Shown piece after piece: positions 1 to 64,000 of a stretch of 64,000 bases of DNA. Within the stretch, counting starts at the first letter, position 1. The number at the start of each line of letters is the position of its first letter. Under the pieces are notes generated by a model. That model was not told the DNA's origin, did not search any database, and worked only from the letters and a program-made list of their open reading frames with translations. A program made the translations under genes and the position numbers. This DNA is from Lytechinus pictus (taxonomy: Eukaryota): NCBI RefSeq assembly GCF_037042905.1, contig NC_087251.1, positions 19,718,001 through 19,782,000 on the forward strand. Reading direction: 5' to 3'.

Positions 1-704
1 GGCTGAATTGTACACAATTTACATTTTAAAAAGATACAACAAAATGTAACGTGAATAACAAAGATAAAAGTTATTAAAAATTAATTGATAGAAATCCATG
101 GAGAGAAAATACCAAATTGATTATGAGTTAAGATTGTGAACAAATTAGAAATTGAAATTAAAGACAATTCCTTAATATAACCCGTAGAATTTGCTAAATG
201 TCAGTAAAAGTAAAAGTATGTAAAATTGTAACTTAAAGATGAAAATATAGTTATCATTTTTCTTCCATATTTCTTTAACAAGACAAAACAAAAGTAAAAA
301 AAATGTCCCTGAAACATGTACTTTTAGTCCGGATGTAAAAAATTAATCAAGCTTAAATTTGAAAAATAAGTATAACAAAACATTGTGGATATATTGTTTA
401 GAAATTGAATTGAATTAAGTTTGGGTATGAAATTATCAAAAACTATAATACTTATATACATGTACTCAAAATCAGTTATTAAAAACAGATTTCATGGCAA
501 TCAATTATTTCATTTACTGCTAAGAATAATAATTGCACAAGCATTATATGACGTTGATGACATTAGAAATATTGCACAGGAGTTGATGTATAATCGGAAT
601 TATTAACACACATGCCAATTAATTGGTTCTAAGATTTCCTACTTTGATTAAGAAACCTTATCAAATAAGGGAAAGCGCTGTTTTTGTAGCGCTCCGTCTT
701 GCAG

Positions 705-939
705 AAGATGATTTCGGTATAAGTTTGGGCGTTTCGAAGCGATCGGTTATTGGTGGTCGAGCGCATGGAGTGAAGCCAGTGAGTAAAGTTCGATGACGTT
801 CTCGTCAACCATTTAGCAAGACCAAGTGCTAACCTTTCTCGTCTGTCGTGAAGACTTATACTAGGCTTATAGACTTATAGGCTCTGATTACCGACAAATA
901 TCAGTACCGATTTCCGACGTTCGACGATCATGAGTCATG
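705..939 (+). pseudogene. Possible decayed exon of a YWTD beta-propeller gene
   Basis: Acceptor-like gtcttgcag ends at 704 and donor-like gtaggg starts at 940. Fragments across frames (KMI, VER, VLVNHLARPSA, REDLY*A, LITDK, TFDDH) resemble YWTD repeat consensus, but only with several stops and frameshifts. Confidence 0.25.
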
Positions 940-1008
940 GTAGGGTTCTTCATTATCATCAGTCACATTTTCTTTCGTCATACCAAGGGACAGATCCAGC
1001 TCAAGTTA

Positions 1009-1463
1009 GGCTTCAGTCACAACTCAGAGCGGCGACCGACCGATGAGTAGCCTGCTCGGGCGCCGCTGGAATTAAGGCATCGCCGAACGATTTTTGTAGA
1101 AGTCGAGCGGGCTGTGAAAATACTTAGAGGTGGCCGAGCAGTGCCCGGCCGACTACCCATTACTCAAGGCCAAATCTGGGTCAAATCGGGGAACTTTTCT
1201 GTTTGGCGTCCGACCAGTGATCGGCTGACGACCAACTGAAACCCGGGCGGTGTCCCACCGGACGGCGACCAACCGGGCGCCGAACGTATATCGGGCGGCG
1301 AGTGAAAAGTGAGCAGGCTCCGCCAGAATTAATTAATTAAACTCCGCGCTAAATCTTGAGCGGCGACCGCCGGACGGCCGCCGGTAGGTGCCCGGGCGAA
1401 ATTGGCTAAAAACTCGCCGCCCGGTCGCCGAGCAGGATAAATTTTGGAGTTGTGACCTTAGCC
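1009..1463. mobile_element. PIF/Harbinger-type MITE (GC-rich)
   Basis: TIRs ggcttcagtcacaactc (1009-1025) and gagttgtgaccttagcc (1447-1463) match 14/17. TTA TSD at 1006-1008 and 1464-1466. Many internal cggcgacc/gggcgcc sub-repeats. Confidence 0.85.
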
Positions 1464-1659
1464 TTATCAATAGAAGGGGAGCTGGGCGGGAAAAATATTT
1501 AATTCACATTTTACCCGTTAAGTTTGTCGTTTTCCCGACAAGCGTCAGTCCAACAGCCATGCGCTTGCGTAACAGACATTCAACCATCATTAAAACTCCA
1601 CATCTTGAATTTCACCGAAAGTCCGACACACAGGTTTACCTAATCAATTCATTGTCTAC

Positions 1660-1870
1660 CCCATTCCTCCTCTCTTTGATTTTTCTCCTTCATTGTGTTT
1701 TCCTCTTCCTCTGTGTCCCTTTCTTTCTTTCCTACTTCCTTCCTTTATTTTTTTTTCTAGCTCTTTCCCCTTTTTTCTCTTCTTTCCCTTGTTTTTTCTC
1801 TTCTTTCCCTTTTTTCCCTTCTTTCCCTTTTTTCCCACTTTCCACTTTCTCCCTTCTTTTTTTTCCTGCT
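1660..1870. repeat. Pyrimidine-rich degenerate tandem repeat (tcttctttcccttttt-like)
   Basis: Visible directly; explains the Phe-rich and Lys/Gly-rich ORFs here. Confidence 0.85.
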
Positions 1871-2171
1871 CGCTCCAATTTATAAACATTTTTCCCGAAG
1901 GCAGCGCTGATTCACCGACGACGGTCCATGCCACAGAGACCGACGAAGATGAAAGAGAAAAAAATATCGAGCTGTCCAATAAACAAACTCATTTTGCATA
2001 ACTTATAATTATCATTATAAAAAAACTTAATTATTTCAATTCATAAATAGGCATATGGATAACGACAGGAAGTAATTCCTCAAAAAGCTGAGCAAAGGAA
2101 TCGTTAGACTAGCTTTGCTGGAGTAAAGGAGCGCCTTGAACACCTAACAAGGTAAATCCTATATCATTATT

Positions 2172-2915
2172 ATTAATAATAACAATAATAATAATTAGAC
2201 TTATATCGCGCCAAATCCACTCTGTAGAGTGCTCAAGGCGCTTTTTAGGAAATTATAAAAGAAATTAAGAAGAATTGAAGAGAAATGTTTTGAGGAAATG
2301 TTTGAAAGTTTCAGAGCTCAAGCACTGTTTGATGTTTTCAGGGAGGCTATTCCATAACTTAGAGGATGAGTAAACAAATGATCTTTCACCCCAGGTTTTG
2401 GAAACCTTGGGGGTAACAAGAGAATTGGAAAAGGAGGAACGTAAGGATCTTGAAGGGGTATAACTTTTGATCAGTGAAATGAGGTACTGGGGAGAAGAGC
2501 CATGGACACAGTGGAAAGTTAACAACAAAATCTTGAACATAATACGTTGTTTTACAGGGAGCCAATGTAAGGATCTTAAAATAGGAGTAATGTGAGTGCG
2601 CCTGGTGGATAGAGAAACGATGCGAGCGGCAGCATTTTGAAGTTTCTGAACTTTGACTAACAGATTCTGGGGTAGATTAAACAAAAGGGAGTTTCCAAAA
2701 TCGAGACGGGACGAAATTAAAGCGTGAACCAATTTTTCTGTGGCCGGTCGAGACAAGACAGTATTTCCTAATAAAACCAATATTTCGCAATTGGTAGCGA
2801 ACTGATCTACAAATAAAAGAAATGTGATTCGACATTGTCATGTGAGAATCAAAAACTATACCGAGATTGCGACAAGAACTTGACAAATTTACAGTGAGGC
2901 CAGAAAATGCGATAT
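2172..2915 (-). mobile_element. 5'-truncated L2/CR1-group LINE: RT C-terminus plus 3' UTR
   Basis: Peptides RNLGIVFDSHMTMSNHI...IRKY and, after a frameshift, LVHALISSRLDFGNSLL...LQNAAAR...HITPILRSLHWLPV are typical of L2-clade ORF2. The 3' end reads aagcgccttgagcac...gtggatttggcgcgatataagtc followed by an (ATT)n tail. Confidence 0.9.
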
Positions 2916-3009
2916 TATTATATCCAATATGATTTCTTAAGAAAAGAATGTGACGAATTTTGTTTCAAAATATCGAGTTAAATTTAATTGGATTTATTTT
3001 TCACTGCAT

Positions 3010-3313
3010 GTTTGTTGGCATCGAGCAGAAATCCGCGGGCAATCTGCGTTCTTCATGCGGGTTAACTGCGAGTGACTTACGGCCGCTACGGGCCGTACTG
3101 GTGTTCTACGGGTGAATTGCGGGCAATCACCCGCAACTCACCCGTAAAAAGTTTTGAGCATGTTCAAAACTTTTCTGCGGGCAACTCAGAATTCCGTGCG
3201 CTTCTGCGGGCAATATGCGTGCGAGATACTGCCAATGCGGGCGATCTGCGGGTAGCAAAAATGGTTACCCGCAAGTCGCCCGCAAGACTTGCACGGAACG
3301 ATGTGACAGGGCT
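3010..3313. mobile_element. One end of a Harbinger-type element
   Basis: Terminus ...gatgtgacagggct followed by TTA (3314-3316). Many gcggg(c/t) subterminal repeats and an internal aaaagttttga-gcatgt-tcaaaactttt hairpin. The other end was not found. Confidence 0.6.
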
Positions 3314-3316
3314 TTA

Positions 3317-3450
3317 GCAAGGTGTTATACTATCGAATGCTTTGCTGAAATCCGTCGCTTTTAATGTTGACACTGTCTTCGGTTTGTCTGCATTTATACC
3401 GTAGATAGCGTTTAGTATATCGATAGTTTGTGTGAGTGTATGGAGACCAA
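3317..3450 (-). pseudogene. Degraded non-LTR reverse transcriptase fragment
   Basis: Minus strand translates ADKPKTVSTLKATDFSKAFDSI (RT motif DFSKAFD), preceded in another frame by IDILNAIY. Not in the ORF track. Confidence 0.65.
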
Positions 3451-3513
3451 GATACAAAAAAGGAGGAAAAAGAAGTGTGAAATAGGATATTTTTTTCTGA
3501 AAATTATGCTATA

Positions 3514-4331
3514 CAGTGCGTCCCACAAAAAACGAAACCGAGATTTATCGATGATTTATCATAACTTAATCGCAAATAAAATAGACAAATGACCTACCAT
3601 TTTAAAGCTTAGAATCTCCTCTTTCATCTGAAATTACTTAGATTATTTCTCATTCATGAGTGAGCAAAAACTATTTGAAAAGGGGATACCAAAAAGTCAC
3701 TTGGCGGGCCGTATCTGGGTTTTAAAAAGAAAACCACATCTTTAAAAAGTTCAATATCTGCTCTTTAATTTGATACCTCAATTACAGAAAATGGTCAAGA
3801 AATAACAAAGTTCTGGTTATTTGAAATAAGGCTTGAATTTCAATAATTTCAAAAAATGAAGAGGTTTTACAGGGTAGCGTTCAAACTCACTCGACACTCC
3901 GTTTTGTTGACGATCAGCCATGCATTTTAAAGTCTTTTGTTACCGTGCGATAGCTTCAGTGGGAAACCGGTGAAAACACGTTTATTTAATGAAATTATGG
4001 AAATACAAGCATTGTTTCGAGGGATCATAACTTTTTTACTACTTGACCATTTTCTGTGATTTAGGTATCAAAGAAAAGATAAGATATTGAACTTTTTAGT
4101 CATGTGATTTTCTTTTTGAAATTCAGATACCCCCCGCCAAATGATTTTTTGGCATCCTTTCTTCGCATTGTTTTTGCTCAATCATGCGTGAATGAGGAAT
4201 AATCTAAGTAATACCAGATGAAAGAGGAGATTCTAAGCTTTACATTGGTAGGTCATTCGTCTATTTTATTTATGATTAAGTTATGATAAATCATCGCTAA
4301 ATCTCGGTTTCGTTTTTTCTGGGACGCACTG
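3514..4331. mobile_element. Tc1/mariner-type MITE with long TIRs
   Basis: Ends cagtgcgtccca...tgggacgcactg with TA at 3512-3513 and 4332-4333. Imperfect inverted arms of ~350 bp surround a ~100-bp spacer. Confidence 0.92.
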
Positions 4332-4449
4332 TATATTAGATTTTTTATAACAAAAATTAGTTTTGCTCGCTCGTAACTATTAATAATTTTTGCCCGATAT
4401 GCCATATCTGGCCCTCTCAATTTTTTTGGCTCATTTTATGAAGGCTACT

Positions 4450-4918
4450 GACCAGTCAACCATGAACATGAATTCCAGGTGATACATATCCCAGTTGCCC
4501 TTTTTAATAGTCATTTCTGATTTCGTCAATATTTATGATTTTTTTCTTATACCAAACATGATTGTTTTTTCAGTTGGTGGGCGTGGTAAATATTATTTTA
4601 AAATGACATTATTATGGCCTTAAATTCGACCCTGTATGACTGTAAAATCTTGCACATATTTCGAGATTGTTTATGTTAAACTTTTAGATGAAATTATCTT
4701 TGGTTTGATGCTAATTTATATGGCATATAAAATTATCACCTTCAAAGTGGGCGTGGCTAATAAAAGCGTTAATTAAAGAAAAACAATGCTCAAGGGTGCC
4801 AAAGTGGCATCTACTTGATTTCGAGCCAGTATTCCCTCAACTATCATTTCCACCAAAATGTTGCATTTGTACCTTTCTTTCCGTTTATGCTGAAATTTTG
4901 ATAAGTTCTTCTGGACTA
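4450..4918. mobile_element. DNA-transposon terminal fragment, possibly Academ-like
   Basis: Ends in ...ggacta (TAGTCC on the other strand). Contains aatgctcaagggtgccaaagtggcatc and repeated gtgggcgtgg. No partner end found. Confidence 0.3.
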
Positions 4919-5925
4919 AATGAATTTATGTTTTGAGTTTGAATATTTATATTACATTTATTTTGTGTAATTGCGGGAAGAACCTTTTACGGGTCCTTTA
5001 AACATAATGTTGCTTTTCCGGAGACATGTATTATACTTGTCTGAATAAAATCATTTAAAAAGCCTTTTAATTATCTTTAATTATAATAGTAATATCATTG
5101 GCATTGGATCATTCGACTAAAAGAACCGAGGCCGCTTTTTAATTGAATAGATCATGCTTTTTATTTCAAACACTTTTCATAATTATTTTGTTGTTATGCA
5201 TCCAAGCTACAAACTATTTGAGAATTCTATTTTATTTTAATCCTCAACAGAATCTATTGACATGCTTCATTTTTGCATTCTTTGTATCTTTTATGAAACT
5301 TATATGAATAGGATGACTTTGTCTATTCCACCACAAACATTCTTTCTTTTAATTTCAAATCAGAATAAATCGCACAATTATTTTCTTCAAACAAAACACT
5401 GTCTTCATTCATTCCTATGATTAACCAATTATCTCATGCATACTTAATTATGCATGTCTTAAATTGTCAAATTAGCAATATGCATGACCCAAATAATAGT
5501 GGCCTAGATTTGCATGTCAAATTTTCTTCTTTTTTTGTCACATAATTCTGACTTTTCAAATTTATGAATAGATTCCCAATTTTGGTAAAAATATTTATAG
5601 AATTGGATATGTTTACACTCATTTCGTTTTACGTCTTTGCAACACACACTGCCCTCTACGTAGAATATGCAAAACCTTAAATTGCGGTATTTTCAAAAAC
5701 CAAATGAACTTGCCACACATGTTTCAAAGTTTTGCATATCTCAACATTTACTAAGCTTCTCAAACCAATGCTGCAGAATATGCATAATGAATATTTTATG
5801 ATATAAACTCACTTTTTTGGCGGCCTAAATACTCGACGGAAGTGTACTTTGGAGACATTTTGTTCCACTGGACTGAATCTCTGACTGGGCTTCAGAATGA
5901 ACATGGCTGCTGCGACCACTGATCT

Positions 5926-6027
5926 CATGGACCTATTCACGGAGGAATTTCTATTGTTACTGGGGGTGCTGAGCATTGTCACAGCACCCCCAGTAACAAT
6001 AGATAATCCTTCGTGGATAGGTCCATG
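5926..6027. mobile_element. 102-bp hairpin MITE, hAT-like
   Basis: CA...TG ends, 46-bp arms (inner 21 bp perfect) and a 10-nt loop. Perfect 8-bp TSD actgatct at 5918-5925 and 6028-6035. Confidence 0.9.
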
Positions 6028-7246
6028 ACTGATCTGTGTCTTCAAAACATCAATCATGCGTGAAAAGAAAGATCTAATGCTAAGTTCACACCAACGGCGC
6101 TTTGATGGCGCTATAAATCGGTGTGCAAAGCGGCGGCAAAGCGTAACAAAGCTTAATTAAAGCGTAAAGACCGTAATAGAGCATGAGAAAACTTTGAGCA
6201 ATTCGGGACATTCGGCAAGAGCGCCAAAATTTGTTAAACTGTTTAAAAATTTGAAGTGATCTGTCACGGATTGCGTAAAGCGGGGAGAGCGTATTAAAGC
6301 TTATCAAAGCGTCACAAAGCTTAACAAAGTCGTAGGAAAGCTTAACAGAGTTTAAGAGAGCTTGGTTCAAAGCGGTGACCCCACTTTGTACGCTCTTTCA
6401 CCAATTTATCTTCTTTTTAGAGTTAATATATGTAACATACGTGACTCATATGCGTAACAAACGTTACCAAGGTTTAAACAGTCACTATTTCTTTTGTCAT
6501 ATTGTGACAGAGATTCTTTGAGAATATGTGTAAGACAAATCCATCTAAAAGCATTTGGCAGTTATCTGTAAGTTTTATGTGTACGACTCAAAATAATAAT
6601 AGGAACAGTCTAACTTTACATAGTTAACAACCTCCATTATATCTATCAATATCTTAATTCACGGTTACAGTAACTCATCAAATGAATGAAAAATATAGTG
6701 GAATAAGAATAGTCATATCTTCGAAACTATCCAACAAACGAAGGATAGTTTCATTTCCATCCCTTAACAGAACGATTATGGTCAAAGAAAAATAAGCACA
6801 GTAACGTAAGTTACAGAGGTAAAATGTGCATGTTCAGCTTCAAATTTCAGAAAAATTAAGTTTGCAACATTTCTTGCCCATATTTTATTGATTTGAAATT
6901 TAGTGTATTCTTTTGCATTTTTTCGTTGTCAGAATGGTTTTGAAAAAATCACGAAACCGAATTGTACATTTTAATGGTTTTGGGCCTAAAGTTGGATGCA
7001 TTATTTTGAAAAAAAAGTAAAAACTGATAAATATTTTGTTTTGTTAAGTTTGATGCTTTTTGTACATAGTGATAACATGTTCCATTTAATATTAAAAGAG
7101 AATATGTTAAATAAAAAAAGCATTTTATGATAAAATGTAATAAAAAAATAGAAGATATTAAACTAAAATTATGTGAACAATACAAAATACACACAAATCC
7201 CCCAACCAAAAAAGAGAAAAATAATAAAACGAAAGAAATAAAAATA

Positions 7247-7648
7247 CAGTGTCCTACAAAAAACGCCCGTCACACTTCCGGTCCGGAATGCGCAACAACT
7301 TTGATATCATTGGAAAGAGCAGCATTTTATAAGTAACTGACCAAAATATCACGAAATATGATTAGGTAGTTTTTATTTTATTACACTTTTTGCAAAGGGA
7401 TGCAAGCAGTAAAATCATGTACTTTTGATAATTTGCCCATAGGCCCTACAGTTAAGGATTCGTTCAGCCTGATTTTTACCGCTTACAGACCTTTGCAAGA
7501 AGTATTATAACACAAAAACCACTGCATGTGATTTTGGTATTTTTAGATCACTTACTAAATGAAGAGTTGGTCTCTTCAATGAAACAAAAAATAATGAAAC
7601 AAAAAACGACCGGAAGTGTACCGGGCATTTTTTTTATGGGACACCCTT
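7247..7648. mobile_element. Tc1/mariner-type MITE nested in the Harbinger element
   Basis: Left end ta|cagtgtcctacaaaaaacgcccgtcacacttccggtc; right end gaccggaagtgtaccgggcatttttttt-atgggacaccctt|ta. Imperfect arms extend inward. Confidence 0.75.
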
Positions 7649-8283
7649 TATAAAACATAATAAAATAGAAAAGGCAATAGAATAATAAAATAAATAGAAA
7701 AACACTGTTGAAAACTTTGAGTTTTCCACAAAGTTTTTTCTATTCATTTTTTTTATCATATTTCATTTTTTTATTTTATAATGTTTTATATTTTATTTCC
7801 TTTGTTTTATTTTCTCTGTAACAATAAGGGTTATTTATCTCACATATATAATTGATTTTCTTACTAATTTTTTAATTAGTAAGAAAATCAATTTGTAATA
7901 ATTTGTAATAATCAATTTAACAAAAAATTGCGTATTTTAAAGATATTTTATCGCACATATCTAAATTTCAAATTCTGCAACTTGATTCCTTTAAATTTTC
8001 ACTCCTGATTTACAATAGTAGTATTATCTGATTTTTCATGGGTAAAAAATCAATAAAAGTCTGTATTTATATTTTTTTACAAGCAGATGACATACATAAC
8101 AACAACAATAACATCAATGATAATAATAACATCTTCACAAGTACACATAATACAACAAATATTTCAAACTTATATTAAAAATAAACAAAGTGTGCATATG
8201 GGAGAATGTTCTTATTTGCAGACACAAAAGTCTTTATCTTCATCATCTGCTTCTGACGATATCTGAGCCATTCCTTTCTTAAC

Positions 8284-9690
8284 TCAATCAGGAAGTACCA
8301 CCCCAGCCATTCTTTGTTGCCAGTCAACAGCACCCATTGGAGAGACGAAGTATTCTCTGAGATGATCTCTCTGATTTCTGGCATCCACAGTGGCGAGGTT
8401 CCCCCTTGCAGGTGGTTGCGGAACATCTTCCCAGTGAAGTCCATCTCTCCAGGCCCCTGGTGCAAAATTGTGCTCTTCATCTTCGTGGTCCACCGCATTG
8501 GCTGCCAGCGCCACCCTCTTCCTCAGCAGGTTGTGGAGCACCACAGCCGTCTCCACCAAATCTCTGACGTTATCTACCTTCTGTTCCAGTGTTCCCAATA
8601 GGCACCGGAACCTGTTGGCCATGATGCCAAAGGCATTCTCCACCACTCTTCTCCCCCTTGAGATCCTGTAGTTGCAGATCCTCTGTTCATCTGTCATCCC
8701 TCTTCTACTGTATGGCTTCATCATGTAGCTCTTCAGGGCAAAAGCATCGTCACCCAGGATGAAGTAGGGAATATCAGGCTGATTTTCTCCAGGGAGAGGG
8801 CATGGTGGGGGCAGCCCTATGGACCCATCTTCTAGGCATTCGAAGAGCTCAGAGTCTGTGAATATCTGGGAGTCAGACATGTGTCCTTTACCTCCCAGCT
8901 CAATCCAGATGAACTTGTACTCTGCATCTACCAATGCCAGCAGTGGTATAGAAAAGAACCCCTTAAAAGTTGTGGTAGAGACTGCCTGTGTTTGCTGGCT
9001 TCTTAATGTCTATGTGCTTTCCGTCCAAGGCACCAATTGCATGGGGGACATTCCATCTCTGTTCAAACTGCTGGGCAAGGGTGCTCCATGCTTCAGGGTG
9101 GTAGGTATGTTGAAGACCTCATCTTTATACGCCTCTACAATGGCCCTGCACACTCCTGGAATCAACTCTGATATGGTTGAGATACCACATCTGAAACCAT
9201 ATGCCAGTGATCTGTAGTTGTCCCCAGTGGCCAGATGTCTCAAGGTGATTGCCAGTTTGAGGCCAGCTGACAAAGGGTGCCTGTAGTTAGTCTCTTGCTT
9301 CTGGATGACTGGTGCCACTCTCGCAAGGATCTCATCGAACACCTCAGGGGTCACTCTAGTGAAGTTTGTGAAGGCAACAGGGTCCTCTAACCTCAGTTGT
9401 GTGTCCAAGAGGATAGTGAACTGGTCATACTGCTGTCTTCTTTCTTCAGTGAGTCATGGCCTGGTCCAGCAGCACCTGATGAATGGTCTTCCTCCTGCTG
9501 GTAGTTCAATCTCCTCTTGTATTTGCTGTTCTTCCTCTCTCTCCTCTGCCTCGAGGGCAAGGATGTAGTTATATAGCAGGGAGACAAAGGTCATGTCTAC
9601 ATCATAAGATGGTTCATACTCTGGTACATATTGAACTTCTATATCTTGTTCTTCTGCCAAAGATGCAATGATTTCGTGTATCTGCTGCAT
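8284..9690 (-). pseudogene. Harbinger DDE transposase (HARBI1/ALP1 family), ~468 aa, disrupted
   Basis: Joined translation gives WTRP(W>*)L...FTRVTPEVFDEI...KLAITLRHLATG...GALDGKH...NFKGFFSI...LVDAEYKF...GDDAF...[12 protein letters not shown] at 9454-9456; -1 indel in ggg 9096-9098; +1 indel in aaaa 8965-8968. Confidence 0.92.
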
Positions 9691-10287
9691 CGTTATATAT
9701 ACTCTGGATCAGAGGCGGGATGCAATCAGAATCTCGAATTTTGTCATTGCGTAACAGAGCCTATCAATGCACAAGAGAGCTTGATAATCGTATCAGAGCG
9801 TTATCTAAAGCGTGATAAGCGCATCAAAGCTTATCAAAGAGTAATAAAGCATATCAAAGCGTGATTTAAAGCGTAATAAATCCTGATCAATCGCCATCAA
9901 AGCGTGATAAGCCGTAGCGATTCGGGAAATGATTTGTCGCCCAAAGCGGGAACGAACTTCGTATCAGAGCGTATCAGAGCTTATCAGAGCATAACATGTC
10001 TGAGGAGATCGTGAGATTTTTTGAAAAGTAAACAAAAATGACGCCGTATTGATCGCCGATTCAAAGCGCGGCATTCGCCGTTGATGTGAACCTAGCATAA
10101 AATCAAATTACCGAAACTTCTGCCAACAGTCATGAAATGACGTGAGAACAAAATGTACTTTTGAAATTTAAGTGGATTGTACACTCCATTCCTTTACTTG
10201 TATGTGTAACGATTAGAAAAGAACAAGAGTAATAAAGAATTATTGTTCCCTTACTAAAATCATTAAATCATTTTCGTGCCATTACAG

Positions 10288-10586
10288 ATGACCGACTCTA
10301 CTTAACAATGGCTTCTAATCGTTTCAAAAGTGAGTACATTTTCTATTACGATCTTAGAAAGGGAACCGGTTTAGAAGTCTTGTTGAAGCGTGAAGATGCG
10401 GATCTACAAAACCTTATTTCCATAGCAGGTTGGTTAATATATACAGATCTCTACGGTCGGGTGTGCCAATTACAATTGATCGGACAAGGAGCGCGTGTTG
10501 AAGACGAACTTTGTACCGAACAGTATCTAGTGTTTCAATCACCGAAAAACATTGCTATGAAGCTACGAAGAGTAAAGCTTGAATGA
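10288..10586 (+). CDS. Probable terminal coding exon of a divergent YWTD/LDL-receptor class B beta-propeller protein
   Basis: Branch-like actaa near 10253, acceptor ttttcgtgccattacag ending at 10287 (phase 1). Open frame (D)DRLYLTMASNRFKSEYIFYYDL...GWLIYTDLYGRVC...QSPKNIAM...KLE*; DRLY and LIYTD resemble YWTD blades. AATAAA at 11281. Confidence 0.5.
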
Positions 10587-10886
10587 ACCGATGACGCGCA
10601 TTGATGTCACACTCCCGACCTTTCGTTGGAAGAACGCGAACGCTTATTTACGACGTTAGTTGATTTTGGAAGAGACTTTTGGGCCCGTCGTCATGGTCTT
10701 AAAACTCTGTCCTGCAATGCAAATTGTGTGACATGAGATTTTTTTTTCGTTTCGCATCTGGAACGGAAACATTCAATTTGCGTTTCGTGTGCAAAATTCT
10801 GGTTGCTACTATGGTAACAGCGATATATCCGATTTAGGACGACTTTCCAAATCCACATTTGGTTCCTCCCAGAGCTCGAGAGGCAG

Positions 10887-11189
10887 CCCGGGGGGCCCAC
10901 TTTCATTGAAGAGTGGATACCAGGCGCAACAACGCGTAAAAAGGGAAAGAGTGGGTAAGTATACGCTACGTATAGGCCTATGTAACGTTATAAAGGTGTT
11001 AAAAACGATGATTAAAATACTGAAAAAAGGGATATATTTCCAATACTTGTAGGGTTTCACAAGCCAAATAATTGTTAAAAGATGCATTTTCATAATCTGG
11101 AAAAGACTTGCTTCCCTTGTTTAGGGTACTTTTCGAAACCCCATGGTCATGCCTGGTATCCACTCATCAATGGAAGTGGTCCCCCCGGA
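10887..11189. mobile_element. MITE with CCCGGGGGG termini
   Basis: ~38-bp TIRs ccggggggcccactttcattgaagagtggataccaggc and (rc) ccggggggaccacttccattgatgagtggataccaggc. TSD unclear. Confidence 0.8.
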
Positions 11190-11659
11190 ATTTGAATCTA
11201 ACCCCCCATTTCTGGGGAAAGTAAAACATAATACCCTTTACATCGTGTGCTAGAGGCGTATCGTTTGTGTAGAAGGAGTGAATAAAAGAAACAAAAGAAA
11301 CCCTTATGTTCAAACGTATTGCATACGCTGTGTACATATGCGAAATGGGTTCGGCTGGAGAGGTGATCTGAGTGACCCATGGAATCAATTGCCAGTCATC
11401 CACCAATAATCCACATTAAATGCAATATCGATTCGATGGACTGTAATGATCTATATCTAAGCCTTAATTTAGTAAGTTTTTCCTCACTCACTATGTACTC
11501 GATTTGTTTGAAAAACCATTTTCTTATCAATGTCATATTCTATTTTAGGTCCTGCATTTCGAATATCTCCAGCCATCAGTCGTAATGCATGCATGTATTG
11601 CGCGCGGGTGTCGCGGGAAAGAATTTTGCACACGAAAAGCAGATCTGTAGGGCCTGTAA

Positions 11660-11790
11660 CCCCCCTGTAACACAAATCTTAGCATTGATTGTAGAGCAGT
11701 TTTCTACGTTTGATTCTATTGACTATAATGTACAATCAATCTTAAAAATCAAGTGTATGATTAAGCGTCAACTTTTGTGTTAGGGGACCC
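11660..11790. mobile_element. Degenerate short MITE (taacacaaa...tttgtgtta TIRs); a related relic lies at ~30183-30273
   Basis: Inverted cccctgtaacacaaa and ttttgtgttagggga. Confidence 0.55.
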
Positions 11791-13680
11791 TAATATTAGC
11801 GTCCATGAGGATTGCGAAAGGTGGCAACTATCTGGAATGATACGGACCAATCCAGTGTGACTTTCATCATTTAGAAGGGTTGAAGTGATCCGGAAACGCT
11901 CTGACCATGACGTCTTGTATCATTCAAGAGTGACTGTGACCGGAATCATTGACAAGCAAGTCATGTAATCAATATCGTTTCACGAAATGGTACAAAGCCT
12001 GATGATATAATTTTTTTTTTACGTTTTGACTTTTCCCCCTATTTTTGCATTTTTGAACAGCTCCCATCTTAGATCATTATCTTACCATGTTTTCTACCGT
12101 AAAAAATATTTCATATTTGTTATTGTGATTCGTGATATTGGAAATGTCTTGGAAATGTCATGCTCTTTTATTGAATAAATGGCAGCCATTCAGTATAAAA
12201 ATGATACACAGAACCGGTATGTACATAAGATATAACTTTGGCCCGATTGAAGCCGTATATGGTACTAAAGTTATCCACTGATCCACAAAGGCAGTCGATG
12301 CTTTTTTTAGCATGGGTCAAGGGAGGCGTAATTAAACAAAAATTACAATTTAGAGGCACAAATTTGAGGCCGTGATCACGTCAGTGGATATGGTTAACCC
12401 AAGCAGCCCCCTCACCTCCTGTTCCCCGCCTGCAAATTACCAAACGCATGATATTAATCGGCGGCCAGACGTGGCATGATCGGCAAATTTTCAACAATAA
12501 AAAAATACCTTTAAGTGAGCGAAGCGAGCGAGGATTTGTTTTACATTTCAAGTTCTGAAACGATTTTGTGATTAATTTTGATATGATATCATGCTTCACT
12601 ATTTCAACTTAATTTTCTTGGTCATCCAAATTTTGGGGTCCATGGTCCCAAGCCATCACCTATCTTTACACCAGTGGCAGTAGCATAATAAGCCTCCAAA
12701 ATTTGAGGGGAAAAAGTACGTAACAATAAGTTTCGCCGAGCGAAGTTATTTTTCTTTTCTTGGAACATTTTGAGAGCTTGGCTCATAAATCCTTCAAAGC
12801 CCACCCCCACCCCCATCTTGCCGATCTATACGCCAGTTACTTGAATTGATGTTTTATTGGTAATACAGAACGGGGGGGGGGTCTTCAAGTATACCAAACA
12901 ACAGATAATACGCAATCACATAGCAGCGCACCTGGCTCGTAGAATAACCCATTGAAAGTGCGTATATTTTTGTCAGAAGCCCCTTAGATATGACCGTCTC
13001 AGCTATAGTCCGGGGGCTGGGGGAGTTTATTCAGCTGATCGGGTACAAAAGGTTTGATGGTCCCAACATCTTGGCATGATATCAGTGGTCAAGAAAATGT
13101 GTTGCTGCCGGGTCATATTCTGTACGGAAGGCCCAGAGGACCCAATTTTTGTCGGCCATCTTGGATTTTTCATGAAAATCAATTATTTTCATATTTTTGC
13201 ACAAACAATGGAAAAATATGAAATGAATACGCATTTCACAATGATTTAGACAGTATAAATCGATTGCAATCGTTTTTTTAACAGTCCGGTTAATTTTTTT
13301 TGAAAAATATTAGAATTTATGCCAAAATTTCCATGTTTTTAGGCAAAAATTTGCATGTTCATTGAAATCTTTCCGTTTTGTCATTAATATCAACAATTAA
13401 TGAAAAATATCAGCATTCAACACGAAAGAGAATATATTAACGAGAAGATTGATATGCTTCATGACATTATTGATGTCTTAATTTGGTTAGATATAGGGAA
13501 AATACTTCCAAATGTATTCCCCGATATTGCGATTAAATGACACCAAAGAGCAACCTCCGTCACTAGTCACACTATATTGATACCGACTTCAATGCGTTCG
13601 CTAGCTTGCCTTTCAAAAGAGTACAATAGACTCAATCGGTCTTGTCTTGTCTTTATTGGTGTGACCATGGACCTATTATT

Positions 13681-14575
13681 GGTTGTAAGACAATGAAAGT
13701 GATTTGCTATAATAGAAGAAACATCTTTTTGCCTCAGTGTGGGCTCCCAATTCGCAGATTTTCTAATAAAAAGATAAAATACAGAACAGGGGTGGGTAAT
13801 TTCAGGAGCCCCTGACGGGGGTAGGTTTTGCTGTACCAGCACCTCTTTATATGTAACTGATAGAGGAAAGGCAACTCTTTTGTCTCCATGTGGTTTTAAG
13901 ACAATGAAAATGGATTGCTTTTTAGCAGAAACACCCTTTAGCCTCAGTGGGGGCTCCAAATTTGCAGATTTTCCCATAAATTTGCAAAATACGGAAAAAG
14001 GGGATGGTGTTTTCGGCATCCCACTGACGGGAGTGGCTTCAATTTTCCAGTAATTCTTTATATGTAGCAGATAGAAGAACGTCTACTCTTTTGACTTCAA
14101 GTGGTTTAAAACGATAAAAATTGTTTCACTACATAGTAGAAACACTTTTTTCATCAATGTGGCTTCAAAATGACGAATTTTCCAAGAAATGGGCAAAATA
14201 CGAAAAAGGGGGTGGGTGACTTGGGGCAGCCCCCTGAGAGGGTAGGCTTTGTTGTGCCCTCACTTAGTTAAATGTAGCTAATAGAGAAAAGCCTACTCTT
14301 TCGTCTGCAAGTGATTTCAAGAAAATAAAAGTTGTTTTTATACCTAACCGAAGCATCATTTTGCCACATTGAGGGCTCTAAAAGGCAAGATATTTTAATA
14401 GTCAAGCTTCGGATAAGGGTGGGGTACCTTCGACAGGATCTTGCGGGACTATGTTTTAAGGTGTCCGAGTGTAATTGCTTGCGACTTGCAGAGCAATCCC
14501 TCCTCTAACTTTTCCAAGAGGTTTTATTAACATAAAAGTTGCTTAAATATGAAAAAACGCTTTTTGCCCTCATAC
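13681..14575. repeat. Tandem array, ~211-bp unit, ~4.2 copies, inside the Academ-like element
   Basis: Units start at 13681, 13892, 14103, 14313 and 14520 (gg(t)tttaagacaatgaaa...) and diverge progressively. Confidence 0.88.
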
Positions 14576-14814
14576 CCATATAATTATGTAATATACACTT
14601 TTCTATCGCGACGCTCATGACATGCATTTATGCGTGCTAGTCACACCAACAAAGGTAAGACAAGACCGATTTAGTCTATTGTACTCTTTTGAAAGGCAAG
14701 CTAGCGAACGCATTGAAGTCGGTATCACTAGTGTGACTAGTGACGGAGGTTGCTTTTTGGTGTCATTTAATCGCAATATCGGGGAATACATTTGGAAGTA
14801 TTTTTCCTATATCT

Positions 14815-14989
14815 GTGTGTATTTGAGTTTTGTCAGACGTGTATCAATCAGATATGATTATTTACGTCTGGGACCGACCTTTAACGTCACCATCCGAAAG
14901 ACGTGACCAGGGCTCGAACCTCGAACCTCTACATCAATTTGTAACTTCCCCGCATAGCTTGGATTACAGGCGCACGCCACAACGCCCAG
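14815..14989 (-). mobile_element. SINE with 7SL-RNA-derived head, copy 1
   Basis: Reverse complement begins ctgggcgttgtggcgtgcgcctgtaatccaagcta, has box B ggttcgagccc and a short (CA) tail. Flanked by tct/tct and absent from the opposite TIR arm (~13485-13496). Confidence 0.9.
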
Positions 14990-15614
14990 TCTAACCAAGT
15001 TAAGACATTAATACTGTCATGAAGCATATCAATATTCTCGTTAATATATTCTCTTTCGTGTTGAATGCTGATATTTTTCATTAATTGTTGATATTAATGA
15101 CAAAACGGAAAGATTTCAATGAACATGCAAATTTTTGCCTAAAAACATGGAAATTTTGGCATAAATTCTAATATTTTTCAAAAAAAATTAACCGGACTGT
15201 TAAAAAAACGATTGTAATCGATTTCTACTGTCTAAATCATTGTGAAATGCGTATTCATTTCATATTTTTCCATTGTTTGTGCAAAAATATGAAAATAATT
15301 GATTTTCATGAAAAATCCAAGATGGCCGACAAAAATGGGGTCCTCTGGGCCTTTCGAACAGGTTATGACCCGGCAGCAACACATTTTCTTGACCACTGAT
15401 ATCATGCCAACCTGTTGGGACCCGATCAGCTGAATAAACTCCTCCAGCCCCCGTACTATTAGGTCTATATGTCTGATTTCGAAAGTGAAAGAGCGCCATC
15501 ACTAGTTACTAATACCCACAACCCCTTTTTCTTTCCATCCTTTTTTTCCCCTCTCCTGTCTTTTCAACCGATCAAGTAGCAGGGGGTAGAATGCCATTTT
15601 ACGGTTAATACTTA

Positions 15615-15740
15615 TACTTCGGTCACATTTGCTCTACGAATCGAAAACAGCCGCTTTATTCATTTTTATTCAAGCCACCTATATCTAGCTGGTAGCAACA
15701 ATGTTAAAACGGCTGTTTTCGACTTGCCGTAACCGAGGTA
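15615..15740. mobile_element. Short Harbinger-type MITE
   Basis: Ends tacttcggt and accgaggta; internal IR tcgaaaacagccg/cggctgttttcga; TTA TSD at 15612-15614 and 15741-15743. Confidence 0.75.
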
Positions 15741-18249
15741 TTAATGATCGTATCGTTTTAAAAATATTTAAAACTATCTTTCGGTAACGTTTTTTTTTCT
15801 TCTATAGAAAAGCCCTTCAATCTCTTATCTTACAAATTTAAATGTCTAAAATTATCTGAAAGTTATAGACGAAAATTGCATTGTCTAGTTCTCATCCCAT
15901 TCTATTCTTGAAAATTGATTTTATTACTTTTTTTCTAATCGAGAGGGATCCGACTTTATATACTCACAAATATCATAGATCAAGTCGGATTTTTCACAAA
16001 GAATATGTTTATGACATAATTATATATACATTCGGATATATACATGTATGTCTGCTCTTTCATTTTATCTCGCAATGAATTCAAACTTTGAAAATTAATT
16101 ATTTCGATCTACCAAAATTGATAAAAAAAATATCGATCATAGATATTGCCTACAATTTTGTTTTCAGTGTATTCTTTTAAAACGAATAGCAATGAAAAGG
16201 ATAGTTTAGTGTGACATGATGATGCCACAGTCTTGAATAGGATTTGTCAAAGTTAACAATCTAAGCGAATTATGTCATGTATATGTGCGACTGATAAAAC
16301 TTGTCAAAATCAACCATTCTTCTGGTGGATTCTAACCAGACAATAATATTGGTTGATTTTGATTATTTCTGTCGCTTGGACACATTTATCATCATTTTGA
16401 GCTGTGTATTGTATTAAACTGTATCCTAATATAATGTTTGTTCATATCAATTATGGTTATTTTTGTCTACACTCGAAGAAACACTATATGAAAAAGCAGT
16501 AGTACTTTGTAAAAAGTTAAAAAATATTTGTCTGATATGCCCTTTGCTTACACAATATCAGATGTAATAAGGTAAGTGTATATTAGTAAATTTGTATGTA
16601 TACATTTGTTTTTATTATGAATTTTAGTTCGAGGGAAGACGGCTTTCAAATGCGTGTGTTTTTTTTTTTTACCAGCCCTGTGTGATTCAATCGTATCATT
16701 CTAGATACTTCTATTCATAGAGGTTCCTAATTAGGAAAACAATCCCAAATCCTTAAAAAGATGGAAGAGTCATTGTCACATGAATACGTTGTCATTGCTG
16801 CTGCTTCAGAAGGGATTACGTAAAGTTTCAGTTGTACAATCTCTTGAAATATCAGGCTTGGGGTATACTGAATTATGACTAACCAAACAACCTCGTTTCT
16901 TAGCGTGGGTATTTTTTTTCTACTATCTTTATTATTGAGATATAAGCCCTAATTTCCGGCAGTATTTCATGTCTTTATGCTTCTCATGATATAATTTTTC
17001 ATCTTGAAACATCTTCCGCCAAGTCGTGGGTGTTGTTTTGACATCAAACCGTATCTTTTCAAGGATTCTCTCGTCGATAAAATGTACGTTCCTTTTGTAA
17101 AATGGTGGAGTATGTGTATAAGGATTCTATGTCATGTAATTCTTTAAAATTGGTTGTTAACTTGCACCGCATTCACACACAAAACAACCGCTATACGATG
17201 AGTATAATGAATTTGTTGAATAGAAATGATGTATTGTTTCATATATGTAGTAATCATATTCAAAAGAAATGATTATTTTCAAAGCTATGAATATAACCTC
17301 AGAAAAGCTGTAGCTTTTACGTTTTAAGGAATGCTCTTTATTAAATTTGCAAAAGTTAAAACAAAAATGTGATACATACATATTTTTCCAACCATAACAA
17401 TGTTGTGCACAATTGCATGAATATGTTTTTAGCTGAGTCCAATTCCTTAACATTGTGAAAATGTGTTAAACGTTGTTTAAAAGTTTTCAATGTTCAATTA
17501 TATTTGTGTAAATTATTTAAAGTTAATGTAAAATTACTCAAAGCTGTATAAAGATGTTTAAATTTGTGCAATGTGTAAAAAGTGTCTGGATGTGTTTAAA
17601 ATTGAGTCGTTTCAAAGAATTTAAAGATGCTTAAAAGATAGCAGTCGTGTAAAGATTTAAAACATGTGGATTGATTAAAATCATGGAATATTATATCGTG
17701 TGAGTCTAAAAAAATGACACTTCATAAATTCAAAATTTAAGGGAAAAAATGTCATGAGCAAGATTGCGCTCTCCCAAATAATTTGAAGCCATATTCATGT
17801 GGAATGTGTTAATGCTTGGATTTGCGCCAAATTAAGGCATAACTGTAATAAATAAATCCAGATGCCAATGATGTCATAATCCTACAAGGGTTGCATTAAA
17901 ATCTATTTTTAAACACCTTTTCTGTAATTTACATTATATAATTGTTTAGTAAACATATTTTAGTATCAATTCACAAGTTAATTTTATTGAAAAGGGATAA
18001 GCAAATATGTTTAATCAAATGCACTACAAATTTATACTGCCGACCCGTTTTATAAAGTATATAATGCACAATTTAAAATTCGTGATGTTATAGATGATGC
18101 AAGCATCTTGGGTATAAGCAATAACATGCAAACAAGTACTCGGTGCAAGCGCCTCGTGCTTTCGCGTATTGCAAATACCCTCGAATGGGCTGCAAAAGCC
18201 AGAATACAATCATAAATGTGCATTATTTAAGTATATTATCGGGTGGAAA

Positions 18250-18482
18250 TGTCATCAGAAAAATCATTTCATTCACTTTCCTATGAGAAAAATATGTTTA
18301 TTCATCATGTTCTACAAAAAAAAAGTCATTTATCTTGTATGACTTCACAAATTTAAAAGTTCAAACATTCGTAACTTTCTTAAATTTTTATTGATTTTCA
18401 CCAAACCTTCATCAATAATATCCTCTTCTTGCTCCTGCTTTTATTAAAACAATTTTATCGCCGGGATGAGTTTCCCCCTTTA
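18250..18482. mobile_element. Right end of a TTAA-type (Kolobok-like) MITE, degenerate
   Basis: cgtaactttctta...ttgattttcaccaaaccttca...gggatgagtttccccctttat terminus. Family assignment is from recalled resemblance. Confidence 0.45.
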
Positions 18483-18789
18483 TCGTCAAGATCACGATAT
18501 TTGCAGTTTTTACTTTGTATCTCATGTGAAAGATAGAAATCAAATTTCAGAAATGCTTTTTAAATCAACAATCGTGAACTACGGTTACTCCTTGAGACCA
18601 ATAAATATTCTCTCCCAAGCAAGAAAGGAGTTCATATGTTATCTGAAGCAAATTTCGTAAATTATACATTCATATCACAGAGCGCCCTCCAGTTCCAGTT
18701 CTTTACTGAAAAGGGAAGCAATGTAATTGCGAAAGCTGCACTTTAGCAGTTTCGATATTTCCCCACGAATAATCTGAGACTTGCTTCAA

Positions 18790-19148
18790 TGTGCACTTTG
18801 CGATTATCCACCCAGGTGCTAAATGGGTACTAAGGAATGATATTGATAAAAATCGTTAATACGGTACATTATAGCGCATAATAATGCTTTACAATGAATT
18901 ATTTATTACTTAAGCATGTTGAGAAAACGGATGAAGTATTAATGATGTGAAGGGCTTTGGAAGATGTGAAATTCATTGTAGCTTGTCCAGTAATGCGTAT
19001 GCCTCAATGGTGACTGACTGGAATACTCCACAAGGAGTGGAGGATGCACTAGGTTGTGAGCGGGTCATTAAATGCGGTGATCGGGGAAATAATAAATTTG
19101 TAAGAGCTAAGATGTAAGACCTATGTCTTAAGCGCCCAATAAAATAAC
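18790..19148 (+). mobile_element. Degenerate SINE body and tail (CORE/Nin-like central motif, LINE-like 3' end)
   Basis: ccacccaggtgctaaatgggtac motif, then ggaatactccacaaggagtggag..., ending in aagcgcccaataaaaataa. Confidence 0.5.
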
Positions 19149-19689
19149 AGATATATAGTAAAGTTATGCTTATTTAGAAGAATGTCTAAATGACAATTAC
19201 AGGATCGAACGGGAAGAGTACATCCCCGAAATATATTGATAAATAGATGAATGAATGAATAAATAAGTAAATAATTAAATAAATGAATAATTAAGTAAAT
19301 AAATAAATAATAAATTTCTTCGAAACATATTACACGCGCGTTTTGAGTACGGTCATAGGTGCCATCAACAATTAATAAAATGCCCCCTCCCCTTCCGGCC
19401 TGTTGCCCCCCGTCCAGAATTACTCTTGACGTGCCCGTTGAAAATCTCTAATGATGATCCATTTCTCAACTGAATGATTCTCGTAAAGCATCAAGAAAAT
19501 GATATAAATAATCCTCAGAAGAAACAAAAAGGAAAAAAATATATTTATTTCCAAGTTGAAGAAATTTTGCTTTCTTTTTATGACCCCCTTATCCCCATAC
19601 CCTTCATTTACCATCGATGCCACCTCCTTTTAAAAGCTGTTGAATAAATTCTTATAAACCTTACTCCAGACCCTGGCGGTAATACGTAT

Positions 19690-20255
19690 CAGTGCATGTC
19701 TTGATCTGGGGTATTAAGTCTTAAATGATTAGTAGTACATTGATACTTCCGTAGCTGCAAAACGTGAGAACACTCTTCATTTTCTGTTTTTAGATAACAT
19801 TCAGATTTTTTGGCCTTTTCTATCTCTTGGAATGTTCATAAAGTCACATCTTCTCGGGTGAAAAATGGAGTATTGGCTATCATGATAATCAAATGATATA
19901 CGGCTGTTCTAATTATCTTCGTAATTTATATCTTGACACTGTTATAATCCCCTAATTAAGAACAGAACAATGATATTTCCGTTAGGTCAAGTTGAACGTT
20001 TCTTAAAGACTTACTTTGTTTGTTGATTCTTAACCTACATATGTCAAACAAATCTGTCAATACGCTTATTAGTTTCTCTAATCCACAGTGTCCTTTCAGT
20101 AATTGTTCTGGGATATTGTTTCTTACTTTCAGCCACAATATCACCAACTTATCTATATAGATCTTCTCAAAGATGTGTTTCCTATGGTCAAATATATTCA
20201 AAGCTGTTTGATATTCAGAAACACAATTGATTTTTTGTTGTGATGCAATATTCCT
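19690..20255 (-). pseudogene. Possible highly decayed LINE (RTE-like) ORF fragment
   Basis: NNIPEQLLK...VLTDLFDIC, IEKAKKSE and LLII*DLIPQI occur in the order expected N-terminal to an RT core; many disruptions. Confidence 0.3.
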
Positions 20256-20295
20256 ACAGTTTATTAATGTGCTATCATATTCTTTAGGGTTTCAA

Positions 20296-20297
<2 letters not shown>

Positions 20298-20330
<33 letters not shown>
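20298..20330. repeat. (TA)n microsatellite
   Basis: Visible directly. Confidence 0.97.
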
Positions 20331-20333
<3 letters not shown>

Positions 20334-20411
20334 TTCCCAAACACTATTATATAATAATAATTATAAAGACAAAGATAAAGATGCTTATAGTGTGACGATG
20401 CTACTGATGAT

Positions 20412-20416
20412 ACTAT

Positions 20417-20500
<84 letters not shown>

Positions 20501-20556
20501 CACTACTACCACTACTACCACTACTACCACTACTACTACTGCTACTACTACTACTA
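20412..20556. repeat. (CTA)n microsatellite with CCA interruptions
   Basis: Visible directly. Confidence 0.97.
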
Positions 20557-20916
20557 ATGATAATAATGATAATAATAAACAATAGTAACAATAATAATAA
20601 TAGTCCGTTCTTATTAGCGTTTATGTCTCACTTAATTCATTTTCAATGAGCATTTTAATGTTGGAACGTTGGAATTATGGACGGATGAGACGGGGTGGCT
20701 GGGTGGCTATAGACTTCTTTTTTCAGAATGAAAATCATTCGCGTTTCCTCTTTGGGGTACTTTTACAGTTTTCGGGAGATGGGATTTGAGTGGCGTCTAT
20801 ATGAGAAACTTAACATTTGATTCAGAATAAACTAGTTTACATATCATGTATATATAAACTAGACAGAGGTGTACCACAAGGTGTACCACAAAGACCATAA
20901 ACATAGTTTACTTTGA

Positions 20917-21115
20917 GCTGGGCGTTGTGGCGTGCGCCTGTAATCCAAGCTATGTGGGGGAAGTAACACATTTATGCAGAGGTTCGAGGTTCGAGCCCTG
21001 GTCACGTCTTTCGGACGGTGACGTTAAAGGTCGGCCCCAAACGTAAATAATCATATCTGATTGATACACGTCTGACAAAACTCAAATACACACACACACA
21101 CACCCTCTCACACAC
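20917..21115 (+). mobile_element. SINE with 7SL-RNA-derived head, copy 2
   Basis: gctgggcgttgtggcgtgcgcctgtaatccaagcta...ggttcgagccctggtcacgtctttcggacggtgacgttaaagg...ctcaaata(ca)n. Closely similar to copy 1; gag at 20915-20917 and 21116-21118. Confidence 0.9.
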
Positions 21116-22213
21116 GAGTGGTACATGTTTTACCTTTCAAAACGCATAGGAAATATTTGTATGGTAAAAAAGTGGTATATCTAACAACTGAATCTTATGA
21201 GTAGTAATATTATCAAAATCAAAATGTATTCAGTTAATTTGAAAATGCTGTCTACCCGGTATTCGATTCTTGTCCTCTCTGATTCCGTAACCTCAAACAT
21301 GTTAAAGCTCATTTAAAGAAGAGACGAACGAGTTCCCTGAACTTTTCGTCTTTTGAACAGACGGCGGGCAGGTAGGATGGTGTGAGCTTTGATTTATACG
21401 CTACTTCCTCAACAGGTAATTCCACAATTAGAATACGCATTATTACTAAAACAACCGGGACTCTGAAGTTGATATGATAGGTGAGAAATGCTGCATGCGA
21501 CAATAAATCAAATTGTTCGACAGGGTATGATTTATCATTCTAACACCTTATGATTTACAATGTTGACACCTTTACTTGGCATGTTTCAATGCGAGCTTAG
21601 AGAACGGTAATCCCAAGGTTTTCACTCTCGTCAATAGACAAAGACAAATATTACCAAAATTTAAAAACCCATCTTCCTTCTTTCACTTCCACCGATCATC
21701 GTATGTAGGTAAATGAAATATGTAAGCTAGTCGTATCAATTTACAGGCCTCAGGTGTTCAAATTGTAAACTAAGTTTGAATAAGTTGGTCTTAAAAACTT
21801 GGTAAGGACCTTTAAGCAATTCCTTCCATTTTTTAACGTGGCATGTGTTTTGAATTTACCATTCAATCTTTTAAAGTAAATGTAAAATATAATGCATATA
21901 AATTATAAAATGCATGACAAAAACCTTTGCAAAGTGTGCTAGATTTTTTTTTCTAAGTCTTGTATTTTTCTTTTCTATAAAGGAATATCGTATATTAATC
22001 ATCGATTCCATTGCTAATACACACACACACACGCTACTCCACACAGCATATATATATATATATGTATATATACATGTATTAGAATAACAATTTGAGTGTT
22101 ATTTTTCCACGGTACCATATGAAATATTATTTATTCATTCGTTTATTATCTTCAGTTGTATTTTATATGAGGATCATATGATGAATACGAAAATTATCAA
22201 CGAAATGGCCAAT

Positions 22214-22392
22214 TTCAATTGAATTCTATTCAAATAAACATTTATTGTCTTCCATTTCATTACATTTTCGTTAACATCAATTCATACAAAAATCAATTTG
22301 CTATGAAAAAAATATAAAAATGTACATGTTGGGTTTAAAGAAGAAGGCGTTTATCATAAAAGCTGAGGCTTGTGGCGGGATACGCCTATAGA
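22214..22392 (-). mobile_element. LINE-type 3' UTR fragment, copy A
   Basis: Close match to 58426-58590. AATAAA and a ttgaa-type tail on the minus strand; stem-loop at 22345-22387. Confidence 0.65.
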
Positions 22393-24255
22393 CATAATGG
22401 TTGTAGGTTTTCATTTGATATGAGAATTTTGAGAACTTGAAAATACGGTTCTGACATAAAAAATACTTTTCAGTGAATAAGCGATGTGGCATTATGTCTT
22501 TTTTCACTATATTATGTAGCTTTCAGCGTTTTTGGTTTTCAGCCCAGTCCAAACCACCCCTCCCCACCCCCTGCCCCCCATAACACTTGGTTAACTTTAA
22601 ATCTGCCAGTACCTATTTCATTATTTGCACCCATTTTTTGTAACCAGTTTAATAATTTGTCCATCTTGAAGCGACCGTAAACTTTTAATTTCCTTCCCCA
22701 TCTTGAAATGCACTTGTCTATTTAAGATCATGATAGGGGATGATTCCTCTAGAAAAGTCGATCACTTGAATTAAAAGGGAGGCATTAATTGAACAAAAGG
22801 AGGCGATGATTAATTAATTAATAAGTTTAGATAGAAGAATGCCCTCATTTAAATATTAAACCATGTTAGAATGAAATTATCCTATTTTAATGTATAACAT
22901 CTGTTTTCACCTATCAAGTATTAAAATCTTGACGACTCATTTTACGATTTCTGGATTACTTCGAAGGCAACATGCACTGCAAGGAACCAAACAATCAAAT
23001 TTCATATTTTAATCTGAATCTGAAAAATGATTTATGTTTTTGCTTTTAATCCATACTTCATGTCAGATGATAATACCATGGTCAAAACATAATTCGGAAA
23101 TAGTGATATTGTCTATCAGTGTCCATGATCGCCTCTTTCAAATATTGCGAATGGTATTAAATACCTTTTTATGCCATGGAGCGGGTCAGTAATATCAGAA
23201 AATTGATGATTATAGAACAAAACATATTGCAAGTATAAAAAAGCCGGAAATGATTTTTTTAATATGAATATCGACAAAACAGACGAGTCTCTTTTTTAGA
23301 TTGTGAGGTGACTTTTTGGTATTGAAATGTGGGTTAAAACACAAACTTTATAAACGATTGTATAATGTTTGAAAATAATAATAATCATGTTAAACCAGGA
23401 ACTCGTTAATTAGCATGCACAACTCGCAGACAACGAAACTGAAATTAAAAGTGCGCCATCTTGTGTTCTTCATGAAACTTAATTATACAGTTCAACTGAG
23501 TCCTCGTAACCTCCCCCCTTCCCAAAAAAATATAAATGGCTTGTTCATCTTTTATGGCCATTTTGTTTCGGTTCGGTGTCTGTTTTATGGTAAAATAAAA
23601 TCGTTTTACGAGCGGATGGGGAGGCTTTGTGGTACAAATATATATGTAAATAACAAAGTCTTAAATACGTTAAAGATAAACTTTATAATCCGAAGTCAGT
23701 AACTTTCTCATTTATTTGGAGAAGAAATTTGTAAAACAGTTTTTTTAAACTGATACGTTAACCTGGAAACTAACGTTTGATCTTCGTCATCTGATATGAC
23801 ATTAATCATTGTCCTCTTGTGTGTATGTTGGTTACTAAGTTTGACCGTACATGCCGTATAGGTGCCTACTCAACCCTTTATATACAATACACTGCACCTG
23901 AAGTATTTGTTTAAAAACAAATGTTTGAAAAAGGTTGGAAACTATTAATCATTTACAGAATTAAAGTCAAAACAACATAATTTGCCTTTTTTAATTAACG
24001 TCTAATGGTTGGAGTCCCCAGGGAACGTTTAAAGCCTGTTTATCATATCTTTGGTAATCGGATTTAAAATGTACTCGAATAACTTAAAATGTACTTTTGT
24101 AATAATCTTAAATTAATTCTGATCTCTCATAATGAGTGTTTTCTCTTTCTCATTCCTAAAATTTTAGGGTAAAGATAATGTAGGATATTTGAATTTCGGA
24201 TACTCTATTTCAGCAATATTTTTCTCTTGAAGAAGTGTTCTTTGAGCGCGCCACA

Positions 24256-24443
24256 CTAGGCGTTGTGATGTGTGTCTGTTATCCAAACTTCTTAGGGAGG
24301 TTCGAAGTTCAAGTCTTCATCACGTCTTTCGAATGGTGACCTTAATTCTGTATGTCTGTATAAGACTCACCCCCCCCCCTTAAAACACACATCCTCGCAC
24401 ACGCACCCTCACACACACACCCTCACACACCATCACACACACA
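24256..24443 (+). mobile_element. SINE with 7SL-RNA-derived head, copy 3 (old, CpG-decayed, internally deleted)
   Basis: ctaggcgttgtgatgtgtgtctgttatccaaact...gaggttcgaagttcaagtc...tcacgtctttcgaatggtgaccttaa followed by a CA-rich tail. Confidence 0.75.
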
Positions 24444-27400
24444 CCCAGTCTTGCAATTTGACAATCGGGGACTCATTTGCTATCACGAAAGTGAGGACGT
24501 GTGTTTACGGTCTCATACACTCCAAATTTTGAATTTGATCCACTAACCGGGCTCATTTTAGGACAGTACATGAGCATAGTTCGCTGACCGGGGACGCTCC
24601 GTACCGTCATACACACCTTAACTTAAGTTTAATTGGCCGAAATGAGTTTTTTTTACGTATCATGAGTTAACTATAATATGAAACGGTTTAAAATGAGAAG
24701 CGGAATGGGTTGGCATGGCTATCTTGATCGGGTTGAAGGACGTCCCGGGTTGATTAGTATAATGTGAAGAAACGTTTCCACAAGTATATAAATACAAACT
24801 CAATCAAAGACGCACACCCCCACCCAGAGACCATTTCAATCTTGAAAGTTGTTTTAAAAGCCCAGATATTTAAGGGACATTTCCATATACTTGAAATAAG
24901 GTTTGAATGTTGTGCTACCTTCCAAAACCTTCGGTTCTTTTGACTCGACATGACGGGAAAAAAATTTCGGTACGGTGTATTAGTTTTATTCGGTTCGGTG
25001 TACTAGTCTATGATCAATCAAATCTCTTCTGCAATCTCTGAAGAAGTTCATCTTGTGATTTGTGTAGTGACATGAGGCAAAGTTATTGAGTCACCGTCAA
25101 TAAAAAGTTCTTGATTGTGAAAGTCTTGTCTGCTGGTTCCACCAATCAATTTGCCTCTAAAAGGTCAATTGACCAAACAAAGAACGAATCATTATTATTA
25201 TTTTTTGTTGGGGGGGGGGGGATGGTTTGCAAATTGTTTATGACTATAACAGCTGTTTTGTGTGTGTTTCTTAAACCTCATGTTAAGGACTCCTTAACAA
25301 TTATATTGAACCAATCATGTTTAAGAAGTTAAAGAACCTGCTTCGTTTTTGGAAGTATTCAAATATCGCCATCATAATTAAAAAAACGAGTAAGATATCA
25401 TTTATCGAATATTCTTAATCATTTCATTTCTTAAATGTTGAACATGGGAAAGAGGGTGTTCCAAAACTGCATTACGTTATTGCATCAAAACATTGCATAA
25501 CAATGGTGATAGCATTATTTCATCATTATTAATAATGCAATGGCAGAAATAATGCTAGGTCGACTTGCCTTGTGCAAATTTACGATTCAGGTTACATTTT
25601 TTATGAAAGATATAATCATATCGAGGCACTTCACATAAACGTATTAGTTAGCCAAATCACTTTAGTGACTAAGGTACTAACTGTTTTACTTTTTATTTGA
25701 AGTTACTTCAAGAACCCACCTATTTTCGTACATTTTGGTAAATTGCATATTTTGGTAACTTACCAAAATATGCATTGTATCAAAATATATCGTAGCACCT
25801 CTCCCTTATCGACTAAGTTGAACAGACCCACCGTTCATTTCATACTTTTTATTAAAAGTATATCTTAAAAGTTATTTCGCATCATGATTTTATTGCACAG
25901 AGCTTATTTTATGATTAAAAAAAACTGTTTTCATGGTTTTAGTTCTTTCATTGAAATCAATTTATGTGCAAACGCAAAGCATTGTGGGAATACTCGAAGG
26001 CGGCGGTGTAAACGTTCCACCACTAGATTATACATGTATGTACTTGAAAATCTTGTGCGAGTCGAAACCTACATTATACGAATCAAACACATATCCCCAT
26101 TAAATAAGTAGGTTCTCAATCGAAGAAATTAATGAATAATTCACGGAAAATCGACAAGCAATTCAAGTGTTACTGCGTTTAAACCACATAACTGCTCATG
26201 GCTCTGACCTAATTCGTATACAGTCCAAAACCGCCATCTCAGCTCATTGGTAGTCTTCAAGAAGCCGGAAATATCCAAATGTGCGGTAGAGCAAAGAAAG
26301 CTATGTTTTCATTGAAGATCAAACGGGTACCTCATGACATGAATTGGTCAAACAAGAGGGAGGGTGATACTTTGAATCAACAGATAGAAAGTTGCACACA
26401 ACACTCCACCAATTTAACACCTTAACCGGAACACCAATATCAACCAATGATAGAACGTCTGGTAGTGTAGACTATTCAAAGATTCGCAGTATTACAGACC
26501 ATAACAATGGGGCTCTTTCGAGCAAAGGAGGGCGTAGGGACCCCACCACTTTAATTAATTGGTTTCAGGTTTCAAGTGAACTTTAAAAACCTGATATGCG
26601 ATACCCTGCGTGAAAATAATATACGTAATGGCCGGCTTCGCCAGGCCTTCCCTAAATTGAAAATTTTTACCCTGCGCGGACGAGAAAATGATATAATATT
26701 TGTCGTGATTTTAGACATGGCTTGGAGAAGAATTAATTCTCGTTACAGCAGGCAGATGAGAAACACACGCACACTCACCCACACACACACACACACCGTA
26801 CAAACCATTCATCTTTTAAATAAAATGCATACATAAGATTTGAGCAAGTTGTACACAATTTCTTAGCCCGCATGAATGGACTGCGGCATATTTAGAGTAT
26901 TCTCTTTTTATTTCATTCTCTGTGCCTCTAACGGCCCGCGTGCACCCGCAGCTATCATGGCTATGGACGATGTTTAGGCAAAAGTTTTGGAATTAATTTT
27001 GTCAAAAAATACTGTGAGCCATGGGTTCAATAACCTAAGCGATAGGGAATCATTCAAGATGGATATTTCACTGATGGAATGATAAACTCCTTAGGCACTG
27101 GGTTGGTTGTGTTGGATTAGAATAGTTCCTGGCAACGTGTGAATTTTTAGCCTACCTATAATACTTGAAATGAATCGGAATGAAATGGAATTTCAAATAT
27201 GCATCAGATAAGCTGTAAGATACACAATGGAAATATTGTGTACAATCTATCTTTATGGAAAATATAATGATTGAATTAAACTTTTTTTCACTGTGTGGAT
27301 AAGTCAGTGGGTAGTATTCTGATGGTTAAGTTAAACCCGGGTTAACTTAGACCACAATTTTATGGGTTGCCAGTTGTCAACCAATTAATCAATTAAAAAA

Positions 27401-28519
27401 TATTATCATACTGGTGCAAATTATTGTAAGAAAAAGAATCGAGCCGTTAAACCGCGAATTTAACTATGTGAACACAGTGTGTTTATTATCACACAGAGCG
27501 AGGTACCGTTACACTTTGTATTATGTAGGGGCGTCGATCCATGTTTCGGATTGGGGAGGGGGGAATGAAAAAAATGTCCAGAGTTTTGTATGTTTGATAT
27601 TTTGTCATGACCTTATTATGGTATCATCGTGCCCTCTGATGGTAATTAGAACATATATATATATATATATATAACGGTTAATTTATGCTTTATTATGGAC
27701 CTGTCCATCAGTAGTAGATGTTAAAGTACCAGACACGAAAGTGGAAAATGTGAATAGGCCAATATCATTATTTTTCGTATGATGATAATCATATGAATAA
27801 TATCTTGATATATAATCGTTTCAAATCCAAATGAGTAATTACCTACATGGGTAGAGCAATGGGTACTTGAACCATTAATATCACACTCATACCGGCGTAC
27901 ATAATTACAACTCGTGTTTTCATCTAAGACTAAAGACTAAACTAAATGTGAAGAATAGTTAATATTCATTTGAATTGGAAGGGTGCACAATAATAAGTTA
28001 AGCTTTCTGAAAAGCTTGCAGACCTGGCGATATCTTTTATTCAATAAAAATCACTGTTATATAACTATTCCCATTTTTGTTTTGTTGATGTTCTTTTCTG
28101 GTATCTTTGCATCAAAGTTGTTCAGCAAAAGTAACTCATTTTCTCGTGGTTTCGTTTGTGATGATTTTCTAGAGAAAAGTACGTCCAACCTATTGTGTTG
28201 ACCCTTAAATACGATTAGCCTTACCGTGTTGTGAATTGACGGTGCACATAGCTAAGTACATGGGACCAAAGTAACTCGACCCCATCTTACACTTTTATCA
28301 TCCTGCACTGCTTTCCTATGAAAGAATCGTGGATACAACGCTAAGGAAGCCATCTGATTAACATTGTGCCAGCAGAGAACAAATACGCCAATTGGAATGA
28401 CGTTCGATATTTTTTGTTTAAATGGGGCGAGTAAATACGTCTGTACGTGACATCAGTGGGGAAAGATTTGTAGTAAAGATTGAAATGCATTCTCACCAGG
28501 TGTTTGGGAAAGGTATTCT

Positions 28520-28700
28520 CTTGCAAGATTGGAATGTGTCGTGTCCGCTCGCCATCACAGCAAGGCGCGGCCGACTAATTAGCCCAGGTCGCGCGGTGTG
28601 ACATCGGCGCATGCGCGTCAGGTGAATTAGGCTTGAGATGCGGCTATCACTTTACAGCGGCCATCTGGGTGCATGGGCAGTGTGATACCGGATACGGGTA
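28520..28700. promoter_or_regulatory. Candidate cis-regulatory module (CpG-rich patch)
   Basis: NRF1/P3A2-type gcgcatgcgc at 28607-28616, ctaattag homeodomain site and caggtg E-box in locally GC/CpG-rich, non-repetitive sequence. Confidence 0.35.
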
Positions 28701-29633
28701 TCATATATCGGGTGGTACACCGCCTCACTGTCATTCGATCCTCGAAATGAAAGGAGATCGCATTGTGGAGGCGTTGTCAAATCGACAAAACCGCTAATGA
28801 TCTATGAAATCATATCCCACGGCGAGAGGACGGCTAGGATACGACCGGTTTGGCATAAAAATCCGCAAGGACCCCGTTGATGTGGGAAAAATCCCATGTT
28901 GCCTCGGCGGCTGTCCACCTGACAAGGTATGGAACACTCATCCTCCCAAAGCTCTTTCGCCTCTTCCGTTCTTCAATGCCTCTAATTCTTATTACCCCCC
29001 CCCCTCCCCAACCCTTCCCAATCTCGAATAGTAGCGTAGGCAAGCTTTCAAGCAGGGGGTGAAGATGGAACCAGTCGACGAAGGAAAAAATGGTCAATGA
29101 TGATGTCACATCAATATGCATGGTTACAGACCTACTTTTCATTAGCATATAGTGAACCACACTCTACATCCGTTCAATGACCTGGCGTTCTGATAAATCA
29201 AACTTTACCGGCAAAAGTTAACATGAGGTTGGATGATAAATAAAATGTAATATCGGAGACTAATGTCATGACTACAAACTGCCTGGCGGAAACGGAAAGT
29301 AATAACTAATAACTATTGTTTATATATATACTAGTATATATATGTGTGTGTGTGTGTGTGTGTTTCATTTAGAGCTTTGAAAATGCGGACGAATCTTTCA
29401 TGTAAAATCAAACCATCATCAACAAAATCCCAATGCGTTTTGATATGAAAATTGCCATGAAAAATGTAAACACCCACTGTGATATGCCATTTTCACCGTT
29501 ATGAGGTCCCCATGCCTACCCCTCTCCTACTCCACCATAAATATGCCTAGGCTAAGCCATCCTGTTTGAACACCAACATCTGGCCCCCTGATCTTCCTCT
29601 CAATATAGATGCCAACATGACCAAGGTCAACCA

Positions 29634-30050
29634 TCCACACTCACCCACATCTACACCCGCACTCACCCACATCGACACACATCCACACTCACCCACATCG
29701 ACACACATCCACACTCACCCACATCTACACCCATCCACACTCACCCATATCGACACACATCCACGCTCACCCACATCAATACACATCGACACTCACCCAC
29801 ATCAACACACATCGACACTCACCCACATCCACACACATCGACACTCACCCTCTTCGACACACATCCACACTCACCCACATCGTCATACATTCACACTCAC
29901 CCACATCGACATACATCCACACCCACCCACATCGACATACATCCACACTCACCCACATCTACATACATCCACACTCACCCACATCTACATCCATCCACAC
30001 TCACCCACGTCTACATCATACCTACCTCTACTCGCATCGACACCCACCCC
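29634..30050. repeat. CA-rich minisatellite (acactcacccacatc(g/t)acacacatcc variants)
   Basis: Visible directly; accounts for the His/Thr/Pro ORF 29566-30117. Confidence 0.92.
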
Positions 30051-33000
30051 CATCAACGCACTCTTCACATCCAGCACACATCCTTGCCTTCCGAAACATA
30101 CACTACCCCCTCCCTAACACACCCTTCTGCACCTTCCCACACACACGCACAAATAAAAACACAACACAGCCAAATAATAGATCTGGGGCCCGTTAATAAT
30201 CGTATAACTTTTTTTATCTACAATTAATGTAGAGCTAACGATTGATCGATAACCTTTGTGTTAAGGGACCAAGAATTTATTGAAATTCCTTTTAAATCTT
30301 TGTACAATTATTTTTTAGTAAAGAACCATTATTTTATTCATTATTAAAGAAAAATGTGATGCACTATTATCGGTGAAAAGGAAGACTTACATTGCTCATC
30401 ACATTCATGCCAATGATATCTTGTTTCAAATACTAGAAATTATGCAATTATTTATTAAACATCGTCAGTAAGGGCAAAACATACCATAGGGTTTAGTTTC
30501 AGGACCGACTATCAAAGATTTACTACCGATTTCTTTTTCCTTAGTTTTCAGCCTACTTAGAGATTCTATTTTGCACATCTGTATACAACTGGATTCATAA
30601 GAAATTAATGACATCAATTGTGTGATGTTGGCAGGAGAACCTTGAACAATATTCTAGAATTAAAAAAAAAGATAAATGTAAGACTATAAAGAAAAGAAAG
30701 TGTTTCAAAATATCTAGCATAAATCAGGGAATCAATCAAGATTACCTTCAACATGATATTCACAATACCATGGGGATATTAATGAGTGGAAAATATTTTG
30801 CACAGATACCACTGTTGAAGGATAAACCCTCATATTTTGTTTAACACATCATTCCTTAATATTGGATCTCATTCTCACCACACACCCACAATAACCACGA
30901 TCGTAATTCTCATCATCTTCATCACCATCATTTTTTTCTTTCCTAGTACATTTTCCATCATCCCAAGTAGATCAGCAGCTACACCAGAGAAGGCCTATCG
31001 TCACTCAGGGGCCAGCGAAACCTGACCAATTGTTTCCCCTCCAGAAACCCTTCGAAAGGCAATTAAGTTGATATTCCCTCGCTATCCAGGTCACGCCATT
31101 TTAGACAAATCATAATAGTTGACCCTTAGACATTCAGAAGATAAGATACGTCTTCGACCAGAGCTTGGCGGAAGGAAACTTCACACCCCGAGGTTCTTCT
31201 AATCTACCAATATGTGGTATGGTGGTCTCAAACAAAGACAAAAAGGAAAAACTGCAATACCACTTTTTGTATCGTCTTACCCATCTGGATTACGTGTCGC
31301 ACGCAGCTGTGAATAAGTTAACCTCTATAATCGACAGTGTATGCAAATTTTATTCTATCCTTGACTCAAGATTTATCAATAACTTGGGTGATAGTTGTTA
31401 CATTAATCTATTGAAATATGATATCGGAAAGTTTACTCTCATCCCATTACTAATCTCTTCCTCCTCCTTTCTCTTTCTATATTTTGACTAAGCTTTTCTC
31501 TTTCTGCATCTTCATCTAGAGACCCTCTTTCTCCGTCATCCATTCATCAGCAAATTTGACCCCTTCTCGTGTTTTTATCTCTGACTGGCTCAAGGGGTCT
31601 GCTGTCTATTGATGAGATTCATTTCATTCATTGTCTAATGGTCACGTTTCGTAATGTACGCTCCTGTTTACATAGTCGCCCCAATATTCTTCATTGTTTC
31701 CATCTCTTTTTCCCTTCTAATTCCCCCTTAACATTCAATTTGTCATGATTTGTGATCCAATTTGATCACTATAATTAATTTGTTATTCAAGATGACTTTC
31801 TGTTTCATAATATTTGTAAAAAAAATTATAAGATGATTTTGTAATGTGACCCTAAATATCTTTGGATTATATGAATGCCCTAACCGAAGAAAAAAATACA
31901 AAAATGATAGAGTACATCTACATTATAAAACATTGATATTGTTTCTGTTCGATCCCAAAGTATGCGATGAAAACCAATGTTATTGTTGATGATGCATTTG
32001 AAATTTTCTTTTTGGGTAATCTGATAATTAAAAAAATTCTTGCAAGACGAGGCATATCGGAATCATCACATGTTCAAAAATGGTCCAATTTAACTGCAAT
32101 GTAATTACTCTTTATTGACAAGTTAATTGTGTATTATTTTTCAATTGGAAATCGACTTTAAACGATGTATGGACATTTGGTTCGCGCATTGGTACGATTG
32201 GATTTTGCCAATGGTAGATCAAACCGACGAGTTCATGACACATTTACGATAATCTCACGCATATGCACGACACATTCAGGCATTTGTGAAGAGTTGTGGA
32301 TGTCAATCTATTACAGGTTCTTGGATTCAGATATGTCTGATTTGTCTTGGGAGTGTCAATTACTTATGTAAAGTGATTTCTATAAATATCAGTATTCTAA
32401 AAAATTATATTCTATTACACTTATATAGGACTCATTTCATCACGATTGAATTATGGTACATTGGCTTGAGGCAATTCAAACAAAACTTTATCAGATTAAA
32501 TCGCAAAGGTGGATTATTAGGTTGATTAACCAATCAGACTGTTATGCACACACAAATCCGTTATATTAAAGAATAAATCCTTTAAAAAAATCCATGATCT
32601 ATACGAATTTCACTTCGGTATATTTATGTTTCAACTGTCAAAAGACGACTACCAGATATTTTGTTCATCCTTATTTAAAAAAACAACTTCATCCATCCTA
32701 CCCGTCAAAGGGACTCATTCCGCCTTCCATATACTCGTAGGTTATTTGCTCAAATGACAATTGTATTTGAAGGAACGAGGTTTTGGAATCATCTTCAAAA
32801 AGAAGTATCTAGCTGTTCATCCTTAAATACGGGTAAATTAAGATTAAAATCCTTTCTTCTAACTCAGTTAAGATGCACTGGCTGAAAAAGTAAATTATAT
32901 GAATTTATTTGTATTAATTTCTACCCTTCTAGGTTTTTTTTTAACATACGTTAAGTTTTTTTTTCACCCGCCCGTTTTCTCTCTCTTATTCTTATTATTT

Positions 33001-33305
33001 CCCCTCTTTCCCTTTCATTCTATACCACAAAATTTATTTCCACTTATCTTTTGCTCTTCCAATATAGTCTGATTTTTGTGTAGGTGTCCGATCTCCTTGA
33101 TATTTCAAAGGAACTATACATACCTGACAGGTTCCTTCATTTTTTTTCACTCTTTTATTGTCATTGTTATAATCTACTGTCAATATTTGCTAAACTGAAT
33201 TATTATAATCATAATAAAATCTTTTGCCTTGTATTATGTTACTTTTTTGTTATTTACTTTGTTAAATACGAGAATAGAATTCAATCAATCAGTCAATCAA
33301 TATAA

Positions 33306-33452
33306 CAGGGACCGCGGAACTTGAGAGGGGAGGGGGGGGGGGGTTATGGGGGCTTTTTAAAAAACCGTGTACAATAACGTAAAAATTACCAACTGATAGT
33401 GATTTTTTTGCAGCCACCCCCACCCCCCTTGATAACAGTTCCGCGGCCCCTG
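33306..33452. mobile_element. Short MITE with CAGGG termini
   Basis: TIRs cagggaccgcggaac and gttccgcggcccctg match 14/15; tataa lies on both flanks. Confidence 0.75.
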
Positions 33453-36400
33453 TATAATGTCATTTCCTCGGACACTCTGGCATTGAAAATAGATCGATGG
33501 CCTCAAACGACCCAAATTGATTGTGTGTAATACTTTAAAAGCATTTGTACATTTTTTATCATTAATAATGGGGAGGGCTGTAATGAAGAAACAGACTCCT
33601 CACTGATACAACTGAGATACATTTGCTTACTCCTGCTTAGTTACTTTTAGTTTTGTAGAGGTATAGATGGATCAAGATTTTCATAATTTGGGGCTTTTCA
33701 AACACTGTTCCATTTTGTTTGACTTTTTTGGAACAAACAAAAACTAATAATAATTGCAACAAAGACTTTCTTTCCACCCCTATTTAGTGAGGGGAGGGGA
33801 TACAATGAGGGGTATAACTCAATGTAGGGTACTTATTATCTAAAACTCTTATTAAAACGGGACACAAGCCATCTCCCCTCCCCCATTTGATCCGCCTCTT
33901 TCGTCTGATGCTGAATGATTTTCATGAGACTGGCAGACGTACCACTTTTAGGAGTCCATTCATGCCACGTCCTTGAAAGTGAAACATTGCCCTCTTGCGG
34001 CCAATAGAATACAGCCTTGATATTGTACGGTGCTTCTTCTAACAAGCATGACTAGACGAACAATAATACAAATGTGTATTATTGGAGATATTTAACTCAG
34101 CTTGATTGACAAGATAAATATTTCAGTATTTCTTTTTTTTTTGCTAAAAAACAACTGAACGACCAGGTCAATATCTTACATTTTACTCCTAAAGAGAAAG
34201 TGAATTCGGCCATTTTAATTATTTATCATTTTTGGACATTATATATGATTAAGTTCATTCGACTCTGAGGTTTAATATAGACAGGCCATCAATTCATTTC
34301 ATGTCATCCTAACATCATATTCATTACATTTCACAATTACATTAGCATACAGTGACACTTATTCTTTTTTAAATTTTTTGAATATTTTGACATTTAGAAT
34401 GATGGGCAAACTAACATGAAGCACATTTCATAAACTGATGGTCTGTATCATTTCATCATCTTCAGTTAAAGGAATAACAAAACAGTAGACAAAAACGGGG
34501 AAAATAAACTGGAAGGAGAAAGATAAAGCAGTGCAATCACCTTTCATGACAAGTGCTGAAAAGCCTCAAACCATGGACCTACGACTGTGCTGAACATTCA
34601 ACCTCGGACGTTGACCCGAGAGCTTCATGCATATTAATAACCGATTATCCAAGCTATTTCTTCCTCCGTATCAACTGAATCCAGCCTGTCGACCATATTA
34701 TGCACCTCATATTTTTTAAAATTATTTATCAAATCCATTTCTTGTTATTTCATATCTGTATTCAATCTGATTTATCTAAAATTGTAACCTAAACAGACAC
34801 AATATGAAACCTTCCTTTAAGTTAAAATCTGAGACAGAAATTATCATTTTAGTAATGTATTTACGGTTGGTATTTTTGTTCTATCTATTCGATTTAGTTC
34901 AGTGTTGTTGGTAGTTTAGATACAACCCCTATAATAGTTAGTTATTCAAATTAGTTTGTAAATGAAATAATTTGTTGGATGGAATTTGGTCAATTTGTAA
35001 AGCGATTATGACGTGCAAATGTTTGTTATTTTTACTGCATAAATAATGTATAATAATAGAAAGGAGAAAGAAAGAGTGTCTGCATTTTTTTATGTAGCAA
35101 TTCTTTGATGAAGTTCCTTTTAACGAGAAAGTATTGATTTTTCCGTAATGAACAAGCGCAAATCTAATTTTCCTCCCAATTTGAAAATATGTTGTTGAAT
35201 CCCTTGGTGAGGGAGTATGATAATTTCATTACAAAACTGGAAATATGTCAATGGATTGGTGAAACCCAATGCCATAGCATCGACTTGGAAGTAAACACTC
35301 CATGATAAGAAGCGTGCTTCTCTATGCTATTATTTGTTCATGGTTGATGAAATTGATGAACAGTAGACAAGATCTCAAACTCGCGGACACTACATGAATC
35401 TCTCAATATCATTTACATGTTTTTATTATCATTTTCATGATTTCGGTCCCCTGACCTTATAAGAAAAGAATTGTTTATTTTAGTTCATAATCATTTTAAT
35501 ATTTACCATACCTTCTCGATTAATCACTATTTCCTAGGCAGTTATCCACTGTTGCCTGCTATTGATATCAATATATACCCAAATGAACATTCTTCTTAAA
35601 GGATATTGCGTTAGGCCTCTATGTTTTCGCCATGTGCAGCTCTTAATGCATCAATAACACTGGGTAATATTGTTTGACCTCTAGAGACCAAACAGGTCGT
35701 GTCTTGTACCCATGTGGGTGTCATCACTGAATAGTATATCATTATATTCTTGTGGCGTTTGCAAATCTCGAAATTTGCCAGCGCCATGCATGCACTTCAT
35801 CACACCGGCGTCCGTTTCTAAGGATTTCTTCAAGTCGTCCATGCGCTTCGTTAATGGATGTTAATGGCCCAACAAGGAGAAGAAGGGAGGGAGGATCGGA
35901 GACAAGAAGATGAGGATGATTTTGCCTTTAATGATAAAACGAGACAATCATCTCGAATTACAACCCACTCTCTTTGGTGGCATCTCAGATTACCGTGTCT
36001 TGAAACACTTCTTCACCACATAAGCGTGACAACGGGTATGGTGATGGGACACATGGCAAGCAAAGACCCACGCGTCTCATCACATTGTCTTACCGATAAT
36101 ACATCTACACCAGTTGTGTACAGACTTATTAAGAAGAAATTATATACATGCACGACCAGCATGCTGTTCCGATTGTTGTTTTATGTTTCTTTGTTTTTTC
36201 TGAAATTTTATTGCAAGCTTCCACGAAACAGACAAATTACTGTAATAATTTATAAAAATAGGTTGGGCCGAATTAAAGACGAAATAGGACAGGATATAAC
36301 ATCAATGATTTACCTAAGAGGTTAAAGTAAAAAAAAAAACATCTTATTTATTGCGTTAAATAGATATATATATGTACTTATTCTAAAATTGCTATTATTG

Positions 36401-39400
36401 ATTTTTTGATTGATTGAAAATCACATTTATTTCCTTCAAACAGATACAAAATAATATTTGACATAGTAACGAATACAGTATATATTTCGACACAATTTTG
36501 AAGGAGGCGAAAACCCGGAAAGCAGAGCTTGAGTTGGGGTCGCCAGATACAAATAAATAACAATAACATTATGTATATACATAAAACATAAAATCAATGG
36601 TCATGGTATGATAGTCATGATAGTAATGCTATTATACAGTTGTTTTGATAATGATGATAATTATGACGATGCTGATAATAATAATGATTTTAACAATGAT
36701 AATGATAATATCAGTGCCGACAGCAACATTAAAAATGACGATGATAATAATTTTGATAGAGCATAATACTAATGACAAAAATCAATGAATGGGATAGTAC
36801 GAATATGAAGAAGAGGAATGATAACAATTATAATATTACTGATAACTTAAATATAGTAACAAATCTTGGTATTAGTAGCGATAATGGTATAGAAATATAG
36901 ACACTTTAGATTTTTACTTATAGGGAAATATAATTTATGGGAGACACGCACTAGAAATAAATCTATGAATATTAACAGGGGGTGGGGGGGGGGCTTGGAT
37001 ACCAGCAATAGTGTAGCAAGTAGCTGCATCAGATAGTATATCTTTATTGTTTGATGGTCATAAATCATATTTTTATTAAATGTTATTCTAGGTTAACGAT
37101 AAAACGCATTCTATTACAAATTATCAATAAAGATGAGTAGTAGTTTAACACGAAAATATCGTAGTCATATCGCATATAAAAAACATGGCTCTTTTATATT
37201 GGTTAAATTCAAGCATAAGAACATGATCTTAATGTTGTTATTTTCTCTGAAAACAGGATATTTCGTTATAAATTTTGTGGCATAAACATTGGTAATTGTG
37301 TCATATTTACAGTTAGAGAGCCTATAAACCCATGAACATGGTGCAGTTTCGACTAAACAGCTATAAATTATTATATTTTTCAATAATTCACTTCACAAAA
37401 ATAGGCATAATATGTACAGCATACTTTATATGGTGTATTGGATGTGTGCAAACACTTTCCTCAATATTAAAAACATCCAGTACTCCCATTTCAATAGAAA
37501 GGAATTATTATTTAATGGCATTTGGGGATTTCATTATTTCTAAATGTATTTACTGTAGTTTATCTAAAATTTGCAAAGTATGCACTGGCAAGATAAATGC
37601 TAGATCGCCTAATGTTCTTTGCCTGCACCCCTTCCATGCCTTCCCCCACGATAGGATTAAATGACTTTGATTGCAAACTCCTCATTTGTCAATACTCAAT
37701 AAGTAAAACATTATTTTCAGAGACACTTTCCCCTAAAAATATTGCTTGAAATCCCATGCAAATGTGTCTGACAGCCCTTTGAAACACCCTTTAAAGATCA
37801 ATGGCTGTCGAGATAGGAACACAAGAGCGACTGCGGTGTGTTGATTAGTAGGCCTTTATCGAGCACCAAACATGCCCAATGTTGACTCAAAAAGTACCTC
37901 GCCCTATTGCGCACCGTTGTTCTTTTCCATCCACCTTCATAAAAATCCGATTCATATTTTCATCAATCGATAAAGATGAAGAGTGAATAGGGTAAGATGG
38001 GGAGAGCGGGAGGATGTGGGTGAGAGAGGGTAAGGGGCATATGAAGGTGATGAAGGAATTAATAAGAAGTGAGAGTATACATTAGGGGAGAGGCTAAAGG
38101 AGAAGAGACGAGGAGATATAGGGTGAAGAGTAAGGGAGAGAAAAATGACGAAGACGCATTACATAAAGAAATATATAGAATGAAGGAGGGGTATTGAATG
38201 ATAATGTTTTATACCCCCCCCCTTTACTATCCACCCACTCTCTATATATGCGTCTGTGTAAATCTGTCTCTGTTTCTCTCTTTCTTTCTTCTTTTTTGTC
38301 CTCTTTATCTCTCACGTTAAAATAACGTTCTCTCTCGCTCTCTCTCCCCTCTATTTCATTCTTTAAAAAACATTTTTCGCCTACCATCAAGCAAGCATGA
38401 GCGAGTGAGAAAGGCGCGAAAAACCGGCGTTAATTTGCAACTGGAAAATTTGTGTTGATGCTGAGGCGCATTCAAACCCAAAGTTTGTTTCCTCTCGGAT
38501 TTCATGGACCGAACGGTCTCCCAACAAAAGAAAGCCCACACGAAAAATACCCGTCGCAATATTCCAATGATAATATTGAGACAGACAGAAATGTAGCGAA
38601 TTCGACGATATGTCTACTGCAAACAAATGTGTCTAATATGCAGATAACCCACTTGGTTCTTGATACCTGCATATACAGTATAACCCAGTGTGGACAATCA
38701 TGAAGGCCATAGCTTCTAGAGACGGTGTACGCCATCATGACCATTGCGCGCTCTCTTGAACACCAGGAACCCGATTCACTCTCAAAATATACATCAATAG
38801 AATGTTATACTAAGTCAACATATTAATATCCACAGGCCGAGGGTTCAGATATGTACACCGCACTCTCTGCCGGTTAAACAGAATATCATTCCAAAGGGTC
38901 ACCTTATGTCTCCTGTGCAAACTGTCCCTTTCTTTCTGATTTATGTCAGGATGTGCAACCGCCCCATCTAGGGATCACATCACTTCATTTTTGAACCATG
39001 GAATCATACATTACTAGTTTAATGTGAAAACTGTGTCGCAAAAGGAGAAGGAAATATCAGGAATCTGCTGGATTCAAATTTAGTAGGCCATTAATTATTC
39101 AGAGTAATTATCAAGGACTGCTATCTCGATGTATTCGGGGAAATAAAGGTTACTGAACGAAGGTACTCAACCTTTTCATTTAGCCGTAACAAAAATTCCT
39201 AGAATGCAATTATAATAATCCCCTTAAAAAAGCGCATGAATCATATTTTGCTGTTATAGAGCACAGAATAACTCATTTTTCATTCATTAACTTCATGTGT
39301 TGGATATTCAGACTTTCTTCCTCTATAAACATGATAAAACAAAGATACCTTTTATTCAAACCCTGTTTTTCAATGAGAGTTTTTGGTAAGACAAAAGTAG

Positions 39401-42400
39401 ATAAATGTCCATGCATGAGCGGTTCCTATGGGTGACTTAACTGTACTTCTATATCCTCTCTTCGACGTGAGTAGATGTTGATGAATATAGGTCAATAGTC
39501 CTAACCATGTTTATGATACATATCATGGATTATAAAAGCTAATTAGTATTTGTTTGTCTGTAATACTTCTTTCAAAATAATACAATACATAATAGCAAAT
39601 GTGTTCACATGTTACACATTATACAAAGATAATCCATAATACAAACAATATTAGCATAATACATAATGAATCCAAAATAACGATGTGAGCATAAAATTCA
39701 CTATTAAACTATGAAACATTTTAATTAATGAACCCAGGAGACCGCCATCGTGAACGGTTTAGCGTGAATTTGTGTGGCGGTCTCTATTGGAAATTATCCT
39801 CTATTGAAGTGCGTTTGCAGTGCATATCTAATTACTCGATTCAATTTATTTACTTATCTGTTGTTTTCATTCAAAATTATATTTTTCATTTGTTCTCTTC
39901 CAAAGACGAAATGAATTCATTTGAGTCTTTTGATCATGTTGATCGAGCATCTAAATTAATACATGTTTTTATTATATATTTTGTTTGGCAACAGAACTTG
40001 TCAATAGTTGACAAATTGCTGCTGAAAGTATCATCTGCGTATTGTAATGTTATTTGGAATTTATAGATCCAAAATAGCATACATGAGATATTCTCAAAAA
40101 ACATTTGTCATAACATATTAAAGTGACGTGATTGTACATACTCAATGAAGATAACTTTTTGCGCGATCATAGAGGAGGGAAAGAAATGTGGGATGTAAAA
40201 TAGACGCTGGCGCCCTCTTGAGAGCATCGATTAAAACATCCCGATCGGCTGCAGAATAATATTGTGCAGTGTAGTCCCACATTATGAAGTGGGATATTGT
40301 TATATAATGCTTGAAACGTTTACAAATCGATAATATCATGGCTATAGCAGGTACACAGTTTTGGTGATTATTTGTAATGATCATGATTAATGCAAAATGC
40401 ATGTGGTCAATATAAGTTGTAAAAAATGAAGTAGTTTTTAAATTATAATAAAATGCTTATTCATTTTGGTGCTACATCGGTGATGTTAAAGAGTCGAGAG
40501 GTTAATAAGCAATGTAACTTTGAAATAAGATAAAGATCGGAGTAACAGATTGTATCTGTTGTAGAGGAATAATGTCGTATAAGTACGGTTTAGGCGCTCG
40601 TATGAAAATATATTCACGGTATTTCCGTTCCCGTAGCCTTAAATATTTTGGATTTATTTTGTTACAATTTGTAGCAACGAAGGTGTCACAATATGCCCGA
40701 CGATATAAAATAAACACATTGCTTACCCTAAAACGTGTTGAAACGATACACTTAGATTCGTTTATAAAAAAAAGTGTTGATGTAATATTTCTGTTTTACT
40801 GCGCACACACAATTTCATTAGAGCATGGTAAAGCTCGGGGAATTAAAACATGTTGACTGAAGTCTTATTTATAAGAATTAGGTTAAAACTGGTTTCGCAA
40901 GGCGGTCATGTCTTGAATTTCATAACACCCGTGATGGTAGTATAACCCATGCAGATACTCTTGCATGGCTGGAATGTTTGATAGATGTCTATACTACGAA
41001 AATGAATGGGAAATATAATAAATTGTGAAGTGTTAATAATAATTTGCAAAGATTTGACGATCATAGTAGATTTTCAAACATTTCATTCATTTGTTTTCGT
41101 TTTAGAAATGAGAAGTTTGTTTCAAAGGGAGAGAAGAAAGTGCAGAACGTCCCTAGCTTGGTACACAGAGGGAGATCCGACGAACTATCTAATGATAAAA
41201 GATGAACGAAGAGACTGTGAACTTTCGATTCATGATACCCAAGATCACACGTAACCCAAGCTCAAAGCTGAAAGCAATACACGTATAGTGACATCTTGAG
41301 TAAAGCAAGTTCTACGAGCGGAACATTATACCAACCTATACGCTCATAGGGGTACATCACTTACCCCCATACCTACCTATATTACCCCCAATAAATTCAT
41401 TGACACAATTAACAGCGGGGGAGACGATAATATACGGGGTAGATTTCTATTAAAGTAGACAATCTAGGTTAAGAAGACCAATGCAATCTCTGGCATGCTA
41501 TCAACCCAGATGCATATCTTTATGCGTGGAACGTTGTCTTAAGATTTTTTTTATTAATACCTGACTTTTCGCGTGATGCTTTACAATGTGATTGAAGAAG
41601 ATGGAAAATAAAAACTGGGGCGAACACAGTTTGCCTCCATGTCTTTGCGCATAACTGGGTCAACAATTATATCCTTAAATGTTTTGACATATTTTTGTGA
41701 TTCGATAGTATATTAATCCTGTGTTGTTCTACATGTCTTAAACCGTGTCATATGGTAATGTAATGCCCTTGCTCTGAACCCAGCTCGCCTACGACTAAAA
41801 AAGACCCCCGTATCTGGAGCAATTGTCTTGCTCGTCTAAACGAATTTCCGGCTGTATCGTTATGGAAGGTATTGTTAAATGGGAAAATATTTTATTTTAC
41901 AGGGAGGAGGTGGATTTTGTGAACTTTTTGATTTCCTCTAAAGGAACAATCCGACCCGCATGTGTCCGAGATCGGGGTTTCGTCCGAATTTCAGAGACGG
42001 TTATTGCGTGCAGAAGAAATGCAATAAGTTCAGGAACCAGCGGGGGACCAGTAGAAAACTGGGTAATGGGGACAGCGAGCTAACGCCTACACCACGCCAG
42101 GCTTGCCCGGGTGGGTCCTTAGGTGATGTGAGCCTGGTGTCTGGTGTCGCATAGGTCAAACATCACTCAAATACAAACGATTGCAAGTTTCCAAAACCTG
42201 AATTTCTCAATCAATGAGCAATAGCATGAAATGCGTCTTATTTTCTAGGTTTTAAAAAATGAAGTTCTAGGTATCTATTTTAGATATTAAAATCTGTGGC
42301 ATTCGCAAGAGCCATATCTCATGATATTGAAAAAATATTGTATATAATGTGTACATAATTATCTAATATATTTCAGAAAAAAAGCTTCGGTGGATGTAAT

Positions 42401-43499
42401 GAAGATTCTAGGGTGTTTCAAACCGACGTAAACTTTTCATTCATTATTTGATCAGGAAATATGCATTAAGTTTTACAATGCACACTATCATCATCCGAAG
42501 CTTCATCGTCGTAATGGTTTGGGCTGGGTGCTTTCATTCTCAGGATTTATTAAATGATGCATTTCCTCCTAATTCTAATGTGTACGGTATTTAGTTTCTA
42601 TTGTGTTCATATTAATATCCCGTCTATTAAAATATCAAGTCGTTGGTTTCTAAAGCTTTCTTGTTATGTTTTATATCGTACAAAGGAGACCACGTTCATC
42701 CTTTACTCAAGTGGAAGCCCCCAATATGATCCGTTCTCAAGCCTGGGGTATGTTGACTTCATGTTGATCCACATGTCAAAATGGTTAATAGGCCTCATGC
42801 ATGTGACGTCATAATCTCACAGCGCCCTACCTCAGAGGTTGTATCTATTATGCGTAAACGGAGTTGTCAGAGATTTTCCAGCTGCAGATCACCAATGCAC
42901 AAATGACTTCAGCCTCTAAGATGTCGGCGCAACGACGTCAATACATAAGATCTATAGGCGCCATCCATCCGCTTCCTACTAAACACTTCGCCCCTTCAAC
43001 GTCTCATCCCCTCACCTCATCAACCATCGTATATCGCTTTCTTCAATTAAAGAAACCCAAACCAAAGTTTAGATACCCAATCCCCAAACTATTTTGCATC
43101 TTTCAAGTAGCAATCACCTTATCCTTCATGAGTTCCAGTCTAGTCCTCGGCAGCCAAAGGCCTCAAAGAATACGCAACAATATCTCTTCTGTTCCATCTC
43201 CGTTTCGGGTCCATTGTTGTAAGACCGGCCTCTCTGTTATGATCCCTGATTTGTTTGTGGTGTGGTGAGGTGTGTCGATTTTGTTACAAATATTAGATCG
43301 GATCTCTTTCTCTTTGTTTGCTTTGAGATATTAGATTAGTTCCAACTGAAACTGATAGGCCCTCATTAGAACGTAGCAGTACATGGAACTGCTATACCTT
43401 CCTTTGAAGAAATCTGGCTACTTGTTTCGTCATTCATTGACCTCAGTAAGCACAATAAATGAGAGAAAAGATGCATTATGCATGTGTGTTTTTTTTTAT

Positions 43500-44495
43500 T
43501 GATAACGAATTTATTTTATTTCAAACTTTCAAAAAAGTTACAAAGTAAAGTGAATTATAATATAACGTAATGAAATGAAATAGAAACCTTCTGAAAAGCA
43601 AAGCTTGTTAATGAGGTTTCCTTCAATAAATAAAACATATTAATGCAAGATACAAAGTTCAAGATATATATAATATACAAATCATCATATCGTTCTTGTA
43701 GAAATAAAATGTAGATCCTTGTAAAAAAAAAATCATATTATCCCAAGTAATAGATAAACATGGCTGGAAAATATTACAAGATATAAAAAAGTGAAAAGGA
43801 CACACGAAACAAAACGTTACAAAAACAGGACGTGACAGAACGATACAAGAACAAGGCATGAGAAAAAAAACTATACAAAAACAAGACATACGAAAAAGTA
43901 CAAGAAATTTGAAACAAATTGAAACAAAAATCACAAAACAAAGGACAAAACAAAAACGAGTAAAAGAAGACAAACAAATAAACATTCGAACAACCCAAAA
44001 ATCAAATCTGCAAAGTCAGGTAGATCGAATGAAAAGAGACAGAGACGGGGAAAGAAGCGAAATAAAGGGAGGGGCTCGGAAGAATACGGAAGAACAAAAG
44101 ATCATCAAGAAATCTTGGATGGATTATTGGAGTGTTATAGTTATTAGTGAGTTTGTTTTAATGCTCTATTGAAACTATGAATTGTAGGCTTAATTCGTAA
44201 AGCTTGTGAAAGTGAGTTCCAAAGTTTGATGCCAGAAGATATGAACAGTTTGTTTGTTAATAAAGTCCATGTTCTAGGTAAATGGAAAAAGTCCAGCAGA
44301 TCTTGCAGGGTAATGATGGATATTGATATTTCTTGTAAACATATAATAAAATCTGGTAGTTCATCTCTACTAAGGTTGTACATAAAAGATCCAAGATTAT
44401 AATGGTAAAGACCATGTATCTTAAGAATACCATGAGTTTTGAAAAGAACATTCGTGTTTGCCCGATAATGAGAATGGCAAATAACGTGCAATGCT
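43500..44495 (-). mobile_element. 5'-truncated CR1/L2-group LINE (Crack/Daphne-like): ORF2 C-terminus and T-rich 3' UTR
   Basis: ICHSHYRANTNVLFKTHGILKIHGLYHYNLGSFMY...SGIKLWNSL...IHSF; stem-loop at 43583-43620; AATAAA near 43512 on the minus strand. Confidence 0.8.
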
Positions 44496-46282
44496 TTTTT
44501 TTCTGGAGTGGTAAAAGTGTATTCAAATGAAAATCAGCACGACCCCCCCCCCCTGCAATAATACAAAAGTTCAAATGTGGCGGTGACACTAGAACGTGAC
44601 AAACGGTTTAGGAATGCCCAAACGACAGTTTGGATCTTATCTGTCTTGTCAATGGTTACAATACGAAACATCGTCAAGATTGGAGCATGACAAGTCCTAA
44701 TTGGATAATTTCCTCATTTGTCGGACTTGTTTCTTGTTTCCTAGCGAAAATGTGTTGATCCGTTTTGGCGACGAGATGAACGTTTGCCCTGCAATGGCGC
44801 CTTGATCATTGGTTAATGCATAGGTCCATGTTTAGTGGCAACGTAGCTGATGTGCGTATGCGCGTAAGATGAACTCCCATTGGTCGCATCCTACCCTTCG
44901 CTCAGAGTGAACATTAATATCCGCGACCATCATATTAATCACACATGTTTTAAATACATTTATGCATTATCTATTTTTATCAATATTTTGTTTGCGTTTT
45001 TTATCTCCATATCTTAAGTTGTCATGTCTTTATTTATTTATTTATTTTTTTTTTTTTTTTTTGGGGGGGGGGGTCATGGTGGTATGAAATATCATTAGCC
45101 ATCGCGTAAATCATGTAAATGATGCCTTTATTTTTTTTTTTCTTATTGATCCTCACATTATACTCATGGATGTGGTCAACAAGTACGAATGGATAACTTT
45201 GCATTGTGGGATATTCAGCAGAGGATTCAGGATAGAGAATATGGTAACCGCTTTACCCCCTTCCCAAACTATCTCTCTCACTTTCTCTCCTTCATCTCTC
45301 TCTCTATCTCTCTCTCTCTCTGTCTGTCTCTCTCTCTCTCTACCCTGTTGAACATCCGGGCCATCCATCTGTCAAAGATGACTAAGGTCTGACAGGAGAT
45401 AGGATCTTTCCCGCCAAAACCAAGCGCGGGATCTTCCATGCGAAATCGAAGCCTCAGATTCCAACGGAACGTCTAATCTTCGACATCCTTATCTCACCAG
45501 CACCCAACTCCCCATCGATGCCAAATTCGTCAGCAAACGACAGAGTGGTGGAAGTCGAGTTCTCTTTCTTCGACGATACTGTCGCAAGGAGCTTCTTGAA
45601 TTTACATACCCAATCATTATCTCACCTTCTTTCTTCTCTTATCAAGACATTATCAGACGAGGACGGAAAGGGGAGAGGGGAGCAAATAGGCCGGAAAGGG
45701 GGGAAAGGTGAAGGGCAAGAGAGATTCTTAATAGCCGGTTGCGTCAACAGGGATTGGAGCGTAAAAACAGGACGTTCTTCTGAGTTCATTTGGGATTATT
45801 AACTCAGGTTTTATCTGGAGGTGTCAAGAGACAAATGCGTGGAATAAAGCCATCTTTTAATACACCTATCAAGAAGCCCCTTGAGGATAGTAGAAAGTAC
45901 AAGACAGGGTTTTAACTAATTAATGAATTAACATGAGGTAATAGGCTAATCTGGGTGGGAAATTCGTGAGGTTTAAAGAATTGACATGAATGTACCTTAA
46001 ACATAAGGTTATAGATCTGTAAACTTGAAAGACTGTTCTTACGAGAGAGATTCGTTTTTCTGTCATGTTCACCTTCATTCCGTATTTCACCACATGCAAG
46101 AAATCTACCAGTTTAAAAGTCCTTCCTTAGTATCGTCTTTCATAGCACTTCGGAGATGCCACTCTCTCTTCTTGTCTAAGTAACAATTTTCCTAAAGACT
46201 GTCAAAACATACTTTTATTGTATTCTTTAATGAATTTATCATTCAGTTAACATGTCAACTTACTTTCAAAGTTTCAAGTCCT

Positions 46283-46433
46283 GGGATCTGTTGCATAAAA
46301 AATTTTGCCATAAAAAACTCTGTCAAATAGACAAAAACTCCGTCAAACAGAATTATGCCATGGAAACTTAAATATAAAAAAAAAACATGGGAAAGAATAT
46401 TGCCAGAGTTTTTCTTTTGTGCAACACTGCCCC
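46283..46433. mobile_element. Degenerate short MITE
   Basis: Inverted tgttgcataaaa/ttttgtgcaaca and aaaaactctg/cagagttttt. Confidence 0.5.
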
Positions 46434-49400
46434 GTATTTGAGAGACGGAAGCGGTTGTTCCCTTTTCATCTTTTTATTTTGCAATCTATAAAGTAAGTTC
46501 GTTACCACTAAATGTAAGAATAAAGTAGACGTACACGTCAAACATGTTAAGAAAGAAATTTGCTCATATCATTTCATCAAATCGTCATCTATCCCCTTCT
46601 TCATTTCCACTTTGTTTCTGATCGTTGCATACCATCGATAGAAATACAGATGACATTACGGATGTAAGGTTAGCCCAGGTATGTTTGACAAAGATATTGG
46701 ATATTCGAGAGTTAAGTGAAAATTTTGAGCATCTTGCAACACAGAGCAACACTGTGACGTGTTTGTGTTATATTTCTAATCTAAAATGAAATAAAGTAAA
46801 AAGGAGAAGGGGAAAATGAAGGATAGAAGAAGAGAATGGGGGATACTGAAGTGAACTTTGAATTCATGGGCAAAATTATAATGAAATCAGAACCTGGGAC
46901 TTGTGATTGTGGTGTAATGTGGGAACTGTAATCGCCTATAATAACGCGGTAAGCTATCATTGACTAAAGTAAGCGAACATTCTTAATTCTAATTTGGTTC
47001 GTAATTCAATGAAGTCATTGATTTGCAATTATGGTAATTCATCGATTTGCCCATGTAAAGATGTAACAAGTTCCACGGTTTGTTATTTTTTGTTGAAATG
47101 CCCAGCTACCAAAAACTCCGATCTGTTGAATCATCAGCACATGGTCAACAGTTCATCATCAGTCCTTAAGCCATATTTTCTATTCCTCTTGATTAAAACG
47201 AATAACGGAGAAAGATCGAGAATCAGACGATTCGTTTGCGTTGCTCATTTTTTGACGCTCATCAGTCCGTGACTCTGAAACCCAAAATAAAGAGGTCTAT
47301 TTAAGAATCCATCCGGACAGGAAGCTTACCGGGGGATAACGGGTATCTACTGCGAAACTTTGTTTCCCAATAAGCTCTGGTGATCCTTGGAGAATCCTCC
47401 GAGTGCCCACACAAACTAATTTTGTAACGAAATCTCGGCATATCATATCATGGGACTTAATGAGCTGTAATGGATAGCCCATCCGGGTGTTGAGAGAGAA
47501 TAGTCGCTGTCTGATGGTCACCATCATGGCCAGACCAGAGATGGACAGGTGAAAGTGATGACCCTGGGAGGTGGATGTCAAGGAAAGTGAGAGGAACTCG
47601 AAGGATGCATACATATTCTTGCATGTCATTAGCAGAGTTGACCTGCTTCTGTCCCCTTCCGTGTAACAGCAGAGAAGCAAACGACTAAGCCGGTCTACCG
47701 TTGAGCAAGGTGATTGGCTGCAAAATACATAATAACGATCGAAAAGGATCGAAGGGAAGTCTGAACCATGAGTGACACTACCCAATTGGCTGAATCCACT
47801 TGGGGATGAGCTATCTTACGAAGACGTACATTTCATTCATCATCTCGTCTTTGTCGCTTTGCTACGGATCACATCAGTCAACACTGTCACGCAGCCTGGT
47901 TTTGTGTCCCGGTCCTCCATCCCTTCCCCCCGACGTTTCGCCAACATTTAACACCTTCTTTGTCGTCCATGCGTGAAACCAGGTCGTCATCAACTTCAAA
48001 ACTTGCAGGAAAAAGACAATCAAAGATGATATATACAGGGGTTCAATTCCGGCTTCAAAATTACCTGGATGATTAATAAGAGGGTTGTGCCTTAAGGATA
48101 ATTGAATTGTACCTGTTGCCCATAGTTGGTAGAATAAAAGAAGAAAGGTCCCATACATCAAGGCAGCTTTCAGAATAAATACTTAGAGAATGATGAAATA
48201 ATTTAAGTTGTCGAATCAAAGTATATCAAATATTGTAAAATAAATTGCGTTGCATCCAATTAGAAGTACATTTCAACTGATATCACACGAACAAAATATA
48301 ATACACTATTGGTAACTGAAGATATTAATAAATTGATTAACAAAAGTGTTAATACACATTTGAAAAAAAAAAAAAATCGTAAATATAGAGATTTCCTATA
48401 AGTAACTATTTTAAGTATGGAATAATTTATTATATAAAATTAAACAATATCGGTCAAAATAAAGGTTTAATATTGACCGAGAGGATATCAATCTCTCGAG
48501 CAGGTAAACGGGGCCTTTGCAATTTGAGGAACAACTACCTTAATCTCAGCAACAGCGTGGAGAGATGGGATCAATACCTGATACGGCTTGAACCTTCTCT
48601 GCAAGATATATTTTCAAATTATCCTATTTCGGAAGAAGATTAACAGAAAGCTGGGGTCGGGTTGAAACGTGATAAAAGTTGAAATTATGCTTACTACCCC
48701 CAACACGATTATGTGTAACATGTTGTGATGTGTATATAACATTGCATGAAGGATGTGTTTTTCTTGTAACGAAATTACTATTAATTCATATACATAACCG
48801 ATGATAATTAAACATGTTTTAAAGTTACGCCGTATATGCATTGTCTGAGCATAGTCAAATACATCATATCATCTTTACTGTGTTTGTCATGCATATACAT
48901 TAATAATATTATTATCAGGGATATAAACTTATGAATTATATCTCAATGATATTAGAACAAGATTAAACATGTACTTTTTATATTTTTCCTGAACACATGT
49001 TGTATGCATCCCCTTTAAAACTGCAATATGATCATATGACCGACGAACAAATACCTCCGAACATCTACATCAATACGAATCATAATGACTTGACATAAAT
49101 GTTCTTGTGCATGAAGACATGGGTTTGCACATGAAAGGTTTGGCCTAATAAACGTGTTCATTCACTGGTTTCATGAAGCCGTCTGGATTACTCATTATTT
49201 GGATTATCTTTCAAATCGTTCATCCTCCACAAAGGCAGTGTTATTGAGAAGGCTGTCGAAGATGATGGACCCAGCAGAACCTCTGGCTTTATCGTGCGAC
49301 ATTTTGTACAAACCTCTATGCTAGCTCCCAGAAACGAAAAAATTGTCTCCCCTCAAGACGTCCTAAAATATAATTTCAATACACAGTCGATATACACAGA

Positions 49401-49785
49401 GCAACAAACTCTATATATTGAGTCTATAACTGTGAGTTATCAGCAATACCATTTAGTAAGAGCTTAAAAAAATATTTGGTTGGACCACTTATGCACTAGA
49501 AATGATTTATTTTCTCTAGAGTTAAAGTGTTCGGAAGGAAACTCCTGGAGAAGAAGGATATTGTGATAGAAGCTAGTTCGATTAACGGTGCTAATGAGTG
49601 ATCTTGCTCGTCATACAAGGATCCCGACTGTTAAGTGCGAATAAACTACTTTGATAGCTGGTATTAATGTCATGTTGTGATAACGCGTACATGATATGGC
49701 GTACTAATGATAGAATGGTATCAGGGGGTTAAAGGTGTAATCATCGATTAAGGCAATAACTTCAAATTAGCAACTTATATACATT

Positions 49786-50093
49786 GGCCCGTATTCTGAA
49801 GTCAGGTTTTATTTAATTAGACCATGGTCTAACTCTGTGCTAAAATTATGGGAAGTCAAAAGTGTCAGAAATTTTAAGAAGTTGTATGTTTCTTATGTTT
49901 ACTGTGCTCTTTCCTGATTCATTGATGGTGAAGACAATCATCTATTTATACTTCCAGACAATTGCAATATAATATAAATGATTTGAGAGCCAAATGAACT
50001 GAAATATGATATCTCTACTGTTAGTGATTTATGTAACATATTGGCTATCCATACTTAAACCACAACTTTAAACCCGACTTCAGAATACGGGCC
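49786..50093. mobile_element. Harbinger-type MITE
   Basis: TIRs ggcccgtattctgaagtc(a/g)ggttt match 23/24; 3-bp TSD ATT at 49783-49785 and 50094-50096. Confidence 0.88.
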
Positions 50094-53000
50094 ATTATAT
50101 CAACTTCTGGTACTTGGTGATTTTAGAGGTTTTTTTGTGTTGGTGTGTGTGAGGGTGTGTTTTAGATATAAGAATTGGAAAATTTAGAAGTAAATTGGTT
50201 AATTAAATTGATGTAAAAATTTAACAATTTAAAGTCCATGTCCCGTCTTTTCTGGGACATTCGGTAGCAAGTGTTGCATTCTGGGTAAAAGGCATGGGCC
50301 ATTTTGACTTTAAAGGTGGCTATGGTATCTTGCCTATTGAGGCAAACCATCACTCCATATATCCGCAAAATTTACACTATTTCTCTTTGTTTCTTTTCCA
50401 ATTGCATTCTCCAACTCTATTTTTATTTCATTTTCAAATTTAAGCAAAACAATATTAGCAACGTTTATTTCTTTTGAAAAAAAAACAAACACAAATTTAG
50501 TTGATAAACTATTGATTTGCTTGTACAGTTACATTGAGAACTTAATGTCAATTTTGTGCTAACAATTTTTTTTTAATTCCTTCTGGAAAAAAACTTACGT
50601 TCATTTATTGCTGTATAATTTCACCTTAAAAAATGTTTAATATAATGTATATCAGATCATAATTCAGACTCGTTTTGAAAAAATAATGATTGAGGATTTT
50701 GATATATTATATGATTTCGAATATAAATACGATTTATCATTCTCAGTACCTGTTGAAACATTTTAATAATAGATAGATAGGTCGCCTGGCATTTGATCAT
50801 TTTTGAAGACAAACTATCAATCAAACCACTTAATCTGGAACTTCAGCGAGCAAAATATCTCCTTTTTAAAAGAGCATTCAAAGGCATTGCCGACCAGTAT
50901 AAAATGGCTGCCTGTGACTATGTAATGTAAAACTCGCAATGGGAGTATATTGAAGATGGTGGGATCTCTGGCGCCGCAGGTACGTTTTTAAGTCATTCCA
51001 CTTAAAACATCTCCGTTTTCTGGAGGGTTTCTTTCTTGCCCTTGACGACTTTATTTTCCTCATTAGTTTAGCCCTATCGAGGCCTTCATATTCTTCCCCT
51101 TTTTAATGGCATTTGGGCGAAGGTTTCAAATGGTGAAGAATATCCCGGTAGCACAGAACTCGTAAAGAAAAGTGAGGTAATTTATAATGCCTATTATAAA
51201 AGCTAATTTTCCCTTTTGTGATCGCACCATCTCTCTTTTGAATTCAATCTTGAGCAGCATTTTTATCTTTCTTGATTATTTCCAATGTTCGTTTCTAGAA
51301 TGAAAGTATACCATCATATAACCTTGGAACCAAAGGTACCATACTTTATCAAATGATTATGAGGATAATAATTACTTGAAACATTAAGAGCATTTTTAAG
51401 GAACGTAAACATGGCAAGGGCACAGCTATGTGTATTCTGCTAAGAGTGAGTTGCTTTTATTACAACAACCCCCCCCCAAAAAAAAAGTGGGGTGTATTCA
51501 CTCCTGAATGAATGTGCTACCCCTCCCCACCTGGATCTACCTCTGCCTCAAGGATGGGTATTTCATTTGATATCTTACAAATTAAGAGAATGAATCAACA
51601 AAATCAGTCTAGTAAGTAGATAAAAAGTGGACCAGTGTCAATGACATCAACATGATAGCGACTAAATTAGCATAGACCTACAAGGGTTTACTAAAGAATA
51701 ACAACCAAAAGGGTACACTGTAATCCACCATATGACCTCCATGGATATATTCCTAATATTCACCCGTAATTTTTAGGTCTTTCAAGCGGAAAGACCATGT
51801 TTATCTTTTCGTCTTCACGTTGTTCCATTTTGTCACCACTAACATCAGAGATCAGATGGGCTGCACACCGCCTGAAGATTATCCTTGGATTATCACTTTA
51901 CTTCAATTACCATTTCGCGTAATCAACCCGTCTGTGTTATGGGAGGGGCCATCTTGGAATATCAGGATAAGCCCAAGAAGTTATCTCGCGAGTTAGTTTA
52001 AATCTTTGGTGATAATTTATTGAAACATAATATTGTCTGAAATTATGCTATGTAGTAGTTTGGGCGGTCGTGTGTCGTGATAGGGTATCATGAAGCAGTA
52101 ATACTGCACTTAGAATTATAGGTTGGGACTAGATAATCGTGTTATATAATAAATAAGATTGCATGTGAAACGATGTTTGGTTTAATATTATCATTCATAT
52201 GAATTATGCTCTAATATGGGAGCAGAAATGTAAAATCCTAATTACATCAATATATTTTAAAGTTTAATGAGAGAGAGAGAGAGAGAGACCCCTTATGAAG
52301 AAATTAACCTGAAAAAGAAGAACATTTCTTTCCTGTTACGGCTCTAGGACCATCACGATTTCACAGAGCTCAGTTGAAGGTGTTTCCATCAGCCTACATT
52401 TGAAAGAAAGTAGACTACTAATTTTGAAGACGGTTGGTGGAACCATTTTATCCATGGTTAACCATTTTCATACGCCTAAATTTGCTAAAAGAATGACTCA
52501 TATATCCATGACTTTTTAAAATAAGTTTTTCGTAAGGGATTAGTGGCATGATTCATTTCTTTGTTGTATTCTTTGACACACATCCTTTTAGCACAAGAAC
52601 ATAAAATAGTATCCATAAACAAATTAATATTTCAGTTTTCATCTGAAAAGTTGAAAAAATTGTATAATTCCAAATTTCTATATATTTCCACGTGTGATTT
52701 CTAAAATTAAAATATGAAATAGTTAACGGTTTCAGATGATTATTTTTTGCCATAACTTTGAAGCGAGAGACAGAGAGATAAATGAATAGATAGGGCATGT
52801 AGGGGAGAATGTAAAATTTTGTTCGAGGGCTTGTGGAGGATTGGGACCTTTTCAAATGAACGTCGAATCAAATAATGTTATTAAAGAAAACTTTCTTCAG
52901 GATAGGATAATAAAGCTATATAATGCCAATACTTCTATTAACCCAAATTAATGTCACTTAAAACACTTACTTAAGATCCAGCTTTGCAGTTAAATTTGTG

Positions 53001-54699
53001 TTGTCTAGTATACGATAATTGCAAGACTTATTACATACAAGTTTGAGGAGAATACTTGCGACTAATCCTATGAACATATGAATGATTGCCCATATACAGT
53101 TTTCCAGGTTTAAAAACTAAACGAAAAACTTTTAAAACATGATTTTGAAAATAATATGTTTTCTTCCTTTATGGAAGCAATATTCTGTTTGAAGACAACT
53201 TTTTTCAATGTAAGCATTATGCACAGAATGCATGGGTATTGTTTTTTCGGTACTGCTTCGTAGAGCACCTGGACGATGTTGAAAGCCTTTAAATGTCTAA
53301 TCATAGTCGAGCAATAAATGTTTATATTACACGATTGCGTCGGATTTGTTTCGTTGTGACAGACGAATCACACTTAATGCCGCTTTTATTTGTCTTTAAC
53401 ACGTGGCAGTATAATGAATTCATGACTGATTAATTGTTCGTTTCCCGGCTAGATCTACGTGAGTATTTACATATCATGTCTGGCATGTTCATGCTTTGTT
53501 GGCTTAGTGATTCGAGCTGGGTCCTCATTTATGTTCAGTATTTTCCTATATGAAGTATGGGACGAACGATCTAATGCTTCTTACACGGGAGGGAACTTGC
53601 TTTGTAAATGATCGTTTATATAAAATGCCTCCATACTAACTTTTCTCAGAACACAATTACATTGAATTTTCAATTTTCAGAAATTAATTGTTAAATTTGG
53701 GTAATTATCTAACCCCCATACCAAACCACATTAAAATAACTTTTAGGAGATTTGATTTTCTTTCATAGCTCATTACCTTATTTTTTCAATTGCACAAATC
53801 CATGGAACTTTGTATCAGAGGTATAAAGGTAAGTCAAAACGTGGGCAATTGTGTTGACACCTTCCTAAATTTGTAGGGCAGACCTGTTAAATCCTGTGTC
53901 TTATGATCTTATAAACACATCAAAATATTTTTCTTTTAATATCGGACAAGAGCGTGATAAAACCCCTCTTTTCTGATAGATGAGGATAATGAAACGACTC
54001 TTTTCTGGTTTAGATCCTTCGGTGTTTTTCATTTTGTATTGAGGGCTTTAAAGCTACTCATACTAATATCAATGTTAAATCACTTGAGGATTCTTAAGAG
54101 CAATGGTAACAAATCATAGCCCTGTGGAGTTGTAGTTTGTAGCTATTTCACTACAGAGCCTGTAAAACATATGGAAGAGGAATAACCCAACACCAAAATG
54201 GTTCAATATGCCCAAGTTCCTGGCCTATAAAGACCACATACATACACAAAAATGTGATGGTCTCAAAGCGATTATGCCCGTGAAAATAAACACATTCATG
54301 TTTTTTGTTGAGAGGACCCCGATATCACAATTAAAGTTTATTTATATTGATACACACCACTGAATTACAACTCACATCTTGTCAATTAAGTATCCGAATA
54401 CCTTTTTTTTTATTTTGATAGAATTTATGAAAAAAAATGGTTTTCAACATGCTAGGCCCCACCTCTCCAACAAGTTTTTCAAAGAGCTCGAAATATGTTA
54501 GTGTTAGAGTCAACATCACTAGTATTTTACAATAGACGATATAATACTTCGTAAAGCTGAGCATAGCTAGTATTAAAATTCCATCCATGCTATCGTTCGA
54601 TACTATTACCTGAAGAAAAATTCTGTCAAATCTAAAGCATGTCTGACATAGCACCGTTTACATTGATGTGCAAGTGCAACGTTTAAAATTAAAATTAAA

Positions 54700-54865
54700 A
54701 TGTTGAAGAAAAAAACCGAGAAACATAACACTAAAAATTTCATCCAAATCAAATCTGAAATAAGTAAGTCATGTCATGATAATTCTCGATTAATTCCACA
54801 AAACGGTTTTAGGTACGTCCCGGTCTGTATGCATATGAGGGGATCGATGACGTCAAGCACATTTG
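54700..54865. mobile_element. Left-arm fragment of a Kolobok-like MITE, degenerate
   Basis: cataacactaaaaatttcatccaaatc...tgtatgcatatgagg...gatgacgtca. Recalled family resemblance only. Confidence 0.4.
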
Positions 54866-56399
54866 TTTTATGACTTTTTTCCTTTAATACTATAAGGTAA
54901 TAGAAGGGTTGCTTACTCCTTCAATATGTGGATTGTCTCTTTGGCAACCTTTCGTGATATGATAACAATTAATCCTTATCATAATTATTATAAAATCTGC
55001 AAAACATGAAATATTATCTTTATTGTTTTATTTACCAATATTTATTAAATATTGTACAATAAAGATAATACATGAATGTTTAATTGACTATTCTCCAATC
55101 AAAATGATGGGGCAATTGTGCTAAATCAAACTTGGCTGTACATTCATTTAAAGGGGCATTGTAAATATAATTTCCATTTCATTTTGAACGGTGAAGGTGC
55201 TCAGGCGTTTTACTTACTTACTTGTAAATTAGCTGTGTATATATATGCTGGAAGAATAAGACGAAACCTACCACCGGGTTTAAAAAGAAAGTCTTGGAGT
55301 ATTTCCCTAATTTAAGAAAGCCCTGAATCGACTACGCATGTTGCTCTGTATAATTGGTATTTTTGAAAAGACAAGTTTATCCGGCTAGCTCGATGTATGC
55401 ACTACGTGTTGCTGGCCAGGTCTTGGGCTGATCGCGACCTACGCTTAGAGTAAAGACGAAACAGAAGGCGAGATCCAACCTGCTGTTGGGGGTCATAAAT
55501 CTTTATGGCGGCTCCTGGCTGCGGGGGTGCACTGATTAAAATTACAAGTTTAGAATCATGATAACGAGAACATGACAATATGTCGGATTTGCCCGATCAT
55601 AATATTGATGCTACGTCATACATGAGAATGTAGTTTCATAGTCCTAGGAAAATCTGAATTATATCCAACTCGTAATAAAGCAGGAACGCTAAAGATATTG
55701 ACGTAGGTGAATTCTTTTCACACTTATAATGTTGTTGCCATGGGAATAAAACTTAAAACTACACCTCGACTTCATTTTATACCCCGTCCTATAAATGGAA
55801 TGGATCAATTACCATTATAATTCGAAATATCACGATACTTCGTTTAAGGTATCCGGCTAGTCAAAATCTTAATTAATATTTTCAGCGTCGAAGTAAGATC
55901 AAAATAATATATTTTATCGAATCTGTAAATATACATCCCGTTCTGGTGGGAAAAAATGTTTTCAGTCAATTTATCTTTGTTAATACCCCCCCCCCAAAAA
56001 AAAAGACCTTGTTACACAATCGCAGACGAGACGTTTAGTTCCTTCTTCAATTAATTTTGTATATATCCTGTCTGTAATTTTTTCATTATTTTTCTACATC
56101 ATGTATAATATTTTGTTTTATATTATTGCATAATTGTGGAACAACTGCAATAAATGTTCAAATTTGAATGACTCTTCATTTTATTCAAAACAATTGATAA
56201 AGCACATCAGTGTGCATACATGATTTGCAAGAGAAGACATATGATGTATTATCCATTTACTATTTCATTTTAAGCATTCGTGCTCAATACATCTACATCT
56301 ACTACTGACGAACTCTATATTTTTTAAATCGGCCAACCGTTAACCTTATCTTAAACCAGCAAGAGAATATTTACTACTTCCGCTACCTCTATATACCAA

Positions 56400-56444
56400 C
56401 TACTACTACTACTACTAGTAGTAGTAGTACTACTACTACTACTT

Positions 56445-56503
<59 letters not shown>

Positions 56504-56552
56504 GCTACTACTAATACTACTACTACTACTACTGCTGCTACTACTACTACTT

Positions 56553-56595
<43 letters not shown>

Positions 56596-56663
56596 TACTA
56601 CTACTACTACTACTACTGCTACTACTAATACTACTACTACTACTGCTGCTACTACTACTACTT

Positions 56664-56749
<86 letters not shown>

Positions 56750-56782
56750 GCTACTACTACTACCACCACCACCACTACTACT
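56400..56782. repeat. (TAC)n microsatellite with recurring TTC/TGC/TAA variants
   Basis: Visible directly; followed by degenerate (TAA)/(ATC) tracts to ~57220. Confidence 0.97.
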
Positions 56783-57444
56783 TCTGTTGCTGCTTCTGCT
56801 TCTACTACTTATACTACTAGTACTTCTACATCATGTACATAATTATATTGTTACTATTACCTCTATCAATGTTGCTACTGCTGCTAATGTTGTTACTTAT
56901 AATAGACTAATACTAATATTACCACAAACATCAATATTCATTATACTAATGTTTATATTAATGTCAATACTGACGTTAATACGAGTATTAAAACTAATAA
57001 TGACAATAATAATAATAGTTATACTATTTATAATTCTTATTGCATAATTACATGCATTAAAGGTAAAATATAATTACTTTAATAATGATTACCATCATCA
57101 TCATTCCCATCACCACCAAAAATATCATCACCGTTGTCGTCATCGTCGCGGTTATGATTATCATCACCGTCCCCGATATCATCAACATTATCACCATCAT
57201 CATTATCATCGTCATCATTTCCTTTTTATTTTGCTCAGAGTATTCTTCATTCTACTTTCATTTATATTTTCGTTTGAAAGTGTTCTTTCTTGTATTTTTA
57301 TTGTAGTTATTTTTTTTTATCATGGTGAGTTTTGGATTATCGTGTATTAAAGTGTGGATAAATACCTACTTCATCGTTGTGTGCGTGCGTGTGTGGGTAT
57401 AAGTGTGTATGTGTGGGGTGTGTATGCGAGGGTAAGACTGTGAA

Positions 57445-57600
57445 ATGTCTTGGCCGATTGTTCTTATAGGCGCCTGACTACACTATGGAAGTCCAAGGTT
57501 CGATTCCCGGCACGGCCCTTGAGAAATACATTTTATCAATACTTTATTGTTCTTTTATCTTGCATCAAATAAATCAAAATGCTAAATGAAATGTTGATAC
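57445..57600 (+). mobile_element. Degenerate tRNA-derived SINE
   Basis: Box A-like tggccgattg (57451) and box B ggttcgattccc (57497-57508) at tRNA spacing, followed by cccttgag(a)aa...cattt (CORE-like start). Confidence 0.6.
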
Positions 57601-58363
57601 CAACGTGTGCAAGTGTTAAAAAAGTGTTGGTGTTTGTATACCATGATGATTTCCCTTATTGTTTATGTAATTTAATGGAGCTATAGTTTATTATGTTATC
57701 ACGCCATCAGACCCAACAACTGCCTTTGTTTACAAAACAAAGTATACTCTTTAACGAGTTCCACGAGAGTGTCGCAAAAGATGAAGATATCTAGTTTGGC
57801 CTTCAGACTTAACACAAAAATGGTCTTTGCGTTCAAAACCAATGCATCTCGCAAACAAAGCCTTATATTTATGTGTCTTCAACGAGCACTTCTCGAATTA
57901 TGTGCTTGGAACCTATAATCATATATCATCATGTTTAAATAATATTCCAATCGACGAGTCTAACATCTCAACCTTGTAAAGAGACTAGTTTTTCCTTATG
58001 TCTGCCCAGTCTAACTACCCCCATGGCAGCCCTTGGCCGCTAAACCAACTGGGAGGAGACGGACCTGTGCATAACCCTGACCTTCGCGGACGGATTCCAT
58101 AAATTAAAGAAAGTGCAACCTGATGCCAGACAAGAAAAAGACAGGCACAAAGGTTGATATGACGAGCACCTCTCTTTCGATAGGCTTCATCCAAAGCGGT
58201 TCAAATTACTCTGTTTTTAGAATTTTATTCCCATTTGTTATTTATTCCCGGGATGTTTTGTTTTTCTAGATACAACAGTTGCTACAGCGTCATCTTTCAT
58301 TTTATGCCTAAAATAGTCATGATAGTATTTTTGTAAATCGTCATAACAAGGTAAAAGCTAAAT

Positions 58364-58680
58364 GCTAGTCACACACCAACAAAGCCGACTCCATACCGAT
58401 CAAAGCTATATTTTCATTTTTTTTTTCAATTCAAATAAACATTTATTTTCTTCCATTTCATTACATTTTTCGTAAACATTAATTCATACAAAAATCAATA
58501 TTATGAAGAATATAAATATGTACATGTTGGATTTAAAGAAGAAAGTGTATACCCTAAAAGCTGAGGCTTGTGGCGGGATACGCCTATAGAAAAAAATACA
58601 ATACAATAAACAATATTACATTATTTCCAATGACGAACCATCGGTGGATTCGTAGTCAGTGTCGTTGGTATGACTGTAAG
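58364..58680. mobile_element. Degenerate agtcacac-type MITE interrupted by a LINE 3' fragment
   Basis: Left ctagtcacacaccaacaaagccgact...accgat versus right (rc) cagtcataccaacgacactgact...accgat. Confidence 0.45.
58426..58590 (-). mobile_element. LINE-type 3' UTR fragment, copy B
   Basis: Matches 22214-22392, including identical aaaagctgaggcttgtggcgggatacgcctataga. Confidence 0.65.
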
Positions 58681-61600
58681 ATAATACAGATTTTGTTGAC
58701 TATCTAAATTATTGTCAATGTATGTCTGAAGACACAATTTTATTGAATTTGAAATAACCAACATTCATCTGTTATTCATTGTATCCACGAACTTTAACAT
58801 AGAGGAACCGTACAGATACATGATAATAAACAATTTTCATCTTTTTAGAAGTTTGGTCCCGTTACTTTCATTTTCCCTGTCATATCCTTTACCTGCATTT
58901 GTATTGTATTTTATTATGATCAGATATTTAATTTAGAAAAACACAACGGAAACCTTTTTAATTGAATAATGATAGGTTTTTGTTGTTGTTTTAAACCAAC
59001 AATGATGATGTATCGATGATGGAGTTTTGTATTTGCACACTTGCTATATCATACGTTCTTCATCACGAACAAAATAAGTTCATGTTTCAGATGTCCGCCA
59101 TGTTCATTAATTGGGTGTACGCCCTATAAGTACTTTGGAGACCACAAACATTTAGTTGTGTTCTTAGTAAAGAGATTAAACGTCTTGTATCACAACTATG
59201 ATAATGTTTGATATAGACAGTGTTGCGTGGGCCCTTCGCGAACTTGAGCGTGAAATATGTCCCGGATGGCCCATTAATAAGGATGATATATCCATTCCGT
59301 CTTGGTAAACTTCATCGTAACGACCTACTTGAAAATTAGGATTGGAAATGATTTGTAAACAAAGGAGAGGAAAGTGGAATTATTAATGGTTGCAGCATTA
59401 GGTAGAGTTCCCTGGAAAGATTTAGGGCGTTAGTTAAACAGCAGAAAAAGAAGAAATTGCTACGTAGGCATGGCCCATGTCTCGACGGAGTAAGAAACGT
59501 TCATTCAAAAACTCGTAAATCTGAATGAAATACAACCGATGAAAATTTCCTTAACGGCCCCGAGAGTGGTGTTTTACAGACTAACTTGAATGGGCTGATG
59601 AGGATAAATAACAGCATCTCAGTTATACCAAGATCCATCTGTTTCAACTTACTCCATATACAGGCATTCACGGGCATTCAATACAGTAGTGCTGTAAGTG
59701 AAAATCATTTTTACTAATATAAACATGCATTTTCATCCAGGTATCTCATAATTTATATCACTGTATGTTTAATTGTGAAATGGTGGAAGTGTGGGCGAAC
59801 GATTCAAACGAAATAGGAAGAGGAAATTGGTGGAGAGCCCTCTATCGGCAGATATTAAGGACACAATGTTGACTGAGCATGCAGAGTGAGCTTAGTGCTA
59901 TTTTCTTTTTCTTTTTTTTTTAAATATGTTTGTATATTCATTTTTATTTTTATTTTCCAAATCTTAGTTGTTTTCCTCATCATTGAGATTTGATCAAACG
60001 AAAACTTGCTAATAAAGTAAGTACATGTGATTTTAAATGATATAGTTTTTACCACCTTGGTGAGATTGGAGCCTTCTTATATTAGGCAGAATGAATTATG
60101 TAGGAGTGTAAAATATTTTAAAAAAATCTAATCTATCTGATTTAATATTACTTTGGAAGTGCATGTTTTTGAATGTGTATTCTTAGATTATAAAATCACT
60201 AACAAAGTAAGATCACTGACAAAGTGTTCAATCATAGTAGTCTTCTTGATCCATTCAGAACTGCAAGAAAATTGACAGAATGTTATATTTGTATCGGGAT
60301 AAACACAATCAAAGCAAATATTAATTTGTGGCATATTCAAGTGCAAATGTAACGAATTATTTGATAAGGATTAGTTTCGTATTTTAAAATGGTAATCTCG
60401 TAATCTCCATGCTTACAAAATGGCTTGTTTTAGCATCGCATATTAGAACAAAGCAAACTGAGACACTGTAGATGCGGTTGACGAAATAGGCCTGCAATAA
60501 TCCTCGTTTACAAAATACTTTTATAATTCATGACAGGATTTATCAAAATTGCATCAAATGCAGAGAGAAATAATCCTAAAACGGAGGTATAATAAGTAAG
60601 CGTTTGAAAATCAGAAATCTTCGGAGTAAAGCCATACTTCCCATGACAAGGCTTCCCGAAAACTTCCAGAATTTCGAAGACCTTACCGGGATCATCCCCT
60701 GTCTCTAAATTTTTGCTGTATCACTATATTTTAAGTTCCCGGCAAAGAAATACAATAATAACTTCCGCCAAGGCCTTAAAATTTGTACGTATACCTGAGT
60801 ATATCGGCGTGAAAAAAATAGAACGCAGCTGAAATTTAAATTTTAAGGAATATTTGCAATAGTATATTGGAAGAAAAATAATTCATACTTGGCTAATTCA
60901 TAAATCAATGTTGTTTTGTAAATGTATTACTCAGATGAAATTATTATTGACATGGTTTGTGGCATGTTTTGTATTCAATCCACAGAGCACTCAGTGAGCA
61001 AGCATTTGGGAGGATTTAACAGCCGGACCTTTTGGCGATAAGGCAATTTTCCGGTAGGCTTAAAAGCGGGGAGGCGTTTGAGCAAGGGAAAAATGCGGGA
61101 AACCGATGACGAAGAGACGCCAAAAAATAAAAAGGGGTTGAAACACCAGACGACAGACACTGTCAAATGACACACTATACGTGGGAACGTTCTACTCACT
61201 AAGAATCACGCGATATTTTTTGTCTTCTTCTCTTCTTGTTTATTTGTCTCTGACATTTCTCGCTTTAGTGACAATTATACAAATAACTTTATCTGTGAAT
61301 AAATCTTGATTTCAAAGTTGATGTATTTCTTGGAAACTTGTTTCAATTTTCTTCTAAAACCTGGCTGCAATAACCACAATCCCCAATCCCTTTTGGCCAG
61401 TTAAGTTTGAAAAAAAAAATCAAATAGGCTAATGACGAACAGAAACAGATTCAGGAATAGAAATGAAGAAAAGGAGAAAGAAAGAAAGAAAGAAAGACTT
61501 TTTTTTTTTTGACTTTTCAAATGAAAACTTTATTTACAAATTATAATCACAAAAGTCAGGTATATAATAAAAGAATAGTTTGACATAAACATTCAATTGA

Positions 61601-61734
61601 GATCAGGTTGATTACAAGCACAGAGTTATAAAATCAAATGTTTAAATGAGCCATGCAATGCTGCCCTCGTTAATTGTAAAAAGTAATCTATTCATACACC
61701 ATTTACGTGAAAAAGCATCAATATTAGAACATAA

Positions 61735-61938
<204 letters not shown>

Positions 61939-62925
61939 GGGATGGGGCGGAGCGGCGATGTCAGCATCATGAAAACTTAAGTTAAAAAGAAAATAACATG
62001 AACATAAAGATTTACTCCAAGAGTTCTATAACCCTGTAGTCACGTCCTCTCATCGTCGAAGACTGAAACTTTGAGTAGAACCGGCGCAGGATTTTTCCCG
62101 ATAGTTCCCTTGAACGAATGATAAGATTTCCACTTCCAATCTCATTAATTAGTCAACACGCTGTTAGGGTGTTGTGTTTCTCGCATGGCTTTGCTCATGT
62201 TGGCAAAGATTTGGCTAGGCTGATGAGTTCCCAAAGACGATGAAGGTAGTTAGCTTTGAGACAAAAAATTATATCGCGAGATTGTGTAATGAGAGAAAGA
62301 ATTTCAACTGAAATATATGCATATATATGAATCCGAAAGGCATGGTACATGACTTAACAAAAGTCTCCATGATGCTTCTCGTACGGTTTAACTAAATTCA
62401 TCTCTATTCTTGAGTTTATGACTAAAATACGAATAGCACAATGTTTTTCATAAAGTGTGATTTTTATTCCACGATTGGCACATGTAACTTTTCCCAAGGA
62501 AAGAAGGAAGGGTCGACCGGCTTACGCTATGTTTGAACGATAAAGTATGATGTTGGTTCGTCAAGATCTGACACCTGAGTAAATATTAAGATCATCATCA
62601 TCGGTTCGGATGTTTAACCCAGAGTATGGTACAATAATAGTTACATCCGTTCCCTATCATATTATGTCCAATATAAACATTACACAGTGTCAAAATGTGT
62701 ATAGCTGATTACCCGAATTATCCGCTTAATAAATATTTCAATTTGATGGACATCTATTATACATATTGTTATTTGATGAGCCTCACCTATCCTTTATCCA
62801 ATACCATGTCTGATGAGGTGCCGGCTTAAAAATCATTAAAATTATAGCTTATTTTGTATATATTAGGCTGATATTCTTTTTTTTTCAAAATGATATATGA
62901 ATAATGAGAAAGCCTGGTAGACCAG

Positions 62926-63097
62926 GTGGCCGTTTCATAAAGCTGTTCGTAAGTTAAGAGCGACTTTAAGAACGACTGGTGATCCTTTCTTACGCGCTAA
63001 ACCATCGCCTATGGTGTATACCATTTACCAAAAGAAAGGATCACCAGTCGTTCTTAAAGTCGTTCTTATCTTACGAACAGCTTTATGAAACACCCAC
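62926..63097. mobile_element. 172-bp Harbinger-type MITE
   Basis: ~66-bp near-perfect TIRs (gtttcataaagctgttcgtaag...ggtgatcctttctt); CAG TSD at 62923-62925 and 63098-63100. Confidence 0.9.
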
Positions 63098-64000
63098 CAG
63101 GCAGCTTTAATCTAGTAATACCACTTTAAAACTTACCTTTAATAATCTTCTTTTTAATAGGTTTTGGTCTAGTCTTCCGGTCCATTTTGGAAAAAGTATA
63201 TTAACAACCTCATTTGTGTCTGACTGCATTCACCTTTCCTTCTAATACCTTTAAAATGAGCCAAGGGTGATGAAATATTTGATTTCCTTGATTTAAAAAC
63301 AAATAACAAACGGATAGACTCTTTTCACGCCTTAGACCTGACTTAGATTTCCGTAACACCTCAGGCATATTCTTCCTTTCCGTACTTGATCTTGACTTTC
63401 AGCTAACTCTTTCATTTGTTAAACATGTAGACTTCTTTATCAAAGATATGTCATTGAAATACCATATTCCTTCGAGGTTTATTTCCATGAAGATCCTTCA
63501 GGATATTGAGAAGATCGAGAGGGGGTAAGGGTGGTTGGGGAGAAAGAAGAAGTCAGTGTGTTCAAAGGACCTTTTAAATTTCGCAGAGTCAATGCATGAA
63601 AACATGATTAATGCTCTCTTCGCTCGATCAATATTGGGATTTCGATTGGGCGTATACCCAAATGTAAAAAACATATTACCAAATGCTTTTTTTTTTCTTC
63701 AATTATTGCAATTTCTATTGTAAAGTGTAGTAAACATTTTTTGTTCATTACTTATGATTTTACTATAGTCCTTTAAAAGAAGAACATATTTGACAAGATG
63801 AAAAGTGACAAATTTATTGAAATTAGACAAAATAATTCAAACTTAATCCACAAAATTCTGAGAATGACTATACAATATTGCAGCCATCTTTATGAACGAT
63901 ATCAAATGAACTTGGTATCTTGTATACTCTCTAGTTGATGGATGTTGTGCTGATATCATTTACTAAAGTGTTTAAATTGATGCATATTGTATGAATAGCC

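Follow-up and report, generated by a model that had tools for sequence, protein, structure and literature searches.

A sea urchin SINE that very probably joins the 5′ domain of host 7SL RNA to a Deu-type body

Background

SINEs derived from 7SL RNA are among the most successful mobile elements of primates and rodents, and independent origins of such elements are very rare. According to an account published in 2020, they were known only from supraprimates and hagfish (PMC7245038); a paper of 2026 adds the shrew mole to these two groups (PMC13023118), and both papers describe their new cases as unexpected. For the hagfish family, fusion with an older tRNA-derived SINE was concluded (PMC7245038). 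In this study, a short repeat of a sea urchin genome was analysed by comparison with RNA families, with the 7SL genes of the host and with descriptions of related SINEs. It is very probable that this repeat is a composite, non-autonomous SINE, with a head taken from the 5′ domain of the host's 7SL RNA and, downstream of it, a T-arm-like module that holds box B, then a Deu-type core, a stem-loop and a (CA)n tail; a way in which it would be expressed and mobilised is proposed below.

Like SINE1-1_EBu (Ebu1-1) of the hagfish Eptatretus burgeri, the sea urchin family has a 7SL head in a non-mammal, is young, numbers about 10^3 copies (2,363 in the hagfish), is a composite with other SINE types, and has a microsatellite tail and a mover among LINEs other than L1, the latter being putative for the urchin (PMC7245038). 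The two differ in what they hold of 7SL. As described in that report, the hagfish family has lost a central part of 7SL but retains it at both the 5′ and the 3′ end, takes its box B from 7SL and closes with an RTE-derived bipartite tail with (AAC)n, whereas the urchin element keeps only about 47 nt of 7SL, has a box B of tRNA type or of 7SL-flank type, and continues with a Deu-type core, a stem-loop and (CA)n (PMC7245038).

Alu, FLAM, B1 and Tu of Euarchontoglires and Urop of the shrew mole share with the urchin element a 7SL 5′ head with helices 3 and 4 and the UGUAAU motif (PMC13023118). In these families, as presented in the same paper, a central deletion of about 183 nt left the 7SL 3′ end in place and L1 moves the elements via poly(A); the urchin element, in contrast, has neither the 3′ end nor poly(A), and its body is unrelated to theirs. 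As far as that paper covers them, all other 7SL-derived SINEs keep the 7SL 3′ strand (PMC13023118). The retained piece of about 47 nt has the same size and position as a 46-nt minimal 5′ Alu domain, which according to a preprint associates with SRP9/14 and promotes Alu retrotransposition (PMC11760393). That domain was engineered from human Alu and assayed with L1 in HeLa cells.

The body of the element resembles DeuSINEs, such as SINE2-3_SP of sea urchin and BivaMD-SINE1 of bivalves, in the collinear blocks GTCACG, TCTTTCGGATGG, TTAAA and GGTC..CCC, with SINE2-3_SP being likened by its description and not by its sequence (PMC4824008). DeuSINEs as characterised there have tRNA or 5S heads and a Deu domain of 70–330 bp, in contrast to the 7SL head and the core of about 38 nt of the urchin element (PMC4824008). 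Composite SINEs with 7SL and tRNA-type parts offer a further comparison. B1-dID is presumably one of them. The composite Tu types and GarnAlu, like the urchin family, hold both kinds of part in one element; such composites are described as dimers of whole monomers, whereas a single promoter unit of the urchin element combines a 7SL-derived box A with a box B of another source (PMC7245038).

A literature search, which included a word of the head sequence, returned no description of the urchin family; Repbase, Dfam and SINEBase were outside its scope, and the family may already have a library entry under a tRNA label.

Copies in the window and layout of the element

The window, i.e. the whole stretch of 64,000 nt that was analysed, contained three copies of the SINE, all at the sites where an earlier note, made from the letters of the window, had claimed three dispersed copies. 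Their exact ends were placed at 20917..21115 (plus strand) for copy 1, the subject of that note; at 14814..14990 (minus strand) for copy 2; and at about 24255..24446 (plus strand) for copy 3. Copy 1 is a whole SINE with about 95% identity to younger copies, and copy 2 is young and full-length. Copy 3 is old: CpG decay has altered its head, the spacer is missing and part of the tail has been lost; 105 of its 135 columns aligned with a typical copy were equal (78%), and it carries three deletions. No separate subfamily was found for copy 3, a genome search with it returning the same SINE family only. A 26-nt word of the head occurred twice in the window without mismatch, the mean over 100 shuffles being 0.00.

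The element measures about 173 nt plus its tail. In copy 1, the 7SL-derived head with helices 2, 3 and 4 of the 5′ domain occupies 20917..20964 (plus strand, as are all parts of this copy), as delimited by Rfam and blastn. Within helix 3 lies a stretch read from its sequence as box-A-like (20928..20938), which equals that of the host 7SL genes; the label is given by presumed analogy with the A box of Alu. The linker between helices 3 and 4, which forms the U-turn of the SRP Alu domain, reads UGUAAU (20939..20944), and cmscan alignments showed the same letters in the Rfam consensus and in host 7SL. In SRP RNA, this U-turn has a role in SRP9/14 binding. A spacer of about 15 nt (20965..20978) follows, with 7SL similarity that was not significant.

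Next comes a tRNA T-arm-like module (20979..21001) with box B, GGTTCGAGCCC, at 20988–20998. The box B sequence is canonical, and the box-A-like stretch that accompanies it lies in the 7SL part. A 7-nt indel within the T-arm-like hairpin tells the subfamilies apart. The Deu-type core (21001..21038) was recognised by eye from the blocks GTCACG, TCTTTCGGA, TTAAA and GGTC..CCC. Over its approximately 38 nt, about 33 of about 45 columns agreed, again by eye, with the Deu domain of BivaMD-SINE1 given in the supplement of PMC4824008; the likeness was limited to the 5′ part of the Deu domain, the remainder of which is absent. Of the Deu/Meta-type central domains to which the earlier note likened this block, Deu is, by eye, the closer likeness.

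The core is followed by a 3′ stem-loop (21038..21074), which the reverse transcriptase of a partner LINE presumably recognises. The last 55 nt of a typical copy folded into a stem-loop of −13.0 kcal/mol (z −4.38), a stability reached by 0 of 200 shuffles, and this stem-loop sits 16 nt ahead of the (CA)n tail. In copy 1 the outer stem has A in place of G, which weakens the structure. A stem-loop followed by a repeat tail is, we assume, the layout of SINEs with a stem-loop-recognising LINE partner, as in L2/CR1-type pairs. The element closes with a terminal ACAAAACTCAAATA and a (CA)n-rich tail (21075..21115), the length of which varies between copies. The earlier note's account of box B, of the TCTTTCGGA block and of the (CA)n tail was confirmed in each case. 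No other heads were found on the same body in the sample of about 350 kb defined below. The stretch 20901..20916 is possibly the left target-site duplication of copy 1, with a partner at 21123–21139 (13 of 17 columns equal); this by-eye assignment is of low confidence, and the scan for target-site duplications did not pick it up.

Origin of the head in host 7SL RNA

Seven full-length 7SL genes were present in the host genome, with Rfam Metazoa_SRP scores of 272–283 bits; three are clustered on contig C10, three are on C1 and one is on C12. The other 18 of the 25 scored Metazoa_SRP matches reached 32–35 bits, and the three that were inspected (L038–L040) were all SINE copies. In blastn comparison, an exact run of 30–31 nt was shared by the SINE head and one 7SL gene, L037, and the six remaining genes had 90–93% identity to the head over 41 nt. 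Over the first 48 nt, 41–44 of 50–52 columns were equal to L037 in five representative copies (41 of 52 in copy 1). When the first 60 nt were aligned, the figures were 44–50 of 63–69 columns (64–79%) for L037 and 43–47 of 63–67 for the other genes. This lies above the SINEBase threshold, given there as at least 60% identity over at least 60 nt to a tRNA, 5S or 7SL RNA (PMC3531059), with the similarity concentrated in the first 47 nt or so. The element and 7SL RNA also share their 5′ start base.

Comparison with all 4,227 Rfam families gave Metazoa_SRP, positions 1–44, as the best match of three different copies, at 23.9, 29.6 and 34.6 bits (E 1.3e-4 to 1.2e-7); copy 1 had the lowest score (23.9 bits, E 1.3e-4). 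All head scores are under the gathering score of 70 bits because the heads cover just 44 of the model's 299 positions; a search with nothing but the host's own 5′ domain scored 43.6 bits. One further Rfam family, mir-1268, matched the head consistently (22–35 bits); we take this family to be Alu-derived. No tRNA was found in the head by ARAGORN, run on the window, or by Rfam at E ≤ 10. With introns allowed, ARAGORN called split tRNAs that took the T-arm-like modules as their 3′ half and were rejected as spurious.

The head also keeps the paired structure of the 5′ domain. By cmscan, helix 2 has three of three canonical pairs (ACU/AGU), helix 3 has a single mismatch, which is the one found in host 7SL, and helix 4 has three of three canonical pairs with a loop 1–3 nt longer than in host 7SL. 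No other part of the head differs so much from one subfamily to another as this loop. The U:A pair in helix 2 is common to the SINE and L037, the other six 7SL genes having C:G, and because of this shared pair a 7SL RNA of the L037 type is, as judged from the sequences, the most likely source of the head.

The 3′ part of 7SL had no blastn match in the element, and beyond 7SL base 47 or so the alignment of SINE positions 48–173 with 7SL positions 45–300 gave z values of 0.7–2.4, with 8–62 of 300 shuffles doing as well. A lone Rfam alignment that bridged to the 7SL 3′ end was forced, with many non-canonical pairs in helix 5. The kept piece of 7SL is the 5′ domain of the Alu domain only, and the break falls at the junction of helix 2 and helix 5.

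These results bear out the proposal of the earlier note that the head is derived from 7SL: Infernal with Rfam and the alignment to host 7SL agree, Metazoa_SRP being the best family and the identity with L037 being exact over 30–31 nt. The outcomes named in advance as telling against the proposal did not occur, as no tRNA or other RNA matched the head better than host 7SL and the genome holds more than 1,200 copies. Helix 3 and the UGUNR motif, both said to be kept, were found as in host 7SL, the motif being the identical UGUAAU. The further claim that the SRP Alu domain had been captured is to be narrowed to its 5′ domain, with helices 2–4 and UGUAAU; the whole Alu domain is not there, since the 7SL 3′ strand is absent.

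Copy number, age and insertion signatures

The genome assembly comprises 811.7 Mb in 368 contigs. Pfam Bindin, the model of an echinoid sperm protein, matched contig C13 at 236.7 and 53.1 bits and had 0 matches in the control genomes, which supports a sea urchin host at the level of class.

Copies were counted in the assembly with 31-mers, allowing up to 2 mismatches and using reversed patterns as controls. The head 31-mer was found 1,271 times (651 on the plus and 620 on the minus strand), that of the Deu-type body 1,444 times and that of the tail 1,331 times, with 0 matches for each control; head, body and tail modules thus occur at about 1:1:1 genome-wide. A CpG-tolerant head pattern with 3 mismatches raised the count to 1,554 only, which indicates that young copies predominate. 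On average, young copies number about one in 0.6 Mb; the 64 kb of the window contain two and thus represent a local enrichment. The high copy number expected from the window is therefore correct insofar as there are more than 1,200 copies and not a few, but the family remains in the order of 10^3, which is not very high.

For the study of individual copies, a sample of 349,621 bases was assembled from the window and fetched loci, from which L001 and L041 were dropped owing to overlap with the window. Blastn returned 91 pieces, including 69 full-length copies, 60 of them with enough flank and 55 unique by flank. The 55 unique copies had a median of 2 differences per 173 nt from the majority sequence and 4 were identical to it, in a sample that is biased, since most loci were the best matches of the query. 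The flanks were unique both before base 1 of the head and beyond the (CA)n tail, the length of which varied by copy, and among the matches listed the copies were spread over many contigs. A minority of copies stood in head-to-tail arrays of 2–6 units. The element, being shorter than 1 kb, interspersed and non-tandem, agrees with the description of a SINE in SINEBase (PMC3531059).

Target-site duplications with a score of at least 9 were detected in 11 of the 55 copies, as compared with 0 of 55 in controls that combined the left flank of one copy with the right flank of another. Clean duplications of 9–14 nt made up six of these (L007, L009, L017, L021, L038 and L047); the other five were artefacts of CA tails inside tandem arrays. 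Duplications of 4–6 nt were visible by eye in further copies. No TTTT run occurred inside the element. Given the low divergence, the unique flanks, the variable (CA)n, the target-site duplications and the lack of TTTT, the family is a recently, perhaps still, active retroposon.

Search for a partner LINE

A LINE carrying the tail of the SINE was sought in tail-only loci and in the sample of about 350 kb. Contig C1 had 54 zero-mismatch tail matches, from which 16 that were unaccompanied by a listed head or body match were chosen by eye. Ten of the 16 proved to be SINE copies with mutated heads; the other six were 5′-truncated copies, broken near positions 87–98 and having no upstream sequence in common. 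No LINE with the SINE tail was found in these 16 loci or in the sample, and a scan of every (CA)4+ repeat in the sample likewise gave no LINE tail. A LINE lies upstream of the SINE copy at one of the 16 loci, L064, with ORFs matching RVT_1 (8e-37) and RNase_H (4.8e-7); it was ruled out as the partner, as it ends in an (AAC)n tail of its own. By analogy with other SINEs, the mover is probably a LINE that recognises the stem-loop.

Role of the head

The strongest rival to the proposed role of the head holds that the 7SL piece is a promoter cassette only, supplying box A and the start site, and that the element is mobilised via its stem-loop and tail with SRP9/14 uninvolved. We give this reading nearly an even chance. 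It agrees with the loss of the 7SL 3′ strand that would complete the Alu domain, and with a helix-4 loop that is lengthened and differs among subfamilies. Minimum-free-energy folds of the head were no better than those of shuffles (z +0.1 to +1.1), as this reading would have it, and the significant 3′ stem-loop alone would account for recognition by the LINE. The extent of the piece argues otherwise: about the first 20 nt would suffice for a promoter, yet the break coincides exactly with the 3′ boundary of the 5′ domain, so placed that UGUAAU and helix 4 are still there and that all pairs of helix 2 are canonical. Moreover, the kept piece has the size of the 46-nt Alu domain that binds SRP9/14 according to the preprint (PMC11760393), and the hagfish family was given the same structural interpretation in its report (PMC7245038).

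By analogy with Alu, use of SRP9/14 by the retained 5′ domain is accordingly put at somewhat less than even odds. It is favoured because the break respects the domain boundary, the helices and the U-turn are kept and the size equals that of the 46-nt piece; it is disfavoured because helix 4 has a lengthened, variable loop, the folding is like that of shuffles and the 3′ half is missing. The altered loop could harm the loop–loop contact of the Alu fold. An SRP14 exon was detected in the host genome (30.6 bits) and was counted toward SRP9/14 use. A six-frame search for SRP9 (PF05486) had no match in the host genome, and the same search was blank in the control genomes too.

Source of box B and the body

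A different view of how the element arose places the event in a 7SL locus, where a deletion of bases ~48–299 together with the terminator would have brought the 5′ domain next to a downstream box-B element; the entire Pol III promoter would then stem from the 7SL locus. Six of the seven 7SL genes indeed have a conserved GGTTCGAGTC(C/T)...GGTGTC element 20–45 nt past the T-run, and SINE positions 53–84 align to it at 26 of 33 columns, in the order expected after the head. The local alignment score had z values of 3.3–5.1 for four genes, with 2–7 of 1,000 shuffles as good, and for the part upstream of box B the score of gene L035 was reached by 20 of 5,000 shuffles. Much of the score, however, is owed to a box-B consensus common to any type-2 promoter; outside box B, the signal was weak for L031 (352 of 5,000 shuffles) and L034 (256 of 5,000), and L033 and L032 gave nothing. 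L037, the gene nearest to the SINE head, is without the downstream element, and no intermediate forms were seen among the 25 scored Rfam matches. A second source would still be required for the Deu-type core and the tail, and in the hagfish precedent, as reported, the chimera includes a tRNA SINE of earlier origin (PMC7245038). A deletion of this kind is thus possible but unlikely. Less likely still, and rather improbable in our estimate, is the combined case of a SINE with a minimal Alu domain that docks through SRP9/14, captures the protein of a stem-loop-recognising LINE other than L1, and obtained its whole promoter from the 7SL locus by the ~48–299 deletion. The composite structure would also fit a fusion in which the 7SL 5′ domain was added to a pre-existing Deu SINE of tRNA type, for instance when reverse transcriptase switched templates.

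That the element is an ordinary tRNA-derived DeuSINE, its likeness to 7SL reflecting convergence of Pol III promoters, is very hard to maintain. Box B, the T-arm-like hairpin and the Deu-like core are all present, and the named sea urchin SINEs are all classed as tRNA-derived 'SINE2' in the survey concerned (PMC4824008), but 30–31 nt that equal a host 7SL gene exactly, host-specific bases among them, and the shared 5′ end speak against it, as do the Rfam best match to Metazoa_SRP and the absence of any tRNA match at E ≤ 10 in Rfam or by ARAGORN in the window. The chance that contamination or horizontal arrival brought in a mammalian element of the Alu/B1 type is negligible: the mir-1268 model also matches the head, but helix 3 follows the host 7SL variant and not the metazoan consensus, the copies, among the matches listed, lie on many contigs with unique flanks, and the body and tail are un-Alu-like.

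Proposed mode of expression and retrotransposition

For the composite SINE as preferred here, a cycle can be proposed. Judging from the promoter sequences, Pol III would start at base 1, directed by the box-A-like stretch of the 7SL part together with box B about 60 nt downstream; the element contains no internal T4 terminator. Among the 24 sequencing runs listed, none on record as RNA contained the element. A LINE reverse transcriptase of the 'stringent' type would recognise the 3′ stem-loop and (CA)n, and insertion by target-primed reverse transcription would then give rise to target duplications of variable length. The 5′ domain may in addition bind SRP9/14 and so bring the RNA to ribosomes that are making the LINE protein, as proposed for Alu.

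Conclusions

On this evidence, the features new to 7SL-headed SINEs are the reduction to the 5′ domain only, the foreign box B, the Deu-type core, the stringent-type tail and the invertebrate host. The echinoid family would be a further independent origin of 7SL-derived SINEs and the first outside vertebrates. It would also be the most reduced case, in which a minimal piece of 7SL is paired with a tail of a type other than that used by L1. With this family one could ask, in a natural setting, whether SINEs benefit from SRP9/14 and from docking at ribosomes regardless of the LINE partner, and it looks active in a host group whose embryos are easy to inject and assay. If the docking role is true, SRP9/14 docking would be a general route to SINE success that was reached independently in echinoderms and vertebrates.

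Truncated SINE copies and SINEs next to LINE tails

Sixteen loci on contig C1 of the host assembly, picked by a match to the SINE tail with no listed match to head or body, were inspected. Six of them (L063, L064, L065, L068, L070, and L071) were SINE copies truncated at nearly one point, positions 87–98, which falls within the Deu-type hairpin. At the junctions of three of these six copies, a small duplication of 8–13 nt of adjoining sequence was observed. The copies look as if the RNA had a fixed end at which reverse transcription stopped or slipped.

A LINE carrying RVT_1 and RNase_H ORFs and ending in an (AAC)n tail was located at L064:3759-6567, with relatives in loci L073–L078; genome search gave 41 matches to it and 203 first-look candidates. 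In 2 of 7 inspected LINE copies, a SINE of the present family followed the (AAC)n tail directly: a truncated one in L064, a full-length one in L075. This placement hints at SINE insertion beside A/C-rich microsatellites.

SINE arrays and larger repeated units

Some SINE copies formed head-to-tail arrays of 2–6 units linked by the (CA)n tail. Such arrays were found at L013:1336-2344 (assembly C18:3952126-3953134), C19:10865371-10865949, and C2:17634175-17634686, with three further sites on C8. The array in locus L019 displayed an identical CCTTA junction from unit to unit, and this recurrence suggests that it grew by duplication of the unit; junctions between the units of the L013 array were not alike.

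One SINE subfamily copy had the same 5′ flank at loci L039 and L040 and at least 4 further places with equal scores, indicating that it forms part of a larger repeated unit. Flanks were also common to the locus pairs L029/L030, L043/L048, L054/L055, and L059/L060, representing either segmental duplications or a larger repeat.

Other features of the window and genome

The window contained a Harbinger/PIF-type transposase remnant at 8287-9453 on the minus strand, with ORFs matching DDE_Tnp_4 (1.2e-24) and, weakly, HTH_Tnp_4. In the degraded tail region of the third, old SINE copy, a run of ten C was present at window 24370-24379; C or G runs were also seen beside SINE copies in locus L008 and downstream of several 7SL genes. 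At C13:14344741-14346105, two exons matched the Pfam Bindin family, one at 53.1 and the other at 236.7 bits; they were used solely to mark the host as an echinoid.

Surroundings of the host 7SL genes

A TCCTTAATTTCGC-like motif at about -35 to -15 was conserved upstream of all seven host 7SL genes. On C10, where three of the genes form a cluster, older SINE copies were found just outside this motif, some 40 nt upstream of every gene in the cluster and in the same orientation (L031:1291-1455 and 878-1042; L035:1295-1459; L036:1316-1459), with 77–87% identity to the window copy.

Downstream, six of the seven genes had a conserved box-B/T-arm-like element, GGTTCGAGTC(C/T)...GGTGTC, lying 20–45 nt beyond the T-run terminator. 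It was observed at L031:1806-1845 (fold z -2.57) and likewise in L035 and L036 on C10, as well as in L032, L033, and L034 on C1; the gene on C12 (L037) had no such downstream element. The element was retained despite divergence of the surrounding flank or a 21-nt insertion there. Yeast SNR6 has its box B downstream of the gene, and the element following the 7SL terminators may likewise be an extragenic box B that serves TFIIIC.
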